Made by a program: the position numbers and the translations under genes. This document shows positions 1 to 64,000 of a stretch of 64,000 nucleotides of DNA, piece by piece. This DNA is from an uncultured bacterium (GTDB lineage: Bacteria > Acidobacteriota > Thermoanaerobaculia > Multivoradales > JAHZIX01), in the NCBI GenBank assembly GCA_965368975.1, contig CBDUPA010000002.1, positions 320,001 through 384,000 of the forward strand. The letters are read 5' to 3'. Within the stretch, counting starts at the first letter, position 1. Each line of letters opens with the position of its first letter. The notes under the pieces were generated by a model. That model searched no databases and was not told the DNA's origin. It saw nothing but the letters and a program-made list of their open reading frames with translations.

Positions 1-122
1 AAGCTGACAAGCGCACTGCCCAGACGCCCACCCTGTTCCTTCTGGTACTGCAACGCTCTCTGCAGTTGCCCCTTGTCGATCTTGCCTGCCTTGATCAGCG
101 CCTCGCCAAATTTTTCTTGCAT
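1..122 (-). CDS. N-terminus (partial, runs off window) of a PilB/GspE-type secretion ATPase with MshEN-like motif
   Basis: Manual translation from ATG at 122: MQEKFGEALIKAGKIDKGQLQRALQYQKEQGGRLGSALVS, matching the MshEN pattern (K/R)(L/F)GxxLxxxGxIxxxQLxxALxxQ...RLG. Confidence 0.7.
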   Translation of the reverse strand, partial: MQEKFGEALIKAGKIDKGQLQRALQYQKEQGGRLGSALVS

Positions 123-241
123 CTGTCTCGCGTCCAGGAGACCGCTCCCAAGAGTTGGGAGTGATCGAGGTGGATGAAATGAGCGGCGTCTCCGAATGAA
201 GGCTCGCAGCTGGTCAGTGTAGCAATGCCCTCAAAGCCGGG

Positions 242-1270
242 TCAATGAGAGGTTCTTGTAAGTAGCTCCAAGGCACGCTCCACGACCACTGCCGGCGGGA
301 TGCCGAGCAGACAGGCTTTGGCTTCTTCGTAGCGCTTATAACAGTAGCTGCACGGCAGCGGCCGAGCCAGCGCTCGCCGCGGCTCCCCATAAGGACCGTG
401 GCGACGGGGGTCGGTCGGGCCAAGTACACACAGCACCGGGGCTCCCAAGGCGTGTGCCAGGTGCAACGGACCGCTGTCCCCCCCCAGCACCAAGCGGGCC
501 CGGCGCATCAGACCAGCAAGCGTCGGCAGGTCGATCAAGCCCAGATCACGCGCCGCACCTTGCGACGCGGCCGCCAGCTCCGCCGCCAGTTCCTGCTCCC
601 CGGGGCCGCAGGGGACCCAGACCCGGATACCGGTCTGTTGGTGAATCTGCCGGGCGACCGTCCCCCACCACCGAGCCGGATATACCTTGTTGCCCCATCC
701 GGCCCCAGGAGGGATCAGGGCAAATGGCTCCGGGTGGGCGTCGAGCAGCTGCTGGACGGCTGGCGGCTCGGTGGTCATGATTCGTTCGGCGCCAAAGTCG
801 ACATCGACCGGGGGAATCTGCAGCGCATCGAGCACCCCCAGCACCTGATCGACGGCGTGCTCACCGCGCGGCCGTACCGTCTCGTTGATCCACAGCGCAC
901 TCGATGGCTCCCGGCGAAACGGACGCGCCAGCCCGATACGGCGCGGACAGCCACTGAGCCAAGCCAGCGTACCGGCCTTGTGGTTCCCCATCAGGTCGAG
1001 CACCGCGTCGGCATGGAACTCGCGCATGGCCCGGACGGCAGCGCGCATCTCACGCCAGGTGGCGGCACGACCCAGCGCCCGGCGCCAGCCGCGCAGCTTC
1101 ACTGGGATACGCACGTCGATGTCGGGGTGGTCCTGCAGTAGAGGCAGCATGGACGCCTCGACCACCCAGCCGACGCGGGCTTCCGGCAGGTGACGGCGCA
1201 ATGCCGTCAGCACGGGCAGCGCGTGGACGATGTCTCCCAGGGCACTGGTGCGGATGATCAGCAGACGCAC
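242..1270 (-). CDS. waaC: Lipopolysaccharide heptosyltransferase I-like (GT9)
   Basis: IIRTSALGDIVHALPV N-terminus, GAGWGNKVYP, GGDSGPLHLAHALG motifs; downstream of heptose kinase/adenylyltransferase genes. Confidence 0.85.
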   Translation of the reverse strand: MRLLIIRTSALGDIVHALPVLTALRRHLPEARVGWVVEASMLPLLQDHPDIDVRIPVKLRGWRRALGRAATWREMRAAVRAMREFHADAVLDLMGNHKAGTLAWLSGCPRRIGLARPFRREPSSALWINETVRPRGEHAVDQVLGVLDALQIPPVDVDFGAERIMTTEPPAVQQLLDAHPEPFALIPPGAGWGNKVYPARWWGTVARQIHQQTGIRVWVPCGPGEQELAAELAAASQGAARDLGLIDLPTLAGLMRRARLVLGGDSGPLHLAHALGAPVLCVLGPTDPRRHGPYGEPRRALARPLPCSYCYKRYEEAKACLLGIPPAVVVERALELLTRTSH

Positions 1271-1293
1271 GCCGGGGTCTCGACGCGGGAGCG

Positions 1294-1815
1294 TCAGGAG
1301 TGCGCCTTCAGGGGGGGTGCCTTCAGGGGGAGGGCCTTCAGGGGGAGGGCCTTGACGGCGGCGATGATATCGCTGGTGGCGTGGTCCTTGGGATCGCCAA
1401 CCAGACGCGTCTCACCGCCGTAGGCTTGGACCACCGGGTATTCGGGGACGTTCTCGGGCGTGCCGTAGTCCGTGCCCTTGCAGTGCACGTCGGGCTGCAG
1501 CAGGGTGAGCAGGGGAGCCGGCGAGTCCCCTTCGAAGATGACGACAAAGTCGACCGGCTCCAGCGCCGCCAGTAGCTCGGCCCGCTCGGCGGACGGCACG
1601 ACCGGCCGTCCCTCGCCCTTGAGGCTGCGCACGGAATCGTCACTGTTGAGGCCCACCACCAGCGCATCCGCGGTGGCTCGGGCATCGCGCAGATAGCGCA
1701 GATGACCGACGTGCAGCAGATCGAAATGGCCGTTGGCGAAGGCGACCCGCTGGCCGGCAGCGCGCAAGTCGTCCAGCCGGCTCTTCAACTGCTCTGGCGA
1801 GATTACTTCTCCCAT
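1294..1815 (-). CDS. rfaE2: D-glycero-beta-D-manno-heptose 1-phosphate adenylyltransferase (RfaE domain II, HldC-type)
   Basis: FANGHFDLLHVGHLRYL (HxGH), VGLNSDDSVRSLKGEGRP, KGTDY motifs. Confidence 0.9.
   Translation of the reverse strand: MGEVISPEQLKSRLDDLRAAGQRVAFANGHFDLLHVGHLRYLRDARATADALVVGLNSDDSVRSLKGEGRPVVPSAERAELLAALEPVDFVVIFEGDSPAPLLTLLQPDVHCKGTDYGTPENVPEYPVVQAYGGETRLVGDPKDHATSDIIAAVKALPLKALPLKAPPLKAHS
1304..1353. repeat. 15-bp tandem repeat (~3.3 copies) encoding KALPL-KALPL-KAPPL-KA at the C-terminus of the adenylyltransferase
   Basis: gccttcagggggggt gccttcagggggagg gccttcagggggagg gcctt. Confidence 0.9.
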
Positions 1816-1842
1816 CGTACGTCTCCCATCGTTCTGCTCCTA

Positions 1843-1876
1843 TCGTCCTGGCCATCAGCTCGTCCTGGCCATCAGC
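1843..1876. repeat. 17-bp perfect tandem duplication, intergenic
   Basis: tcgtcctggccatcagc x2. Confidence 0.9.
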
Positions 1877-1887
1877 CTCTGGAAGGC

Positions 1888-2973
1888 TTACTTCGGTTCC
1901 GTCCCGGCAAGGTAGCGCAAGCTCTGGAGCGGCGTCGGGTCGGATTCGACGGCATGGCGCAGCTCAGCCGGACTGACCGTCGCGGTACCCATCTTGGTGA
2001 CCACGATGCCGCCGGCGTAGTTGGCGAGCAGCGCCGCTTCCAGGGGATCGCCACCGGCGGCCAGCGCAAGGGCAAACGTGCCGATCACGGTATCGCCCGC
2101 GCCGGTGACGTCCGCGACCTGGTCCGTACCGTGTACCGGCAGGCAGACCGCTCCGTCTGCGTCGCACAACACCATACCGTGACTGCCGCGCGTGATCAGC
2201 AGAAAGCCGAGCCCGAGCCGGGCACGCAACTGCTGCGCGGCAGTGTGCAAGCCGTCATCGGCTTCGGGCAGCGGATGGCCCAGCAGATTCTCGGTCTCTT
2301 CCTCGTTGGGCGTGGCGCCATCGAGATGCTGCCACGCATCCAGTCGATAGCGACTGTCGCCGAGCACGAGACCCCCGGGTGCCAGCGCCTCTCGGACTGC
2401 CGCCAGCAGCGCAGGTACCGCGGCACCGTAGCCGTAATCGCTGACCACAGCGACGGTGGCCTGCTCACCCTCGGTACCAGCGCGCAGCCGGCGCGTCAGC
2501 TCGGCGCTCTCGTCAGCGGTCAGTTCGAGCGGTTCCTCGACGTCGTAGCGCACGATCTGCTGCTTGATGGCGTGACGGCCACCGCCCAGGATGCGCGTCT
2601 TGGTCGGCGTTCGGTAGCCAGCGCGCACCAGAATACCTTCGGTGTCGATACCGCGCTCGGCCAGGACCGCCAGCAACTGCCGACCGCTGGCATCGTCGCC
2701 CACCACGCCGACCGGCATGGGGCGACCGCCCAGCGCTCGCACGTTGGTCACCGCGTTGGCGCCACCCCCGGGAATCAGCGTCTCATCCTGGAAGCTGAGG
2801 ATCAGCACCGGTGCCTCGCGGCTGATGCGCTTCGGGATCCCGGTGATGAAGCGATCCGCCACCAGGTCCGCCAGAATCACGACACGACAACCATCCATGG
2901 CGTCGATGCGTGACAGCAAGCGCTCGCTGGATGGAACTGCGGAATGCGGGGAAGAACGTGGCGGAGAAGTCAT
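1888..2973 (-). CDS. rfaE1: D-glycero-beta-D-manno-heptose-7-phosphate kinase (RfaE domain I, PfkB family)
   Basis: RISREAPVLIL, PGGGANA, VSDYGYG, TPNEEE, DVTGAGDTV motifs. Confidence 0.9.
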   Translation of the reverse strand: MTSPPRSSPHSAVPSSERLLSRIDAMDGCRVVILADLVADRFITGIPKRISREAPVLILSFQDETLIPGGGANAVTNVRALGGRPMPVGVVGDDASGRQLLAVLAERGIDTEGILVRAGYRTPTKTRILGGGRHAIKQQIVRYDVEEPLELTADESAELTRRLRAGTEGEQATVAVVSDYGYGAAVPALLAAVREALAPGGLVLGDSRYRLDAWQHLDGATPNEEETENLLGHPLPEADDGLHTAAQQLRARLGLGFLLITRGSHGMVLCDADGAVCLPVHGTDQVADVTGAGDTVIGTFALALAAGGDPLEAALLANYAGGIVVTKMGTATVSPAELRHAVESDPTPLQSLRYLAGTEPK

Positions 2974-3215
2974 TCTTGAGACGTTGAATCAGACAGCAAA
3001 CTATACCACGCACCTGAAGTCCTCCCCCTCCAGCAGCTGCGTCACCGCCTCGAAGCCAGCTGTCCCTCAACGAAGACAGCAGCGCCCACGGAGCGTCCAC
3101 CTTGGGGGACACTGCCCGTACCGCTGATCGGGTCGAGCCCAGAAATTCCCGCTACAACAGGATTCTGTGGTGATGGCATCGATCCTGCGTAGGAAGAACA
3201 GCGGAGGGTCTTCAC

Positions 3216-3893
3216 ATGATGCCAGCACTCAAACAGCAGCCAGCCAACGAGACGACAGCCAACGGGCCAACCACGAGCCACAAGCCGAACCAGAGTTCCT
3301 GGGACTTCGAAGCGGCCGCGATGCCCTTCGTCGACTCGCTGTACAGCACGGCCTATCGCATGACGCGCAACTCCGAGGACGCCGAAGACCTCGTGCAAGA
3401 GACGTACATGAAGGCCTACAAGTACTACGACAAGTTCCAGGAAGGGACCAACTTCAAGGCCTGGCTGTTCAAGATCCTCAAGAACACGTTCATCAACGCC
3501 TACCGCAAGAAGCAGCAGAAGCCGCTCGAGAACGACTTCGCCGAGATCGAAGATGCCTTCGAATCGCAGGTCAGCGACCAGGCTACCGGACTGCTCAAGA
3601 GTCCTGAAGAGCGGCTGCTAGAAAACGTCCTCGACGAGCACATCCAAAGGGCACTGGAGAGCTTGCCCGAAGACTTCCGCGTCGCCGTCCTCCTGGCCGA
3701 TCTGGAAGATTTCTCCTACAAAGAGATTGCCGAGATCCTCAACGTTCCCGTGGGTACCGTGATGAGCCGCCTCTACCGAGGCCGGCGCTTGCTCGAAGCC
3801 GCGATGCTGACCTACGCCAAGGACCACGGCTACCTCAGGGAGGGAGAACCGACCAAGATGCGCAGCCGTCGCGGCCGCAAGAAGAAAGAGTGA
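3216..3893 (+). CDS. ECF RNA polymerase sigma factor (SigH/SigR-like)
   Basis: [68 protein letters not shown]; followed by a zinc anti-sigma gene. Confidence 0.92.
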
Positions 3894-4041
3894 GGCTCCT
3901 GCAAACTGAAGAAGGCTCCCTGAAGAACACTCGCTAGACAGATTTAGCTGCAGACAAGCCTAGCTATCCGAACCGAGAACCTGACCGCGGGATGCCGCGG
4001 TGCCGGGCAAAGAAGCGTAGACCATCTTTCTGCCGACAGCC

Positions 4042-4069
4042 GGAATATGCCGGCCCGTCTCCCCTGTTG
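4042..4069 (+). promoter_or_regulatory. Candidate SigR/SigH-type ECF promoter upstream of the anti-sigma gene
   Basis: GGAAT-N19-GTTG, resembling the GGAAY-N18/19-GTT consensus of actinobacterial SigR/SigH. Confidence 0.35.
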
Positions 4070-4164
4070 TGGGGGTTGGATCGAGCCCCCAACGAAGTGC
4101 CCAGATGAGTGAGTAGGTGGAACGGGGTTCCTCCGATCCTCAAGAAGGCACAGGAGAGACGCGC

Positions 4165-4407
4165 ATGGACTGTTCCAGGTTCCGAGAAGTAGTGTTCCAA
4201 TTTGCGGACGGCGAGATGGAAGGTGAGCTCCTAGCCGACTTCCGCACACACATGGCTGGCTGCCCCGATTGTGACCAGCGCCGCCAGACTACCGAGCGCT
4301 GGCTGCAAACGCTGAAGCGGCGGCTGCCCAAGTTGACCGCTCCCGAAAGGCTACGCCAGCGGATTCTGCACAATCTGCCGCACCGACGCTTCCGTAGCAC
4401 CGCTTGA
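4165..4407 (+). CDS. Zinc-binding anti-sigma factor (zf-HC2 / ZAS, RsrA/RshA-like)
   Basis: caggag RBS then ATG 4165; MDCSRF...ADGEM...HMAGCPDC (HxxxCxxC)...APERLRQRI. Confidence 0.88.
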   Translation: MDCSRFREVVFQFADGEMEGELLADFRTHMAGCPDCDQRRQTTERWLQTLKRRLPKLTAPERLRQRILHNLPHRRFRSTA

Positions 4408-4490
4408 AGGTGTCCAGAAGAGACAGGCAATCTCTGATCTCACAATAACTTCCTGTGGTACGCTCGAAAGAATATGGCCGAGAGCGAACT

Positions 4491-5978
4491 ATGAAGCGAG
4501 ACAACCTACCCCAAGCTTCCCCCGACTCCTCTTCCAACTCGACTTCTCGAGAGGCTCTGTCCCTTAGAGAGGCGTCCCTTCAAGAAGCTCCGTCGTGGCG
4601 CCGTCCAAACTGGATCGTGCGCCTGGGCCTGCCCCTGGGTCTGGTGGCAGCGGCCCTGCTCATGATGCAGAGCACGCTGCACTTGCAACAAGCCAACACC
4701 ACTCCTCGAGCTCAGTCCGCCCTGCGCTTCGACCCCGATCTGGCGCTCCATCCCGCTGGCAGCCCGCTGCGCGTCGCGACGCGTGACATCCCGCTGATGT
4801 TGCCGCTGGAGCGCGGCCAGACGCTGGGCTCCGTCCTCGGTGACTTCGGCCTCGAGCCGGCGGAAGCTCGCGACGTGGTCGAGGCACTCGCCGAGCATGT
4901 GGACCCACGGCGCTTGCGGGCCGGCGATCCCTACGCCGCCTACCTGGAAGAAGACGGTGCCCTGCACGCTTTCCAGCTGGTGGTTCCGGAGAAGGGGAAG
5001 GTGCGCGTGGCCCGCGACGACCAGGGCTGGTCGACTTCGTGGCGTGACTTTGTCCGCACCGAGCGTCTGAGCCAGGTCCGCGGCACCCTCGAAGGTGCCC
5101 TGGAAACTGCGATCCGCGACGCCGGTGGACGCCCCTCCGTAGCCTTCCTGATGGCCGACGCCCTGCAGTGGGACCTCGACTTCAACCGCGATCTGCGCAC
5201 AGGCGACCGCTTCGAAGCCCTGTTCGAAGAGGTGTACCTGGACGGCCGGTACCACGGCCTGGGACGCTTGCTGGCCGTGGTCTACGAGACGCGAGGCCAG
5301 CGGCTGGAAGGCTTCCGGTTCGACGGCGAGGGCCGCGGAGGCGACGACGGCGGTTTCTACGACGCCGAGGGACGGCCGCTGTGGAAGATGTTCCTGCGCT
5401 CACCGATGCGCTACTCGCGAGTGACCTCGCAGTTCAGCCATCGTCGCTTCCACCCCGTGCTCAAGACGTACCGCCCGCACTACGGCGTCGACTACGGCGC
5501 CCCCACCGGCACGCCAGTGCGGGTAACGGCTAGTGGCACCGTCAACTTTGCCGGCTGGAACGGTGGCGCCGGACGCATGGTGCGCGTGCGCCACCCCAAC
5601 GACTACGAGACCGCCTACCTGCATCTATCCGGGTTCGCCGACGGCATCCGCTCCGGTGCCCGCGTCAGCCAGGGGCAGGTCGTCGGCTACGTCGGCTCGA
5701 CCGGTCTGTCGACCGGCCCACACCTGGACTACCGCGTCAAACACCGCGGCAGCTACATCAATCCGGGCTCGCTCAAGACCATGCCCGCCGAACCGATCGC
5801 CCAGAAGGATCTGCCCGAGTTCATCGCCTGGCGCGATGCCCTGCGTCACAGCATGGCGACCGGGGAACCATTGCCCGAAGATCCGTTCCGCGTCGACGAA
5901 CCTGACGCGACCGCGCTCCAGATCGCTGGCCAGAGCGACCGCGAAGCGGCGGACGGGGCCACGGTTCGCACTCGCTGA
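4491..5978 (+). CDS. Membrane-anchored M23 family peptidoglycan DD-endopeptidase (MepM/Csd3-like)
   Basis: HYGVDYGAPTGTPV, YLHLS, STGPHLDY zinc motifs; N-terminal TM helix; start uncertain. Confidence 0.9.
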   Translation: MKRDNLPQASPDSSSNSTSREALSLREASLQEAPSWRRPNWIVRLGLPLGLVAAALLMMQSTLHLQQANTTPRAQSALRFDPDLALHPAGSPLRVATRDIPLMLPLERGQTLGSVLGDFGLEPAEARDVVEALAEHVDPRRLRAGDPYAAYLEEDGALHAFQLVVPEKGKVRVARDDQGWSTSWRDFVRTERLSQVRGTLEGALETAIRDAGGRPSVAFLMADALQWDLDFNRDLRTGDRFEALFEEVYLDGRYHGLGRLLAVVYETRGQRLEGFRFDGEGRGGDDGGFYDAEGRPLWKMFLRSPMRYSRVTSQFSHRRFHPVLKTYRPHYGVDYGAPTGTPVRVTASGTVNFAGWNGGAGRMVRVRHPNDYETAYLHLSGFADGIRSGARVSQGQVVGYVGSTGLSTGPHLDYRVKHRGSYINPGSLKTMPAEPIAQKDLPEFIAWRDALRHSMATGEPLPEDPFRVDEPDATALQIAGQSDREAADGATVRTR

Positions 5979-5997
5979 GGCGGCGGAGAGCCCCTTT

Positions 5998-7098
5998 TTG
6001 AGCACTCCGAGCGCATCCTCCCGTGGCGTCACAGCTCGGGCGTGGTGCCGCGTAGACCTGGCCGGCGGCACCCTCGACATCTGGCCCCTGGGTCAGCTCG
6101 TCACCGGGGCACGCACTCTGAGTGTCGCCATCAGCCTGCCGGTGAGCGTGACAGCCCGCTTGGCCGAAAACGGGCCGGCTGCAGTCAGCAGACCCACTGC
6201 GGCCTTCAGCGTGCACATGGCCGACGCCGACACCGTGCACGCGGCCAGCTGGGAACAGTTGAAGGCCAACCCCAAGACGGCGCTCGTCGGCGTCATCGCC
6301 GAAGCCCTCGAAATACCCCCGGTGCGGTTGCACCTGGACAGCGCCTCACCACGCGGCGCCGGTCTGGGCGCCAGTTCGGCTCTGGCCGTTGCCCTGATCG
6401 CCGCGTGCCAGACCTTGCTCGCTCCCGCCGATCGAGCAGCGACTGCCGTAGAGGACGCCACGGCCCCCGACGCGATCCACCGCTACGCCGCCATGGCCCG
6501 GGACCTCGAAGCGCGCCTCATGAGGCTGCCGACGGGCACCCAGGACCATTACGCGGCGCTGCTCGGCGGTGTCGTCGAACTGACTTACCCGGCAGGCGGT
6601 CTCAGCAGCACCGGTGCTGCGTCCGCGATCCAGCGCCTGGACGTCGACCTCGACGCGCTGGGCGACAGCCTGATCGTGGTCTACAGCGGCCAGAGTCACA
6701 TCTCCGCCGACACGAACTGGCAAGTGATCCGCCGCTTCCTCGACGGCGAAGCGGACACCGTCGCCTGTTTCGACGGTATCGCCGCCGCCGCTGGCGATCT
6801 GCACTCAGCACTCCTGGCCGGCGACCTCGAAGGCGTCGGCGCGTGCATGGCCCGTGAGTGGCACCACCGCAGCCGCCTGGCGCCCGGGGTCTCGACGCCC
6901 AAGCTCGAAGCCCTGCTCCAGGCAGCACGCGACCATGGCGCCTGGGGGGGGAAGGCATGCGGAGCCGGTGGCGGTGGCTGCCTCGCGGTGCTCTGTCCTC
7001 CCGAACGGCGGGACGACGTGACGCAGGCTATGGCCACTCTGGGTGGCCAGCTGCTCGAGGCGCGCCCCGTTGCCGAGGGCTTGCGGCTGAAGGCCTGA
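5998..7098 (+). CDS. GHMP sugar kinase (HddA-like D-glycero-alpha-D-manno-heptose-7-phosphate kinase family)
   Basis: RVDLAGGTLD, PRGAGLGASSA, GTQDHYAA, GGKACGAGGGG; probable TTG start at 5998 after GGAG (5533 start of the ORF track overlaps the M23 gene). Confidence 0.8.
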   Translation: MSTPSASSRGVTARAWCRVDLAGGTLDIWPLGQLVTGARTLSVAISLPVSVTARLAENGPAAVSRPTAAFSVHMADADTVHAASWEQLKANPKTALVGVIAEALEIPPVRLHLDSASPRGAGLGASSALAVALIAACQTLLAPADRAATAVEDATAPDAIHRYAAMARDLEARLMRLPTGTQDHYAALLGGVVELTYPAGGLSSTGAASAIQRLDVDLDALGDSLIVVYSGQSHISADTNWQVIRRFLDGEADTVACFDGIAAAAGDLHSALLAGDLEGVGACMAREWHHRSRLAPGVSTPKLEALLQAARDHGAWGGKACGAGGGGCLAVLCPPERRDDVTQAMATLGGQLLEARPVAEGLRLKA

Positions 7099-7255
7099 AC
7101 AGACCGAGTTGAACGTCCTCTCCAGGTGACACTTTCTCGCCCCTCGGCCGCCTGATCCCCGGTTCTGCGGCGCTTTCCGAGGCTGGCATCCAGCTTGCTC
7201 TACTTCTTGCTGCTGAACAGCTAAGCTGTTGCCGATGCCTTGGAGAGGAGACACC

Positions 7256-8542
7256 ATGCAAAGATTCACCTTCAGCGTCGCCGGCCTGATCGTTCTGCTG
7301 CTGGCCAGCGGCGGCTGCGACCTCGATACCAGCGCCGCAACCAAGGCGCGCCCGAAGAGCGTCGAGGAGACTCTCCGCGACCTCGAGCAGCGCGAACAGC
7401 GCGTGCGCGATCGCGAAGTCGAACTGGCCGAGCAGAGCGAAGTCCTGGACTCCCGCGAAGCCAACCTACAAGCCCGCGAGCAGGGCGTCGTCGGCACCGA
7501 GAGCGACGTCGACGAACGCGCGCAGCAGCTGACGGCCCAAGTCGAGACCCTGGAGAGTCAGCTAGCGGCTCTGCAGCAACGAGAGAACGAGCTGGCGCGG
7601 GAACTGGAAGAAGCCGACGCACGCGCCCGTGAGCTGCAAACGCGCCAGGCGAGGCTCGACGAAGTCGATCAGTTGCTGCGCCAGCGCGAGAGCCGGCTCA
7701 CCGAGCGCGAAGACAAGGCCGCGCAGCGCGCCAGACAGCTCGACACCAGCGCAACGCAGCTGCGCCAACGCGAGCAGCGGGTGCACCAAGACGAAGCACA
7801 GCTACAGCAACGTCAGGCCACCCTGGACACGCAAGCTGCCCAGGTCCAGGACGAACGCCGACAGCTGGAGCGCGACGCGGCAGAGCTGGAGGCACAGCGT
7901 CAACGGCTGGCGCGCAGCGGGACCCTACCGCCCTATCAAGACCGCAACGAGCCGACCATTCCGCGGCGCACCGACGATCCGCGACGGCAGACACCTCCAC
8001 CGGTCAGTGGCGAGGCTCGTCCGATTGACGTTCGCCTACCCGCGGGGACGGAGTTGCAGGTCGAGTTTCTCGCATCCCTGAGCAGTGCCAGACAGCGCAG
8101 CGGCCAGACGTTTCGTACCCGGGTGTTCGAAGACCTCTATATCGACAACCGCCTGGCCATACCCGCCGGCTCCGAAGTCCTCGGCCTGGTGCATGGTGTG
8201 ACCGCTCTGCGCGATCGCGACGGCCGAGCGTGCCTCGAACTGCGCTTCACCCACCTGGTCCCCCGTGGCGGCACCTCCATCCCGATCCACGCCGAGTGGG
8301 TGGAAACGAGCAGCGACCGCAGCGGCCGCGACGCTGCCACCATCGGAGCCGCGACCCTGGGCGGCGCCTTGCTCGGCCGCATCCTTGATCGCGGCGGTGA
8401 CGGCGGCACCATCGTCGGCGCCATCCTGGGGGCCGCCACCGGCGCGGTGATCACCGGCAACCGCGGTGAAGAAGCCACCATCGACCAGGGCACCGTCATC
8501 CGGATGCGGCTGGAAGAGTCGGTCCGGGTGTCCAGCCGCTAG
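7256..8542 (+). CDS. Putative lipoprotein with long coiled coil and C-terminal beta domain plus glycine zipper
   Basis: GGAG RBS; signal ...LLLASGGC; ~200 aa Q/E/R-rich heptads; C-terminal LPAGTELQV...IPAGSEVLG and GAATLGGALLG...GAILGAATG. Confidence 0.65.
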   Translation: MQRFTFSVAGLIVLLLASGGCDLDTSAATKARPKSVEETLRDLEQREQRVRDREVELAEQSEVLDSREANLQAREQGVVGTESDVDERAQQLTAQVETLESQLAALQQRENELARELEEADARARELQTRQARLDEVDQLLRQRESRLTEREDKAAQRARQLDTSATQLRQREQRVHQDEAQLQQRQATLDTQAAQVQDERRQLERDAAELEAQRQRLARSGTLPPYQDRNEPTIPRRTDDPRRQTPPPVSGEARPIDVRLPAGTELQVEFLASLSSARQRSGQTFRTRVFEDLYIDNRLAIPAGSEVLGLVHGVTALRDRDGRACLELRFTHLVPRGGTSIPIHAEWVETSSDRSGRDAATIGAATLGGALLGRILDRGGDGGTIVGAILGAATGAVITGNRGEEATIDQGTVIRMRLEESVRVSSR

Positions 8543-8603
8543 AGCCGATCAGCAAGCATAGTACCCCTGGTCAGATTCGTGTCTCTTCGGTAGGCTGAAA
8601 GGG

Positions 8604-10823
8604 ATGAATACTCGACTTTCTCTCACCCTCTCCCTCACCCTCCTCACGCTCAGCTCGGCGCCCGCGACGGCCGAAGGTACAGCCGCAACTACCTGGACAC
8701 CGCTCTCGATCCAGCTGGAGGCCGAACTCGATCCCGCGGCAGGTTCCCTGCAGGCCAAAGCCCACCTCGACTTCCGGGCCGGCAGCGAGGCCCTTCGCCT
8801 GGCCCTGCATCCCGCGCTGACCCTCGACTCGGTGGTAGAGCTTGGCACTTCGCGCCAGCTCGAGGTCCTGCAGGTCGAGGCTGGCAACCTGGAAGAAGCT
8901 CCGCTCCAGCCGGCAGTCTACGAGCTGGTCGAGCTGACGGAGCTCCGCGGCGGCGTTCTGCTCGAGGTCCGCTACCACGGCACCCTGCGCCAAGACATCA
9001 CAGCCGGTGAGCAGCCCGGGCAGATTCACAACTTCCAGATGCAGGCCCACATCGGCACCGAAGGCGTCTACCTCGAGGCCGACGCCTACTGGCATCCGCG
9101 CCTGCCTCCCGCCGCCGACAACACCCCGGCTCCGTTGGTCACGCACGAACTGGTCGTCGAGGCACCGTCCGACCTCGTGCTGGTGGCCAGCGGCGAACGC
9201 TCAGAGACGAACTCCACCCATTGGACCACCCCTCTGCCCCTCCCCGGCCTGACCCTGGTCGGCGGCCAGCACCGCGTGTGGCAGCGGCAGGTTGGCGATG
9301 TGCTCGTGCGGGCCCATCTGAGCGAGGACTCCGCGGCTTTCGCCGAACCCTTGCTCCAGGCTACCGAGCACTACCTCGGCCTCTTCCAGCCCCGCCTCGG
9401 CGCCTACCCCTACCGTGAGTTCACCATCGTCGAGAACTTCTTCAGCTCCGGCTTCGCCTTCCCCGGCTTCACGCTACTGGCCAAGGAAGTGATCCGCATG
9501 GGCGAGAGCAGCCTGCGCCCCGGCTACCTCGACCACGAGCTGCTGCACAGCTGGTGGGGCAACGGCGTCTACGTCTCCCCCGAAGACGGCAACTGGTGCG
9601 AAGCGCTCGCGACCTTCTGCGGCAACTACATGCGTCCCGTGCTGGAGGGCCACGATGCGGACGGCCGCAAGTTCCGCCGTGACGTGACCGAAAGCGTCAG
9701 CCGACTCGACGACGACCGCCTGCATCCGCTAGGTGACTTTCAGCTCGAAGGTGCCCCCGAAGAGGTGAGTCGCTTCCAGGGTTACCAGGGGGGCGCCATG
9801 GTGTTCCACGAGCTACAGCGCCAGCTGGGCCAGGAGGCCATGTGGAACGGCCTGCGTCGCTTCTACACCGAGCACAAGGGCCAACACGCTGGCTGGGCGG
9901 AACTACAAGCCGCCTTCGAAGCCGAAAGTGGTCGCGATCTGGACGCTTTCTTCCACTACTGGCTGCGAGGCGACCAGGTACCCGAGATCGCGGTCACTGC
10001 AGCCCGGACGGTGGAGACGGGCATCGAGCTGGAAGTCCACGCCGACTTCGGCAGCTCGGACAGCGAGATGACCTCCCTGGGCTCCACCCTACCGCTGAAG
10101 CTCAAAGCCGCCGACGGCATCACCATCGCCGAGCGCGACATCGCGGTCCAGCAGGGTACCCACACCGTTCGATGGAACCTGCCCGCCGAGGTGACGACCC
10201 AGCCGCTGACGGTCGAAGTCGACCCCGACTTCCTCACCCTTCGCCGCCTGCCACCGCAGCTCCTCATGCCCACCCTCTCCGCCGTCGGCCTGCCGCAGGG
10301 CTTGACGCTGGTGCAGTCGAGCGAAGAGTCCGAAGCCGCGAAGGCAGCCTATGCCCCCGTCGTCGAGGCGTTCGAGCGTCGGTACACGCGATCCCCGGAC
10401 GACCTGCGTCAAGTTGATGCCGCGAACCTGCAGAAGAGTCTGGGCGAAGGCGATTATCTGATCCTCGGCCGAGCCACGCAGCAGCCAGCCGTGCAAGCCG
10501 TGCTCGAGAACTCACCGGTCAAGGTCACAGCCGGCGGCTTCCAGCTCGACGGCACTAGCTACACCGGCCCGGCGGATGCTCTGCTGGCCTGCCTGCGCAA
10601 TCCGAACGATCCGGAGGGCGTCGTGTGCCTCTACAGCGGCAACCGTCCCGAAGCGTTGGAGCGGGCCCACCTGCTGCCGTTCTACGGCGGTAATAGCTTG
10701 ATCGTGTTCCAGAGCGGCAGCCCCGTCGAGCGTCGGGACTTCGAAGGGGTAGAGCGGGTGGCAACTTTGCGTTCTTGTAGGAGCTATGATCCAGCCTCTT
10801 TGGATTCTCCGGATCAAAACTAG
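8604..10823 (+). CDS. Secreted M1 family zinc aminopeptidase-like protein
   Basis: Signal peptide; DHELLHSWWGN...NWCEAL (HExxH...E). Confidence 0.8.
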   Translation: MNTRLSLTLSLTLLTLSSAPATAEGTAATTWTPLSIQLEAELDPAAGSLQAKAHLDFRAGSEALRLALHPALTLDSVVELGTSRQLEVLQVEAGNLEEAPLQPAVYELVELTELRGGVLLEVRYHGTLRQDITAGEQPGQIHNFQMQAHIGTEGVYLEADAYWHPRLPPAADNTPAPLVTHELVVEAPSDLVLVASGERSETNSTHWTTPLPLPGLTLVGGQHRVWQRQVGDVLVRAHLSEDSAAFAEPLLQATEHYLGLFQPRLGAYPYREFTIVENFFSSGFAFPGFTLLAKEVIRMGESSLRPGYLDHELLHSWWGNGVYVSPEDGNWCEALATFCGNYMRPVLEGHDADGRKFRRDVTESVSRLDDDRLHPLGDFQLEGAPEEVSRFQGYQGGAMVFHELQRQLGQEAMWNGLRRFYTEHKGQHAGWAELQAAFEAESGRDLDAFFHYWLRGDQVPEIAVTAARTVETGIELEVHADFGSSDSEMTSLGSTLPLKLKAADGITIAERDIAVQQGTHTVRWNLPAEVTTQPLTVEVDPDFLTLRRLPPQLLMPTLSAVGLPQGLTLVQSSEESEAAKAAYAPVVEAFERRYTRSPDDLRQVDAANLQKSLGEGDYLILGRATQQPAVQAVLENSPVKVTAGGFQLDGTSYTGPADALLACLRNPNDPEGVVCLYSGNRPEALERAHLLPFYGGNSLIVFQSGSPVERRDFEGVERVATLRSCRSYDPASLDSPDQN

Positions 10824-11023
10824 GGTCTAAGGCCAAGAGCAGTTCTCTGAGGTATGGACTCGACCTACTAAGCTCAACCCTTGACACGCATTAAAGCCGG
10901 TGCGTGCCTTAGGGAGCAAACATGCGCCAGCACACATCAAGTAAAGACACTATACTCTTGCAGGCTGCGCCAGTTCACCGAGCGATCAGCCAGCACCCAA
11001 CTCAGTAAGAGACTGGAGGCCCT

Positions 11024-12349
11024 GTGATCTTGATGCCAGATCCATCTCTATTGACTACGAGTGATAGTCGAAGTTTCATCGATGCCCTACCAGACTGGTT
11101 TGGTTGGGCCCTCTTGGGGATCTTTGCTACCTGTGTCTTCATTTTCGGCTACGCATACCGAAGCGTTCGGACCGGGCAAGAAGGGTCCTCAGAGCCACCA
11201 AGAGTAGTCGTCATCCCTCGCGATCATTACGACTTATCCAGGCTCGCACTTTCTGCCTTATTGTTAGCAGTCAGCGCTGTGGCAACCATCGTTCTTCCTT
11301 TTACCTTCTACGACTCCCAGACTAAACGGGATCAGGAAGCTCTCCGAATCTCTAAGCTAGAACTCGCCCTTCCACTTCTTGCCGAGCAAGACCCCAGCGC
11401 AGTGAGGACTGGCCTACTGACTCTTGATCGTTTGGGAGATACGCAAAGGGCCCTCGAATTTGCAAGAAGCTCTAACAACCGTGGGGTAATATCCGGCCTT
11501 GTTCAAATCATCTCCGACCAGAATCGACAGCCATCTCTCAGGGACTTCAAGTGCGACCGAGCCTTAAACCCAAGCACCGAAGCCCGAATACTGGAGACAA
11601 TTAGAAGAGGTATGCAGACCAGGTGGGCCTCTGCAATTGCAGAAATCACCTACCGAAATTACCAGAATATCCCCGCACTGAACAATACTACCTCAACAGG
11701 CCTTTTGTTAAGCCAGGAGCTTACGAACAAGGCGTCTTCCACAACTTCGAACCAACCTATGCTTCTTTTTGATCCTGAGTTAAGAACCCGAAAGGACTTG
11801 TGCCCCGAGGAAGAGAAACAGGAAGAGGAGGAAGAGAAACAGGAAGAGAACGAGGAAGAGAACGAGGAAGAGAACGAGGAAGAGAACGAGGAAGAGAACG
11901 AGGAAGAGAGCAAGCCTAGTCTGGAGTTCATCACTCTTTCTGGCATCTCAGGCAGCGTTGAGTTCTGCTGTGAATGTCAAGCACCAGTCCATTTTGGCAA
12001 CTCTGAAGTGGACGAGCAACAATGGAAAATTGTACGACCAGGGGTAAACCTAGGAGATCATGTGATCGGAATCTCCAGAAACAGAAGTGCGCCCGTGCTC
12101 CGCGAGGACGGAGACGCAGAGTGCTTGCTCACCGCGATTCCTGGCCGAATAATCAGAGTAAATGACCAAATCGTGGAAGTGAAGTTCCTCAAGCAGACCT
12201 TCCCGCCGGATTTCATATTCTCAGAGTATGGATACTTCCTAGGGTATCGGACAATAGAACGGGCTCCGCCTGGAAGCGAGTTAGTAAGACTTACAGCTAT
12301 CTACACATCCGTTACACGACAGGATGTGACTATCAAAGAAGGATGGTGA
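11024..12349 (+). CDS. Hypothetical membrane protein with acidic EENE repeat and possible degenerate trypsin-like C-terminal domain
   Basis: 441-codon ORF in lower-GC DNA; two N-terminal hydrophobic helices; start uncertain (11024/11033). Confidence 0.65.
   Translation: MILMPDPSLLTTSDSRSFIDALPDWFGWALLGIFATCVFIFGYAYRSVRTGQEGSSEPPRVVVIPRDHYDLSRLALSALLLAVSAVATIVLPFTFYDSQTKRDQEALRISKLELALPLLAEQDPSAVRTGLLTLDRLGDTQRALEFARSSNNRGVISGLVQIISDQNRQPSLRDFKCDRALNPSTEARILETIRRGMQTRWASAIAEITYRNYQNIPALNNTTSTGLLLSQELTNKASSTTSNQPMLLFDPELRTRKDLCPEEEKQEEEEEKQEENEEENEEENEEENEEENEEESKPSLEFITLSGISGSVEFCCECQAPVHFGNSEVDEQQWKIVRPGVNLGDHVIGISRNRSAPVLREDGDAECLLTAIPGRIIRVNDQIVEVKFLKQTFPPDFIFSEYGYFLGYRTIERAPPGSELVRLTAIYTSVTRQDVTIKEGW
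11807..11909 (+). repeat. In-frame 12-bp tandem repeat (GAGGAAGAGAAC) encoding poly-EENE
   Basis: About five near-perfect copies plus degenerate EEEKQ copies. Confidence 0.92.
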
Positions 12350-12352
12350 AGG

Positions 12353-12631
12353 ATGAGAGGCCTAATAACCGAAAACAGGATAATCCCAACATGCGTCAAT
12401 GCCACAGATGTGCTAGTTTTTGCTGGGGTCCTGATTTTCATCGTCCTAGGGCTGTTTCCCAGCCTAATCGAAGAGGATGTACCCGAGACTCAGCCACCAG
12501 TAGACTTCATGCTTCCGAGCTGCCTTGCCCAACAGGGCTATGCGCTTCGACATCTTGGACAAGAGCCGCAGATTGGCGGAACTATCAATCCAGCTACCTT
12601 GAGGTGCTCAGGTGCTCCAACCAACTGCTAG
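12353..12631 (+). CDS. Small membrane-anchored/exported peptide with C-terminal GTINPATLRCSGAPTNC motif (copy 1)
   Basis: Hydrophobic stretch VLVFAGVLIFIVLGLF; C-terminal 17 aa are 14/17 identical to the peptide at 17753-18001. Confidence 0.75.
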   Translation: MRGLITENRIIPTCVNATDVLVFAGVLIFIVLGLFPSLIEEDVPETQPPVDFMLPSCLAQQGYALRHLGQEPQIGGTINPATLRCSGAPTNC

Positions 12632-13886
12632 GATAAGAAGGCTAATCCCAAGGAGAAGCATCATTGTTCAAGTGACTCTCGTTTTCGGCCTTGGTGCCTG
12701 CGGCTGGGAAGGAGAGCGAGTAGAGTTGACCCCTCCACCTAGATGGGTTTCCAGCTTACACATAAATTCGACCGAGAGTTCTTTCCTGATTATTGTAGAT
12801 CCTACAGCTGAAGTAGAGGACGGCCTACTCTTCTATGACCACAGAGGCTCAAGTCTCCGCATGCAGCACCCGGCCAATGGAATGATGGTGGTTGCTATGC
12901 AAGCTTTCGGTTCTGGCGATATCTCAAGAGTTCCCGGCAGCGGGTACATCGCACAAACTGACGGACCCAAGTTCCTGCATTTTGATGACCAACTCAAGCT
13001 CAGGAGCGAAGTCTTCGATAAGACAACGCTCCTCATCAATGGAGCAGCTCAATGCAACTCAAGCATTGAGACGGAATCTAATTTCAAATTTGCAACAATC
13101 GGCATGCCTATAGCATGGCATTTTTCTGCTGAACGGTTGTTCCTCTTGGGAGATATCCAGGTGTTTGAAGGGCCTCCAGAAGACTCCGAGGGCTCATGGA
13201 TGTTTGGCCTACTAGAGATTGACAGATCTGCATCAAGGCCGTCATTCAATATCATCGGTAGCCTGCATTCGGTCGACGAATCCACCAGAGATCAGCATTT
13301 GGATCAATCCACCAGAGATCGGCATTTGTATGCTCGCTTTCCGGTCCTCACAGTTGTCAAGAATTATCTTTATTTCCTGCATTTAGAGGAGAACCCGACA
13401 ATCCTCAGATACAGAATCGGTAGCTGCGCAGAACCCAGGGTCATCCTAGCGCTCAGTGAAAGGCCATTCCAACTAACAGCTCCGAATGTACCTCGGAGGA
13501 TTTCTGGGCCAGATGTTGGCAGCGTTTTCAAAGCTCAGGAGATGTCGGATATGCCGATAGGCCTATTCAACTGGGAAGACCGGTTGGTCTTGGCATCACG
13601 GCGCAGAGCAGTCCCGGGTGCAACTACTGATTGGGAGTTACATCTGCTTAAGGGAGCACGCTCAAGCTCTCTTGAGCTGGATCGTTCACTTAAACTCACC
13701 CAAGTGAGTGCCTCCCACCTGATGATTGCTCCTGGAGACCCTGAGTGGGTATTTCTGGAGCAAGGCACTGTCGAGAGTCTGGGATTTCAGAATCAGGAAT
13801 CCATCTTAATACTTCCGAATTCAAGAATACAGCACTGCTTCCACAAGAGCGGAGACGGAGTCACTGCTGAGTGCCCGCCGGTCTAA
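12612..13886 (+). CDS. Exported beta-rich (putative beta-propeller) lipoprotein, partner of peptide copy 1
   Basis: Lipobox-like LVFGLGAC; collinear motifs shared with 18105-19235; start uncertain. Confidence 0.65.
   Translation: MLQPTARIRRLIPRRSIIVQVTLVFGLGACGWEGERVELTPPPRWVSSLHINSTESSFLIIVDPTAEVEDGLLFYDHRGSSLRMQHPANGMMVVAMQAFGSGDISRVPGSGYIAQTDGPKFLHFDDQLKLRSEVFDKTTLLINGAAQCNSSIETESNFKFATIGMPIAWHFSAERLFLLGDIQVFEGPPEDSEGSWMFGLLEIDRSASRPSFNIIGSLHSVDESTRDQHLDQSTRDRHLYARFPVLTVVKNYLYFLHLEENPTILRYRIGSCAEPRVILALSERPFQLTAPNVPRRISGPDVGSVFKAQEMSDMPIGLFNWEDRLVLASRRRAVPGATTDWELHLLKGARSSSLELDRSLKLTQVSASHLMIAPGDPEWVFLEQGTVESLGFQNQESILILPNSRIQHCFHKSGDGVTAECPPV
13279..13328 (+). repeat. 27-bp-period in-frame tandem duplication (STRDQHL / STRDRHL)
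   Basis: aatccaccagagatcagcatttg gatc aatccaccagagatcggcatttg. Confidence 0.88.
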
Positions 13887-13894
13887 GAGGCAGC

Positions 13895-15304
13895 CTAGGT
13901 CCACCCGATCCACACCGCTACCACCAACGCGACGCACGCCACGATCCACGCCTTGACCAGGAACGGCAGCACAAAGCGCACCCAGCGGTCATAAGGAATA
14001 CGGGCGATCGACAAGATACCGACGAGCACCGCGTTGGTCGGCACCAGGATGTTGGTGAGACCGTCGCCGAACTGGTAGGCCAGCACCGACACCTGACGCG
14101 ACACGCCGACGAGATCCCCGATCGGTGCCATCAGCGGCACGGTCACGTACGCTTGACCGCTGCCGGAGGGGATGAAGAAGTTACACAGGCTTTGGAACAC
14201 CAGCATACCGACGGCGGCAAGCTCCGGACCCAGAGTCTCCAAGGTCGACGCAATGCTGTGGATGATCGTATCGACGACTTGACCCTCGTCCAGCACCAAC
14301 TCGATCGTGCGCGCAAAACCGATCAGGAGCGCGGTCGTCGTAAGTTCGGCGGCGCCGTGGCAGAAGTTCTTGGCGGTGCCATCGAAGCCGAGACGTCCGG
14401 CGAGGCCCAGGACGATCGAGAGGCCGAGGAAGAGAGCTCCCATCTCGACCAGGTACCAGCCCTGGCTGACCAGACCCCAGATCAACAAACCGACGGCGGC
14501 AACTGTGACGAACAGGGACAGCTTGTGCCGCCCGGTCAGGCTCGGGTGCTCGTTGGCGTCGACGGTGGCGGGTGGCTCGATGCCGGCGACCAGGGACTTC
14601 GACGGATCCGCCTTGACCTTGCTGGCATAGCTCCACACATGGTGAATGCCGATGGCCAGGAAGACGACGACCCAAGCGAGGCGGTATGGCATGCCGGAGC
14701 CTTGAGGCAGGCCAGCAATGTCCTGCGCGATGAAGATGGTGAAGGGGTTGATGATCGCCAGGCCGTAGCCAATGCCGTAGCCGATGCACATCACGCCAAC
14801 GGCGGTCACAGCGTCGAAGCCCAGGGCAACGCACAGCGCAACGAGCATGAGGACGAAGGGTATGTACTCCTCCGCCATGCCAATCGTGCTAGAGCCAACG
14901 GCGAAGAGCAGGATGCCGCCGGTGATCAACCAGAAGGGTCGATGACCGAGCCGGCGCAGCAGAGCGCCGATGGCGGCATCGGCAGCGCCGGTGGCGCGGA
15001 AGACACCGAACGCTCCGCCGACGATGAAGACGAAGAAGATGATGTTCTGCGCCGCCGCAAAGCCGGCCGGGATGGCGGTGAGCGGCGTCAGGGGGCTGAG
15101 CGTCGTGGGCTCTGCGGCGCGTTCGTAACTGCCCGCGACGACACGGTCGTGACCGTCGACCTCCTGGCGCTCGTACTGCCCCTGCGGCAGCAGGTAGGTG
15201 AGTACCAGCGCCAGCACGATCATGCCAAAGAGCAGCACTAGCGTATGGGGCACGCGGAAGCCTGAACTGGAAGGGGCGGAACCGCTCTTGGTAGTCTCAG
15301 CCAT
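13895..15304 (-). CDS. yfcC: YfcC family (IT superfamily) transporter
   Basis: [40 protein letters not shown] motifs; many TM helices. Confidence 0.88.
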
Positions 15305-15475
15305 AGTCTTCTCCTAATATCTTCCTCGGTGTGGCGTACATCAAGCCGATGCGCGCCGAGTTAACCACATCTGACCCCGAGGCGACGAGAGCAGTCTTGA
15401 ACCGCTGTAAGACTCACGCTCCTCAACAGAACACTGGTGCTGGGTCGCATCGTCGTCTGACGCGCCATAGACACC

Positions 15476-17499
15476 ATTGGTAGATCCTTACACGTTTCTA
15501 AGCGGTCGCCCGCTCGGGTAGATGTCAAGACCCCCTTTCAAACCGTGCTTGCGGATTTCCCGCACACGGCTTACGGATGGCCTCTCGGGTCGCGGCATTA
15601 CGCAGCCTCCGGGTAGCGGATCGTGCCCATGAGCTTGTAGAGCCCGAGGTTCCAGAAGGACTCACTCGTCCAGCGGCGCGCCTCGCCCAGCTTCAGGTGC
15701 CGCCCTTTGCGCGTAAGGCGCAAGCGGCGCAGTCGTCGCCAGACGTAGGTGTCGACTTGAACGAATTGCTTGGCGGCGTTTCCCGTGCGGAAGTACTGAC
15801 TCCACCCTCGAAGCACGGGGTTGAGACTCGCGATGACATCGCGCAGATCCGCGTGGCATCGTGACCTCGGAGTCAGCTCTTTGATGCGCTGCCGTATACG
15901 CTGCATCGAGCGCTGCGACGGCCAACGGTGGAGAAAGTAGAGCCGACGCCCCGTCTTCTCCCACAATCGACCGCTCAAACGCTTGTGCAGGTGGCAGCCG
16001 AGGAAGTCGAACCCCTCCTTGCCGTCGTAGAGATTCACTCGCCTCGTCTTCTCCGGGTGTAGCTCCAGACCAAGACGTTCCAGGATCACGCGGATCCGCG
16101 CCTCGGCCTGATCGCACTGGGACTTCGTGCGACAGATCACGACGAAGTCGTCTGCGTACCGCACCAGCGTCCCCAAGGGAGCGCTGTGGCGCGTCCACAG
16201 CGTGTCCAGCACATGCAGGTAGATGTTCGACAGCAAGGGTGAAATCACACCACCCTGCGGTGTACCGACCCGCGTCGGCGACACCTTGCCGTCCTCCATC
16301 ACACCAGCTTCGAGCCACTGCCGCAGCAGCTTCAGCATCCGCCGATCCGAGACGCGCCGTGCCACCAGAAGCAACAGCTTCCGGTGGTCGATGCTCCCGA
16401 AGTAGTCCCGGATGTCGGCATCGAGCACGTGATGATGCCCCTTGGCGCCGAGCTTCCTCAGCGTCTCCAGCGCATCCGTCGCACTCCGCTTTGGCCGGAA
16501 ACCATACGAGACGGGCAAGAAATCCGCCTCGAAGATCGCCTCCAACACCAGCTTTGCCGCCATCTGGACCACACGGTCTCGTACCGTCGGGATACCCAGC
16601 GGCCGCTTCCTTCCATCTGCCTTCGGGATGTACCGGCGCAGCACCACCTCAGGCCGATACTTCTTGGCTCGCAGCGAGGAACCGAGCTCTTCCAGGAAGC
16701 GCTCGGTACCGTACTGCTCCACGTCGCCTAGCGTCGCGGCATCGACGCCCGCGGCTCCGCGGTTGGCTCGTACCCGCTTCCACGCCTCCCACAGGATGTC
16801 ATCCCTGTGGATGTGGTTGTACAGGGCGTGGAAACGCCTACCCGGCGACCGCTTGGCCGCCGCCCACAGTCGACGTTGGAGGTGGCGCACTTTCACGCTC
16901 GGCCTACGGCCGACGGGGTCGATAGGTCCGGTCTTGCCGGCCATTCCCTTGCACGTGCCTCCACCCTCGACATGACCAAACCAGGGACCCTTCCCTAAGG
17001 CGGCGTTCTTCTGCACCGCCTTCACCGGTACTACGATCCCCTCGGACTCCCGCTGCGCACGACCCGACTTCGCCTTCGGCCTATACGGGCACGCTGGCCG
17101 CGACAACGGCTGCACAGACGGGTCTCTCGTGTTCCGCGCGTCTCCTTGCACACGTGCTGCGCCCCATACCCCGCCGGCATCCGACGCAGGCTCCGGATCT
17201 GACCCCACGCCGGACATGGCCTTCGCCGTGACATGAGCGGCTCGGCTACCGAATTGTAAATCTGTCGAGGCTGCAGGCTTCACTTCATGTTGCGGCCCGT
17301 GTGCTTGCTCCCCGTCCAGCGGAAATTCTCCGCCTCCGGGCTTGTGACGCCCCGCTCGGGCAAAGGGGTCTCCCCCAAATACCTGGGGCCGGCTACTCGG
17401 CGCTCCGGCGCTTACCGAGGTGGGACTTTCACCCACTGGACACGCGCAGCGCACAGATCTCTCCCCGGAAACCAGAGTTCGATCTGTTTCACGACGCAC
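15476..17499 (-). mobile_element. Group II intron, apparently complete (~2.0 kb)
   Basis: 5' GTGCG at 17499; domain V AAGCCGTGTGCGGGAAATCCGCAAGCACGGTTT (AGC triad, GAAA loop) just after the RT stop; domain VI ending ...CTACCAAT at 15476; RT ORF inside. Confidence 0.88.
15598..16944 (-). CDS. ltrA: Group II intron reverse transcriptase/maturase without C-terminal endonuclease
   Basis: NRGAAGVD, RPLGIPTVRDR, SYGFRP, GTPQGGVISPLLSNIYL, RYADDFV, FDFLG, LRGWSQYF (X domain); ends YPEAA*; internal ATG 16944, frame is open up to 17502. Confidence 0.93.
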   Translation of the reverse strand: MAGKTGPIDPVGRRPSVKVRHLQRRLWAAAKRSPGRRFHALYNHIHRDDILWEAWKRVRANRGAAGVDAATLGDVEQYGTERFLEELGSSLRAKKYRPEVVLRRYIPKADGRKRPLGIPTVRDRVVQMAAKLVLEAIFEADFLPVSYGFRPKRSATDALETLRKLGAKGHHHVLDADIRDYFGSIDHRKLLLLVARRVSDRRMLKLLRQWLEAGVMEDGKVSPTRVGTPQGGVISPLLSNIYLHVLDTLWTRHSAPLGTLVRYADDFVVICRTKSQCDQAEARIRVILERLGLELHPEKTRRVNLYDGKEGFDFLGCHLHKRLSGRLWEKTGRRLYFLHRWPSQRSMQRIRQRIKELTPRSRCHADLRDVIASLNPVLRGWSQYFRTGNAAKQFVQVDTYVWRRLRRLRLTRKGRHLKLGEARRWTSESFWNLGLYKLMGTIRYPEAA

Positions 17500-17600
17500 C
17501 ATGGCCTCATTCTAGGTCCGACAACGCGTACTAGTATTGAGCCAGAAGATTCGCTAGCAAGAACATTCCCAGCGAGCCTCAGACTGATTGGGCCAATAGG

Positions 17601-17630
17601 TTGACAAGCAAAGTTGGCCGGAGCTACACT
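17601..17630 (+). promoter_or_regulatory. Candidate sigma70 promoter for peptide copy 2 module
   Basis: TTGACA-N18-TACACT. Confidence 0.5.
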
Positions 17631-17752
17631 CTCATTCTTCTTTTCTCCTCCTTATTTCGGTCTAACTTCAATCTCAGAATCTGTGTTCTCCATGCAACAA
17701 AGACCGGAGAATCGCGTTTCTGTTATAGTATGAGTACCCGAAGGAGCCATTG

Positions 17753-18001
17753 ATGAAATTGCACAAGAGACTTTGGCGGGTTTCGGCTATTTGTGTTGCT
17801 CTGCTCGCATTTTCGGCAGGCGCAGTAGGCCAAGGACACTGTCCATCGCAAACAGCCTCTTCTGCTGCCAGGGACTTTGGCAGTACAAGCTGCACGGACA
17901 AGAGCAATCACCGGGGGGACTTGCACGAATCTCCTGACATCCTATCCGGAACGATCAATCCCATCTCCCTGACGTGCAGTGGCGCACCAACAAACTGCTG
18001 A
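17753..18001 (+). CDS. Small secreted Cys peptide with C-terminal GTINPISLTCSGAPTNC motif (copy 2)
   Basis: AAGGAG RBS; Sec signal MKLHKRLWRVSAICVALLAFSAGAVG; four Cys in predicted mature part; shared C-terminal motif. Confidence 0.82.
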   Translation: MKLHKRLWRVSAICVALLAFSAGAVGQGHCPSQTASSAARDFGSTSCTDKSNHRGDLHESPDILSGTINPISLTCSGAPTNC

Positions 18002-18104
18002 GTCCTTCCCCCCGACTGAGAACCAGGTAAAACGATCAATGAACATGCCAGAATCTGCTCTCTTGGCAGCCTACTCCTCTTGGGCTGACCGGTACTACAC
18101 TTTC

Positions 18105-19235
18105 ATGCGGTGGCTACTTGCCTTAGCGGTTCTGTTGTCCGCATTGGGCAACCCAGCATTCGCTCAGACAAGCGAGAGCTGCACGCAGTTTCGGTTGAGT
18201 GCTGCACCGGATTGGACAGCGTCCATCGCTTGGTCTCCAAACCATCGCGCTTTGATCTTCGCGGACCCGACGTCGGCGACGCTTCACGCATTCCGACCTT
18301 CGTATCTCTCCAAGAGCATGATTCTGGATCCCGGCCTGACACAGACACTCAACGAGAACCAGCCAGCTAGACGCCCGTCGACGTTGCATCGAATCAGTTC
18401 TGGATTCCTACTGGAGGATGCGGCAGATGGCTCTATCGTGCGCCTCTCTTCAAGCTGGGAAAGTGTGGATCGAGTTCGCGTTGCAGGGATGTACCATCGT
18501 ACCCAAGGCACGTTGGAAGCTCTCCACAACTGGAGGCCGTCACCCGACGGCTCGGAGATCTTCGCCTATGGCGACGTCAAGGCCCAGGACTCTTCAAAGT
18601 GGACAGCTGCGTTGGTACGTATCGACCTGAGCGAGGAGACCTTCGAGGTGATCCAAGAACAGGAGTTCTCTTCGCCACTTCGCTCTCTTTACCTAGCCGG
18701 CCTACCCTACATCGAAGCAAGGGGAACACCTGCAACCTTCGTTGGGCAGAACACCAATGGTGAGATCAGGTTGGTACGACATGCTGCTGGGACGAGGACT
18801 GTCCAGGAACCACCTGGGCAGCTCCGAAGGTTCCTAAACTTCCGGGATTTTGTGCACTACAACGGTCTGGCAAACTTCGTCGACTTCTTTGATTCCCTCG
18901 GAAGTCGCGAGTACCTAGCAGGCTTTCTCGAGGTAGATGGTGTAAGCCACCTGCTACTGAGAGCCCGCACCGACGCTGGTCGATATGTTTGGGCTGTCGC
19001 AGACGAACAAGATGGCGACAGACAGCAGATTAGCTTCGTGCAGCTCCCCGTCCAGTCACCACAGGTACTTATCACCTCGACAGAGGATTCAGTCATCCTA
19101 GTCGAGGCCACCGTCACAGATGTTGGTCGGAAAGAATTTGGCTCGGTATGGGAGATTCCAAACAATCTCCTGAATTCAGCTGTGGCCCTGGCGCAAGAGC
19201 ACCCTGGGAGGGTCCGGCTAGTCTGCCAGAACTGA
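18105..19235 (+). CDS. Secreted beta-rich (putative beta-propeller) protein, partner of peptide copy 2
   Basis: Signal MRWLLALAVLLSALGNPAFA|Q; IAWSPN and WRPSPDG propeller-like turns; paralogous motifs with 12612-13886; start could be further upstream. Confidence 0.7.
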   Translation: MRWLLALAVLLSALGNPAFAQTSESCTQFRLSAAPDWTASIAWSPNHRALIFADPTSATLHAFRPSYLSKSMILDPGLTQTLNENQPARRPSTLHRISSGFLLEDAADGSIVRLSSSWESVDRVRVAGMYHRTQGTLEALHNWRPSPDGSEIFAYGDVKAQDSSKWTAALVRIDLSEETFEVIQEQEFSSPLRSLYLAGLPYIEARGTPATFVGQNTNGEIRLVRHAAGTRTVQEPPGQLRRFLNFRDFVHYNGLANFVDFFDSLGSREYLAGFLEVDGVSHLLLRARTDAGRYVWAVADEQDGDRQQISFVQLPVQSPQVLITSTEDSVILVEATVTDVGRKEFGSVWEIPNNLLNSAVALAQEHPGRVRLVCQN

Positions 19236-19464
19236 TCGACCCGAGAACGAGGCACAAAACGACCCTTAGCTCCTTGGGAGCTTGAGGGTCGTTTCCCGTT
19301 TTGGGGTCCCAACCGTCTCGGCTCACTTCAAGAACTTCGGCCACAACCCCTGGTGTAGGATGCCCGCAATGAGAGGCATCGATCCCGGCCCTCTCGAGCG
19401 GCAACCGAACTCTCGACCTCTCCGCTCCAACGCCCACCGACAACCAGACGCAAGGGAGGCACGC

Positions 19465-22400
19465 ATGACGCGTAGCACGTGGACCCTCGGACTCGTTCTC
19501 ATCCTGCTCGCCGCCCTCACGGCGGTACCGGCCGTCGCCTCGAAGACGCAACCGGCACCCGGCACCTCCGCCGGCCTCGACGCCGATCTGCTCGCCGGCA
19601 TGACGGCACGCGCCATTGGCCCGGCGGCGATGAGCGGTCGTATCGGCTCGATCGACGCGCTGGCGAATGACCCGAACGTGATCTACGTGGGCGCCGCCAC
19701 CGGCGGCTTGTGGCGCACGCGCAACGGCGGCGTCACCTGGGAGCCGATCTTCGACGATCAGCCGGTAGCAGCGATCGGAGCAGTGACGCTGGAGCAGGCG
19801 AATCCGGACGTGGTGTGGGTGGGCACCGGCGAGGGCAACACGCGCAACAGCGTGTCCGTGGGCAACGGCGTCTACAAGTCGCTCGACGGCGGCGACACCT
19901 GGACGCACCAAGGCCTCGACCAGACCGAGCGCATCCACCGCATCCGCCTGCATCCCGACAACGCGGACATCGCCTATGTGTGCGCCCTCGGCCAGCTGTG
20001 GGGCGAGAACGAGCAACGCGGCGTGTTCAAGACCACCAACGGCGGCACGACGTGGGCCAAGATCCTGTACGTCGACGAGCGCACCGGCTGCTCCGACCTG
20101 GAAGTGGACCCAGTGAACGGTGACAAGGTGATCGTGGGCATGTGGCAGCACCGCCGCTGGCCGTGGTCCTTCAAGTCAGGTGGCCCGGGCTCCGGGCTCT
20201 ACGTAACCCATGACGGCGGCGCGACCTGGACGCAGCGCACGCAGGACGACGGCCTACCGGAAGGGCACCTCGGCCGTATCGGCCTGGCGATTTCTCACTC
20301 GCAGCCGAACGTGGTCTACGCCATCGTCGAGGCCGAGAAGTCGGCTCTGCTGCGTTCCGACGACGGCGGCAAGACGTTCCGCGCCGTCAACACGAACAAC
20401 AACGTCATCTCGCGGCCCTTCTACTACGCCGACATCCGCGTCGACCCGAAGAACCCGAACCGTGTGTACAACCTGTGGTCGCTGCTTTCGGCCTCGGACG
20501 ATGGCGGCCGCACCTTCGACATCATCGGCTCCTGGAACACGATCCATCCCGACCACCACGAGCTGTGGATCCATCCGCACAACCCGCGCTTGCTGATCAA
20601 CGGCAACGACGGCGGCGTCACGATCTCGCAGGACCACGGCCGCACCTGGCGCTTCATCGGCAACCTGCCCTTGGCGCAGTTCTACCACGTGCGAGCTGAC
20701 AACCAGATCCCTTACAACGTCTACGGCGGCCTGCAGGACAACGGCTCCTGGGTCGGCCCCAACGAGGTGTGGGAGAACGGCGGCATCCGCAACCACCACT
20801 GGCAGGAAGTCAATTTCGGCGATGGCTTCGACACCGTGCCGGACCCGCAGATCCCCAACCAGGGCTACGCCATGGCGCAGACAGGCTACCTCGTGCGCTG
20901 GAACCTGGACACCGGCGAACAAAAAGAAATCCGACCAGCACCGCCGGCGGAGGACGAGAAGCTGCTGCGCTTCAATTGGAATGCCGGCATCGAATTCGAC
21001 CCGCACGACCCGACCGGCGCCACCGTCTACTACGGCAGCCAGTACATCCACAAGTCGACTGACCGCGGAGACACCTGGACGATCATCAGCCCGGACCTGA
21101 CCACCAACAACCCAGAGTGGCAGAAGCAGGCGGAGAGCGGCGGCCTGACGCTGGACGTGACCGGTGCCGAGAACTTCACCTCGATTCTGGCGATCGACCC
21201 CAGCCCGGTGCAGGAAGGCGTGATCTGGGCAGCCACCGACGACGGCCGCCTGCACGTGACGCAGGACGGCGGCGAGACCTGGACCAGCGTCGAGGGCAAC
21301 CTGCCGGGCGTACCGGCCAACACCTGGATCCCGCACGTCAACGCGTCGCCGCACGCCGCCGGCACCGCTTTCGTGGTGCTCGACGACCATCGGCGCTCCA
21401 ACTGGACCCCCTACGTGCTGCGCACCGACGACTTTGGCCAGACCTGGACGTCGCTGGTGAGCGACAACCTGTGGGGCTATGCCCTGGTGATCGAGCAGGA
21501 CCCGGTGGACCCGAACCTGCTGTTCCTGGGCACGGAGTTCGGCCTCTGGATCTCGACCGACGCCGGTAGCGGCTGGCTGCGCTTCGAGCACGGCGTGCCG
21601 ACGGTCAGCGTGATGGACCTGGCGATCCAGGAGACCGAGCACGACCTGGTGATCGGCACCCACGGTCGTGGCTTGTTCGTGCTGGACGACATCCGCCCCC
21701 TGCGCGGACTGGCCGCCGAGCACCAGGCGGGAGAGCTCCGCTTGTTCGAGATCCCCACCGCCTACCAGCACGAAGTCGCCCAGACTGGCTCCTCGCGCTT
21801 CCCGGGCAACATCGAGTTCCGCGGTGAGAACCCCCGCTACGGCGCGCTGCTCACCTTCTCCCTTCACGGCGACGACCTACCGCACCCGGACGAGGCGAAG
21901 GAACGCGAGCGCAAGGCCGCCGAACGCGCTGCCAAGCTGACCGAAGTCGAAGCCGGCGAGAGCACCGAACAAGAACCGGCACGGCGTCGCGGACGGCGCG
22001 CTGGCGCAGGTGGTCCAGGCCCAGGCGGCCCCCCGTGGGCGCGCGGCGACGACGGACCGCAGATCGACATCGAGGTCGCGGACGCCAGTGGTGAGGTCAT
22101 CCGCAGGTTCAAGGCACCCGCCCGCCAGGGTCTCAACCGGACCACCTGGAACCTGGCACGCGACGGCTTCCGTCGGCCAGCGGGGGACTTGCCCTTCTGG
22201 ATCACGGGAGCACCCACGGGACCGGCCGTACCGCCGGGCACCTACACGGTGACCGTGAAGTTCCGCGACCAGGAATCGAGCCAGACGGTCGAGGTGAAAG
22301 CCGATCCGCGCATCGATCCGCCCCAATCGCAAGCGACCTGGGAAGCCCACTACCAGGGCCTGCTCGACGTCGGGGCCCTACAGGAGGTCCTCACCGACGC

Positions 22401-22965
22401 TGTAGAGCGTATCGACGCGACCAAGACGAGCGTCGACAGCCTGCTGGCCCGCGCCGGTACCCTCAACAAGGAAGCTCTCGAGGCAGAAGAGGAGGAAGGC
22501 GGCGAGATAGAAGACGCTGCTTCCGAGACAGCTGACTCAGACACGGGCGACACCGAAGGCGAAGCGGGCAACACCAGCGGCACCGAGGTCGCGGCGACCG
22601 AAGAAGACGAGGCAGCCCGCGGTCCATACGGGGAACTGCTCAAGGCCGGCCGTGAGCTGAACGAGCAGCTCGACGGACTGCGCGAACGCCTGGTCGGTCC
22701 CGAAGAGAGCAAGGGCATCCAGGAGGACACCGACGCGCAAAGCTACCTGGGCGGTGTCCGCGGCTCGATGAGTTCCTCGTGGGATCCGCCGACGGCGGCA
22801 CAGCTGGCCTACCTGGAGCGCGTGCGCCAGCAACTGGCGGCAATCCTGGAAGACCTCAACCGCGTCCACGCCGAGGACGTCGCCGCCTTCCGGACCCAGG
22901 TGCGCGAGTCGCAACTCGACTGGCTGCCCGAGCAAGAACCTCTGACGCTGCCCGAGTCGGAGTAG
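19465..22965 (+). CDS. Secreted VPS10/sortilin-like BNR (Asp-box) repeat protein, glycosyl hydrolase-like
   Basis: Signal peptide; RAIGPAAMSGRI; many S/TxDGGxTW Asp-boxes; YGGLQDNGSW; LFLGTEFGL. Confidence 0.88.
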   Translation: MTRSTWTLGLVLILLAALTAVPAVASKTQPAPGTSAGLDADLLAGMTARAIGPAAMSGRIGSIDALANDPNVIYVGAATGGLWRTRNGGVTWEPIFDDQPVAAIGAVTLEQANPDVVWVGTGEGNTRNSVSVGNGVYKSLDGGDTWTHQGLDQTERIHRIRLHPDNADIAYVCALGQLWGENEQRGVFKTTNGGTTWAKILYVDERTGCSDLEVDPVNGDKVIVGMWQHRRWPWSFKSGGPGSGLYVTHDGGATWTQRTQDDGLPEGHLGRIGLAISHSQPNVVYAIVEAEKSALLRSDDGGKTFRAVNTNNNVISRPFYYADIRVDPKNPNRVYNLWSLLSASDDGGRTFDIIGSWNTIHPDHHELWIHPHNPRLLINGNDGGVTISQDHGRTWRFIGNLPLAQFYHVRADNQIPYNVYGGLQDNGSWVGPNEVWENGGIRNHHWQEVNFGDGFDTVPDPQIPNQGYAMAQTGYLVRWNLDTGEQKEIRPAPPAEDEKLLRFNWNAGIEFDPHDPTGATVYYGSQYIHKSTDRGDTWTIISPDLTTNNPEWQKQAESGGLTLDVTGAENFTSILAIDPSPVQEGVIWAATDDGRLHVTQDGGETWTSVEGNLPGVPANTWIPHVNASPHAAGTAFVVLDDHRRSNWTPYVLRTDDFGQTWTSLVSDNLWGYALVIEQDPVDPNLLFLGTEFGLWISTDAGSGWLRFEHGVPTVSVMDLAIQETEHDLVIGTHGRGLFVLDDIRPLRGLAAEHQAGELRLFEIPTAYQHEVAQTGSSRFPGNIEFRGENPRYGALLTFSLHGDDLPHPDEAKERERKAAERAAKLTEVEAGESTEQEPARRRGRRAGAGGPGPGGPPWARGDDGPQIDIEVADASGEVIRRFKAPARQGLNRTTWNLARDGFRRPAGDLPFWITGAPTGPAVPPGTYTVTVKFRDQESSQTVEVKADPRIDPPQSQATWEAHYQGLLDVGALQEVLTDAVERIDATKTSVDSLLARAGTLNKEALEAEEEEGGEIEDAASETADSDTGDTEGEAGNTSGTEVAATEEDEAARGPYGELLKAGRELNEQLDGLRERLVGPEESKGIQEDTDAQSYLGGVRGSMSSSWDPPTAAQLAYLERVRQQLAAILEDLNRVHAEDVAAFRTQVRESQLDWLPEQEPLTLPESE

Positions 22966-22978
22966 CCGGCGAACGACC

Positions 22979-23710
22979 GTGACACTGACCCACCGAGACG
23001 TCGCCGGCTACCCAGTCTGGCGCGACCGTCGCCTCGACGAGCGCGGCACCGTGGAGATCCTCTTCACGGGCCGCGGCTCCCACACCGCTGCCGAGGCTGC
23101 CAAAGAACCTCGGCAGCAAGTCCTCGCGGCCGTCGAGTCGACACCACCCGCGTTGGCGATGGCCAAGCAGATTCATTCGGACCTTGCACTACCAGCCCAG
23201 CCCGGGCACTGCGGCGAAGGCGACGCCCTGTTCACCACCGAGCCGGATCTGGCGCTGTCCGTGATCACCGCCGACTGTGTACCCGTGCTGCTGGCCGGCA
23301 AGCACTGGCTGGCCGCGGTGCACGCCGGCTGGCGTGGGCTGGCTTCGGGAGTGTTGGCGCGGACCCTCGAACACGCGACCGAAGACACCGCCGACCTCAC
23401 CGCCTGGATCGGCCCGGCGATCGGGCCGTGCTGCTACGAAGTGAGCCCCGAGGTGGCGGACGAAGTCGCACACACCAGCCGTGCCGGCGGAAGCGATAAC
23501 GAGCCCGTCGTGGTGCCGGGCAAAGCCGAGCGTCCGCACCTCGACCTGCACGCTGCTGCGCGCAACCAGCTGCGCGCCCTGGGACTCGATGCGGCGCGCG
23601 TCCACTCGGGGCCGGACTGTACGCGCTGCCGGGACGACGTGCTGTGGAGCTACCGGCGGGAAGGGAAGCGAGCGGGGCGCAACATGGCGTTCATCTGGCG
23701 CCGGTCTTGA
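22979..23710 (+). CDS. pgeF: PgeF/YfiH family (laccase-like domain) protein
   Basis: QIHS, GDALFT, TADCVPVLL, HAGWRG, GPAIGPCCYEV, SYRR motifs. Confidence 0.9.
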   Translation: MTLTHRDVAGYPVWRDRRLDERGTVEILFTGRGSHTAAEAAKEPRQQVLAAVESTPPALAMAKQIHSDLALPAQPGHCGEGDALFTTEPDLALSVITADCVPVLLAGKHWLAAVHAGWRGLASGVLARTLEHATEDTADLTAWIGPAIGPCCYEVSPEVADEVAHTSRAGGSDNEPVVVPGKAERPHLDLHAAARNQLRALGLDAARVHSGPDCTRCRDDVLWSYRREGKRAGRNMAFIWRRS

Positions 23711-23749
23711 GGACTCCTGCTGAGGTTTGGCTGCTAAACTTCGGCCTCA

Positions 23750-25999
23750 ATGGATCCACCCTCTCCCTCCGTCTTCATCAGCTATAGTCACGACACCGAC
23801 GAGCACAAACAGCGTGTCCTGGCGCTGGCGGATCGGCTGCGCCAGGACGGGATCGACGCGATTCTCGATCGCTACGCGGGGTCCCCGGAGGAAGGCTGGC
23901 CGAGATGGATGTTCGGACAGATCAAGGCTGCCGACTTCGTGCTCGTCGTCTGTACCGAGACGTATTACCAGCGCTTCTGGGGCCTGGCGCTGGACGGGCT
24001 CGGTGTGAACTGGGAAGGCGCCATTCTCACTCACTCCCTCTACGCCGCCCGTAGCTGGAATCCGCGCTTCGTGCCTGTCCTCTTCGACACCGAAGACAAG
24101 TCACACATCCCCGAGATCTTCAGCGTCTCCTACTTCTCAGTCTCCACAGAAGCAGGGTATCTCGACCTCTACCGCCACCTGACAGGTCAACCCGAGACAC
24201 CGCCCCCGCCCATTGGCCCACCACGAGAACTCCCGCCGTCCGACCGCCCTGACCCCCTCTTCGAGAGCGACGAAACCCGCGGCTTCTCCAAAGAGCTACA
24301 GTCCGCGCGACAGGAAAGGAAAGCCCTGTCACTCCGAGGCGAGGACATCACTACCGTCCAGGAACGCATCCTCGACCTGAGACGCAAGCTGCGCGCCGGA
24401 CCACAGCTGCAAGCCGGGGACCTGTTGCTCGACCGCTTCGAGCTGGTGGAGGAGATCGGTCACGGCGGCTTTGCGGTGGTGTGGAAAGCCTGGGACGAGG
24501 AGGACGAGGTAGTTGTCGCGGTCAAGGTGCTGCACGGCCAGTACTGCAAAGACCGCACTCGCCGCCAGCGCTTCTTCAACGGCGCCAGGCGCATGGCGAA
24601 GTTGCACCATCCGCACGTCGTCAAAGTGCTGCACCAGAAGCAGGTCGACGATGGTCATTACTTTTTCGTGATGGAGTACCTGCCCGGTGGTGACTTCCGG
24701 CAAGCCGTCTGCAGCGGTGCTCTCTCGCAAGATGAACGCCTACAGGTCGTGCGTCAGATCGGAGATGCACTGGAATACGCCCATGAAAGACAGGTAATCC
24801 ACCGCGACGTCAAACCCCACAACATCCTGCTGGACACAGATGGCACCCCCAAGCTGACCGATTTCGACCTGGTGCGCGCGCTCGAGTCAACGCAGGGGAC
24901 CAAGACCGGCTTCTTGGGTACACCGCTGTACGCGGCACCGGAGATGATGGAACGCCCACAGGACGCAGGGCCCGCGGCGGATGTCTATGGATTGGGGATG
25001 ACGGCGCTGTTTGCCCTGGCGGAGCGGGAACTGCCGCTGTCCCTGATGCGGGGAGTCGATGCCTTCCTGGCAGACTTGCAAGCACCAGAGCCCATCAAGA
25101 AGGCAGTCCATCGGGCGGTAGCATGGAACGTCCAAGAGCGGTTCAGCTCAGTAGCGGAGTTCTGCAGCGCGTTGGAGCTGCCCCGCAAGCCGACCCGGGT
25201 GGAGCCGCAAGCTGCACGATCAACGCGACCGCGACTAGCCTGCGGGAGTACGGGAGAGATTCTGCCACCGACCCAGGTCCGCGAGCGCCAATACGGAGAA
25301 TTGGGCATCGAGCTGGTGCACGTACCGGCCGGTGTGTATCCGATGGGTGCCAAGGGCATCAAGTACGCCGAACCAGTTCACCAAGTACAACTCAGCGAGT
25401 TCTGGATCGGCAAGTACCCCGTGACCCGCGAGCAGTACGCCGCGTTTCTGAAGGCCCATCCAGATCATGCGAAGCCACTCTTGTGGACCGAGGAGGGCTT
25501 TCAGCAGCCACGTCAACCCGTGGTCGGCGTGAACTGGCACGATGCCAAAGCCTTCTGTGGGTGGATCGGCGCACAGCTCCCCACCGAGGCGCAGTGGGAA
25601 GCCGCGGCGCGCGGCCCAGAGGGTCGGCCGTATCCATGGGGTCCTGCTGAGCCGACGAAGCAACTCGCCTGCTTCGGGCAAGACTGGGAGACGGGAAGTC
25701 CGGAAGCGGTCGATGCGCTACCCGAGGGTCAGGGGCCGTTTGGCACCTGGGCTCAGGCGGGCCACGTCTGGGAATGGTGCGAGGACGGCTGGGATGAGAA
25801 TGCCTACGCCGAGCGCGCGAAACGCATTCTGGAAGATCCCGCCCATGCCGCCGACAAATCTGCGTATCGTGTGCTGCGCGGCGGGTCTTGGGCCCACCAG
25901 GCCAGGAACCTGCGGGCCGCGTCCCGGAACAGGCTCAGGGCCGACTATCGGTACCGGAGCATCGGGTTCCGTGTCTGTGTGTCGTCCTCCGAGCCTTGA
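23750..25999 (+). CDS. SEFIR/TIR-like domain + Hanks-type Ser/Thr kinase + FGE-sulfatase (CLec-fold) protein; putative DGR target
   Basis: VFISYSHD...GWPRWM...ADFVLVVCTETY; IGHGGFAVVWKA, VAVK, HRDVKPHN, DFDL, APE; LPTEAQWEAAARG...VWEW...RVLRGGSW...GFRVC. Confidence 0.88.
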   Translation: MDPPSPSVFISYSHDTDEHKQRVLALADRLRQDGIDAILDRYAGSPEEGWPRWMFGQIKAADFVLVVCTETYYQRFWGLALDGLGVNWEGAILTHSLYAARSWNPRFVPVLFDTEDKSHIPEIFSVSYFSVSTEAGYLDLYRHLTGQPETPPPPIGPPRELPPSDRPDPLFESDETRGFSKELQSARQERKALSLRGEDITTVQERILDLRRKLRAGPQLQAGDLLLDRFELVEEIGHGGFAVVWKAWDEEDEVVVAVKVLHGQYCKDRTRRQRFFNGARRMAKLHHPHVVKVLHQKQVDDGHYFFVMEYLPGGDFRQAVCSGALSQDERLQVVRQIGDALEYAHERQVIHRDVKPHNILLDTDGTPKLTDFDLVRALESTQGTKTGFLGTPLYAAPEMMERPQDAGPAADVYGLGMTALFALAERELPLSLMRGVDAFLADLQAPEPIKKAVHRAVAWNVQERFSSVAEFCSALELPRKPTRVEPQAARSTRPRLACGSTGEILPPTQVRERQYGELGIELVHVPAGVYPMGAKGIKYAEPVHQVQLSEFWIGKYPVTREQYAAFLKAHPDHAKPLLWTEEGFQQPRQPVVGVNWHDAKAFCGWIGAQLPTEAQWEAAARGPEGRPYPWGPAEPTKQLACFGQDWETGSPEAVDALPEGQGPFGTWAQAGHVWEWCEDGWDENAYAERAKRILEDPAHAADKSAYRVLRGGSWAHQARNLRAASRNRLRADYRYRSIGFRVCVSSSEP
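25868..25999 (+). repeat. DGR variable-region-like repeat VR1 (pairs with 26663-26794)
   Basis: 118/132 nt identical to VR2; all mismatches at codon positions 1-2. Confidence 0.85.
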
Positions 26000-26042
26000 T
26001 TCTTGGCCCTTGGGCCTTGTTCCCCTTCCGGTTTCCCCCTCC

Positions 26043-26067
26043 GTGTTGACAGTGACACTGTCAACAC
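26043..26067. other. Perfect hairpin/cruciform downstream of VR1
   Basis: gtgttgacagt-gac-actgtcaacac (11-bp stem, 3-nt loop). Confidence 0.75.
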
Positions 26068-26094
26068 TCCGGCAGCATTGACAATGTCAACACG

Positions 26095-26340
26095 TCAACA
26101 ACCGAAGCCCAGAACTCCGCGCCACGAAGCCAGCGAACGCTCCAGCGTGGTCAGATCACCGCGAGCGAGCAGAGCCAGGCGCTTGCGGAACCGCTGGGTA
26201 GCCTTCTTGCCAACCTCGATTCCCTGTCGCGAGATTCGGTAGCCCAGGTACGGCTGGGTACCGATGGAGCTGCGGATGTGCCCCTTGCGAACATTCAAGG
26301 CCAGGCGGCGCTGCTGCCACAGCCAGGCCCGGACCTCGCC
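26095..26340 (-). pseudogene. C-terminal remnant of a DGR-type reverse transcriptase
   Basis: EVRAWLWQQRRLALNVRKGHI...QPYLGYRIS...RFRKRL...LERSLASWRGVL*: resembles RT6/RT7 and thumb; no start codon and no YxDD upstream. Confidence 0.68.
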
Positions 26341-26537
26341 ACCGCCAAACGCGTGGCGCGCTCCTGCCGGGCCTGCGCGGCACAAATGCGCGCCTCGTTC
26401 AAGGGCAGGTCTTCGCGCTTCAGACTCCAGCGTCCATCGACCTTCCGCGCCGGAAGGTCGCCCTGGCGTATGCGGTACCGGAGCTGAAGCTCCGACTTCC
26501 CAAGCAACCGTGCGGCTTCCGACAAGGACAATTCCAT
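26341..26537 (-). pseudogene. Truncated excisionase-like helix-turn-helix protein (N-terminal ~65 aa)
   Basis: MELSLSEAARLLGKSELQLRYRIRQGDLPARKVDGRWSL; then reads out of frame into the RT remnant and stops at 26295. Confidence 0.68.
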
Positions 26538-26662
26538 GTCGACATTGGTAACAAAATTTCCCCGTGCACGTCAAGAACCACGATGCTACAAACCGAACCC
26601 AGCAGAATCTTAGCTTAGGAAGAAATTCTAGGCATTCCGGAACAAGGCTCAAATACCAAGTC

Positions 26663-26794
26663 TCAAAGCTCGGAGGACGACACACAGACACGGAACCCGA
26701 AGTACCGGTTCCGATCGTCGGCCCCGTACCTGTTCCGGTACGCGGCCCGCAGGTGCCAGGCCTGGGAGGCCCAAGACCCGCCGCGCAGCACACG
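26663..26794 (-). repeat. DGR variable-region-like repeat VR2
   Basis: Reverse complement aligns without gaps to 25868-25999. Confidence 0.85.
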
Positions 26795-29700
26795 AACCGC
26801 AGGATCTCGACTGGTGGAGAGCGGATCTGTTGACAAAGTGTCAACACGTTTCTGGTACGCCTTCTCGTCCCAGGCATCCGCACACCACTCCCAGACGTTG
26901 CCGGCTTGGTCCAGGGTACCGAAGGGCCCAGCCCCCTGGGGATAGGCATCCACCGGCGTGGTCTTACCCACGTGGGCGTTCCAGTCGTCATCGGCAAAAT
27001 TTGCAACTTCAGGTGTTGGCTCGCCCTCACCCCACGGGTATTTTCGACCCTCTGGCCCACGCGCGGCCGCTTCCCACCGCGCCTCGCTCGGGAGTTCCAG
27101 CCCCGCCCACGCGCAGTAGGCCTGTGCCTCGTTCCAGCTCACGCCCACCACCGGTTGATCCGGCTGGTTGAACTGCTTGTCGTCCCAGATTTCCGGCTTC
27201 GGCTGGTCCGGCTTTGCCTCCAGGAACTCCTGGAACTGCGCATTGGTCACCGGGTACTTGCCGATCCAGTAGGGGCTGAGCCGCACTGCGTGGAAAGGCT
27301 TCTCGTCGTCGGTAATGTCATCAGCTCCCATCGGATACTCCCCACCGGGAACGAAGACCAGCACCGAACCGTCCTTCTCATGCACCCGCTCCTGCCCGGC
27401 CCTCGCCTCTTCCCCGCTACGCGCAGGTTCGGCGACCGGCCCCCCTGCAGGATGCGCCTCCTTGCCCAGCAGCTCCGCCGCCAGCCGCCGGACCGCCGCA
27501 GTCGCTTCCGCGTTCTCGGCCAGCCGGCCGACAATCTCGACACCGGATTCCTCGCCCACCCGAGCCTCTCGCCAGCCGCGCAATCCCCGCAGCGGGCGCA
27601 GCGCGTGGTAGCACTCGTCCGAGCTGTCCAGCCCGCGCTGCAGCGCTTCCAGGAACGGTAGCGGCGTGCTGACGTGTGCATCACGCAGGCAGTCATCGAC
27701 CAGAGAAGCGTCCTGCGCCAGCACGCCGGCACGCAAGCAGGCGTCCATCAGCGGCCGGAAGAGGGACGGCGTGCTCAGGCCCAGCGCTAGCAGGATCACC
27801 TCGCGCCACCACTTCTCCCCGAAGTGCTCGGCCAGTTCGTCCAGCCCGCCCGGTTCCCCCACGCGGTTCTGGAAATACAGAGCGCACAGATACTCCTGGA
27901 AGCTCAAGTGCAAGAAACCGTAGTTGCCCTCGCCCACTGCCACCAGAACGCCGCTCTGTTGCCGAATCTCCTCCAGCAAGCTGAGACCTTCTTCGGGATC
28001 GCGGCCCAGTTCGCGCAGAGGCTCGCGCAGCTGCTCGGCCAACTCGACGCCCGGGGCTTCCCGCTCTTCTGCGCGGTGCAGATAGTAAGCCAGCGGCTGC
28101 AGCAGGGTCATGGCTTCCTTGGCCGACAGGTCGATCCGTAGCCCCTTGGCGCCGCGCCAGGTTTCCAGCAGCACCATTACGCACTCTTCGTACAGGTCGA
28201 CGCGACGGCCCGGCAGGCTGCGACGGTCACGGTGGACGAGGCACAGGTTCTGCAGCATCAGCGGATTGGTGGCGAGCTTCCGCAAGCTCTCGGTGCGCGG
28301 ATCGTCGCCTTCGAAGATGTCGGCGCACAGGCGGTCGGCCTTGGCGTCGGCAGCGGCTTCCAGCTCGGCTTCGCCGTCCGTGGTGTCCACATCACCCAGC
28401 GTCGCCACCGCCTCGCCGACTCCTTCCAGGCGCTCGACCACCCGGTACCAATCGCGAATGAAACGCCGCGCCTCTTGCGGCTTCAAGTCCTGGACGTGCA
28501 GCTCCAGGAAGCGACCGCCCAGGCGGGCATCGCCTTGGTAGCCGGCGTAGCGACTGGTGACGACGAAGCGGCTGCGCGGGTACTGGTCCAGAGCCTTGTC
28601 CAGCCAGGCTGAAACGGCGGCACGCTCGCTCGGGTCGGCGACTTCGTCGAGGCCGTCGAGCAGCACCAGCAGGCCGCCCCGGTCACGCAGGTACTGCGCG
28701 AGCTTGCGGCAGCGCTCGGGACTCTCGGGGCCGTCGAGTTGGAAGCCCAGCGCCGCTTCGAGTGCGGCCGCGAAGCCGGCGGTGGGATCGGGCAGACGGC
28801 GCAGCTCGATCAGCACGGGGATGGTTTCCGCCGGCAAGCCGAGCGCCACCGGACCGGCCGGTTCGGTGGCCAGCTGGACGAAGTGCTTGAGCAGGGTCGT
28901 TTTGCCGCTGCCTGGATCGCCGAGCACAACGACGCCCGGTAGCTGGTAGCGCTGGGCGAGTTGCAGGGCTTGGTCGAAGGGAAGATCCCGGCGCTCGTCC
29001 TGTTGTTCCTGCGCCAACTTCCGCAGATCCCTGCGGCTGCGCACCTCACCGTGTTCTGCCTCGAACATGCTGTGCCGCACGTTGGCGCGCAGCGGCACGT
29101 AGACCTTCTCCAGCTCCAGCCCGACGCGCAGCTTGGTGACGAAGCCGGCCAGGCGCAGGTAGGCGTGCTCGGCGCGCAGGCGTTCCAGGTAGCGGGGCAG
29201 GGTTGGCGGGGCTTGTGCGGGAGGCGTCTTCGGCGCGGATGTCACCGGCTGAGCTTCGACTTCCTGAGAGCTGCTGGTTTCCAACTCCTTCAACCAGTTC
29301 AGCTGCAGCGGCCAGACGCCGTCTTCCGCATGCTTGGCCACCGGCCGCCGTACCCAGCCGCCACCGTCCGCATCAAAGCGACGCAGCCAGACCTCTCCTT
29401 GCCCTGCCATCGGCTTCAGACAGACCAGGCTGTAGCCGTTCTCGATCTTGGAGCCCTGATAGCACGCTGCCGCCGAAAAGACGACGTAGTTCCCGCCTTC
29501 CAGCGGCTCGACCCACTTTTTGTGCTCGTGGCCATGAAGCAAAAAACGAAAATCTTGTCGCAAGCCACGGCTGAAGTCGTTCTCTTCCGCCTCGACTAGC
29601 CAGTTCGGTGGATGATGTGCCAGCGCGATGCGGACATCGGCGGAGCGCAGCTCGGGGGCGAGCTTCTGCTGCTGCCAATCGCCCGCCATCCACAGCTGGC

Positions 29701-30289
29701 CCTTTTCGCCGTTGCGATGGCAGGACCAAGCGGAATTGAAACCACCGATGCCGACGCGCAAGCCGTCGAAATCGCGAATCGCCGTGTAGATCAGGTGCTG
29801 GGCGTGGTCAGCTGGCAGCAGGTGTTGATAACCGTGGCGGTTCAGCGCGTCGCGGTATGGCTTCAGCCGGACGGTGACCTGCTGCCAGTCGATACCGGCT
29901 TGCTGGACCATCTCGACGACGTCGGACAGCTCCTTCAATCCCGCTTGCCAGGTCTTGACCATGGTCGAGACCTGAGTGCGGTCGACGTCGTGGTTGCCCG
30001 GCACCAGGAAGACATTGGTCTTCAGCAGGGATGGCTCGAAGGCGGTCCGCACCGCCTCCAGGAACTTGAAGGCCACATCGAACTGGTCACGCAGGTTACG
30101 CCCCTCTTCCGGCCCCAGTTGCCCAAAGGCGAGATCCCCGGTGAAGAAGATCAGGTCCGGGCGCAATCCCTCGTCACGTTGTAAGCGTTGCAGGTCGTCG
30201 ACCAGCTTGCGCGTCACGCGTTCGGCATCCCAACCGTGCTTGGGATTGCAGGCGTGCAGATCAGAAAGGTGTAGCCAAGTCAGAAACAA
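26663..30289 (-). CDS. NLR-like protein: calcineurin-like metallophosphoesterase + NACHT NTPase + FGE-sulfatase (CLec-fold); putative DGR target
   Basis: LHLSDLH, TGDL, PGNHD, HHPP, LHGHEH; GDPGSGKTT, LLDGLDEV, VTSR, NPLML, FLHLSFQEY; GNVWEW...RVLRGGSW...GFRVC. Confidence 0.9.
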   Translation of the reverse strand: MFLTWLHLSDLHACNPKHGWDAERVTRKLVDDLQRLQRDEGLRPDLIFFTGDLAFGQLGPEEGRNLRDQFDVAFKFLEAVRTAFEPSLLKTNVFLVPGNHDVDRTQVSTMVKTWQAGLKELSDVVEMVQQAGIDWQQVTVRLKPYRDALNRHGYQHLLPADHAQHLIYTAIRDFDGLRVGIGGFNSAWSCHRNGEKGQLWMAGDWQQQKLAPELRSADVRIALAHHPPNWLVEAEENDFSRGLRQDFRFLLHGHEHKKWVEPLEGGNYVVFSAAACYQGSKIENGYSLVCLKPMAGQGEVWLRRFDADGGGWVRRPVAKHAEDGVWPLQLNWLKELETSSSQEVEAQPVTSAPKTPPAQAPPTLPRYLERLRAEHAYLRLAGFVTKLRVGLELEKVYVPLRANVRHSMFEAEHGEVRSRRDLRKLAQEQQDERRDLPFDQALQLAQRYQLPGVVVLGDPGSGKTTLLKHFVQLATEPAGPVALGLPAETIPVLIELRRLPDPTAGFAAALEAALGFQLDGPESPERCRKLAQYLRDRGGLLVLLDGLDEVADPSERAAVSAWLDKALDQYPRSRFVVTSRYAGYQGDARLGGRFLELHVQDLKPQEARRFIRDWYRVVERLEGVGEAVATLGDVDTTDGEAELEAAADAKADRLCADIFEGDDPRTESLRKLATNPLMLQNLCLVHRDRRSLPGRRVDLYEECVMVLLETWRGAKGLRIDLSAKEAMTLLQPLAYYLHRAEEREAPGVELAEQLREPLRELGRDPEEGLSLLEEIRQQSGVLVAVGEGNYGFLHLSFQEYLCALYFQNRVGEPGGLDELAEHFGEKWWREVILLALGLSTPSLFRPLMDACLRAGVLAQDASLVDDCLRDAHVSTPLPFLEALQRGLDSSDECYHALRPLRGLRGWREARVGEESGVEIVGRLAENAEATAAVRRLAAELLGKEAHPAGGPVAEPARSGEEARAGQERVHEKDGSVLVFVPGGEYPMGADDITDDEKPFHAVRLSPYWIGKYPVTNAQFQEFLEAKPDQPKPEIWDDKQFNQPDQPVVGVSWNEAQAYCAWAGLELPSEARWEAAARGPEGRKYPWGEGEPTPEVANFADDDWNAHVGKTTPVDAYPQGAGPFGTLDQAGNVWEWCADAWDEKAYQKRVDTLSTDPLSTSRDPAVRVLRGGSWASQAWHLRAAYRNRYGADDRNRYFGFRVCVSSSEL

Positions 30290-30306
30290 AGAATCTCAGG
30301 CCCCGT

Positions 30307-30346
30307 GCAGTGATGATGTAGCAGTGATGATGTAGCAGTGATGATG
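30307..30346. repeat. 14-bp tandem repeat (~2.9 copies) upstream of the NACHT gene
   Basis: gcagtgatgatgta gcagtgatgatgta gcagtgatgatg. Confidence 0.92.
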
Positions 30347-30419
30347 GAACTGTGCAGCATGATACCGGATGCGGCTTGGCCGCAGGCCCGGGGGAGAGTG
30401 ATATCCTCCCCGCCAGCTC

Positions 30420-31001
30420 ATGAAAACTTGGCTCGGCTTCGCGCGCGGCATCGACCGCTTGAATGACCTCGTTGGCCACGGCATCCGCTGGCTGGTGCTG
30501 GCGATGGTGCTGCTGGGCGCCTACAACGCGGTGGGGCGCTATGTCGGACGCTCGCTCGACCTACAGCTGAGTTCCAACGCCTATCTCGAGGCGCAGTGGT
30601 ACATGTTCAGCCTAGTCTTCCTGCTCGCCGCGGCCTATGCGCTCGGGCACGACAACCACGTACGGGTGGACGTGCTCTACTCGCGCCTGTCGCCGCGCGG
30701 ACGCCTGTGGATCGACCTGGTGGGCAATCTGCTCTTCCTGCTGCCCTTCTGCGTCTTCATGCTGTGGGTCTCGTGGCCCTCGGTGGCCAACTCGTGGAAG
30801 GTATGGGAGGGCTCTCCGGACCCCGGCGGCCTGCCGCGGTATCCGCTCAAGAGCATGATCTTGGTGGCTTTCGTGCTCATCCTGCTCCAGGGAGTGTCGC
30901 TGACGATCCAGAACATCGCACGCCTGCGTGGAATCCTGCCGTTCGAAGACGACGACTCTCCGATGGAACATGAGCCGCTGACGGACGGAGGGCACCTGTA
31001 G
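30420..31001 (+). CDS. dctQ: TRAP transporter small permease subunit
   Basis: EAQWYMF, HVRVDVLY, SPDPGGLPRYPLK; 4 TM helices. Confidence 0.9.
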   Translation: MKTWLGFARGIDRLNDLVGHGIRWLVLAMVLLGAYNAVGRYVGRSLDLQLSSNAYLEAQWYMFSLVFLLAAAYALGHDNHVRVDVLYSRLSPRGRLWIDLVGNLLFLLPFCVFMLWVSWPSVANSWKVWEGSPDPGGLPRYPLKSMILVAFVLILLQGVSLTIQNIARLRGILPFEDDDSPMEHEPLTDGGHL

Positions 31002-32323
31002 TGGAAGGCGACTGGATGGGGCCGCTGATGTTTGTGGTCGCCTTCTTCCTGATTTTCTCGGGATATCCGGTGGCCTTTTCACTCGGGGGCACAGCGCTGA
31101 TTTTCGCCGTTCTCGGGGTCGAGATGGGCTTCTTCGATTGGGGGCTGCTGTTCGCCATGCCGGAGCGCACGTTCGGCATCATGTCGAACTCGATCCTGCT
31201 GGCGGTGCCGTTCTTTATCTTCATGGGCACGGTGCTCGAGAAGTCGCGCCTGGCGGAAGATCTGCTCAAGACGATTGGCACGCTCTTCGGCCGTCTGCGC
31301 GGCGGGCTGGCGCTGGCGGTGGTTTTCGTGGGTGCGCTGCTGGCGGCGGCAACGGGCGTGGTGGGTGCGTCGGTGGTGGCGATGGGGCTGATCTCGCTGC
31401 CCGTGATGATGCGCTACAACTACTCGCCCGAGTTGTCGACCGGCGTGATCACCGCCGCCGGGACGCTGGGACAGATCATTCCGCCGTCTGTGGTGCTGGT
31501 GGTGCTGGCGGACCAGTTGGGAATCTCGGTGGGCGATCTTTTCGTCGGCTCACTGCTACCCGGTGTGATGTTGGCGGGCCTGTACGGGGTGTACGTCGCG
31601 GGTGTCGCCACGTTCCGCCCCGAAGCCGCACCGGCGCTGCCAGCGGAAGAGCGCAGCATGCCGGTTGGCCAGTTGCTCAAGCAGGTGGTGGTCGTGATGC
31701 TGCCGCCGCTGGTGCTGATCGTGCTGGTGCTGGGCAGCATCTTCTTCGGCATCGCGACGCCGACCGAGGCTGGGGCACTGGGTGCCGTCGGCGCGATGGG
31801 CTTGGCCTTGCTGCACCGCCGCCTGGACCGCAAGGCCCTCACCGCGACGCTGGATGAGACGACCAAGCTGACCACCATGGTGGTGATGTTGCTGATCGGC
31901 TCGACGGCGTTTGCACTGGTGTTCCGCGGTCTCTACGGCGACGTGTGGATCGAGGAGTTGCTGACCAACTTGCCGGGCGGTGTGATCGGTTTGCTGATCG
32001 TCGCCAACCTGACGATCTTCATTCTCGGCTTTTTCCTCGACTTCTTCGAGATCGCTTTCATCATCGTGCCGCTGCTGGCACCGGCCGCGCGCTTGCTGGG
32101 TATCGACATGGTGTGGTTCGGCGTGATGATCGGCATGAACCTGCAGACGTCGTTTCTGACACCGCCGTTCGGCTTCGCGCTCTTCTACCTGCGCGGCGTG
32201 GCGCCGAAGGAGATCCGTACGACGCAGATCTACCGCGGCGTCTTGCCGTTCATCGGCATTCAGATCTTCGGCCTGCTGATGCTGATTCTCTTCCCCGAGC
32301 TGGTCACGGCACTGCTGGACTGA
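31001..32323 (+). CDS. dctM: TRAP transporter large permease subunit
   Basis: GYPVAFSL, LAVPFFIFMG, GTLGQIIPPS, TPTEAG, LQTSFLTPPFG. Confidence 0.92.
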   Translation: MEGDWMGPLMFVVAFFLIFSGYPVAFSLGGTALIFAVLGVEMGFFDWGLLFAMPERTFGIMSNSILLAVPFFIFMGTVLEKSRLAEDLLKTIGTLFGRLRGGLALAVVFVGALLAAATGVVGASVVAMGLISLPVMMRYNYSPELSTGVITAAGTLGQIIPPSVVLVVLADQLGISVGDLFVGSLLPGVMLAGLYGVYVAGVATFRPEAAPALPAEERSMPVGQLLKQVVVVMLPPLVLIVLVLGSIFFGIATPTEAGALGAVGAMGLALLHRRLDRKALTATLDETTKLTTMVVMLLIGSTAFALVFRGLYGDVWIEELLTNLPGGVIGLLIVANLTIFILGFFLDFFEIAFIIVPLLAPAARLLGIDMVWFGVMIGMNLQTSFLTPPFGFALFYLRGVAPKEIRTTQIYRGVLPFIGIQIFGLLMLILFPELVTALLD

Positions 32324-32353
32324 CAGCACTGCTGGACTGGCGGCACTGCTGGA
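32307..32353. repeat. 17-bp tandem repeat (~2.8 copies) spanning the dctM stop codon
   Basis: cggcactgctggactga cagcactgctggactgg cggcactgctgga. Confidence 0.88.
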
Positions 32354-32407
32354 AGGTGCCTCTCGACGGAGCGGCACGCGGCAGGAACGCCGCTGCGGAA
32401 ACAAGCG

Positions 32408-33559
32408 TCAGGGTAGCGCGTCCGGCGGCACCGGGCCGGGCTCGCGGCCGATGCGGCGGGCGACGTACTCGGGGATGGGCCGCAGCCGTGGCGGCACGTC
32501 GAGACCGAAGAGGCCTCGATCCGATCTCTCGGTGACGACCGGCTCGGACGTTACCGGCTCGGACATCGCGGGTTCAGACGTCACGGCACGGAAGACACGT
32601 GCCGCGGGGATCTCGCTCAGGCCGAGCACTTGCAGGTAGCGAAAGTGGCGCGGCAAGACGTCACGCCACTGACCGGCACCGTGCACAGCGACCAGCTCGG
32701 CGTCGGCGGGACGGTACTCGGCATTGGGCGGTTCTAGACTGAAGTAGAGCAGCGCCCAGGGCAGATCGTCCGTGCGCAGGTCCAGCTCGACGTAGCCGCT
32801 GACCGGCTCACCCCAGTCCAGGGTGACGACGTTGCGCAGACGTGGGTGGGGCATGATCTCGACGGGCGCGCGCACGCTGGATGGAGTCGACAGGAAGATC
32901 TCCGACGGTGCGGCAGCTGCTGACGGCAAGCCCCAGCGGCCGGTGGGGGGGCGCCCCCAGAGCTGCGGCTTGGGATCGTTCTCGGTCGCCGTTGCGGCGC
33001 CAGCGGACACCAGGGGCAGCGGCAACCAGCCTCGCACCAAACCCAGCTGGTGCTGCTCTGCGACGTGCCAGCTACCGTCGGACACCAGTACCGTTTCGAA
33101 GTCGTCGTCCTCGCTGTAGCGAACCTGCAGACTCACCAGCAGCCCACCCTTGCCCCAGGTGCTGCGCACTTCGGCGTGCAGACGATTGTTGCCCGCACGT
33201 AGCAGGGGTGCCGGATCGTAGACGTCGAGCGGCGCACCAGCGCGGTAGCGGTTGGACCCGAGCCGCTGACCGTTGACGAAGACGACGTACTCTTCATCCC
33301 CGAGCAACCACAGGCGCGCGGCGGACGGCTGCGCCGGCAGTGCGAAGTCGCGCAGGGCGTAGAACGCCGACGGCACGGCTTGCTCCTCCGGCGCCGCGGC
33401 CCAGATCCAGCTGGCGTCGGCCACCGGTGAGTTCCAGGCAAGCAGCACCTGCCAGCCGCGATCGGCCACGGTGAACACCAGCACCGCGACGAAGAGCATC
33501 CATCCCCAGCGCCGAGCGTGACGCGGCAGGTCATCCTGGGCAGCAAGGTCTGGAGGCAC
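32408..33559 (-). CDS. Membrane-anchored hypothetical protein resembling non-catalytic N-terminal beta-sandwich domains of alpha-L-rhamnosidases
   Basis: ASWIW, RDFAL, GDEEYVVFVNG, LRAGNNRL, VSDGSW, LDWGEPVSGYVEL, FRYLQV; no catalytic barrel. Confidence 0.55.
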   Translation of the reverse strand: MPPDLAAQDDLPRHARRWGWMLFVAVLVFTVADRGWQVLLAWNSPVADASWIWAAAPEEQAVPSAFYALRDFALPAQPSAARLWLLGDEEYVVFVNGQRLGSNRYRAGAPLDVYDPAPLLRAGNNRLHAEVRSTWGKGGLLVSLQVRYSEDDDFETVLVSDGSWHVAEQHQLGLVRGWLPLPLVSAGAATATENDPKPQLWGRPPTGRWGLPSAAAAPSEIFLSTPSSVRAPVEIMPHPRLRNVVTLDWGEPVSGYVELDLRTDDLPWALLYFSLEPPNAEYRPADAELVAVHGAGQWRDVLPRHFRYLQVLGLSEIPAARVFRAVTSEPAMSEPVTSEPVVTERSDRGLFGLDVPPRLRPIPEYVARRIGREPGPVPPDALP

Positions 33560-33701
33560 TTCGGGAGGCTTGGAGTTGGCGTGAACGGGCAGGTGGTTCT
33601 CCTTGGAGGCAGCCGCGTGGGCGACACCGATGCTATCTCACAGCAGCCGTCTCACGGCAACACGATCGCCTGCTGGCGCGTGGAGGGACACTTCGGGGCG
33701 G

Positions 33702-35459
33702 CTACATGCGGCCGTGGCGCAGGATGGAAATCAGCAACCAGAAGCCCATCAAGGCGGCGACGACGAAGCCGACGAGACCGAAGAGCGAGATGTCGTAGAC
33801 CAGCGGCGGCGTCTTGGCCAGCACGACGATCGACGAACCGACGATCAGCGCGGCGAGGACCAGCGCGAAAGCCAGGCGATTGCTGATGCGATCGTAGGTC
33901 AGGGTCAGGCGGTCCAGTCCCAAGAGTTCGATGCCGGCGCGTGCCTTGCCGCTGCGCAACTGTCGCAGTACATCACGGCTGGCCAGCGGTAGTTCACGCG
34001 CGGCCTCCAGCGTCTCGGCACCGGCCTCGAACAGGTCCGCCGCCAGGCGCGCCGGGCGCCAGCGGTTCAGGTGGATACGGCGGATGAAGGGAGCGGCCTG
34101 TGAGACGATCTCGAAATCCGGATCGAGGCTGCGGCACAGGCCTTCGACGTTGGTCAGCGCCTTGATGGTCAGGAAAACGTCCGCCGGGATGGTCAAACGG
34201 TGGCGAGCTGCGACCTCCAGCAACTGCTGCAGCGCCTCGCCGATCTGCATTTCTTTGAGCGGCTGGTAGAAATGACGATCTGTGAGCGCCATGACGTCGC
34301 GTTGCAGCACGGCCTCGTCCGGCACTTCGTCGACCCGGCACAGGCCGAGCAGCGCCGCGGCGACTACCGATTCGTCGCGCTGCACGATGCCGGCGACCAG
34401 CGAGGCGAAGCTCTCGCGGCTGCCGCGGTCGAGCCGCCCCATGAGGCCGAAGTCGAGGTAGCAGACGACACCATCGGCCTGCACCAGCAGGTTACCTGGG
34501 TGTGGATCGCCGTGGAAGAAACCGTGGACGAAGAGCTGTTCCATGGTCAGCTCAGCGACCCGGGCGGCGACCTCGCTCGGTCGTGCGCTCGCCCTCGAGC
34601 CGGACTCCAGACTGGACCTGGAGCTGGAGCTGGAGCCGGAATCGAGTCCGAGTTCTCGCAGGCCCGCGCTATCGGACACTTTGACGCCCTCGACTCGCTC
34701 CATCACGAGCACGCGGTCAGTGGTCAGGCTCCGGTAGACCCGCGGTACCTTGACGCGCGGATCGCCGCGGAACTGCCAGGCGAAGCGCTCCAGGTGTGCC
34801 GCCTCTTGCAGGTAGTCCAGCTCGCGCTCCAGCGACACCGAGAGCTCGTCGACAACGCGCGTCGGCTGGTGAGTCTGCCAGCCCTCGAGGTGACGCTCGG
34901 CCAGCTGTGCCAGCTCGTGCATGATCTCGAGATCAACCTCGACCATCCGGCGCACCTTCGGGCGCTGCACCTTGACCACCACAGCCTCACCGGCAACGGT
35001 CGTGGCCGCATGTACCTGCCCGATCGACGCGGCCGCCAGCGGCTTCGGATCGAAGCTTGCGAAGGCCTCCTCCAGCGGCAGCTCCAACTCCGCCTCGACG
35101 ATGTCGCGCACCTCTTCGAAGGCGAAGGGCGGCACGGCATCCTGCAGCCGGGCCAGCTCGTGCAACAGCGCCACAGGCACCAGGTCGGGACGCGTGGACA
35201 GAAGCTGGCCGGCCTTGATGAACGTGGGGCCGAGGTCTTCCAGCAGCATGCGCAAGCGTTCCGCGGAACTGAGCGCATGCAATTCGCCGTCCCCAGAAGC
35301 CGACAAGCCGCGTCGCAGAATGCGATCCAGGTGCAGCTTGTCGAGCAGGTCCCCGTAGCCGTAGCGCAGCAGCATCCCGAGGATCTGACGGTAGCGCTGG
35401 ACGTGGCGGTAGGTGCGTCCGATGGCGTTGAGGCGGCGGGTTGGCATCGATTGCAGCAT
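33702..35459 (-). CDS. ABC1/UbiB/AarF family atypical kinase
   Basis: LGPTFIKAGQLLSTRPD, AAASIGQVHAA, VVKVQRP, FHGDPHPGN, LDFG; C-terminal TM helices. Confidence 0.92.
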   Translation of the reverse strand: MLQSMPTRRLNAIGRTYRHVQRYRQILGMLLRYGYGDLLDKLHLDRILRRGLSASGDGELHALSSAERLRMLLEDLGPTFIKAGQLLSTRPDLVPVALLHELARLQDAVPPFAFEEVRDIVEAELELPLEEAFASFDPKPLAAASIGQVHAATTVAGEAVVVKVQRPKVRRMVEVDLEIMHELAQLAERHLEGWQTHQPTRVVDELSVSLERELDYLQEAAHLERFAWQFRGDPRVKVPRVYRSLTTDRVLVMERVEGVKVSDSAGLRELGLDSGSSSSSRSSLESGSRASARPSEVAARVAELTMEQLFVHGFFHGDPHPGNLLVQADGVVCYLDFGLMGRLDRGSRESFASLVAGIVQRDESVVAAALLGLCRVDEVPDEAVLQRDVMALTDRHFYQPLKEMQIGEALQQLLEVAARHRLTIPADVFLTIKALTNVEGLCRSLDPDFEIVSQAAPFIRRIHLNRWRPARLAADLFEAGAETLEAARELPLASRDVLRQLRSGKARAGIELLGLDRLTLTYDRISNRLAFALVLAALIVGSSIVVLAKTPPLVYDISLFGLVGFVVAALMGFWLLISILRHGRM

Positions 35460-35485
35460 AGCAGCCGCGATACAATCAGCTCACC

Positions 35486-36214
35486 ATGAGCCGCGCTTCG
35501 ACCGACACCGCCGCTCTCACCAGCACGGTGGAGAACTACCTCAAGACGATCCTGGTCGAAGGCCTGCACCGGGACGACGACCTGGTGCCGATGGGGCAGA
35601 TCGCCTCGGCACTCGAGGTCGCGTCGGGCACCGTCACCGCCATGGTCAAGACACTGGCCGATGGCGGGCTGGTCAGCTACGAGCCGTACAGCGGCGTGCG
35701 CCTGACCCACGACGGTCGCCTGCTGGCCACGAGGGTCCTACGCCGCCACCGCCTGGTCGAGCTCTTCCTGGTGGAAGTGATGAAGATGGACTGGACCGAG
35801 GTCCACGACGAGGCCGAGCGACTGGAGCACGCGGTGTCCGACCGCCTGGTCGACCGCATGGACGAGATGCTCGGCCATCCGGACGTCGACCCGCACGGTG
35901 ACCCGATTCCGACCGCCCAGGGCGTGATGCCCGAGCGCGAGTACCAGACGCTGCTGACCTGCGGCAGCGCCCCGCAGCGCGTGGTGCGAGTGCGCGACCA
36001 GCAGGCCGACTTCCTGCGCCTGGTCGAGCGCCGCGGCCTGATGCCCGGCAGCGTCCTACGCTTGCTGCAGCGCGATCCCGCCGCCGAGACGGTCAGCCTG
36101 AGTCTGCCGGCCTCGGGCATGGGAACAAACGAGAAGCCGGCCGACGGTACCGGCGAGCGGACCGTCGACCTGGGTTTCGGGGCCGCCGCCAAGATCCTCG
36201 TCGAGCCGGCTTGA
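35486..36214 (+). CDS. DtxR/MntR family metal-dependent transcriptional regulator with FeoA-like domain
   Basis: VENYLKTI, RRHRLVELFL, HDEAERLEH, DPHGDPIP. Confidence 0.92.
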   Translation: MSRASTDTAALTSTVENYLKTILVEGLHRDDDLVPMGQIASALEVASGTVTAMVKTLADGGLVSYEPYSGVRLTHDGRLLATRVLRRHRLVELFLVEVMKMDWTEVHDEAERLEHAVSDRLVDRMDEMLGHPDVDPHGDPIPTAQGVMPEREYQTLLTCGSAPQRVVRVRDQQADFLRLVERRGLMPGSVLRLLQRDPAAETVSLSLPASGMGTNEKPADGTGERTVDLGFGAAAKILVEPA

Positions 36215-36263
36215 GGGGCGTGTGGTTCGGACTGTACGGGCTGGAGAGGGCCGCGAGCCGCGT

Positions 36264-37985
36264 CTAGAGCTTCAGCTCCATCACCCGCGACAACATCGTG
36301 CCGCTCAGCGGGTCGTACACCGCGATCACCACGTTGTGCGGACGGTTGCGCATCCGCACCTCCGTCTCGTAGACCGCGTACTGCCCCGGCTCCGGTAGGC
36401 TCGGTCCCTGCAGCTTCATCGGGATGACGGGCATGTCGTTGCGGTTGCCCTGTTCATCGAGTACCGCGACGCGCAGCTCCAGCTCCGAAACATACAGGTT
36501 GCCCTGCGGCAGCATGGTGACCAGATCCATCGGGATGGCAACTTTCAACGGTACTTCGATGCGCCCGAAGTTCCGCTTCTTGGCTTGGCCGAACTGCACC
36601 TGCAATGGCTGCGCTCCCGGCAACTCGCCCACCAGCAGCGCGCTCTCGACCATGAAGCTGGTCTCGTTGGTGCGCGACATGTCGAGGAAGCTCGAACGAT
36701 AGCGGGCCTTGAAGCCGGGGCGCTGGATCTCGACCTCGATCTTGCGCTGCTCGTCATCGCCGCGCCACTGTGGCGTGAAGCCGAGCCAGTAATACGAGCG
36801 GGTGTCCGAGATCACCGTATCGAAGGCATCCAGACGGGCACCATCGATCAGCGGCCGACCACCGGTTTCCTCGGCCAGCATGTGTAGGGTCGAGTGTGTC
36901 TCGCGTTCGCGTAACTCAAGCGTCAGTGTATCGGCACCGCTCAGAGAGCCACCATCCGCAGCATTGACATGCGACGGTGCCTGGCCGGGAGCGTCGATCG
37001 GATAGAGCGTGTAGCCGAGACGGTTGGCAGTGTCGAACAGGGGTCCATACAGCCGCTCGCCGGAGATCTGCTCACCGTAGCCGACCACCGGGCCGGTCGC
37101 GTTGAGAACGAAGTCCGTCGGCGAGTACGGCCAGCCACCGGACACCAGCAACATCACCTTGCGGCCGGGCGGCTTGGCGAAGCTGCGCAGCGTCGCCGTG
37201 GAGGCGGTAACGATCTTCTCGATCTTGCGCTCCAGGCGTCGGATGTAAGGTCGGACCAGCTCCGCCGGCGGCAAGCGGTCGAACTCGGAGACGCGCGGCG
37301 GAGGCGTGGCATCGCCCTGCTGCCCAGGCAGCTGATCGGCCGCTTCGAGCGCGGCGTTCACCGCTGAATCGAGCACTTCATTCTGGCGCAGATCCTCGTC
37401 ATTGAAGCGTACGTCGTTGAGATTGACAGCACCGTAGGCACCGCGGCTCTGAGCGTTCTCCAGAACCTCGCGCAGTTTGTCGCGATCCTGCTCCCAGGAA
37501 GTCAGCATCTCGACGCGTTCGCCAGTGAAGGCGACAACGGCCATGCGATCCTGGGGCCCCATGTCCCCCAGCCGCTCGATCAGGCCCTTGATCACTAGGT
37601 CACGGTCGCGCGCCACGGTGAACATCTCGTCGAGGAACACCAGGTAGCTGGTCCCCACGGACTGTCCACTCTGGATGCCGGGGGCCTCGCGGAGGTCGGC
37701 AGTGGCCTCTCCGGAGGTCACCGCGGTACCCGCCGCCACCTCGGAGAAGAAGTCGATCGGCACTTCTTCGCCTTCCACGAAGAGCTTGAAGTCCTCCGGC
37801 GACAGCCCCGAGACACGGTTGCCGTCCCGGTCCTCGACGACCACTTCCAGGTTCACGACGCGCACCTCGACGATCTCGCCGAAAGTGCCTTCCACGGAAG
37901 TATTGGACTGCGCAGCCAAGGGCACGGCCGCGGCAGCAGCGAGCAGTAGCGCCAAGGTGGCACAGCTCAGTTCTTGTAAGTTCAT
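36264..37985 (-). CDS. Secreted VWA-domain protein (Acidobacterial VWFA-related type)
   Basis: Signal peptide; VEVRVVNLEVVVEDRDGNRVSGL..EDF, PGRKVMLLVSGG, LAEETGG, SYYWLGF. Confidence 0.82.
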   Translation of the reverse strand: MNLQELSCATLALLLAAAAAVPLAAQSNTSVEGTFGEIVEVRVVNLEVVVEDRDGNRVSGLSPEDFKLFVEGEEVPIDFFSEVAAGTAVTSGEATADLREAPGIQSGQSVGTSYLVFLDEMFTVARDRDLVIKGLIERLGDMGPQDRMAVVAFTGERVEMLTSWEQDRDKLREVLENAQSRGAYGAVNLNDVRFNDEDLRQNEVLDSAVNAALEAADQLPGQQGDATPPPRVSEFDRLPPAELVRPYIRRLERKIEKIVTASTATLRSFAKPPGRKVMLLVSGGWPYSPTDFVLNATGPVVGYGEQISGERLYGPLFDTANRLGYTLYPIDAPGQAPSHVNAADGGSLSGADTLTLELRERETHSTLHMLAEETGGRPLIDGARLDAFDTVISDTRSYYWLGFTPQWRGDDEQRKIEVEIQRPGFKARYRSSFLDMSRTNETSFMVESALLVGELPGAQPLQVQFGQAKKRNFGRIEVPLKVAIPMDLVTMLPQGNLYVSELELRVAVLDEQGNRNDMPVIPMKLQGPSLPEPGQYAVYETEVRMRNRPHNVVIAVYDPLSGTMLSRVMELKL

Positions 37986-38832
37986 CGGAATCTCCTTCCA
38001 GATCTGGAACGATATCGGGCGGGTAGCAGCGGCAGACTGCCGCGAGAAATCCTAGCAAGCTACGTGCCGACCCCACGGGTGCCCGCGGCCGGTGGGAACG
38101 GCCTTCTACTGTAACTCGTCGGACTCCCAATCTCAGCGCTCCGGGAGAACGAAGTACTCGTCCGCTGAAAAGGAGCTGGCTGAGCACCTAGGTCACGGAG
38201 AGCCAGGGTAGTAGCAGCCCGTGTCAGCACCGGTAGCAGAAGGCAGCAAATGATGGTAGCGGTACGCAGCTCTTCTAGCATCTGGTGATCTCCTCTGACA
38301 GCTAGAGGCAAGGCGAGGGCAGCGAGGCAACCGCTGTACCCAACCACAGATTGGTTCCGCGTGCATTCTGGATCGCGGCGAAGAGAACAGACGGCAAGGC
38401 TGATCACAGCCCTAGAATGCCCTGAGTCCAAGGGATCCCACGACCGAATGTCCCCTCAGGAGGACACTTGAACTACCTCAGCTCTTGCTCGCTGGTCAGC
38501 TCAGCTACCTGTCGACACGCAGGCGCCTCAGAGAGATAGAAATATCTCAGTAGGGTCTTTTCCACCCTCTCTGGCCCTACCCAGATATCTCCAGAGGGCA
38601 CCCAGAGAGAGACGGGGCTAGACACCCCCACAGGCATGGACTAAACTATCTGGCAGGCCTTTAAGGTCTTCCTATGTGATCTGTTGTCGGATTAGGAAAG
38701 AGGGGAGTTCCGGAACGGGCCCCCATGACTCTCTGGCAAAGAATTTGCATTCAGCATTTGACCGTAGAGTCGGCACGTCGACTCCCGAGAACGGCGACAA
38801 CCGTTGAATGTCAGAACTTGGAGAATGGTGGA

Positions 38833-39273
38833 ATGAGACGGATACTCAGCTTACTTATCTGCGCGCTGGTGCTCGCTGCACTGGTGCCGATGTTTGCCCA
38901 GGGACAGCAAGGATTCAGCATCATCGTCAACGCCAACAACCAGGTGAATGGCATCAGCAAGTCCGACGCGAACAAGATGTTCCTACGCAAGACCAAGAAG
39001 TGGGACAACGGCGAGACGGTAGAGCCCGTCGATCTGCCGGCCGACTCGACTGTCCGTGCTCGATTCTCCGACACGGTCCTGGGTCGTGACGTCAATGCGA
39101 TCAAGAGCTACTGGCAGCGCCAGATTTTCTCCGGTCGCAACACGCCGCCGCCCGAGCGGGACAGCGAAGCCGAGGTCATCGACTTCGTGCGCAGCAACCC
39201 GGGCGCCATCGGCTACGTGTCCTCCGGCGCATCGCTGCCTTCCGGCGTCAAACGGATCACGCTGCTCGACTGA
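38833..39273 (+). CDS. Small periplasmic binding protein-like protein (phosphate-ABC SBP-like)
   Basis: Signal peptide; IIVNANN, YWQRQIFSG..PP, VIDFVRSNPGAIGYV. Confidence 0.75.
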   Translation: MRRILSLLICALVLAALVPMFAQGQQGFSIIVNANNQVNGISKSDANKMFLRKTKKWDNGETVEPVDLPADSTVRARFSDTVLGRDVNAIKSYWQRQIFSGRNTPPPERDSEAEVIDFVRSNPGAIGYVSSGASLPSGVKRITLLD

Positions 39274-39403
39274 CCGGTCCCGCGCCCACGCCGCTGATCA
39301 GCCAACGACTTCGGCAGATCGTCGCAGAACACGGCCACCTGAATCAGGTGGCCGTAACTGTATCTGCCTCGATAGCCGGCAAGCTCGCTCGAGACGGGAA
39401 GCC

Positions 39404-41959
39404 TCAGTACGCGGCCAACAGACGGGCCGCATCCTCGATCTGCGCCTCCTGCAGCAAGAAGGCGTCTTCGAGCGGTGGTGCATAGGGCACCGGCGTGTCG
39501 AGCGACCCCAGAACACGCACCGGTGCGTCCAGGAACTCGAACACCTCTTCCTGAATCTGCGCCGCCAGGCTCTCTCCGATACCGCCGGTACGCGTGTCCT
39601 CATGTGCGATCAAGACCTTGCCGGTATGGCCAGCAACGGCCAGAACGGCGTCGCGGTCCAGCGGCACCAGGCTGCGCAGGTCGAGCACGGCGGCTTCGAT
39701 GCCATCCGCGGCCAACCGATCCGCGACACGCAGGCAGTGGTGGACATAGGCACCGTACGAGATCAGTGCCAGGTCGCTGCCGGCACGGCGCAGCGCGGCC
39801 TTGCCGAGTGGTAGCGGCTCGGGTGCTCCCGGTTCCAGACGCTGCTTGATCCGCGGCTCGCGGTACAGCGCGATGTGTTCGTAGTAGAGCACCGGGTCCG
39901 GATCCGCAACGGCAGCAGCCAACAGCGCGCGCGCATCCTCGGGCGTCGACGGTGCGACGATTTTGAGCCCCGGCGTCCGGTAGAACCAGGCTTCGGTATT
40001 CTGGCTATGGTAGGGCCCGGCGCGGCGCAGACCACCCCAGGGCATGCGCACTACCATCGGCACCTCGCCACCCCAGCGGTAGCGAATTTTGGCCGCGTTG
40101 TTGACCAGCTGGTTGAAGCCGCTGGCGACGAAGTCGTTGAACTGGATCTCGCCAATCGGCCGCAGGCCGGCGAGGGCCGCGCCGATGCAGGCGCCCAAGA
40201 TGCCGCCCTCGGCTAGCGGTGCGTTGACGATGCGATCGCCGAACTCGTCGAGCAGCGGCCGCAGGAGCAGGAAGGCATTGCCGTAGGCACCACCGACGTC
40301 CTCGCCATAGACAAAGGTACGGGCGTCGCCACGCAGCGCATCGCCGACGCCGAGCATGACGGCCTCCAGCAGCGTGCTGCCTTTCGGATCGACCGGCAAA
40401 CCCGGCTCGAGCGGCGGCAACTCCGCGGCCGTGGGTGCTGCCGCTCGACGCTGCTCCAGGATCTCGACGTGCCGGCGGATGGGACCCTCCGCGTCGACGC
40501 CCTGCCCGGCCTCTTGCGCTGCCGGCCAGGGCGCCTCGATCACCGCGCGGGCCTCGCGCTCGACCAGCTCTTCGGCCTCGCGCCGGAGCTGCTCCAGTTC
40601 GCCATCGGCCAGCAACCCCTGTTCCCGCAGGCGCTCAGCGTACTGCGCAATCGGATCGCGCTGGCGCCAGTAGGCGTAGGCGTCCGGGTTGGCGTAGCCA
40701 CCGGGCTGCAGTGGCGGGTAGTCCCAGCCGGACTGCGCGCTCGACTGTGAACTCGATTGCCAGCTCGACGGGGGCTCCTTGCCCAGATAGAGCATGTCGT
40801 CGTGGTGAGCGTGGCCGCACATGCGCATGGCGACCAGTTCCAGGAGCGCCGGCCCTGCTCCCTGACGCGCTCGCTCGGCGGCCCAGGTGAAGGCCGCGAC
40901 GATCGCCTCGGGATCAGTGCCGTCGAGCGTGATGCCGGGAATGCCGTAGCCCGAGGCCTTGTCGGCAAAGACTCGCACCTGGCTCTGCTCGGCCACCGGA
41001 GTCGACAGCGCCGTCTGGTTGTTCTGCACGCAGAAGAGCACGGGCAGGCGGTGAACGGCGCACAGGTTGATCGCCTCGTGCCACTCACCGAGCGAGGTGC
41101 CGCCTTCGCCGATGAACGACACCGCCACCCGACCGTCGCCCTGGCGCGCCATGGCCATGCCGATGCCGGCGATGGTGGTCGTCGAGATGGACAGCGGCGC
41201 GGTGGCCGGCAGGATGCCCCAGCCGAAATCGCCGATGTGCAGATCCTTGCCCGACATGGCGCCGCCAGCCTTTCCCATCTGCGCCTTCAGCACCATGCGC
41301 ACGGTCAACGGCTCGGGGCGCATGCACAAGGCGGCGCCGAGGTCGCGGATCAGCGGTCCGACGACGTCGCCGCGCCAGCTCGCGGCGCCGCTCTCATCTT
41401 CAGAGCGCCCGTCTTCAGAACGCCCGTCTTCAGAACGCCACGCCGCACCTCGACGCAGACGCAGCGCCGCGGCATAGATCGCTTCCTGGCCCAAGGAGCG
41501 AAAGCCCTTGCCCTGGAACGCCGCCTGGCCGTAGCGGACCTCGCCGCCGCTGAAGAAAGCCTTCAGCCGCAGATCGACGGCACGCGTCAGAATCATGCCC
41601 CGGAGCATCTCGCGCTTCTCTTCGAGTGTCAGCGACGCGGTGATCGCCTCGCGGTGCAAGAAGCCATCGACCGCGTCGAGTAGTTCGTCGATCGCCTGGC
41701 GCTGCCGCTGGAGCACCGAAACGCGTGGCGTCGGCTCGGGCAAGTCACGGAAAGACGTGCTCAACGCCTGGCGTAGGGGTTCTTTGAGCCGCGCACGCAG
41801 AGCTTCCGGATCGCCAGCGTCCGTGCTGGCTGCGGCCTGCTGCAGCACGGGCTCGACAGCCCCGAAGGCGAAGGGATGACGCTCGACCACGAAGGAACTC
41901 AGACGCGCGAGAAGATCGGCTTTCATGACGCCGCCAAGCTTAGCGTACGCTCGGGTCAT
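39404..41959 (-). CDS. Fused 2-oxoacid dehydrogenase E1 alpha/beta (TPP-dependent)
   Basis: GQEA, GEGGTSLGEWHEA...NNQ, YGEDVG, EIQFNDF, GPYHSQ, IAHED; start 41959 (ATGA overlap with xth) or 41926. Confidence 0.88.
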   Translation of the reverse strand: MTRAYAKLGGVMKADLLARLSSFVVERHPFAFGAVEPVLQQAAASTDAGDPEALRARLKEPLRQALSTSFRDLPEPTPRVSVLQRQRQAIDELLDAVDGFLHREAITASLTLEEKREMLRGMILTRAVDLRLKAFFSGGEVRYGQAAFQGKGFRSLGQEAIYAAALRLRRGAAWRSEDGRSEDGRSEDESGAASWRGDVVGPLIRDLGAALCMRPEPLTVRMVLKAQMGKAGGAMSGKDLHIGDFGWGILPATAPLSISTTTIAGIGMAMARQGDGRVAVSFIGEGGTSLGEWHEAINLCAVHRLPVLFCVQNNQTALSTPVAEQSQVRVFADKASGYGIPGITLDGTDPEAIVAAFTWAAERARQGAGPALLELVAMRMCGHAHHDDMLYLGKEPPSSWQSSSQSSAQSGWDYPPLQPGGYANPDAYAYWRQRDPIAQYAERLREQGLLADGELEQLRREAEELVEREARAVIEAPWPAAQEAGQGVDAEGPIRRHVEILEQRRAAAPTAAELPPLEPGLPVDPKGSTLLEAVMLGVGDALRGDARTFVYGEDVGGAYGNAFLLLRPLLDEFGDRIVNAPLAEGGILGACIGAALAGLRPIGEIQFNDFVASGFNQLVNNAAKIRYRWGGEVPMVVRMPWGGLRRAGPYHSQNTEAWFYRTPGLKIVAPSTPEDARALLAAAVADPDPVLYYEHIALYREPRIKQRLEPGAPEPLPLGKAALRRAGSDLALISYGAYVHHCLRVADRLAADGIEAAVLDLRSLVPLDRDAVLAVAGHTGKVLIAHEDTRTGGIGESLAAQIQEEVFEFLDAPVRVLGSLDTPVPYAPPLEDAFLLQEAQIEDAARLLAAY

Positions 41960-42762
41960 TGGCCCACGCTCGGGGTGGCAGAGAGCACGGATTCGTCGAG
42001 ATCGACGCTGATCGGACAGTGGTCCGAGCCAAGGACCTCCGGATGAATCCGCGCCTGCCGCAGGTAGGGAAGAGCCCCCGCCGACGCCAGTACGTAGTCG
42101 ATCCGCCAGCCGATGTTGCGCTTGCGCACGCCCTGCCGCTGGCTCCACCAGGTGTAATGCCCCTCGCCAGCTTCGTACTCTCGGAAGGTATCGACCCAAC
42201 CCCGGCGCAGCCAGCGGTCCAGCTCCTCGCGCTCCTCCGGCCGGAAACCGCTGGTCTCGACGTTTTGCTTTGGCCGCGCCAGGTCGATCTCCCGATGCGC
42301 GGTGTTGAAGTCGCCCATCACCAGGATCGGCTCGCCCCGCTGCCGTGCCGGCTCGAGCTGGTCGAACAGCCTGCGGTAGAAGTCCAACTTGTAGGGGACA
42401 CGGCTGTTGTCGCGATTGACGCCGTTACCATTCGGGAAATAGCCGTTGACCAATCGCAGGGCACCGAAGCGCGCCAGCTGCAATCGTCCCTCGACGTCGA
42501 AGCGCTCTTCGCCCAGACGCGTCTCCATCTCGTCGGCTTGGCGGCGAGCCAACAACCCGACGCCACTGTAGCCCTTGCGCTCGGCCGGCGCCCAGTGCGT
42601 CCACCAGTCTTCAGGGGCGCGCACGCTGGCCGGTAGCTGATCGGGCAGCGCACGGATCTCCTGCACCGCGACGATGTCCCCCCCACAGGCCGCTAGCCAG
42701 TCTAAGAATCCCTTGCGCGCGCAGGCGCGCAGTCCATTGACATTCCACGAGTAGATGCGCAT
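41956..42762 (-). CDS. xth: Exodeoxyribonuclease III / AP endonuclease
   Basis: SWNVNGLRA, QEIR, GYSGV, MGDFN, YTWWS, GWRIDY, SDHCP. Confidence 0.93.
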   Translation of the reverse strand: MRIYSWNVNGLRACARKGFLDWLAACGGDIVAVQEIRALPDQLPASVRAPEDWWTHWAPAERKGYSGVGLLARRQADEMETRLGEERFDVEGRLQLARFGALRLVNGYFPNGNGVNRDNSRVPYKLDFYRRLFDQLEPARQRGEPILVMGDFNTAHREIDLARPKQNVETSGFRPEEREELDRWLRRGWVDTFREYEAGEGHYTWWSQRQGVRKRNIGWRIDYVLASAGALPYLRQARIHPEVLGSDHCPISVDLDESVLSATPSVGQ

Positions 42763-42827
42763 GCGCGGAGCATACCGTGAGTTTCGGCGAACACCCGCCG
42801 TGGCGGCAGTATCGACGGTCCCAGAGT

Positions 42828-42860
42828 CAGTTGACAGTCTACTGAGAGCGCAAGTAGCCT
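42828..42860 (+). promoter_or_regulatory. Candidate sigma70 promoter with an imperfect palindrome over the -35 box, upstream of the ArsA-patatin-PKS cluster
   Basis: TTGACA-N18-TAGCCT; tcagttgac-a-gtctactga (one mismatch). Confidence 0.35.
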
Positions 42861-42980
42861 TGTGATACTGTCCGTATTTCCGATGCTTACGTAAAACCAT
42901 AGTTCCATCTGGCAATCTCGGTTTCCTATTGTCATAAGGCTCGGGGCTAATGATCCCCGACTCAGGAGTGAAAGACCCCC

Positions 42981-44210
42981 ATGGCGCGCATTCTGCTGAT
43001 TTCAGGCAAGGGCGGTGTCGGCAAGACGACCGTCGCTGCCGCCACCGCGATGACCGCCGCCAAGCGTGGTCACCGTACGATCGTGATGTCCTTCGACCTG
43101 GCGCACAGCCTGTCGGACTCCTTCGACGTCGATCACGGCCTGTTCAACCAGAACAAGGGGCTGCCGTTCCAGGTGATGGACAACCTGGACATCCAGGAGA
43201 TCGATGTCCAGGGCGAGATCGAACGCCACTGGGGCGACGTCTACCGTTACATCGGCATGCTGCTCACCAGCACCGGTCTCTCCGACATGGTGGCCGAAGA
43301 AGTCGCCATCATCCCAGGCATGGAAGACGTCATTTCGCTGATGTACATCAATGACTACCTGACTCAGGAAAAGTACGACGTCATCGTGGTCGACTGTCCG
43401 CCGACCAGCGATTCGCTGCGCTTCGTCAACATCACGTCGACGCTCGACTGGTACATGCGCAAGCGTTTCAACATCGACCGCAAACTGGTCAAACTGGCAC
43501 GCCCCTTCGCCAACAAGGTGATGGACTACCAGTTGCCCGACGACAGCTACTTCACCGCGATGCAGAAGATCTTCTCCCGCCTCGACGGAGTCGATACCCT
43601 GCTCACCGACCCGCAGGTCACCACGGTGCGCTTGGTCACCAACGCTGAGAAGATGGTGGTGCGCGAGACCCAGCGTGCCTACATGTACTTCTGCATGTAC
43701 GGAGTGATCGCCGACGCGGTGGTGATCAACAAGCTGATCCCCGAGGGCCAGGCCGAGACCGGCTACTTCGCCGACTGGGCGCGCGCGCACGCCGGCTACT
43801 CGGCGGAGATCGAGGAGTACTTCAAGCCGCTGCCGACCTTCAAGGTACCTCTGCAATCCAGCGAGGTGGTGGGCACGAAGCAACTGCAGGAAGTCGCGAC
43901 CGCTCTTTATGGCGACGACGATCCGGCGCAGTTCTACAACCAGGAACCGCCGTACGAGTACGTCAAGGCCGACGACACCTACCAGCTCAGGATCAAGCTG
44001 CCGTTCGTCGACAAACAGGAAGTCGACTTGAGCCGTCACGACCAGGATCTGATCATTCGCATCGGCAGCTTCAAGCGCCACGTCCCGATGCCGCGGTCCG
44101 TACAGAATTTCAAGACCGCCGGTGCAGAGATGAAGGACAATCAACTCACCGTGACCTTCGTCAAGCCCGAACCGGTCCAACCACAACCCAGTCAAGGAGA
44201 AGACTCATGA
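42981..44210 (+). CDS. ArsA/Get3 family ATPase with C-terminal HSP20-like domain
   Basis: SGKGGVGKTT, DLAHSLSD, IPGMED, VDCPPT; C-terminal YQLRIKLPFV...LIIRIGSFKRHVPMP. Confidence 0.88.
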   Translation: MARILLISGKGGVGKTTVAAATAMTAAKRGHRTIVMSFDLAHSLSDSFDVDHGLFNQNKGLPFQVMDNLDIQEIDVQGEIERHWGDVYRYIGMLLTSTGLSDMVAEEVAIIPGMEDVISLMYINDYLTQEKYDVIVVDCPPTSDSLRFVNITSTLDWYMRKRFNIDRKLVKLARPFANKVMDYQLPDDSYFTAMQKIFSRLDGVDTLLTDPQVTTVRLVTNAEKMVVRETQRAYMYFCMYGVIADAVVINKLIPEGQAETGYFADWARAHAGYSAEIEEYFKPLPTFKVPLQSSEVVGTKQLQEVATALYGDDDPAQFYNQEPPYEYVKADDTYQLRIKLPFVDKQEVDLSRHDQDLIIRIGSFKRHVPMPRSVQNFKTAGAEMKDNQLTVTFVKPEPVQPQPSQGEDS

Positions 44211-44437
44211 ATGACATCGTCAATCAGCTAGCGCAACTGCAACAGACCATCAAGGACACCGCCATTCGGTTCTCCGGAGGCGCGATCGTCGACAGTGACG
44301 CCTGTCAGAAGTTGTCCAAGGGCTTCCTGCGCGCGCAGGCCGAAATCCTGAAGGCGGCGCTGGAAGTCACTGAGGACGAACTCAACCGCGAGCCGGCCAG
44401 CACGGACGAGAACAACGGCAAGATTAACGTCAGCTGA
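44207..44437 (+). CDS. Small helical hypothetical protein coupled to the ArsA-like gene
   Basis: ATGA overlap with upstream stop; AAGGAG RBS; ends GKINVS. Confidence 0.72.
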   Translation: MNDIVNQLAQLQQTIKDTAIRFSGGAIVDSDACQKLSKGFLRAQAEILKAALEVTEDELNREPASTDENNGKINVS

Positions 44438-44574
44438 ACCGACGTCCTCGGTAGCTCAGCGTCGAGCCAGGTCAGAGGACTGACACCTCAAGCTGGCTCT
44501 TCAAGTTTGGTGTGCACGCCAGACAGAGCGTGATCACAGTTTCATTTCTCCAGCTTCAGGAGCAGGGAGTCGAC

Positions 44575-45711
44575 ATGCGCATTCTGACCATGGATGGAGG
44601 AGGCAATCAGAGCCTCTTCACCCTCGCACTGCTGCGCCGCATCGAAGCGGCCAGACCCGGCTTCCTGGCCAGCATCGACATGTTTGCGGGCACCTCCTCG
44701 GGCGGCATCAACGCCATCCTGATGGCCGCGACGGAACCGAAGGAAGTGCCACGGCGAGAAGCCTTGGCGGATGCCAGGTACTTGTGGGAGAGCGGAAACG
44801 TCTTCGAGACCACCTATGTCAAGATGCTGCAAGGACTCGGTGGCTGCAGGGCCATGATCAGCAACGACAATCTGAAGCAGTTCTTGACCCAGAAACTCGG
44901 CGAACGAACGCTAGGCGATTTGAACGCGAAGATCGCTATCACCGCCTTCGACAACACGGATCGAATCAACAAGAGAAGCTGGTCTCCGAAGGTCTTCCAC
45001 AACTTCCCGAGGAACCACGAAACGGAGCCCGATCTAGCGCTCCAAGCGGTCGAAGTGGCACTCTCCACGAGCGCGGCGCCCGTGTTCTTCCCCATTCACA
45101 ACGGCTATTCCGACGGTGGACTGTTCGCCAATAATCCCGCGGCTTGTGCCCTGGCGCAAGCACACTCGACCAAGGGCGGCCAGGTACCTCTCGAAGACAT
45201 CAAGCTCCTGTCCGTCGGAACCGGCGGCAGTGAGCGGCATCTGGATGTCACCAACGACAGTTGGGGATACTCACAGTGGCTGCTCAATCCTTGCGACCCA
45301 CTGACCCTGATCGAAGCCGTCTTCCGAGGCACCACGATGGCGGCGGATTACCAGTGCCGGGCAATGCTGGAAGATCGCTTCTTCCGACTCAACCCTCTGG
45401 TTCCCAAGAACCTGGACCTGGACTTCGAAGACGAGTTCAAAGACGCTTCGACTCCCGGCGTCAAGCAGCAGCTTCAGGTCCTCATGGAAAAGGTCGACAA
45501 CACTCCGGTCGAGGGACCGGGAGATCCCGTCGACCTGAATGATGCTCTCGGAACGAACAACATCGAACGCAAGGACTGGCTGGCCGCCGTCCTCGCTTGG
45601 CTCGACCGGAACGAGTGGCATACACCAGCCGAAACCGAATCTACATCCGGCCAGACTCCCAAGAAGACCACCAAGCGTCGAACCACGAGAACCAAGAAGC
45701 CACGTGAGTGA
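44575..45711 (+). CDS. Patatin-like phospholipase/acyl hydrolase
   Basis: ILTMDGGG, GTSSG nucleophile elbow, SAAPVFF, DGGLFANNP, LSVGTG. Confidence 0.9.
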   Translation: MRILTMDGGGNQSLFTLALLRRIEAARPGFLASIDMFAGTSSGGINAILMAATEPKEVPRREALADARYLWESGNVFETTYVKMLQGLGGCRAMISNDNLKQFLTQKLGERTLGDLNAKIAITAFDNTDRINKRSWSPKVFHNFPRNHETEPDLALQAVEVALSTSAAPVFFPIHNGYSDGGLFANNPAACALAQAHSTKGGQVPLEDIKLLSVGTGGSERHLDVTNDSWGYSQWLLNPCDPLTLIEAVFRGTTMAADYQCRAMLEDRFFRLNPLVPKNLDLDFEDEFKDASTPGVKQQLQVLMEKVDNTPVEGPGDPVDLNDALGTNNIERKDWLAAVLAWLDRNEWHTPAETESTSGQTPKKTTKRRTTRTKKPRE

Positions 45712-48700
45712 AGAATCCCTTCTCGACATCGCCGTCCTGGCCGCCGCGGGACGCTTTCCGGGAGCGGCCGACCTAGACCAGTTCTGGACCAACCTGAAGC
45801 AAGGGGTGGAAAGCGTTCGGAGCTTCTCGCACCAGGAAATGCTGGACGCCGGTGTCGATCCCGAACAGCTGGCAGATCCGAACTTCGTCGCCGCCCATGG
45901 CGTGCTCGACGATGTCGACCGCTTCGACGCCGAGTTTTTCGGCTTCACCCCGCGGGAAGCTGCTCTGCTCGACCCTCAGCAACGCATCCTGCTCGAGCTT
46001 GGCTGGAATGCCCTCGAACAAGCCGGCTACGGTGACGCGGGGGATCGTGGCCGGGTCGGCGTCTTCGCTGGCGCCGGCCGCAGCGGCTACGAGGCCCGGG
46101 CGCGTGCGGCCAGCCATAGCGGCGAGGACGAGGGCGACACCGGCGACGAGCTGAGCGTCTCGCTGGGCAACGCCAGCGACTTTCTGCCACTGTGGCTGAG
46201 CTACAAGCTCGACCTGCGCGGCCCCAGCGTCAACGTCCAGACCTCGTGCTCGACCGGCCTGGCCGCGATCCACCTAGCGTGCCAGAGCCTGCTGCAGCGC
46301 GAGTGTGACCTGGCCCTGGCCGGGGGCATCTCGGTGGCGGTACCGCAGCAGGCGGGCTACCGCTACCAGGAAGGTAGCATCTTGTCGCCCGACGGGCATT
46401 GCCGTCCGTTCGATCAGGACGCGCGCGGTACCGTCGGCGGTTCGGGAGCTGGACTCGTGGTGCTCAAGCGCCTGGGCGAAGCCCTCGAGGACGGCGACCC
46501 GATTCTTGCTCTGATCAAGGGTTCGGCGATGAACAATGACGGCGCCGGCAAGATCGGCTTCACCGCACCCAGCATCGAAGGACAAGCGGAGGTCATCGCG
46601 GAAGCTCTGGCGGTGGCGGGCGTCGACGCGTCGACCATAGACTACATCGAGGCGCATGGAACCGGAACGCCTCTGGGCGACCCGATCGAGATCGCCGCCC
46701 TGCGCCAAGCCTTCGAACAGCAGAGCTCGGAGGGTACAACGCTGCCGTTGGGCTCTTGCGCCCTCGGTTCGGTCAAGTCCAATGTCGGGCATCTCGACCG
46801 AGCTGCTGGTATCGCCGGTTTCCTCAAGGCTTTGCTGGCCCTGCACCACGGCGAACTGCCACCGACCTTGCACTTCACCGAGCCCAACCCACAGCTACGC
46901 CTCGCCGAGACCCCCTTCCACGTGCAGGCGGAAATCACCCCCTGGAACAGTTGCAACGGCACTGCCGATCCAAGGGTGCGACGCGCTGGCATCAGCTCTT
47001 TCGGTATGGGTGGCACCAACGTCCACGTCATCGTCGAAGAAGCCCCGCGCGCCGAGCCAGCGTCGGTCCCCACGCCGGCGGAAAGTCCACAGCTCCTCGT
47101 GCTCTCCGCACGTACAGCCGCGGCGCTCGAGCGTCGCTGCCAGGATCTCGACGCCCACCTGCAGCGGCACCCGGATCTGGCGCTGGCGGACGTCGCACGA
47201 ACGCTGCAGCGTGGACGGCGGCGCTTTGAGCATCGAGCGGTACTCGTGGCGTGCGACGTCGAGCAAGCCCGCCAGGCTCTGACCTCCGAGGCCTCGGAAA
47301 GCTGGATGCTGCACGGTCCCTCGGGCAGCCACCTCCTGCACACTCGCCGCGACGAGCAGCAGCACCGCGAGGTTGCCTTCCTCTTCCCCGGTCAAGGTGC
47401 GCAGCACCCGGGCTTGGGCAAAGACTTGCTCGGCCATTCCGAGTACAAAGAGCAGCTCCGTGTCTGCGCCGAGCACCTGCGCGAGGACCTGCGCCCCCTC
47501 TTGCCTGCCTACGACGGTGATCTGCTGCGCTTGCTCGAAGACGGTGAGACCGACTCTGACCTGCTGGCCCGCACCGAGATCACCCAGCCGCTGCTGTTCA
47601 GCGTCGAGTACGCGCTGGCCAGGCAGTGGATGGCCTGGGGCGTCCAGCCGGTCGCGATGCTCGGACACAGCGTCGGCGAGTATGTCGCGGCCTGCCTGGC
47701 CGGCGTTTTTAGCCTCGAGACGGCACTACACCTTGTCACCCTGCGCGGACGGTTGATGGCAGCACTGCCGACCGGCGCGATGCTGACGGTACCCCTGCCG
47801 GAGGAAGAGCTGGCGCCGTATCTGGCACAGACGGAGGGCCGGGTGGAGCTAGCCGCGGTCAACAGTCCCGGAGCCTGCGTCGCCAGCGGTACCTCCGAGG
47901 GTGTCGACGCACTGCAGCGGCAGCTCGAAGCCGATGGCCTCGAATGCCGCCGCCTGCAGACCTCGCACGCCTTCCACAGCGCCATGATGGAACCGATCCT
48001 CGACAGCTTCCGTGACACCGTTGCCCAGGTCGAGCTGCAGGCTCCCCAGAAGCGTTTCCTGTCCAACCTCAGTGGCACCTGGATCCGTGACGAGGAAGCC
48101 GTCGATCCCGATTACTGGACCCGTCACCTGCGGTCGACGGTGCGCTTCGCGGATGGCCTGAGTGAGCTACTCCGGGACCCCGAGTTGCTACTGCTGGAAG
48201 TCGGCCCCGGGCGCACGCTGGCTACCCTGGCACGGCAGGTTCCCCTCGGTGCCGAGGCTCCCGAGCGGCTGCTGGTGACGTCCATGCCGACGCCCAAGGA
48301 GGCACCCGAGCGCGACGGCCGCGATGTCCTGCTCCATGCGCTTGGCGAGCTCTGGCTAGCAGGGGTCGACGTCAACTGGCGGGCCTTCCGCCAGAACGAC
48401 TCCGGAGGCCAAGGAAGCCATCGTCGAGTGACCCTGCCCGGCTATCCCTTCGCCGATCAACGTCACTGGATCGACATTCAGCCCACCGACGGCAAGCTGC
48501 AGGTCACGTCCACCGCCAGCGCGCAGGTGGTACCCGAGAAGCAAGCGGACCCGGCCCATTGGTTCTATCTGCCCGTGCTGCAGGAGACGCCACCACGCAT
48601 CCCCGGCACCGTGGATACAAGTGAGGTGGACAGCTGGTTGCTACTCGCCGACCCGGCACGGGCCCAGGAGGTAGCTCAGCTACGCACAACCTTGCAGGAA

Positions 48701-50560
48701 CAGGACACGGCTTGGGTCCATGTCGAGTTCGCGACCGAGGCCCAGGATCTGAATGTCACTGGCTCGCTTGCCGGGGATGCCAAGGTTGGTCCTGTACGGC
48801 GCAGCGACTTTAGCTCCCTGGTGCAGCAGTTGCACGCGGCCGACCGGCTTCCCAAGCACATCTTGTACTTGCCGGCGGTACCCGTCGAGGCTCACGAAGC
48901 CGGCTCCCACGAAGCCCTCGGCAGCAGCAGAGCGGCAGATGCGATTCGTCTCTACTACCCCCTGGTCTATCTGGCACAGGCGCTGAGCGAGACCGGCGAG
49001 CTCGACGGTGTCCGCATCGGCGTGCTAGTCGACGGTGTCCTCCGCCTGCACGAGGCGGAGCCTGTTTCCCCTCTCCTGGCGACCCTGATGGCACCTTGCC
49101 TGGTCCTTCCCCAAGAGCTGGCGGGGCTGCGCTGCCTGCTGCTCGACGCTCCCACCGAGACGGCAACCTCCAAAGCGTGGGCGGGGAAGATCCTGGACGA
49201 GGTGCGAGCCCCCGTGGCCGACGATGGCATTCTGGCCGCCGTCGCCCTCCGAGGGCATCGGCGCTGGCAGGCGGATTTCAGCGCCATCCCTCTTCCAGCT
49301 TCACCAGGTCTCTCGGCAACGAACCTGCGGCCCGGCGGCACCTACATGATCACCGATGGCGTCGGCAGCCTGGGCTCGATGCTCGCACGGGCCCTGGTCG
49401 ACACCGTGACGGCCGAGGGTGGCGAAGCACCACGGCTAGCCCTGCTGACACCCGGTGAGTTCCCGCCGCCCGCGGAATGGGAGCGCATTCTGGGAGCCAG
49501 CGAGGAGACCCCTCTGCGCACCGCTGTCGAGCAGCTGCAGGCGCTGGTCGATCGAGGCGTCCAGCTACTCGTGCTGCGCGCCAGCAGTAGCGACGCGGCC
49601 GCGTTGCAGGGTGCTCTCGACCAGGTACATGAACGTTTCGGTCCCATTCACGGCGCCTTCCACACCGAGCACAGCCCCGGCGCCGGCCTGGTCGCTCTGC
49701 GCAGTGCCGACACGGCCATCGAAGTGCTGCGAGCACGAACCACGGGCATGGACAATCTTGCCGACGCTCTGGAGGCTCTGCAGAGCGGCACGCAGGGGGA
49801 GGATTCCGTCGAGCTGATCGTGCTGTGCTCGTCGATCGCTGGCATCATGGGCGGCTTCGGGCTGCTCGATCACGCTGCCTCGGCCTGCTACCTGGACGCC
49901 AGCAGCGCCACCCTGTCCGGCCGGTTCCCGCAAGCCCGGGTCCTGACACTCGATTGGGGACCCTCGCACTGGGAAGACTGGCAAGAAGCCCTGATCACCG
50001 CCGCACCCGAGCTGCGTGAACAGCTGCGACAGTCGCGTCTCAGCTACGGCCTGAGCGTCGAGGAAGGCGCCGAGGTGCTACGCCGTGGCCTCGCTAGCGG
50101 CCTGCCTCACTTGATCGTCTCGACGCAGGACCTACGAGCCGCGATCCGTAACCAGCTATCGCTCGGTCAGATGCAGAACCAGACCAACGCCGCTGGCCAA
50201 CTCGGCACCGGCTCGAGCCGTGAACACGTGGCGCCGCGCGACGAGGTCGAGGAGCAGGTGGCGGACGTCTGGCTGGAGCTGTTCGGCGTTCCACGCATCG
50301 GCATCCACGACGACTTCTTCGAGATCGGTGGTCACTCTCTGCTGGCCATCCAGGTCGTCTCCCGCTTGCGCAAGCGGCTGCAGGTCGAGCTCCCGATGCC
50401 CATTCTGTTCGAAGCTCCGACGGTCGCACAGCTCGCCGATCACGTACGTCAGCAGCAGGGCCAGCAAGAGAGCCTGGCTGAGGTCGAGGCCATGCTGGCC
50501 GAGATCGAAGGACTGAGTCTGGACGAGGTGCGGGCCGAACTGGATACTCCGGAACCCTGA
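45704..50560 (+). CDS. Single-module type I PKS (KS-AT-degenerate KR-carrier protein)
   Basis: KS VQTSCSTGL, EAHGTGT, GHL; AT GHSVG and HAFH (malonyl-type); KR TDGVGSLG / DHAASAC; carrier FFEIGGHSL; GTG start overlaps patatin end. Confidence 0.92.
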   Translation: MSEESLLDIAVLAAAGRFPGAADLDQFWTNLKQGVESVRSFSHQEMLDAGVDPEQLADPNFVAAHGVLDDVDRFDAEFFGFTPREAALLDPQQRILLELGWNALEQAGYGDAGDRGRVGVFAGAGRSGYEARARAASHSGEDEGDTGDELSVSLGNASDFLPLWLSYKLDLRGPSVNVQTSCSTGLAAIHLACQSLLQRECDLALAGGISVAVPQQAGYRYQEGSILSPDGHCRPFDQDARGTVGGSGAGLVVLKRLGEALEDGDPILALIKGSAMNNDGAGKIGFTAPSIEGQAEVIAEALAVAGVDASTIDYIEAHGTGTPLGDPIEIAALRQAFEQQSSEGTTLPLGSCALGSVKSNVGHLDRAAGIAGFLKALLALHHGELPPTLHFTEPNPQLRLAETPFHVQAEITPWNSCNGTADPRVRRAGISSFGMGGTNVHVIVEEAPRAEPASVPTPAESPQLLVLSARTAAALERRCQDLDAHLQRHPDLALADVARTLQRGRRRFEHRAVLVACDVEQARQALTSEASESWMLHGPSGSHLLHTRRDEQQHREVAFLFPGQGAQHPGLGKDLLGHSEYKEQLRVCAEHLREDLRPLLPAYDGDLLRLLEDGETDSDLLARTEITQPLLFSVEYALARQWMAWGVQPVAMLGHSVGEYVAACLAGVFSLETALHLVTLRGRLMAALPTGAMLTVPLPEEELAPYLAQTEGRVELAAVNSPGACVASGTSEGVDALQRQLEADGLECRRLQTSHAFHSAMMEPILDSFRDTVAQVELQAPQKRFLSNLSGTWIRDEEAVDPDYWTRHLRSTVRFADGLSELLRDPELLLLEVGPGRTLATLARQVPLGAEAPERLLVTSMPTPKEAPERDGRDVLLHALGELWLAGVDVNWRAFRQNDSGGQGSHRRVTLPGYPFADQRHWIDIQPTDGKLQVTSTASAQVVPEKQADPAHWFYLPVLQETPPRIPGTVDTSEVDSWLLLADPARAQEVAQLRTTLQEQDTAWVHVEFATEAQDLNVTGSLAGDAKVGPVRRSDFSSLVQQLHAADRLPKHILYLPAVPVEAHEAGSHEALGSSRAADAIRLYYPLVYLAQALSETGELDGVRIGVLVDGVLRLHEAEPVSPLLATLMAPCLVLPQELAGLRCLLLDAPTETATSKAWAGKILDEVRAPVADDGILAAVALRGHRRWQADFSAIPLPASPGLSATNLRPGGTYMITDGVGSLGSMLARALVDTVTAEGGEAPRLALLTPGEFPPPAEWERILGASEETPLRTAVEQLQALVDRGVQLLVLRASSSDAAALQGALDQVHERFGPIHGAFHTEHSPGAGLVALRSADTAIEVLRARTTGMDNLADALEALQSGTQGEDSVELIVLCSSIAGIMGGFGLLDHAASACYLDASSATLSGRFPQARVLTLDWGPSHWEDWQEALITAAPELREQLRQSRLSYGLSVEEGAEVLRRGLASGLPHLIVSTQDLRAAIRNQLSLGQMQNQTNAAGQLGTGSSREHVAPRDEVEEQVADVWLELFGVPRIGIHDDFFEIGGHSLLAIQVVSRLRKRLQVELPMPILFEAPTVAQLADHVRQQQGQQESLAEVEAMLAEIEGLSLDEVRAELDTPEP

Positions 50561-50587
50561 ACTGCGCTGGACGAAGCTACACGCGTC

Positions 50588-51808
50588 ATGGACGACCTGC
50601 AACAGCGACTGGCCTCGCTGGCCCCGGAGCAACGGCGACTGCTGGAGAAACGCCTGAAGCAAAAGGGTCTCGACCAGGCCTTACAAACTCCCACTCAGCC
50701 GCCCGCACATCACGTGGTCATCGAGGCTCCGGGCGAGGCCCCGGATCCTGCCGTGATCGCGGACCGGACGATGGCCTTCAGCCTCTTCTTCTTCTCCGGT
50801 GATGGCTCTTCGAACCGCGATGACAAGTACGACCTGCTGCTCGAAGCAGCTCGCTTCGGCGACCAGCACGGCTACACCGCGGTGTGGACGCCGGAACGCC
50901 ATTTCCAGGACTTCGGTGGCCTCTATCCCAACCCTGCCGTCGTCGGTGCTGCTCTCGCCGCGGTAACCGAGAACATCCAGATCCGCGCCGGCAGTGTCGC
51001 GGTCCCTCTGCATGACCCGATCCGCATCGCGGAAGAGTGGTCGGTGGTCGACAATTTGTCCAAGGGCCGCGTCGCGCTGTCCGTGGCGTCCGGTTGGTAT
51101 CCGCGAGATTTCGCCCTGGCGCCCGACAAGTTCGAGAATCGCAAGGCGATCCTGTACGAGACTCTGGACGTGCTCCAGCATCTCTGGTCCGGCGGCACTG
51201 TCCGCCGGGCGATCCCCGGCGGCGAAGAACTCGACCTCGGTATCCTGCCGCGCCCGCTGCAAGCGGAACTCAAGTTCTGGATCGCGATCTCCGGCAACCC
51301 GGAATCCTGGGCCCAAGCCGGCGAGATCGGCGCCAACGTGCTGACCGGCCTGCTCAATCAGCCCTTCGATGAGCTCGCCGAGAAAATCGAAATCTACCAC
51401 CGCAGTCTCGAAGCCCACGGCCACGATCCCGCCGACAAGGTCATCTCGGTGATGCTGCACACCTGCGTGGGCACTGACACCGAGGAGGTCAAGGAACTCG
51501 TGCGCGAACCCCTGACCGAGTACTTCAGCACCTACTTGACGCAGCACGAGAGCTTGAGCCTGGCCGGGGAGTCCGTGAGCCCCGAGGAGAAGCGTGCGCT
51601 GATGGAAGTCTCCTTCGAGCGCTACTTCTACTCACGCACCCTCTGCGGCTCCGTCGACACCTGCTCCCAGCTCGTCGAGCGCCTGCTCGCCATCGGTGTC
51701 AACGAGGTCGCCTGCCTACTCGACTACGGCCTCGACGTCGAAGCAACACTGGCGAGCCTCGAGCACCTGAATGTGCTCAAAGAGCGCTTCGCGGTACCGC
51801 GCAAGTGA
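50588..51808 (+). CDS. Natural-product-type luciferase-like (LLM) flavin monooxygenase with N-terminal docking-like helix
   Basis: FSLFFF, AVWTPERHF..FGGLYPNP, PIRIAEEWSVVDNLS.GRV, GVNEVACLLDYG. Confidence 0.88.
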   Translation: MDDLQQRLASLAPEQRRLLEKRLKQKGLDQALQTPTQPPAHHVVIEAPGEAPDPAVIADRTMAFSLFFFSGDGSSNRDDKYDLLLEAARFGDQHGYTAVWTPERHFQDFGGLYPNPAVVGAALAAVTENIQIRAGSVAVPLHDPIRIAEEWSVVDNLSKGRVALSVASGWYPRDFALAPDKFENRKAILYETLDVLQHLWSGGTVRRAIPGGEELDLGILPRPLQAELKFWIAISGNPESWAQAGEIGANVLTGLLNQPFDELAEKIEIYHRSLEAHGHDPADKVISVMLHTCVGTDTEEVKELVREPLTEYFSTYLTQHESLSLAGESVSPEEKRALMEVSFERYFYSRTLCGSVDTCSQLVERLLAIGVNEVACLLDYGLDVEATLASLEHLNVLKERFAVPRK

Positions 51809-51863
51809 CCCCAAGAACCCTCAGCAGGAATGACTACCGAGTACTGAGCACGGGTAGGTCTGC

Positions 51864-52331
51864 TCAAGGATTGGCACCGGAATTCACCTCCAGTAACTGC
51901 TCCAAGTCCACTCGATCTTGCCCGCGATTCGCCGATCGCTTGGCGGCAATCAGATCTTCGAGCGAGAGGTACTGCCCTGCGGCAGCGCCATACTGCCCTT
52001 CCACCCGCCGATCCCAAGCAGCCTGAAAGTCGGCGACACCCTGAAGACCTGAGATCAGGTCGATTCTGGTTGGCGCTACGCCTAGCTGGACTACCGAATC
52101 CAGATTGCACAGATCCTCGATCGTCAAGCCGAGGTCGTAACCACCAAAGAACTCGCGGATCACCTCTAGTACGAGCACTGCATTCTGCTCTGACGATTCG
52201 ATGTAGAGGTCCAAGTCCTTGGTCGCTCGCGGCTGTGCATAGAAGGCCACCGCGTGCGCGCCGACGATCAGATACTTAGCCCCACGGGCGTTCAATAACG
52301 CGACAAACTCTTCGTAGTCGGGGGAGTTCAT
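51864..52331 (-). CDS. Nucleotidyltransferase-fold protein (minimal NTase type)
   Basis: YLIVGAHAV...PRATKDLD, LEDLIAAK...RGQDRVD. Confidence 0.75.
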   Translation of the reverse strand: MNSPDYEEFVALLNARGAKYLIVGAHAVAFYAQPRATKDLDLYIESSEQNAVLVLEVIREFFGGYDLGLTIEDLCNLDSVVQLGVAPTRIDLISGLQGVADFQAAWDRRVEGQYGAAAGQYLSLEDLIAAKRSANRGQDRVDLEQLLEVNSGANP

Positions 52332-52515
52332 GGATCCCTTGGGTCTTGAGCGTGCTGAGTAAGCAGGCTCCCACAGCATTGACACGCTGAGCCGGCGTCA
52401 TGGACTGCCAGAACCGGAAGTCCTCCTCGGCCTCTAGCTCCCGCGGAACGACTTTCGCCGTCCAAAGACGGCCGCGCTTGTCTGTCGCTTGGCCGCGAAT
52501 CTCAACTTTCGCCAT
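52276..52515 (-). CDS. Small hypothetical protein upstream of the nucleotidyltransferase
   Basis: AGGAGG RBS; DFRFWQSMTPAQRV...PRLRRV; overlaps the next gene by 56 nt. Confidence 0.65.
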   Translation of the reverse strand: MAKVEIRGQATDKRGRLWTAKVVPRELEAEEDFRFWQSMTPAQRVNAVGACLLSTLKTQGIHELPRLRRVCRVIERPWG

Positions 52516-52568
52516 CAGCTTACCTCCTTACCAAGCCCGATTTCTGCAGGATACCAAGCGAGGAGAGT

Positions 52569-53987
52569 TTACTGCCAGTCGATCAAGTACGGCGGCACCA
52601 TGAGCAGCACCGCAAGCAGGAAGAAGATGGCTTGTAGAGGCAGGATCCAGCGTGCCCACTTCGCCCAGTCGACCTCGGCCAGCGTCAGCACGCCCATGGT
52701 GACGGCGGAGGTCGGGATGATCAGGTTGCTGAAGCCATCCCCGAACTCGAAGGCGAGCACGGCGGTCTGACGGGTGACACCGGCGAGATCGGCGAGTGGG
52801 GCCATGATCGGCATGGTCAGCGCCGCCTGGCCGCTGCCCGAGGGCATGACGAAGTTGATGACGGTCTGGACGACCACCATCAGCTGACTGGTGACGATTG
52901 GGTGGAACTGCCCGATGATGCCGGCCAGGCTGTGCAGAATCGTGTCGATGATGCGACCCTCGGTCGCGAGGACCAGGATGCTCTGCGCCAAGGCGATCAC
53001 CAGCGCGGTCGCGACGAGATCCTTGGCACCGGTGACAAAGGAGTCACTGATCTCACTTAGACGCAAGCCTCCGAGGAGACCAGCGGCGAGTGCGATCGAC
53101 AGGAAGATGCCGGCGATTTCTTCGATGTACCAGCCTTCGACGGCGACTCCGTAGACCAAGACGAGCATGCCAGCAGCAAAGCTGAGTAAGACCGCGATAT
53201 GGCGGTGATCCATGGCGGTGCTTTCCGCGACGCTCGTAGGCTCGTCCGGGCTCAGCATGTGCAGAGTGGCTCGGCGTTTCTCGTCCTGCTCGTAGGTGGG
53301 ACTGGTTTCAGGCCTCTTGGCGATGCGCGCGGCGTAGGCCATGACGAAGACGATGGCGGCGGTCGTGACCACCGACCATACGATCAGGCGGTAGCCAAAG
53401 CCGGAAGCGGGCGGCAGTTCGGCGATGGTCTGCGCGATCTGGACAGTGAAGGGATTGAAGAAGGCTCCCGCGAAGCCGGCCCCGGCGCCGATGAAGGGAA
53501 TCGCGACGCCGACGATCGAGTCATAACCGAGGGCCAGCGCCAGCGGGACGAAGATCAGGACGAAAGGGATGACTTCTTCACTCATTCCGAAGACGGCGCC
53601 AGCAAGCGAGAAAAGCAGCATGAAGATGGGAATCGCGCCCCGACGGACGGCCGCGGAGCGGTGACTGGCACGCACGACGGCTCGAATCGCGGCGTCGATG
53701 GCACGGGTGCGATGCAGCACACCGAAGGCACCCCCGACCAGCAGGACGAACCCGATGACGTCCGCCTTGCCTTGGAAGCCGCGTATCGGTGCCAGCAGAA
53801 CCGCGTCGAGCCCCTGCGGGTGGCGGGGAACCGATGCGAAGCTCTCCGGATCGACCACGGAACGGCCAGCCTTCTCGACACGCTGGTACTCGCCCCCGGG
53901 CAGTACCCAGGTCAGCAACGCCACCAGGACCAGGAAGCCACTCAGCAAGACGAAGGTATTGGGTGCACGCAGCCGTCGTAGATCCAT
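52569..53987 (-). CDS. yfcC: YfcC family transporter (second paralog)
   Basis: PNTFVLL, GMSEEVIPF, FNPFTV, MPSGSGQA, FGDGFSN. Confidence 0.88.
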   Translation of the reverse strand: MDLRRLRAPNTFVLLSGFLVLVALLTWVLPGGEYQRVEKAGRSVVDPESFASVPRHPQGLDAVLLAPIRGFQGKADVIGFVLLVGGAFGVLHRTRAIDAAIRAVVRASHRSAAVRRGAIPIFMLLFSLAGAVFGMSEEVIPFVLIFVPLALALGYDSIVGVAIPFIGAGAGFAGAFFNPFTVQIAQTIAELPPASGFGYRLIVWSVVTTAAIVFVMAYAARIAKRPETSPTYEQDEKRRATLHMLSPDEPTSVAESTAMDHRHIAVLLSFAAGMLVLVYGVAVEGWYIEEIAGIFLSIALAAGLLGGLRLSEISDSFVTGAKDLVATALVIALAQSILVLATEGRIIDTILHSLAGIIGQFHPIVTSQLMVVVQTVINFVMPSGSGQAALTMPIMAPLADLAGVTRQTAVLAFEFGDGFSNLIIPTSAVTMGVLTLAEVDWAKWARWILPLQAIFFLLAVLLMVPPYLIDWQ

Positions 53988-54037
53988 CGGCTCAAGATAT
54001 CAGCTCGACGAAGGTCCAGCTGCCGCTGGATAGCTCG

Positions 54038-56242
54038 TCAGGAGGGTGCCGGCAACTCGAGCGTGAAAACCGTGCCGCTCGGCTTGTTGTCTTCGACGCG
54101 GATGCGGCCGTAGTGGTCGCTGACGGTCCGGTGGACAATCGCCAGCCCGAGGCCGGTGCCACGCCCCTTGGTGGAGAAGTAAGGCAGGAAGAGCTTCTTC
54201 TTGTCCTCCGGCGAGATCCCGCAACCCGTGTCGGCCACGTGGATCTGCAGCACACCGTCGCGCTGTTCGGCACTGACCTCGACGGACCCCGGTGCCTCGG
54301 TGGCTTCCAGGGCGTTGTCCAGCAGGTTGATCAGTGCACCCTTGAGCTGCTCAGGATCGGCCACCGCTTCGCGTGCTTCCGGTTCGAGGCGGCAGCGAAT
54401 CTCGACACCCTCCTTGAGTCCCTCGTACAGGCGCAGGGTCTCTTCCAGCAACTTGGCTAGATCCAGCTTGGTCGGCTGCGGCTGTGGCATGCGGGCAAAG
54501 CGGGAGAATTCATCGACCAACGACTGCATGGTGTCGACTTCGCGTCCGATGATCGCCACCGAGTCTTCGAGCGCTTGGCCGAGATCCTCGTGCCCCTGGC
54601 GGTGCTTGCGGAGCAGACGCTCGGCCGACAGCTTGATCGGCGTGAGCGGATTCTTGATCTCGTGCGCGATGCGTCGCGCAGCCTCACTCCAGGCTGCCAA
54701 CTTCTGCGCCTTGATCAGCTCGGTGAGATCTTCGAGCACGATCACTTGGCCGTTGAAGCGACCGTCGCCATCGAGCATGGGGGTGACGGTCACCTCGAAG
54801 GTCTTCCACTCCCCCTGCAATAGCATCTGGAGCTGACGACTCGTGCCGCGTTCCTGTGGCGTCTCTTCGAGCAATGCCGCCAACTTGCCGCGCTCGGGAT
54901 CAGCCCAGGCCTCAGCGGCCGTGGCACCGCGGATGTCCTTGCGCTGGCGGAGCATGGCGCGGGCGGCACCATTGCTACTGAACACCCGGCCGTCGCGGTC
55001 CAGGGACACGACACCCGCCGGCACGTTCTGCAGTACGGCAGCGATCAGCGCCCGTTCTTCGGCCTGGCGCTGGTTGATCGCGACCAGCTCGCGGTTGCCA
55101 CGTTCCAGCAACTCACGGTTGCGTTCCAGCTCGGCCGCCATACGGTTGAAGGCGTCGACCAGCACTCCCAGCTCGTCATCGGCATCGACCTCGACGCGGT
55201 GCTGTAGATCACCGCTGATGATGCGACGCATCCCGGCGGCCAGCGCCTGAATCGGCACCGTGACGCGGCGCGCCAGGTACAGCCCCACCCACGAGGAGGC
55301 GAAGAGAATGAGCAAGGTCGCCATCAGGAAGAGGAGCAGATGACTGGCCTTGATCTCTTCCTTCTGCACCACGAGCTGTTGGTGGGACTGGTAGGCCGTG
55401 ATCAGTTCCGCGAGTTGGTTGGAGAGGGGGGTGCCGAGAACCGAGGCGACCACCACGATCAACTGCGGTCGCTCGGGGTCGACCTGGCGCGCCTGAGCCG
55501 CCACCATCAAGCGACCCTCGACACCGGTCAGCGCCTGCACGCGGGTCGCTTGACCCTCGCGCATGGTGCGGCGCAGGAAGTTCCACTCCGGCTCGGGCAA
55601 GTCGGCGATGCCGGTCTGCGGACTGACGACGGCGACCAAGAAGTCGGTCCCCTCGTACACCGAGATCATGTCCAAGCCGGCGGTTTCCAGCTGCTGCTGC
55701 AGGCGCTGGTTCACTTCCGAGGAGTTGCGTGCCAGGTCGTCCGTCCCCAGACGCAGCAGGTCGTCCATGACTTGCGACGCCGCACGCAGGTTGTCTGCCT
55801 CGATGCGCCGCAGATAGGTCTCCGCCACGGTGTGTGCCGTCTGCACGACTTGCTGCAGCGGCACGTTGAACCAGCGCTCGATCGAGCCTTCGAGCAGCTG
55901 GTACGCGAAGAAGAACATCAGTACCACGGGCCCCAGCGACAGTCCGATGTAGGTGGCCATCAACTTGGTCTTGAGCTTCGAGCCGAGGATGCGGTGCTTG
56001 CGTTCGACCAGCAACTTAAAAAGATTGCGCAATAGCACAAAGAGAAGCGCCAAGATGAGCACCACGTTGGCGTACCAGAGCGCGAACAACAGCACGCGGT
56101 TCTCGCTCAGGCGCGCTTCTAGCCCGCGACTGCGCAGCAAGAAGACGAAGAGGCCGCTGAAGACGACCAGCAGCAGCGCCAGGGCGCCGACGACCCAGCG
56201 GGCGTCGTTGCTGCGGCGGCGGAATGCCTGTCTCAGTCCCAT
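54038..56242 (-). CDS. NtrY-like sensor histidine kinase (HAMP-PAS-HisKA-HATPase)
   Basis: AWSEAARRIAHEIKNPLTPIKLSAERL, NLLDNA, DTGCGI, GTGLGL; N-terminal TM helices. Confidence 0.9.
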   Translation of the reverse strand: MGLRQAFRRRSNDARWVVGALALLLVVFSGLFVFLLRSRGLEARLSENRVLLFALWYANVVLILALLFVLLRNLFKLLVERKHRILGSKLKTKLMATYIGLSLGPVVLMFFFAYQLLEGSIERWFNVPLQQVVQTAHTVAETYLRRIEADNLRAASQVMDDLLRLGTDDLARNSSEVNQRLQQQLETAGLDMISVYEGTDFLVAVVSPQTGIADLPEPEWNFLRRTMREGQATRVQALTGVEGRLMVAAQARQVDPERPQLIVVVASVLGTPLSNQLAELITAYQSHQQLVVQKEEIKASHLLLFLMATLLILFASSWVGLYLARRVTVPIQALAAGMRRIISGDLQHRVEVDADDELGVLVDAFNRMAAELERNRELLERGNRELVAINQRQAEERALIAAVLQNVPAGVVSLDRDGRVFSSNGAARAMLRQRKDIRGATAAEAWADPERGKLAALLEETPQERGTSRQLQMLLQGEWKTFEVTVTPMLDGDGRFNGQVIVLEDLTELIKAQKLAAWSEAARRIAHEIKNPLTPIKLSAERLLRKHRQGHEDLGQALEDSVAIIGREVDTMQSLVDEFSRFARMPQPQPTKLDLAKLLEETLRLYEGLKEGVEIRCRLEPEAREAVADPEQLKGALINLLDNALEATEAPGSVEVSAEQRDGVLQIHVADTGCGISPEDKKKLFLPYFSTKGRGTGLGLAIVHRTVSDHYGRIRVEDNKPSGTVFTLELPAPS

Positions 56243-56253
56243 AGCGGTTCGGC

Positions 56254-57006
56254 TCAGAAGTTGCGCGCCGTGTTGCCGGATGCAACGTTGCCGGATTCCG
56301 GGCTTCGAGCTGGCGCGGCGACTGAAGTGCTTTCCCAATTCGTGGTCACTCGCACCGGGATCATGGACATCATGGTGCGCGAGCCGACCTCCGCGCGCAC
56401 GCGTACCCTCAGATCATCGTCAGCGGTGGGCAGCTCTTCCTCGGTCAGCTCGAAAGCGGCGAGTTCTTCCACGCGTGTCATCGCCGTACGCAGCTCGTCC
56501 AGGCCCTGGACGACGCGGGTGGCGACCAGCTTTCGATTCAACTTGTAGTGCACGGTGTATTCGAAGGTCAGCGGGTTGTATTGCGCGCTGGTCTCGACCG
56601 TCGTGCTGCGGACACCTCGATCCCAATACCAGCGATTGCGCACTAGCCGTAGCTCGAAGGTGAACCCGGTTGACAGGCCACTCTCGACCCGCTCGCGTAC
56701 CTGCTCGTCGAAGGCGTGTTCGAGACGGAAAGACACGAGAATCCTCGGCCCCTCGAAGGTCGCACGCAGGCCAGCGATGTATGCCTCTGGCTCTTCCTCG
56801 GCCCGCAGGACCGACGGTGCGCACAGCAAAGCCAGGACCAGACTCAGCAGGCCGAACAGACGGTAACGCCTGCTTCCGAAACTTCCGGTGGCAGAACTGC
56901 GGATCACAAGTTGTTTGGCCTCTGAATGGCCGCTGGATCGACCCGGTGTTGGGTCGGGGCAAGAACGGACATGAGTTCGACGTGACACCCGATCTCGACT
57001 GGACAT
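56254..57006 (-). CDS. DUF4390-like exported protein
   Basis: Signal-like LLSLVLALLCAPSVLRA; typical position upstream of NtrY-like kinases; true start probably downstream of 57006. Confidence 0.62.
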   Translation of the reverse strand: MSSRDRVSRRTHVRSCPDPTPGRSSGHSEAKQLVIRSSATGSFGSRRYRLFGLLSLVLALLCAPSVLRAEEEPEAYIAGLRATFEGPRILVSFRLEHAFDEQVRERVESGLSTGFTFELRLVRNRWYWDRGVRSTTVETSAQYNPLTFEYTVHYKLNRKLVATRVVQGLDELRTAMTRVEELAAFELTEEELPTADDDLRVRVRAEVGSRTMMSMIPVRVTTNWESTSVAAPARSPESGNVASGNTARNF

Positions 57007-57154
57007 CCGAATTCACCGCTTTGTGTCGTGTAGACTACAGTTTCCAACCGCCGGGCGCTACTCGACTTCCGGCTGTTCTCTGATCTGGCTTGCCAGCACG
57101 CTTCCGTTCCCGATCCAAGCCGTTCCGTTCACCGCCTCACTCTCAGTAGAACCC

Positions 57155-57628
57155 ATGGCCAAGGCAAAGTCTTCCGAACCGCGGATACTGGCGCGCAACC
57201 GCAAGGCGCTGCACGACTACGAGGTGCTGGAGTCGGTCGAGGCCGGTATCCAACTGACCGGCGCGGAGGTCAAGTCCGCGCGGCAGGGACGCGTGCAGCT
57301 CAAAGAGAGCCATGTCGAGATCATCGACGGCCAAGCCTACCTGATCGGGGCTCACATCAGTCCGTACAGCCACAGTACCCACGACCTGCCGCAGGCGGAG
57401 CGACGCCGGAAGCTACTACTGCACCGCCGTCAAATCGACAAGTTCTTCGGTCGCTCGCTGCAGAAGGGCCTGACCGTCGTGCCGCTGTCCATGTACCTCA
57501 AGGGTCCCTGGATCAAGCTCGATATCGCCCTGGTGCAGGGCAAGAAGCTGTACGACAAACGGCAGGCCGAGAGACGCAAGACCCTCGACGCTGAGGCGCG
57601 CGAGGCGATCAAGCAACAGCGCTGGTGA
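57155..57628 (+). CDS. smpB: SsrA-binding protein
   Basis: NRKALHDY, EAGIQLTGAEVKS, RRRKLLLH, GKKLYDKR. Confidence 0.95.
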   Translation: MAKAKSSEPRILARNRKALHDYEVLESVEAGIQLTGAEVKSARQGRVQLKESHVEIIDGQAYLIGAHISPYSHSTHDLPQAERRRKLLLHRRQIDKFFGRSLQKGLTVVPLSMYLKGPWIKLDIALVQGKKLYDKRQAERRKTLDAEAREAIKQQRW

Positions 57629-57638
57629 GCGCTGCCGG

Positions 57639-57965
57639 TCAGGCGCGTGCCGGGACCCGAATCCGCTGCTGTTCGGGCTCCGCGTGCGGACGGTAGAAGA
57701 TGGCGTTGTGACCAACGACGCCGACCAGCGCACTACTGGAACGCTCCGCGATCTCGGCCGCCAACTGTTTGCGCTCGTCCTTGAACTCGACGAAGCGCAC
57801 CTTGATCAGCTCGTGGCTCTCCAGCGCCTCGACCACGTTGCGCAGTAGGGAATCGGTGATTCCGCTCTTGCCCAAGTGCACCACCGGCTTGACGGCATGA
57901 GCGATGCCGCGCAGGTACTTGCGCTGGAAGCCCTGCAACTCGGGCGCGGTGATCCCGGCTGTCAT
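57639..57965 (-). CDS. yhbY: YhbY/CRM-domain RNA-binding protein
   Basis: QRKYLRGIAHAVKPVVHLGKSG, HELIKV, GHNAIFYR. Confidence 0.9.
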   Translation of the reverse strand: MTAGITAPELQGFQRKYLRGIAHAVKPVVHLGKSGITDSLLRNVVEALESHELIKVRFVEFKDERKQLAAEIAERSSSALVGVVGHNAIFYRPHAEPEQQRIRVPARA

Positions 57966-60418
57966 CAGGCTTGCCCCTGCGGGCGGAAGAACAGTGGGAA
58001 ACGGCCAGGGGCAGTCTCGTGCATCATTTCGTAGACCACCTCGAAGATTGTCTGAACGTTGGGTTTGGCGTAGTAGTCGCCGTCGGAACCGTAGGGCGGA
58101 CGGTGCTGTGCCGCTGGTAGGGTGCGCGGCTCCGAGTCGAGCCAGTGGAAGCCCCCCTGCGTCTCGACGACATGGCGCATCATGTAGGCGGTGGCGCCAC
58201 CCGGTACGTCCTCGTCGACGAAGAGGACGCGGTTGGTCTTCTTGACCGAGTCGAGGATGCTGGCGTGGCGGTCGAAGGGCAGCAGCGTCTGGATATCGAT
58301 GATTTCGACCTCGATACCGAGTTCGCTGAGCGTGTCGGCAGCAGCCAGGGCGATGCGGCAGCAGGCACCGTAGGTGACGAGAGTGACGTCCGTGCCTGTC
58401 CGCAGGACCTCCGGAATGCCCAGTGGTACGGTGAAGTCTGCGACGTTCTCAGGCAGCGCTTCTTTCAGACGGTAGCCGTTGAGCACCTCGACGACCAGCG
58501 CGGGATCATCACCGCGCAGCAGCGTGTTGTACATGCCAGCCGCCTGCGTCATGTCGCGCGGCACACAGATCCACATGCCCCGCAGTAAGTTGACCACCGC
58601 GCCCATCGGCGAGCCGGAGTGCCAGACTCCCTCGAGCCGGTGGCCTCGAGTGCGCACGATCATCGGCGCCTTTTGACCGCCGCGCGTCCGGAACTGCACG
58701 GTGGCGGTGTCGTCCGACAGAATCTGGAGGCCGTAGAGCAGGTAGTCGAGGTATTGGATCTCTGCGAGCGGGCGCAAGCCGCGCATAGCCATGCCGATCG
58801 CCTGCCCCATGATCGTCGCTTCACGGATGCCGGTGTCGGTCACCCGCAGCTCGCCGAACATGTCCTGCAGGCCGGTCATACCCTTGTTGACGTCACCCAG
58901 CTTGCCGACGTCCTCACCGAAGGCAATCAACTCCGGCATGCGTTCCATGTTGGCCTTGAAACAGGCATTGACCACGTCGGACCCCGGCACCATTTTCGGC
59001 TTCTCTGGATACGTCGCCGGGATCGCCTCTACGTGCAGCGGGCTATGCCGTGATTCACTGTAGAGGAGCGTGCCGTAGTGGTCGCGGGTCTGACGGTCGT
59101 GAGCGTCCAACCAGCTCACCAACGCACTACGTTCCGGCGTCGGCTCCTCGCGAACGGCCAACAGGAGTTCGTGGCCGGCGATCGCCATGTCGCGACGTAG
59201 CGGCGTCTTGAGACGAGACAGCTTCTGGACCACCTTGTCGACTTCGTCGCTACGCTGCGGCGATGTCCCGACGATCGCGTCCACATGGTGCTGGAACTGC
59301 GCCAACTCTTCCAGGATCGGCGCCTGATAGGCGGCCCATGCACCGTCACGAGCCTGCTGGACACGCAGCTTGGCCGCTTTCTCGATGCGCTGCAGCTCGG
59401 ACTCGTCCGCATAGCCGCTATCGAGCAGCCACTGGCGCATGTGAAGCAGGCAGTCGTTCTCTTTCTCCCACTTCAGACGCTCCGGCGTCTTGTACCGCTC
59501 GTGGCTGCCGGACGTCGAGTGGCCGAGCGGCTGCGTCAGTTCGATAGCGTGGACGACCACGGGCACGTGGTCGCGGCGGGCGATTTGCTCCGCGCGCGCA
59601 TAGGTCCGGCGCAGCTCCGGGTAGTTCCAGCCTGGCACCGTCATCAGCTCGATGCCCGTGTCGCCAGGGCCACTGCGCTGGAAACCGGACAGCAGCTTGC
59701 TGAGATCGTCGCGGGCGATCTGGACGTGGTTGGGCACCGAGATGCCGTAGGCGTCGTCCCAGATCGACATCAGCATCGGCGCCTGCAGGACACCGATTGC
59801 GTTCATGGCTTCCCAGAACATTCCTTCCGCGCAGCTGGCATTACCAATCGTGCCCCAGGCTACCTCGTCACCGTTGTGCGAGAAGGTTGTCAGGCCCTGC
59901 AGTCCGTCGAGCTGACGGTACAGCTTCGACGCATAGGCCAGTCCCACCAGGCGCGGCATCTGCGAGCCCGTGGGAGAGACGTCGGCGGAGCAGTTCGGCT
60001 GCGCAAGCATCGGGATCCAGTCGCCGTTCTCATCGAGGGTGCGCGTGGCAAAGTGACCGTTCATACAGCGACCGCCGGACGCGGGCTCGTGCTCGATGCT
60101 GGTATGCGCGTACAGCTGTGCCATGTAGTGCTCAATGGTCAGCATGCCGGAGGCGAGCATGAAGGTTTGATCCCGGTAGTATCCCGAACGGAAGTCTCCG
60201 TTACGGAAGTAGCGCGCCATCGCCACCTGCGGGACCTCCTTACCGTCGCCGAAGATGCCGAACTTGGCCTTGCCGGAAAAGACCTCGTTCCAACTCAGCT
60301 GACTCAGCTCACGGCTCTCTACGGCGACGCGATAGTCGTCCAGAACCTCTTCGCGCTCGAATTCGATTGCTCGGTTCTCGGGTTCAACCTTCGGGGTCTC
60401 GACAATAGCCAGATCCAT
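57965..60418 (-). CDS. Fused 2-oxoacid dehydrogenase E1 alpha/beta (second, divergent type)
   Basis: GKAKFGIFGDGKE, GHSTSGSHERYK, FGEDVG, EIQYLDY, RGHRLEGVWHSGSP. Confidence 0.88.
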   Translation of the reverse strand: MDLAIVETPKVEPENRAIEFEREEVLDDYRVAVESRELSQLSWNEVFSGKAKFGIFGDGKEVPQVAMARYFRNGDFRSGYYRDQTFMLASGMLTIEHYMAQLYAHTSIEHEPASGGRCMNGHFATRTLDENGDWIPMLAQPNCSADVSPTGSQMPRLVGLAYASKLYRQLDGLQGLTTFSHNGDEVAWGTIGNASCAEGMFWEAMNAIGVLQAPMLMSIWDDAYGISVPNHVQIARDDLSKLLSGFQRSGPGDTGIELMTVPGWNYPELRRTYARAEQIARRDHVPVVVHAIELTQPLGHSTSGSHERYKTPERLKWEKENDCLLHMRQWLLDSGYADESELQRIEKAAKLRVQQARDGAWAAYQAPILEELAQFQHHVDAIVGTSPQRSDEVDKVVQKLSRLKTPLRRDMAIAGHELLLAVREEPTPERSALVSWLDAHDRQTRDHYGTLLYSESRHSPLHVEAIPATYPEKPKMVPGSDVVNACFKANMERMPELIAFGEDVGKLGDVNKGMTGLQDMFGELRVTDTGIREATIMGQAIGMAMRGLRPLAEIQYLDYLLYGLQILSDDTATVQFRTRGGQKAPMIVRTRGHRLEGVWHSGSPMGAVVNLLRGMWICVPRDMTQAAGMYNTLLRGDDPALVVEVLNGYRLKEALPENVADFTVPLGIPEVLRTGTDVTLVTYGACCRIALAAADTLSELGIEVEIIDIQTLLPFDRHASILDSVKKTNRVLFVDEDVPGGATAYMMRHVVETQGGFHWLDSEPRTLPAAQHRPPYGSDGDYYAKPNVQTIFEVVYEMMHETAPGRFPLFFRPQGQA

Positions 60419-60527
60419 CAGTAGTTCCTCAGTTTGGTGGCGTTGGGAGTCAGGCGGTGCAGGAGGGTAGCGAGCGCACCAAGTCCTGAATGGTAGCACA
60501 GCCTCCTGCAGTGATACCTTCGACGAT

Positions 60528-63500
60528 ATGGGTGAAGTGGAGCCGACTGGTCCAGTAGATCAGCAGGCGGATGGAGAGCTGCGGGAACGAGATCGGGAAG
60601 CACGCCGGCTGGCACAGGTGCAATTTGACCGTCCGCTTGCGCTCGAGGCTGGAGCCGGCACCGGCAAGACGACCACGCTCGTCGCACGCATCCTGGCCTG
60701 GAGTCTGCACCAAGGCTGGGCGCGCGCGCAGGCGCGGGTGCAGACCCGTTTGGCAGGAGTGTCGGGCAAGTCCGGTGGGATCGTCGACCTGGACGAGCGA
60801 GTCGCCGCCGATGTGCTGTCGCGCGTTGTTGCCATCACCTTCACGGAAGCTGCCGCGGCGGAAATGGCAAGCCGCGTCGCCGGGGCATTGGCACTCCTGG
60901 CCAAAGGCGAGATGCCCGGCTGGCTGCTGCCCGAGGCTGTGCCGGAATCCCACCTGGTACAACGCCGTGCACGCGCCCTGGCAGCAACGCTCGACCACTT
61001 CTCCGCCCGGACGATCCATGCCTACTGTCGCAGCTTGCTCAACCAGCATGCCCTGGCGGCCGGACTGCATCCACGGCTGGTGGTCGATGCCGAAGGCGAG
61101 CTTACCGATGAGATCGTTCGCGAGATCGTCGAGGAAGAACTGCAAGAAGCCTACGGTGGCCTCGGCGACGAGGTCTATCTACCATTGGCTGCCGATGGCG
61201 TGGGCCCGCGAGAGATAGCCGAATCCCTGTGCCAGCTGGTGCAGGCAGGAGCAGCTGCCACTTTGCTGGCGGAGCCGATCCACCGGTCCACGGGTTGGGC
61301 GACCCTCGCGCAGCGGCTGCACAGCAAATTGGAGGCCCTGGGCAGCTTGGGCGCCGCGTTGGAGGGTTTGCCGGTACACCACCGGCGTGGCCGTGCGGTT
61401 CTGGCCGCAACCTGGCGTAGCCTGTCAACGTTGCAACCGCTTCTCGTCCGTGCCGTCAGTGCGGCTGGTGTTGGCCAGGTGAAGCCCCTTCAGGCCGTCG
61501 CGAATGAGGCAGTCGGGGATGAGGCAATCGGGGCGGATATCTTGGGGCCTGTTCTGAGCGACCTGCGTGCTCTGTGGTCGGCACCGCTGGAGCGGCTGGC
61601 AGCCTGGGCCCGCGGTGACTTCACCAAGACGGAAGGGCACCTGCTGGGACCGCGTCGGGCTCCGCGCGTTCGAGCGCTGTGCAGCCAGCTGTACCCACTA
61701 CTGCAACATACGCTCGAGCTGAGGCCGCGACGACTGGAGCTTCGGCGTAGGGCCCTGGCACCGCTGTATCGCCAGGTGCGCGAGGAGCTTCGGCGGCGGG
61801 GGGTGTTGACGTTCGAGGATCTTCTGAGCGAGACCCGCAGCTTGCTGACCGCGCGGCCCGAGGTCGTCGAGGAGGTTCGTTCACAGGTGGAGCAGCTGCT
61901 GGTCGACGAGTTCCAGGACACCGACCACTTGCAGTGCGAGATCGTCGAGCAGCTGGCCCTCAGCACCTCCCACGCAGGACCAAGGCCGGGCTTGTTCGTG
62001 GTCGGGGATCCCAAGCAGTCGATCTTCGGCTGGCGCAGCGCGGACCTGCGGGCGTACCACGGCTTCCTGGGGCGTCTAGAGACACGGGAGGGCTCGGTGC
62101 ACACACTGAGCGAGAACTACCGCTCGATTCCCGCGATTCTGGACCACGTACAGCGGCTGGTAGCTCCAGTCATGCACGAGGAGCAGGGTCTGCAGCCGCG
62201 CTTCGTTCCACTCCTGCCGTCACCAGAGCGGGTCGCCGCCGCAGAAGTTGCAGCTCCCGACCTCGACGGACCGGCGCTCGAACACTGGATCTCGTGGTCG
62301 GCCGAGGGACCGGCCACGCGCGTGCGGGACGCTGCGGAACTGGAAGCTGGCGCACTGGCGCGCGACCTGCGGCGACTGCACCGCGCTGGCATCGCCTGGA
62401 AACGGATCGGAGTGCTCTTTCGCAGCGCCAACGACATCGGGCCATACCTGGAGGCGCTGCGCGCTGCGGACATTCCCTTCCTCGTTGCCCGGGATCCGCA
62501 GTATTACCGGCGACGCGAGATCATCGAGCTCGCTGCCTTGATTCGCACGATCCTCGATCCCACGGACCACCTGGCACTGCTCACCTCGTTGCGGTCGATC
62601 TACATCGGAGTGCCCGACGCCGCACTCCTGCCCCTGTGGCGTGCCGGGCTGCCTCTTCGCTTCGCGACCTTGGGCTACACCTCCCAGGATCTCGATTCCT
62701 GGCTGGCTGACGTGTTGCCGCGGGTACCGAGCGATGTGCCTGGTCTCGAGCGGTTGCCATCATGGCCTGGAGGGCTGCGGGCAGCGGCGCGGCACGTCGC
62801 GGAGCTACGGCGCTGCTACCGGGCCGAGTCCGCCGAGCTGTTCGTGGAACGTCTGCGTCACCGCTTCGCTCAGGAGGTTCTCGAGAGCGGGCGCTATCTC
62901 GGTAGCTTCCGGCTGGCCAACCTTGATCGCCTCTTGCGGCGCCTGCGCGGATGGTTCGAGGACGGAGCCGATGCCTCTGTGCTCTTGCGGCGGCTGCGGC
63001 GCAACCTGGCAGAGGCGGGCGACGCTCACAGCGAGCGACCCCCGGATGGTGACGAAGACGCCGTTCGCCTGCTGACCATCCACCGCGCCAAGGGTCTGGA
63101 CTTTCGCCATGTCTACGTCCTGCAGCTGCACAAGCGGACCTCAGACCAGCCTCGCCAGGCCACCGAGGTTGCAACGGTGCGGGCAACCGACGGCTCGCCG
63201 GCCAGAGATGAGTTCCGCCTGCTGGGACTCGCGTCTCCCGGCTTTGACTTGGTACGGAGCGAACGGCAGGCTGTAGCCGGGGCGGAACGCGTGCGGCTGC
63301 TGTACGTCGCCGTGACGCGTGCACGGAGACGGTTGGTGCTCGCTGGTATCTGGCCACCGCGAGCGCGGGACGCTACACCAGCTGACAGTCTGGCCGCGTT
63401 GGTCGCGCGAGGCGTCCGTGCCTACCGCATTGGAGGACCAGGTGCGAAAGCCCCTAGCGACAGCCCGAGACCGGGCCTGGCTAGCGTCAGTCGCTACCTT

Positions 63501-64000
63501 GCCGCCTGTGAGGAGAGCGGGCTCCCCTTCCTGGACCGCTCCGGCGCCCGCTGGTTCTTCCCGGCTCTGGCAACCACGGGCGACCGGCCGCCGGTCGCGG
63601 CGCCGGTAGGTCCGCAGCTCGACCGCCTCCTGGACCAAGCTGCACAACTACGAGAGCTTCGCCACGGCGCGACAAGCCGCATGCAACAGCCGCGACGCAG
63701 GGCTGCCTCAGAAGAGGCGCATTCCGAGTTACTGGAGGAGTTACTTGCGGGACGTAACAGCGAGGCCTGGGACGAGTGGGAGGGAAAGGCCCCACCAAAG
63801 GCGCACATCCCGCGGCTTGAACGGCGGCTGGCGCAGGCTGTGGGTACGGCCGTGCACCGTGCCCTGGAGATGATCGACTTTCAGCTGGAGCCCGCAGTCG
63901 CCATCGCTCAGCAGGTCGCTCTCCTGCCCGGCCGGCTGCGCGACGTGCTACCCGGCGCTCACCTGGCTCGCGCACTGTCGGAGAGTCAGCGGCTGTTGGA
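60528..64000 (+). CDS. UvrD/AddA-like helicase-nuclease (partial, runs off window; absent from ORF track)
   Basis: Manual translation: EAGAGTGKTT, AITFTEAAA, LLVDEFQDTD, VGDPKQSIF, ENYRS, TIHRAKGLDF, LLYVAVTRAR. Confidence 0.88.
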   Translation, partial: MGEVEPTGPVDQQADGELRERDREARRLAQVQFDRPLALEAGAGTGKTTTLVARILAWSLHQGWARAQARVQTRLAGVSGKSGGIVDLDERVAADVLSRVVAITFTEAAAAEMASRVAGALALLAKGEMPGWLLPEAVPESHLVQRRARALAATLDHFSARTIHAYCRSLLNQHALAAGLHPRLVVDAEGELTDEIVREIVEEELQEAYGGLGDEVYLPLAADGVGPREIAESLCQLVQAGAAATLLAEPIHRSTGWATLAQRLHSKLEALGSLGAALEGLPVHHRRGRAVLAATWRSLSTLQPLLVRAVSAAGVGQVKPLQAVANEAVGDEAIGADILGPVLSDLRALWSAPLERLAAWARGDFTKTEGHLLGPRRAPRVRALCSQLYPLLQHTLELRPRRLELRRRALAPLYRQVREELRRRGVLTFEDLLSETRSLLTARPEVVEEVRSQVEQLLVDEFQDTDHLQCEIVEQLALSTSHAGPRPGLFVVGDPKQSIFGWRSADLRAYHGFLGRLETREGSVHTLSENYRSIPAILDHVQRLVAPVMHEEQGLQPRFVPLLPSPERVAAAEVAAPDLDGPALEHWISWSAEGPATRVRDAAELEAGALARDLRRLHRAGIAWKRIGVLFRSANDIGPYLEALRAADIPFLVARDPQYYRRREIIELAALIRTILDPTDHLALLTSLRSIYIGVPDAALLPLWRAGLPLRFATLGYTSQDLDSWLADVLPRVPSDVPGLERLPSWPGGLRAAARHVAELRRCYRAESAELFVERLRHRFAQEVLESGRYLGSFRLANLDRLLRRLRGWFEDGADASVLLRRLRRNLAEAGDAHSERPPDGDEDAVRLLTIHRAKGLDFRHVYVLQLHKRTSDQPRQATEVATVRATDGSPARDEFRLLGLASPGFDLVRSERQAVAGAERVRLLYVAVTRARRRLVLAGIWPPRARDATPADSLAALVARGVRAYRIGGPGAKAPSDSPRPGLASVSRYLAACEESGLPFLDRSGARWFFPALATTGDRPPVAAPVGPQLDRLLDQAAQLRELRHGATSRMQQPRRRAASEEAHSELLEELLAGRNSEAWDEWEGKAPPKAHIPRLERRLAQAVGTAVHRALEMIDFQLEPAVAIAQQVALLPGRLRDVLPGAHLARALSESQRLL

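Follow-up and report, generated by a model that had tools for sequence, protein, structure and literature searches.

Split and fused forms of a putative exported Cys-loop propeller protein from an uncultured bacterium and its relatives

Introduction

None of the families of six-bladed NHL, TolB-like and SGL propellers (the clan of PF01436, PF08450, PF15869, DUF5128 and DUF4221) is known to carry a detachable N-terminal Cys-loop module. An exported propeller and a small, separately encoded exported chain make up methanol dehydrogenase (MxaF/MxaI) and methylamine dehydrogenase (heavy and light chains); MxaFI and MauBA each comprise a 7- or 8-bladed PQQ/TTQ propeller and a member of a small-subunit family, and are accompanied by cofactor-biogenesis genes. 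The MRJP1 oligomer of entry 5yyl presumably contains the small peptide apisimin. In LDL-receptor-type proteins, a six-bladed YWTD propeller is flanked by EGF modules packed against it. Sec-dependent class II bacteriocins are released cationic or amphipathic peptides (with a YGNGV box in class IIa) that have a small cognate immunity protein, borosin-type peptides have precursors fused to an enzyme, and the cytoplasmic enzymes that modify bufferins are of the MNIO/DUF692 type. Bufferins are signal-peptide-bearing RiPP precursors, small Cys-containing Sec peptides encoded next to partner genes (PMC11626156).

Here we describe two cassettes from the window, the whole 64,000-nucleotide stretch of DNA that was analysed, in each of which a small peptide gene is followed by the gene of an exported protein of ~380–420 aa. 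The features are as follows (positions in the window).

11024–12349, + strand: orf441, an orphan membrane protein that includes a low-complexity stretch rich in E and N; its frame ends 4 nt ahead of the pepA start
12353–12631, + strand: pepA, 92 aa; N-terminal hydrophobic anchor, variable middle, C-terminal loop module
12578–12628, + strand: pepA loop module GTINPATLRCSGAPTNC, a short beta-hairpin and then a Cx6C loop, presumably closed by a disulfide; the tail including the stop extends to 12631
12612–13886, + strand: propeller A, a 424-aa exported protein with lipobox LGAC; its start overlaps pepA by 20 nt
17753–18001 (17750 from a TTG start), + strand: pepB, 82 aa (83 from TTG); classical signal peptide, C-terminal loop module
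17948–17998, + strand: pepB loop module GTINPISLTCSGAPTNC, a tail of the same type, extending to 18001 with the stop
17979–19235, + strand: propeller B, open frame from GTG 17979; a member of the six-bladed propeller family

The A/B family has the fold class of the NHL/TolB-like/SGL propellers, and the cassettes resemble MxaF/MxaI, methylamine dehydrogenase and MRJP1–apisimin in combining an exported propeller with a small exported chain. This likeness is an analogy only: those proteins are PQQ/TTQ enzymes or an insect protein, they have no sequence relationship to the cassettes and a different gene order, and the cofactor-biogenesis genes are absent here. Quinoprotein dehydrogenase pairs were rejected, there being no PQQ or methylamine-dehydrogenase Pfam match, a six-bladed model and no such neighbours. 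With the YWTD–EGF proteins the cassettes would share a small disulfide-stabilised module encoded next to a six-bladed propeller, but those are eukaryotic mosaics whose EGF module has three disulfides in ~40 residues, compared with one loop of 8–9 residues here, and no homology between them and the cassette was detected.

A TolB–Pal system, which has a TolB N-terminal domain with a PD40 propeller and a tol-pal operon that also encodes the OmpA-like lipoprotein Pal, was rejected because A, B and the peptides have no TolB_N, PD40 or OmpA Pfam match and the neighbours are not tol-pal, and a Sec-dependent class II bacteriocin with its immunity protein because there is no family match, the partner is a 380–420 aa exported propeller, and the two parts are fused in relatives. 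Unlike bufferins, the cassettes have no MNIO/DUF692-type enzyme, their partner is an exported propeller, and scans of pepA and pepB gave no Pfam or NCBIfam match. No recognised RiPP modifying enzyme, RRE, protease or exporter was found in the cassette (Pfam and NCBIfam) or among 10 neighbour proteins (Pfam), which makes membership in a known RiPP class less likely, though not the existence of a new class.

Results and discussion

The peptide genes end in a common loop module

Both peptides begin with a hydrophobic export segment. That of pepB is a classical signal peptide, and the mature part of pepB contains four Cys; that of pepA is anchor-like, and judging from its sequence pepA is probably an uncleaved signal anchor, held in the membrane rather than released. 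The pepA ATG is preceded by the Shine-Dalgarno-like GAAGGA..GGTGAAGG and the pepB start by the Shine-Dalgarno sequence GAAGGAG. The exact pepA sequence is an unnamed singleton in a protein collection look-up, and pepB is absent from the public protein collection with either start. A TTGACA-18-TACACT promoter-like site at 17601–17630 (+ strand), which precedes pepB by ~120 nt, is no more than a weak lead, and such sites in the region are not above shuffles (3 found, mean 3.2).

The two peptides are homologous across their last 43 residues (BLASTP E 1e-9), ending in the common tail GTINPxxLxCSGAPTNC. In a recount, 14 of 17 tail residues are identical, the codons of these residues being the same in seven cases and different in seven (including Ser TCA vs AGT), and the stops differ (TAG vs TGA). 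The tails are identical at 37 of 51 nucleotides, and blastn of the pepA locus against the pepB locus returns a single matching stretch of 54 nt (78%). When the 7.1-Mb genome is translated in six frames, the string CSGAPTNC occurs at two sites only, those in pepA and pepB. The wider module consensus is GTxD/N-x5-6-CxGxPx2-3C. Protein-level selection on the peptide tail is supported.

The partners are divergent six-bladed propellers

Propeller A carries its lipobox and propeller B a signal-peptide-like segment, MRWLLALAVLLSALGNPAFA, directly preceded by ATG 18105; ATG 18105 or ATG 18039 is a likelier start of propeller B than GTG 17979. Direct BLASTP of A against B gives no significant match (E 0.92). 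Both match the same ORFs in relatives, and A aligns over 323 columns with a profile of B and six relatives built without A (hhalign 99.2%, E 1.3e-19), showing at the level of sequence profiles that A and B are homologous. The HMM (profile A1) matches A with E 1.4e-106 and B with E 1.9e-109, both sequences being inside the profile. Propeller A keeps the most conserved C-terminal motif of the family, H..PG...W...E.G, whereas B diverges at this motif (H to Q, PG to ST, W to V). Some polar positions (Asp, Arg, His, Glu and Gln) are invariant, or nearly so, in the family, which comprises 1649 clusters at E<=1e-3. No Pfam or NCBIfam model, those of the NHL/TolB-like/SGL families included, gives a match at E<=0.1 to A, to B or to any of 10 relatives.

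The AF2 model of B (pLDDT 82.3, pTM 0.83) contains about six four-stranded sheets, and VIA-align superimposes it on six-bladed propellers (NHL domains, yellow/MRJP1, TolB-like, DUF4221) with Z 13–16 and no standout neighbour. Specifically, Z is 15–16 for the NHL domains 8suc, 1q7f and 7nyq (rmsd 3.6–3.8 Å over 245–253 residues for NHL domains), TolB-like 2ojh and DUF4221 3s9j, and 15.3 for MRJP1 (5yyl, solved as an oligomer). Searched against the PDB, the family profile gives weak matches to NHL chains (6d69, E 2e-5; TRIM71, TRIM2 and TRIM3, E 4e-4 to 6e-3) that span only ~50–85 residues, and the nearest clusters by language model are 'hypothetical' or NHL/DUF5128/SGL propellers. By predicted fold, A and B thus belong to the six-bladed NHL/TolB-like propellers, within which they form part of a large family that has no name.

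Much of this had been read from the DNA in the initial annotation, and it withstood closer analysis: the near-identical tails with their differing codons and stops were counted correctly, each peptide gene is followed by a gene for an exported protein, both peptides have an export signal or anchor, the collinear motifs of the large proteins coincide with conserved columns of the family alignment, and the proposed homology and propeller-like fold of these proteins agree with the profile alignment and the model.

The peptide–propeller pair recurs in relatives

A fixed test was used, namely a Cx6C without inner Cys in the last 22 aa together with a hydrophobic 12-mer. It is passed by the same-strand ORF just upstream of the propeller gene at 21 of 29 loci and by 0 of 1442 other ORF segments, figures obtained with criteria set after the first loci had been seen and from related genomes that are non-independent samples. 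At 53 held-out loci, fetched later, 21 pass strictly and 27 loosely (background 0 and 1 of 601 ORF segments). Genome-wide in G000, the test is passed by 56 of 97,221 segments, including the three that precede the three family genes.

The 26 peptide ORFs are 69–95 aa long and have basic-then-hydrophobic N-termini, most of them (not tallied) with an AGGAGG/GGAGG-type Shine-Dalgarno sequence just before the chosen ATG, and six of 10 exact peptide sequences looked up in public data are called genes. The distance from the peptide stop to the start of the propeller match is 0–111 nt at 19 of 21 relatives' loci, the outliers being L051 (30-nt overlap) and L058 (257 nt), and no terminator-like site separates the peptide gene from the propeller gene. 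At ~40% of the 53 held-out loci, simple tests detect neither a split nor a fused module, so the module may be dispensable or variants may be missed by the tests. These data support a real, conserved and widespread two-gene system of no described family.

Fused forms point to a split protein

Among 22 family representatives with long N-terminal extensions, 17 consist of signal peptide, module, linker and propeller in one chain. The strict module regex matches 11 of 150 representatives, compared with 2 of 4997 long ORFs of G000, and fused forms are also present in genomes, at L080 and L091 (strict regex) and at L078, L081, L083 and L106 (by loop). An HMM of the 17 fused modules alone ranks pepA, pepC (the peptide of a third cassette) and pepB first, second and third among 119,434 six-frame genome segments, with E values of 1.6e-4, 0.057 and 0.12, respectively. 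The fused protein P0138 is likewise modelled as a propeller (AF2 pLDDT 85.6), and its module as a beta-hairpin, with mean pLDDT of 76 and 90 in its 10-residue blocks and low confidence (49–60) in the flanks on either side. Both marks of a split/fused Cys-loop propeller family are present, a match to profile A1 and a module that is either fused or at the C-terminus of the upstream peptide. From the fused forms and the HMM ranking we take each cassette to encode, in two pieces, a single exported protein; this relationship of module and propeller is well established at the sequence level.

Mature pepB and mature B, submitted to complex prediction, score 0.59 (runs 0.59, 0.02 and 0.85; best of 3 controls 0.00), where, of 80 solved complexes, 58 reach the mark for this score, as do 2 of 110 mismatched pairs, and scores at or above the mark but <=0.60 include only 7 of the 80 solved complexes and both passing mismatches. 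At least 15% of contacts are common to the runs, and partner pLDDT is at least 32, the partner's own fold being uncertain; the prediction yielded no interface. The prediction hints that pepB may dock on propeller B.

We therefore consider it probable, with room for doubt, that each cassette encodes two co-translated exported chains that elsewhere form one protein, the small loop subunit docking on the propeller. The single chain would be a six-bladed NHL/TolB-like beta-propeller with a short N-terminal module, a beta-hairpin leading into a disulfide-closed glycine/proline-rich loop. In the split form, a small Sec-exported protein (pepA, pepB or pepC) carries the module at its C-terminal end, and the propeller has gained its own signal peptide or lipobox. 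After export, the loop would be oxidised and the small chain would dock via the module on its propeller, yielding a stable extracytoplasmic heterodimer, with both parts membrane-tethered in cassette A (anchored peptide and lipoprotein) and both soluble in cassette B; disulfide formation, docking and stoichiometry are inferred.

The initial annotation had also set as a check that the motif co-occur with the partner family elsewhere, which the relatives bear out (21 of 29 and 21 of 53 loci, and the top three HMM ranks), and had suggested that the system is undescribed, in keeping with the lack of a Pfam or NCBIfam model. Its two-gene system stands, but its reading as a receptor, toxin–immunity or modifier pair of independent proteins is not supported in that form, as the fusions and the probable membrane anchor of pepA favour a split protein.

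The near-identical pepA and pepB modules accompany propellers that have diverged beyond BLAST, B without the conserved motif, which would be odd if a module fits only its own propeller. The loop module could contact a conserved third party instead, or an active site for the peptide could be built from the conserved polar residues of the family. An unlikely alternative is an extracytoplasmic RiPP-like maturation in which the loop is the core peptide that the exported propeller modifies, cyclises or trims, the fused enzymes acting on their own N-terminus. A conserved terminal core that follows a variable middle in the peptides, the conserved Arg, Gln, His, Glu and Asp, the precedent of enzyme-fused precursors in borosin-type peptides, and structural neighbours that are six-bladed propellers processing peptides or small molecules, among them PAL (3fw0, Z 13.7), strictosidine synthase (Z 14.4) and a Diels-Alderase (Z 14.4) would fit such a role. 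Yet these structural matches are generic and none stands out, A and B match no known modifying-enzyme family (Pfam, NCBIfam), across 10 extended loci the cassette has no conserved neighbour that encodes a protease, a transporter or another maturation function, B has lost several conserved residues while pepB keeps the module, and pepA seems membrane-anchored.

Neighbourhood and distribution

The third cassette, pepC and a propeller that scores E 1.7e-51 against profile A1, lies on another contig of the same genome, G000, in which the HMM finds only three propeller-family genes. The distribution of the family is patchy and multi-copy, with members in 92 of 251 genomes of the order. Propeller gene GC is below that of the surroundings in 10 of 10 extended loci and in all three own cassettes. 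Of the 10 extended loci, four (L065, L069, L070 and L073) have a STAND NTPase + LRR protein adjoining the cassette, and this protein is the sole shared neighbour in an all-against-all BLAST of the 10 loci. Giant adhesin-like neighbours are occasionally found beside cassettes.

This setting invites a reading in which the loop is a tethered ligand on the binding face of the propeller, displaced by an external ligand from an invader or neighbouring cell, with STAND-NTPase/LRR coupling in some lineages. We regard such a sensor as improbable: the STAND-linked loci, the patchy multi-copy distribution, the low GC, and fast-diverging propellers with a conserved loop all agree with it, but the four STAND-linked loci come from one taxonomic family (f7) and perhaps represent one inherited arrangement, none of the three cassettes in this genome has a STAND/LRR gene beside it in the stretches covered, and the propeller has no signalling domain or transmembrane link. 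For the split protein that we favour, our guess is that it serves not in housekeeping but in an accessory capacity, facing the environment or conflict; the patchy multi-copy spread, a GC that is low throughout, and the STAND-NTPase/LRR or giant adhesin-like genes that sometimes lie nearby point that way.

A secreted toxin or bacteriocin peptide with a cognate exported immunity or neutralising propeller is very improbable, for although a small Sec-exported disulfide-loop peptide is tightly coupled to the gene after it, with several divergent paralogous pairs per genome and a foreign-looking gene composition, the natural module–propeller fusions in many relatives are unlike toxin–immunity pairs and, with the probable membrane anchoring of pepA, make this reading and that of a diffusible signal and its receptor unlikely, near-identical tails are paired with propellers diverged beyond recognition, and no bacteriocin or immunity family is matched.

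The cassettes in the window lie among an orphan ORF, DcuC, a group II intron and a Sortilin/BNR protein. The orphan, orf441, has no significant Pfam or NCBIfam match and no homologue at E<=1e-3, it was not found beside cassettes in the 10 extended loci of relatives, and its membership of the system is uncertain. Its GC is 0.50, compared with 0.64–0.67 in the flanking genes, and orf441 and the pepA cassette share one low-GC island.

A small Cys-loop ORF precedes each propeller gene

Each of two cassettes in the window consists of a small exported ORF and a downstream propeller gene. Their positions, taken for the small ORFs from the ORF list and the raw sequence, are as follows:

12353-12631, + strand: pepA, small ORF of 92 aa
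12612-13886: propeller A, homologue of B, with a lipobox
17753-18001, + strand: pepB, small ORF of 82 aa from ATG, or 83 aa from TTG at 17750
17979-19235: propeller B, homologue of A

Both small ORFs have a Shine-Dalgarno-like (SD) sequence and a hydrophobic N-terminus, which by its sequence looks like a cleavable Sec signal peptide in pepB and an uncleaved anchor in pepA. The C-terminal ends are GTINPATLRCSGAPTNC (pepA) and GTINPISLTCSGAPTNC (pepB). Codon-by-codon comparison reproduces the figures of the initial annotation: 14 of the 17 tail residues are identical, and these share their codon at seven positions and differ at seven (including Ser, TCA versus AGT), while the stop codons are TAG and TGA, respectively. 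This comparison rules out that the tail was recently duplicated as DNA or homogenised by gene conversion. The two tails are identical at 37 of 51 nucleotides, a 54-nt stretch (78%) is all that blastn finds in common between the two loci, and BLASTP aligns the last 43 residues of the two peptides with an E-value of 1e-9.

Sequence searches with the peptides returned little. The 7.1-Mb genome, translated in six frames, contains no third copy of the 8-residue loop, and neither Pfam nor NCBIfam gave a significant match. pepB is absent from the public protein collection and has no usable match in the ESM Atlas; a word-indexed search of a protein database yielded one candidate and no scored hit, the peptide being too short for database-scale E-values. 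Whole pepB searched against six-frame translations of 60 relatives gave only noise, apart from pepA, because the peptides of these relatives are too divergent for a single-sequence query. Specifically, 26 peptide ORFs (69-95 aa, most with an AGGAGG/GGAGG-type SD directly 5' of the ATG, not tallied) have no invariant residues other than the two cysteines of the loop, which accounts for the empty pepB searches.

The pairing recurs at other loci

An HMM search identified exactly three family genes in the window's own genome. The third lies on contig C16; in front of it is pepC, a small ORF with a strong SD, a signal peptide and a Cys loop at its C-terminus, and the two form cassette C. In a sample of the phylum, 4 of 201 genomes matched, this genome included, all from one order. 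Within that order, 92 of 251 genomes match at E<=1e-15, often in multiple copies (G338, an unpublished genome, is counted here and underlies no other claim); some 50 matches that were only partial, most of them covering profile positions ~210-365 and coming from genus g11, were left out.

We applied a fixed peptide test to same-strand ORFs whose end falls in the interval from 450 nt upstream to 150 nt downstream of the propeller-match start: the last 22 residues must include a Cx6C with no further Cys inside it, and the ORF must also have a hydrophobic 12-mer. Two loci cut at a contig end (L035 and L049) and one from G338 (L055) were left out beforehand. Among the first 29 loci, 21 passed the strict test, compared with 0 of 1442 background segments; five of the eight failures have a Cx5C or Cx7C loop or a longer tail. 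Since the criterion had been devised on this set, 53 further loci from the order-wide search were fetched as a held-out test. Of these, 21 passed strictly and 27 loosely (background 0/601 and 1/601), with L076 and L101, which have less than 300 nt upstream, scored as lacking a peptide. The strict pass at L081 is probably a spurious frame; this locus looks fused instead. The co-occurrence of motif and partner elsewhere, a check named in the initial annotation, is thus borne out. In the window's own genome, 56 of 97,221 segments pass the peptide test, the three cassette peptides among them. Chance ORFs are ruled out by both locus tests, this genome-wide screen and the HMM ranking described below.

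The small ORFs encode a module that is fused to the propeller in other members

Representatives of the propeller family with a long N-terminal extension reveal a second architecture: in 17 of the 22 inspected, a module of the form GTxD/N-x5-6-CxGxPx2-3C lies right after the signal peptide and is followed by a linker of ~40-60 residues and the propeller. The strict module pattern occurs in 11 of 150 representatives versus 2 of 4997 long ORFs of the window's own genome. Fused examples, including GTLDLGGISCSGAPSDC, GTINASTLSCEGAPRADC and GTIDATTLSCKGAPRVDC, are close to the GTINPxxLxCSGAPTNC of the window. Among the sampled genomes, L080 and L091 are fused by the strict pattern, the latter carrying CDGAPTNC, and L078, L081, L083 and L106 are recognised as fused by the loop.

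An HMM was built from the 17 fused modules alone and run on the genome's 119,434 six-frame segments. Its three best hits are pepA (E 1.6e-4), pepC (0.057) and pepB (0.12), in that order, so that what the small ORFs encode is the propeller family's N-terminal module in detached form. Judged from these sequence relationships, small ORF and propeller each make up one half of a single protein. The two-gene system of the initial annotation is real, conserved and undescribed, but the fusions and the HMM identify it as the split form of one protein instead of a toxin-immunity or signal-receptor pair.

AF2 models the module of the fused representative P0138 (model pLDDT 85.6) as a beta-hairpin, with mean pLDDT values of 76 and 90 in its 10-residue blocks and low confidence in the flanking signal peptide and linker. 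A third architecture is seen at L078 (G030:C6) and L083 (G441:C255), whose ORFs of ~870 aa have ~400 additional N-terminal aa ahead of the loop module and propeller.

The propellers form one large family with a six-bladed fold

Propellers A and B show no significant similarity in a direct BLASTP comparison (E 0.92). ORFs matched by both were found in relatives (for example, G048, G030, G054, G021, G020 and G011), and A aligns with a profile of B and six relatives, from which A was left out, over 323 columns with 99.2% probability and an E-value of 1.3e-19, confirming the suspected homology of the two large proteins despite the BLASTP result. The collinear motifs reported earlier correspond to conserved family columns in A1, a 12-sequence alignment of the family. 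Neither propeller matches a family in Pfam or NCBIfam. Cluster representatives matching the A1 profile number, among 1.84 billion, 1649 at E<=1e-3, 964 at E<=1e-10 and 657 at E<=1e-30. All 20 representatives looked up are unnamed or 'hypothetical protein', and their only organism labels are Thermoanaerobaculia (two) and Acidobacteriota (one).

In its AF2 model (pLDDT 82.3, pTM 0.83), propeller B has roughly six blades, a helical insert and a helix at the C-terminus. Its structural matches in Foldseek and VIA-align are all six-bladed propellers with Z-scores of 13-16, none standing out, and include NHL domains, yellow/MRJP1, TolB-like proteins, DUF4221, strictosidine synthase and PAL; a profile search of the PDB gave weak NHL matches (best E 2e-5). 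As these structural matches are only generic, we rejected the fold as a guide to any enzymatic activity.

Every family member examined has a signal peptide at its start, except A, which has the lipobox. Invariant or near-invariant positions comprise Asp, Arg, His, Glu, Gln and several Trp residues, and the most conserved motif, H..PG...W...E.G, is kept in A and largely lost in B. Furthermore, a Cys lies just past the signal peptide in 110 of 149 members and near the C-terminus in 104 of 149, and the two may form a closing disulfide.

The small chain may dock on its propeller

The initial annotation had suggested complex prediction as a check; it was run on mature pepB with mature B. The score was 0.59 (runs of 0.59, 0.02 and 0.85), compared with 0.00 for the best of three controls; at least 15% of the contacts agree between runs, and partner pLDDT is at least 32. 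Of 80 solved complexes, 58 reach the mark set for such predictions, as do 2 of 110 mismatched pairs; with a score of 0.60 or lower, just 7 of the 80 reach it, along with both of these mismatches. The prediction thus weakly supports docking of pepB on B, with the run at 0.02 speaking against it.

At the DNA level, pepA and A overlap by 20 nt, suggestive of translational coupling, and no terminator-like site was found between the peptide and propeller genes. Taken together, the complex prediction, the fusions and the translational coupling make physical association the most economical reading, and we regard it as reasonably probable that the small subunit docks on its propeller.

Relation to known systems and possible function

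The A/B family shares its fold with NHL/TolB/SGL-type six-bladed propellers, but no family model of theirs matches. MxaFI, MauBA and MRJP1-apisimin, in which a propeller has a small exported partner chain, and YWTD-EGF, in which a small disulfide module flanks a propeller, are analogies, not relatives. The cassettes lack the defining features of known RiPP, bacteriocin and TolB-Pal systems. Full-text literature searches yielded no description of the peptide-propeller pair, and the passages of PMC8195603 on 'propeller' and 'nSTAND1' contain nothing bearing on the cassette. What is new is the detachable Cys-loop module, hitherto unrecognised, of an exported six-bladed propeller whose fold class is already known.

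The cassette features fit an accessory, horizontally mobile protein that faces the surface or environment. A self-contained tethered ligand-receptor device, in which the loop would plug the binding face of the propeller until displaced by a foreign or neighbour-cell molecule, is improbable on present evidence. If true, the family would represent a recognition system outside the cytoplasm that has so far escaped notice in Acidobacteriota-like bacteria; it would have spread horizontally again and again, given rise to divergent paralogues, switched freely between split and fused forms and, in some lineages, been wired to NLR-like STAND/LRR NTPases. Should the pair prove to be a recognition or conflict device, bacterial NLR-like systems would gain a new component outside the cytoplasm.

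We found no name, domain model or paper for this propeller family of at least 1649 clusters. The shortness and divergence of the small partner genes put them beyond sequence search; the split/fused rule lets annotators call them. The natural split/fused pair also opens the way to structural study of a minimal disulfide loop docking on a propeller, and offers a defined entry point for working out what this accessory protein, common in soil and sediment bacteria, does.

Composition and gene neighbourhood

The cassettes lie in two low-GC islands (11024-13886 and 17440-19235). GC is 0.50 in the A operon and 0.54-0.56 in the B cassette versus 0.64-0.67 in flanking genes, and GC3 is 0.51-0.61 versus 0.80-0.86 in neighbouring genes. 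The cassette C propeller gene is also below its surroundings in GC, as is the propeller gene, by 3-16 points, in all ten extended loci of relatives (L064-L073). The following genes and elements lie beside or near the cassettes:

11024-12349, + strand: orf441, an orphan of 441 aa with a TM segment and an (EEN)n-like acidic repeat, in the low-GC island of pepA
15512-17502, - strand: group II intron between the cassettes (Rfam domain V/VI 15512-15574, D1-D4 17285-17438)
19282-22965, + strand: exported Sortilin/Vps10-BNR repeat protein, 1227 aa, 47 nt past propeller B
23750-25999, + strand: 749-aa protein with SEFIR/TIR, Ser/Thr protein kinase and FGE-sulfatase-like domains
L065:2901-6011, L069:2077-5193, L070:8134-9678, L073:7299-10280: STAND NTPase (nSTAND1/AAA_16) with LRR, ~500-1040 aa, adjoining the cassette
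L025:3-3317 (own contig C16, cassette C), L071:7604-10357: giant exported CarboxypepD_reg/SdrD_B-type repeat proteins directly downstream of the propeller gene

The stop codon of orf441 lies 4 nt 5' of the pepA start, and no homologue of orf441 was found at E<=1e-3. The group II intron is native-like in composition (GC 0.64); its RT/maturase ORF spans 15598-17502, with the RT domain beginning only at residue 292, and the true maturase start is probably near 16884. The Sortilin/BNR gene, of native GC (0.67), may be co-transcribed with propeller B. The SEFIR/TIR, kinase and FGE-sulfatase-like architecture is typical of conflict or signalling systems in multicellular-type bacteria. The STAND NTPase with LRR is the one shared neighbour, present at four of the ten extended loci; these four belong to a single taxonomic family, f7.

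Upstream of cassette C is an NRPS module (C-A-T). Separately, the Cx6C screen surfaced four paralogous ORFs of ~500-585 aa (contigs of the window's own genome: C7 13257-15014, 23881-25371 and 25567-27255; C17 48530-50272) that end in a nearly identical, very Cys-rich domain (..CVGNCGGQASGGCWCDSSCSFWGDCCSDKVA.CG).

Follow-up and report, generated by a model that had tools for sequence, protein, structure and literature searches.

Why do two genes that encode different domains and run towards each other end in nearly the same sequence? The question is raised by the window, as we call the whole 64,000-nucleotide stretch of DNA analysed here, whose single inverted repeat according to a repeat finder (164 nt, 87% complementary) links the 3′ ends of two convergent genes. 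An earlier note on this DNA had interpreted these ends as variable regions (VRs) of a diversity-generating retroelement (DGR), derived from one template repeat (TR), making both genes hypervariable sensors. Our analysis retains the origin and abandons the present hypervariability: with a probability of about 85%, the locus is a decayed DGR whose two VRs were once rewritten before the core was lost by deletion, leaving the sensors fixed in this assembly.

Two signalling-type genes with sister ends

Target gene 1 (23750-25999, plus strand) appears in the ORF list as an open frame of 749 aa, in which translation and Pfam place a SEFIR/TIR domain, a Ser/Thr kinase and an FGE-sulfatase domain of C-type-lectin fold (SEFIR, SEFIR/TIR_2, at residues 7-126; Pkinase, 230-468; FGE-sulfatase, 521-742). 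Target gene 2 (26663-30289, minus strand; 1208 aa, frame also open) combines a calcineurin-like phosphoesterase, NACHT and FGE-sulfatase (Metallophos, 6-257; NACHT, 453-615; FGE, 977-1201). For both genes Pfam agrees with the domains named in the earlier note. Gene 2 is collinear over residues 3-1205 with the targets of the intact cassettes described below (48-53% identity), and has the tripartite layout of bacterial NACHT and antiviral STAND proteins, with effector, STAND NTPase and C-terminal sensor. Its N-terminus reaches 110.8 bits against the NCBIfam model 'DS8 anti-phage protein', far under the cut-off of 790. A search of genome contigs found a relative of gene 2 at a single locus, in a Thermoanaerobaculia MAG, where it is truncated and has no reverse transcriptase (RT) within 4 kb. 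Domain content is the basis on which the two genes had been called immune-like and credited with different outputs, and on that basis a sensing or immune role of their products may be supposed.

Both genes carry the repeat at the 3′ end, within the FGE-sulfatase fold, the domains reaching residues 742 of 749 and 1201 of 1208. Aligned base by base, the VR1 arm occupies 25860-26023 on the plus strand and the VR2 arm 26639-26802 on the minus strand, with a gap of 615 nt between the arms, a spacer of 663 nt between the target genes and 22 mismatches over the 164 nt. VR1 includes the stop codon of gene 1 (25997-25999) and ends, from about 25990 to 26023, in a VR-type 3′ boundary with an IMH-like flank; VR2 consists of a coding part (26666-26802), the stop codon of gene 2 (26663-26665) and an IMH-like flank (26639-26662). 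The last 44 codons had been described as 118/132 identical, and a base-by-base recount gave the same figures: the 14 mismatches between 25868-25999 and VR2 fall nine times at codon position 1, five times at position 2 and never at position 3, with an A in one copy at 10 of them. Were the three positions equally likely to be hit, the chance of 0/14 at position 3 would be (2/3)^14 = 0.003. In VR1, the sites unlike VR2 run from 25895 to 25995, and the mutagenised block covers 25895-25961. The observation that the genes diverge just upstream of the repeat also holds, nucleotide identity collapsing upstream of 25860 while the FGE domains, compared at the protein level, still show 57% identity across 242 aa; downstream of the stop codon, VR1 and VR2 match at 18 of 24 bases. 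Two repeat probes (22 and 31 nt) each found exactly two exact matches in the window, none being expected from shuffles, and no further match there at up to 3 mismatches; an exact search of metagenome contigs with a 27-nt invariant VR piece gave 0 matches.

Remnants of a core between the repeats

The spacer contains parts of a DGR core. On the minus strand, 26095-26342 encodes the C-terminal remnant of a DGR-type RT, which tblastn aligns with residues 260-334 of the 334-aa RT of an intact cassette (L042) and which closes with a stop codon at 26095-26097. No full DGR-type RT is present in the local cassette, these residues 260-334 of 334 being left. By tblastn the remnant is 58.7% identical to the L042 RT and 36% identical to the C15 and C9 RTs of the same genome, the alignment reaching their last residue; a protein database search returned only an intact 331-aa RT (P0003, 64% identity) and the window's own 96-aa protein, and did not recover the longer ORF of the sludge relative treated below. 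Against the intact RTs of cassettes with TR/VR pairs and Avd, identity is 56-64%. An 80-codon ORF (26295-26537, minus strand) carries an intact, excisionase-like HTH_17 domain (Pfam E 1.6e-6): its codons 1-65 are native, and beyond them it runs through RT sequence in the wrong frame. It is 57.7% identical to residues 6-76 of the 198-aa L042 HTH protein, and 42% identical to its homologue in the C15 DGR of the same genome.

The two remnants meet at a deletion junction, 26341/26342, where HTH codon 65 is fused to RT residue ~255-260. Compared with intact relatives, whose core lengths were taken from coordinates, ~1.8 kb has been lost here, namely the remaining HTH codons, Avd, TR and RT residues 1-259; no match to Avd was found within 25990-26680. 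The pieces that are left (HTH residues 6-76 of 198, RT residues 260-334 of 334) follow each other and are oriented as in intact cassettes. The RT is truncated in 8 of 18 related loci with the same gene order examined in other genomes, a share that is biased because the RT C-terminus was the search query.

Three intact cassettes of the same layout (L042, L043 and L044) contain HTH_17, bAvd, TR, RVT_1 RT and one or two convergent FGE targets. Their HTH_17 is detected at E 5e-13 and their bAvd at 44.6 bits (Pfam cut-off 40), while against the NCBIfam DGR Avd model the Avd of the relatives scores 45.8 bits, under its cut-off of 80. The RTs of these intact cassettes display IGxxxSQ, the signature of DGR RTs. 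As no TR for the window VRs was seen anywhere, the adenine rule was tested only via homologous TRs, those of the three cassettes, which are ~70% identical to the window VRs: an A in at least two of the three TRs faces 19 of 20 variable window sites and 6 of 109 invariant ones (Fisher p = 1.3e-16). The 3′ boundary reads CGAGC in 5/5 VRs and CGAAC in 3/3 TRs of the three intact relatives; both window copies carry CGAGC, the VR form, and a cognate TR with the contrasting IMH* was not found in the assembly. Moreover, the flank of VR1 past the stop codon is a near copy of the L042 VR flank, and the post-stop flank of the window VRs is found in the VRs of intact relatives, not in their TRs. The IMH-like continuation proposed earlier matches the VR-specific form. 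The two gene ends are genuine sister DGR VRs.

Loss of the template and rival readings

The assembly is 99.3% complete and consists of 59 contigs. The earlier note had advised a search of the genome for a TR differing from the VRs at adenines: BLAST at E up to 10 found no TR or third repeat copy in the assembly, nor did the searches of the window yield one. The findings that the note named as refuting its reading did not arise, since TR-like sequence occurs in related genomes and the variation spares third codon positions. Of the five RVT_1 matches in the genome, two are long copies that hardly differ from each other and three are DGR-type RTs. Templating in trans by the DGRs concerned, on C16, C15 and C9, was considered and rejected, their repeats not matching the window VRs. 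The C15 cassette (G000:C15:2002-11523), paralogous and more distant, resembles the window in layout, with a 1160-aa target carrying a VR, an HTH_17-like ORF, TR, RT and the facing VR of a 1243-aa target. Its TR and RT are intact, 11 of 159 positions separating the TR from one of the VRs, and its repeats are unlike the window VRs.

Sludge-metagenome contigs contain a relative ~95% identical to the window. In a comparison that covers VR1 and that, the contigs being consensus sequences, is silent on within-population variation, its VR1 differs from that of the window at 15 sites, all of them first or second codon positions; at 11 of the 15 the window has A. In the flanks, position 3 accounts for 11 of the 22 listed differences. 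Ordinary substitutions between the two VR1s number 0, against ~5 expected from the flank rate. This zero implies that templating continued after the lineages split, and the sequences suggest a mutagenesis active until recently; the same zero is as compatible with a working template that was not seen as with recent loss. The relative holds 555 extra nt exactly at 26341/26342: its deletion is smaller than that of the window, yet most of the core is missing there too. If the sludge deletion is ancestral, the VR1 differences need another source. Contigs with the junction come from three runs of one study; the run search gave query-word shares of 0.06-0.10 in 5 runs of 2 studies, none recorded as RNA and none containing the window's own strain, and the run of the second study (X5) yielded short diverged pieces only.

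A system still at work, with a matching TR and intact RT and Avd in the unassembled part, on an extrachromosomal element or in an undeleted subpopulation, and rewriting both VRs, would agree with the recent templating implied by a VR1 that departs from its close relative only at mutagenesis-type sites. It would also agree with the gaps between the 59 contigs, one of which might hide a second core and its matching TR. The population might likewise include cells whose core is intact, by analogy with Thiohalocapsa PB-PSB1, reported with intact and degraded variants together and with action in trans (PMC10907252). Set against this are the lack of a third repeat copy in a nearly complete assembly, the five RVT_1 matches, all explained and including three DGR-type RTs with non-matching repeats, and a local core deleted in the consensus, so that we regard continued activity as unlikely. 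The deletion might instead be an assembly artefact, the real genome holding a complete core: short-read assemblies often mis-join near repeats such as VR and TR, and the sludge-run contigs do break at 25970-26023. At the junction, however, the HTH gene and the RT meet in unique sequence, outside the repeat, independent contigs of the relative from the three runs show a related but different deletion, and similar truncations affect the 8/18 loci of other genomes, which makes an artefact barely credible.

It may also be asked whether any retroelement mutagenesis has to be invoked. A recent gene conversion, or the duplication of a 3′ segment, could have produced the shared 164 nt, in which case ordinary substitutions selected at binding-site residues could account for the 14 differences; on general considerations, facing paralogues can gain inverted repeats in this way and selection could favour non-synonymous changes. 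Yet the segment exactly between the copies contains what is left of a DGR RT as well as an accessory gene linked to DGRs, homologous TR adenines lie opposite all variable sites but one, the homology edge falls at the TR/VR boundary known from intact cassettes, and the VR1 of the near relative has changed likewise, only at further adenine-type sites. We consider such an origin very improbable, and the earlier assignment of both ends to DGR variable regions from one template family stands.

The decay of a DGR accounts for these observations as follows. On the ancestral minus strand, gene 2 with VR2 would have been followed by the HTH_17 gene, Avd, TR and RT, facing VR1 of gene 1. The RT would have copied TR RNA with adenine errors and the cDNA would have replaced both VRs, which would explain why these are identical save at codon positions 1 and 2. 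The ~1.8-kb deletion would then have joined HTH codon 65 to RT residue ~255-260 and removed the remaining HTH sequence, Avd, TR and most of the RT. We infer this order of events, as well as the recency of the loss. With the core deleted and no TR copy found in the assembly, the VRs are frozen in this assembly, where each sensor would now keep one fixed binding-site sequence. The claim that the sensors are hypervariable at present is consequently not upheld: Avd, TR and RT residues 1-259 are gone, no third repeat copy was found in the assembly and the other genomic templates do not match.

An HTH_17 gene and the comparison with known systems

Several short palindromes occur at the locus, none assigned to a strand. 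At 26044-26092, directly past the stop of the RT remnant and 45 nt past that of gene 1, the TGTTGACA motif occurs three times in an array, part of which forms a near-perfect palindrome of ~25 nt; a TGTCGACA palindrome (26537-26544) overlaps the start codon of the HTH gene, and an inverted TGTTGACA pair (26828-26846) is located within gene 2, ~25 nt upstream of VR2. The DNA fold after VR1, at the array, is modest (z = -2.8) and that after VR2 absent (z = 0.17), and a conserved hairpin after both VRs is not claimed; in intact relatives the convergent VR is followed by strong GC hairpins. Common 7-mers of the two core flanks average 12.6 within a locus versus 4.8 between loci, which is only suggestive, the comparison being confounded by short spacers that include VR ends and by the relatedness of the loci.

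Across the whole clade, the core is bordered by an HTH gene of excisionase-like type and by arrays of short palindromes.

Known DGR accessory genes, as listed by Wu et al. 2018 (PMC5758913), are avd, HRDC, MSL and CH1, and in Doré 2024 (PMC10907252) one DGR is noted to have an HTH gene next to it. In the article texts searched, HTH_17 was not found described as a DGR accessory gene. We tentatively raise the idea, rather doubtful at this stage, that the HTH_17 protein adds a fifth kind to the DGR accessory factors. It might bind short, locus-specific palindrome arrays (TGTYGACA here) on both core sides, downstream of each VR; these sites might mark or bend the target ends where cDNA is to integrate, or else serve to regulate the cassette. 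If so, the HTH domain and the sites kept after core loss would mean that both frozen sensor genes are still subject to the regulator. The conserved HTH_17 gene with its flanking arrays offers a testable lead on how the cassette is controlled or aimed.

The prototype DGR is that of Bordetella phage BPP-1, arranged as mtd-avd-TR-brt (Wu et al. 2018, PMC5758913). BPP-1 shares with the present locus a VR placed 3′-terminally in a lectin-fold target and mutagenesis specific to adenines; its IMH marks the 3′ boundary and differs from the IMH* of the TR, and its accessory protein Avd has a counterpart here in the intact relatives (PMC5758913). Unlike BPP-1, the window element is chromosomal, its targets are cytoplasmic signalling-type proteins and not a phage tail fibre, and two convergent targets flank a core that has been deleted.

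DGR-diversified STAND, kinase and TIR lectin-fold sensors, together with degenerate loci, are already published (Doré 2024, PMC10907252). In the systems described by that source, targets commonly come in pairs, each ending in a single lectin-fold VR; the domains found on them include NACHT, TIR, Pkinase and PF00149 phosphoesterase; variable positions lie almost all at codon positions 1 and 2; and some loci are 'degenerate', without RT, TR or accessory genes. Its clade-5D-type STAND sensors combine, in each of two targets, one C-terminal lectin-fold domain with a central STAND NTPase and an optional N-terminal effector. To this layout gene 2 (Metallophos-NACHT-FGE) conforms, and gene 1 has a kinase in place of STAND. 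In comparison with these systems as presented there, the window core has an additional HTH_17 gene, the host appears acidobacterium-like, to judge from the relative in a Thermoanaerobaculia MAG, and the loss is a clean internal deletion with no transposon or MITE-like array. The locus is therefore a relic of an already described system type. It adds a well-documented case of lectin-fold tips, rewritable by a DGR, on NLR-like, kinase and TIR signalling proteins, and shows how such elements, which often decay, leave sensors with a single fixed specificity. Here the decay can be read per base, from the junction, the remnants, a differently deleted relative and the intact homologues.

Sister variable regions at the ends of two convergent genes

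The sole long inverted repeat that a repeat search returned in the window pairs 25860-26023 (+) with 26639-26802 (-), two arms of 164 nt that are 87% complementary; two probes taken from it have two exact matches each, with none elsewhere in the window and none expected by chance. The arms lie at the ends of two convergent genes with open frames, whose domain make-up, by translation and domain search, is as the earlier note had described it. Gene 1 (23750-25999, +) encodes a 749-aa SEFIR/TIR - kinase - FGE-sulfatase protein, and gene 2 (26663-30289, -) a 1208-aa calcineurin-like phosphoesterase - NACHT - FGE-sulfatase protein. Compared base by base, the arms differ at 22 positions: two just 5′ of 25868-25999, 14 inside this interval and six in the 24 nt past the stop codons. 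All 14 internal mismatches fall on codon positions 1 or 2, as had been noted, and at ten of them one of the two copies reads A. Nucleotide identity between the two genes collapses 5′ of 25860, the FGE domains being still 57% identical as protein.

Outside the window, three FGE-domain C-termini of the same genome (C37:6969-7754, C49:8645-10372 and C1:74350-75126), one of which belongs to a kinase-FGE paralogue, share 48-60% identity with the gene 2 C-terminus, and may be former targets of a diversity-generating retroelement (DGR). The window has a single direct-repeat family, of four 56-nt copies, which is accounted for by a 1227-aa Sortilin/BNR (Asp-box) repeat protein encoded at 19282-22965 (+).

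DGR diversification of both gene ends had been proposed earlier, and such an origin is well supported by alignment of both window copies with the template repeats (TRs) and variable regions (VRs) of L042, L043 and L044, three intact cassettes from genomes of the same order. We considered 20 variable sites, the 14 that differ between the window copies and six more between the VR of gene 1 (VR1) and its counterpart in a sludge relative, a ~95%-identical locus on sludge-metagenome contigs. Adenine is found in at least two of the three TRs opposite 19 of these 20 sites, versus 6 of 109 invariant sites (Fisher p = 1.3e-16). The 3′ boundary reads CGAGC in all five VRs and CGAAC in all three TRs of the cassettes, and both window copies carry CGAGC, the VR form. 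This boundary, together with a VR1 post-stop flank that almost repeats the L042 VR flank, supports the IMH-like similarity noted past the stops, the assembly offering no cognate TR for contrast.

A reduced core and its relatives

The 663-nt spacer between the two genes holds the remnants of an HTH gene and of a reverse transcriptase (RT) gene. Downstream of gene 2, an 80-codon ORF (26295-26537, -) has an intact HTH_17 domain in domain searches, and the last ~80 codons of the RT lie in a different frame at 26095-26342 (-). The RT remnant is 36% identical to two DGR-type RTs elsewhere in the genome, in an alignment running to their C-terminal end, 58.7% to the intact RT of L042 (residues 260-334 of 334) and 64% to an intact 331-aa RT in the protein database; the HTH ORF is 57.7% identical to residues 6-76 of the 198-aa HTH protein of L042. 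The stretch between the HTH start and the RT stop is 443 nt long in the window versus about 2.2-2.3 kb in intact cores, so that about 1.8 kb is missing: on sequence comparison, the rest of the HTH gene, the accessory gene Avd, the TR and RT residues 1-259.

When searched against 300 genomes of the same order, the RT remnant had 20 matches spread over 16 genomes, counting that of the window itself. Among the closest, L042, L043 and L044 have full cores in the order HTH_17 gene, Avd, TR and RT. The Avd of the intact relatives scores above cut-off with Pfam bAvd and below it with the NCBIfam DGR Avd model. The RTs of the three cassettes show the IGNLTSQ-type signature, a marker of DGR RTs, and their TRs differ from their own VRs in the DGR manner. 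An FGE-domain target converges on the RT in all three, and in two a further target precedes the HTH gene. The RT of the window shares its orientation with the NACHT gene and points towards the kinase gene; in L042, L045, L019 and L020 the RT faces a NACHT-type gene. Recombination between inverted VRs could flip the core.

Of the 19 matched places outside the window we looked at 18, leaving aside one at a contig end. Full HTH, Avd and RT genes are present in eight, in three of which the TR was examined; one has a frameshifted RT, one an internal HTH-Avd deletion and eight a truncated or broken RT, counts from which, the query being the RT C-terminus, no preferential retention of this end can be inferred. 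In the decayed L019 (G010:C35, 7300-7790 and 7860-8100), a transposase-like ORF, IS200/RAYT-like as judged by eye, and repeated hairpin elements occupy the missing core; these elements also extend the 3′ end of a target gene.

Template, activity and a sludge relative

The assembly, 99.3% complete in 59 contigs, was searched as a whole for the TR that the earlier note had predicted, and no third copy of the repeat was found (BLAST, E up to 10) besides the two in the window. Five RVT_1 hits correspond to two long near-identical copies and to three DGR RTs on C16, C15 and C9. These three DGRs were rejected as a template source, their repeats not matching the window VRs, which are thus left without template and local enzyme in this assembly; the present hypervariability that had been attributed to both sensors is therefore not supported here.

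The three loci lie outside the window. The cassette on C15 (2002-11523) is a more distant paralogue with the same layout, intact TR and RT and two convergent targets; C9 (135376-144560) carries its ~82%-identical copy without TR and RT start, and C16 (88891-97202) a different DGR with a TR at 92586-92716 and two VRs. A 637-codon open frame at 15598-17511 (-), with a strong RVT_1 match and a near-identical second copy on C45, is probably a mobile group-II-intron-type RT.

Three runs of one sludge-metagenome study gave consensus contigs that cover the locus, with 40 differences from the window in the 592 bases of 25400-25991. Of these differences 15 fall in VR1; no third codon position is affected there, and the window has A at 11 of the 15; among the flank differences listed, 11 of 22 are at position 3. 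As VR1 shows no ordinary substitution versus about five expected from the flank rate of about 5%, re-templating seems to have continued in both lineages after they split. Precisely at 26341/26342, the sludge contigs also have an insert of 555 nt relative to the window. Judged against proteins of related loci, one of the 30-nt ends of this insert, both short stretches, would extend the HTH protein and the other the RT; the deletion in the relative would then be smaller than that of the window, and either independent of it or nested within it.

We consider the locus to be a decayed DGR with frozen VRs (probability about 0.85), and a recent loss fits the evidence from the sludge relative. The same evidence leaves room for a working template, unseen in this assembly, that would keep the system alive; with no third repeat copy found and the other DGR repeats not matching, we hold this to be unlikely, and all other explanations taken together to be more improbable still.

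The HTH_17 gene, palindrome arrays and known DGR systems

The 8-nt palindrome TGTYGACA has nine matches in the window versus 3.0 expected, seven of them within 26044-26846 (including those at 26044-26092, 26537-26544 and 26828-26846), and a genome-wide density of 0.036 per kb. Two or three copies lie at most 70 nt past the RT stop in five of the seven closest loci (sites at L042 6995-7013, L045 7589-7607, L019 8439-8486 and L020 7303-7350), and the window, L043 and L044 each have one copy 5′ of the HTH gene. In more distant cassettes, other short motifs of their own recur on either side of the core, the GCCGGCA type on C15 being one example; a k-mer comparison of the two core flanks was suggestive but confounded. 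An excisionase-like HTH_17 gene stands ahead of the core in 9 of the 12 further loci checked; such genes, upstream of Avd-TR-RT in most of this clade's cassettes, lie at L042 4722-5315 and C15:7427-7636, with hits in L048, L049, L051, L054, L055 and L057. One might hypothesize that its product binds the palindrome arrays of the cassette.

Features reported in two studies place the window locus in an already described kind of DGR system. Doré et al. 2024 (PMC10907252) describe targets joining a C-terminal lectin-fold VR with NACHT or nSTAND, TIR, Pkinase or PF00149 domains, two targets per locus being common and variable positions nearly all at codon positions 1-2, as well as 'degenerate' loci without key machinery, intact structural variants of some of them being present in the population. 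Wu et al. 2018 (PMC5758913), who set out the IMH/IMH* logic, report two targets in 13% of DGRs. HTH_17 does not figure in their list of four accessory classes (avd, HRDC, MSL and CH1), and we found no description of an HTH_17 DGR accessory gene in the literature searched, supplements aside.
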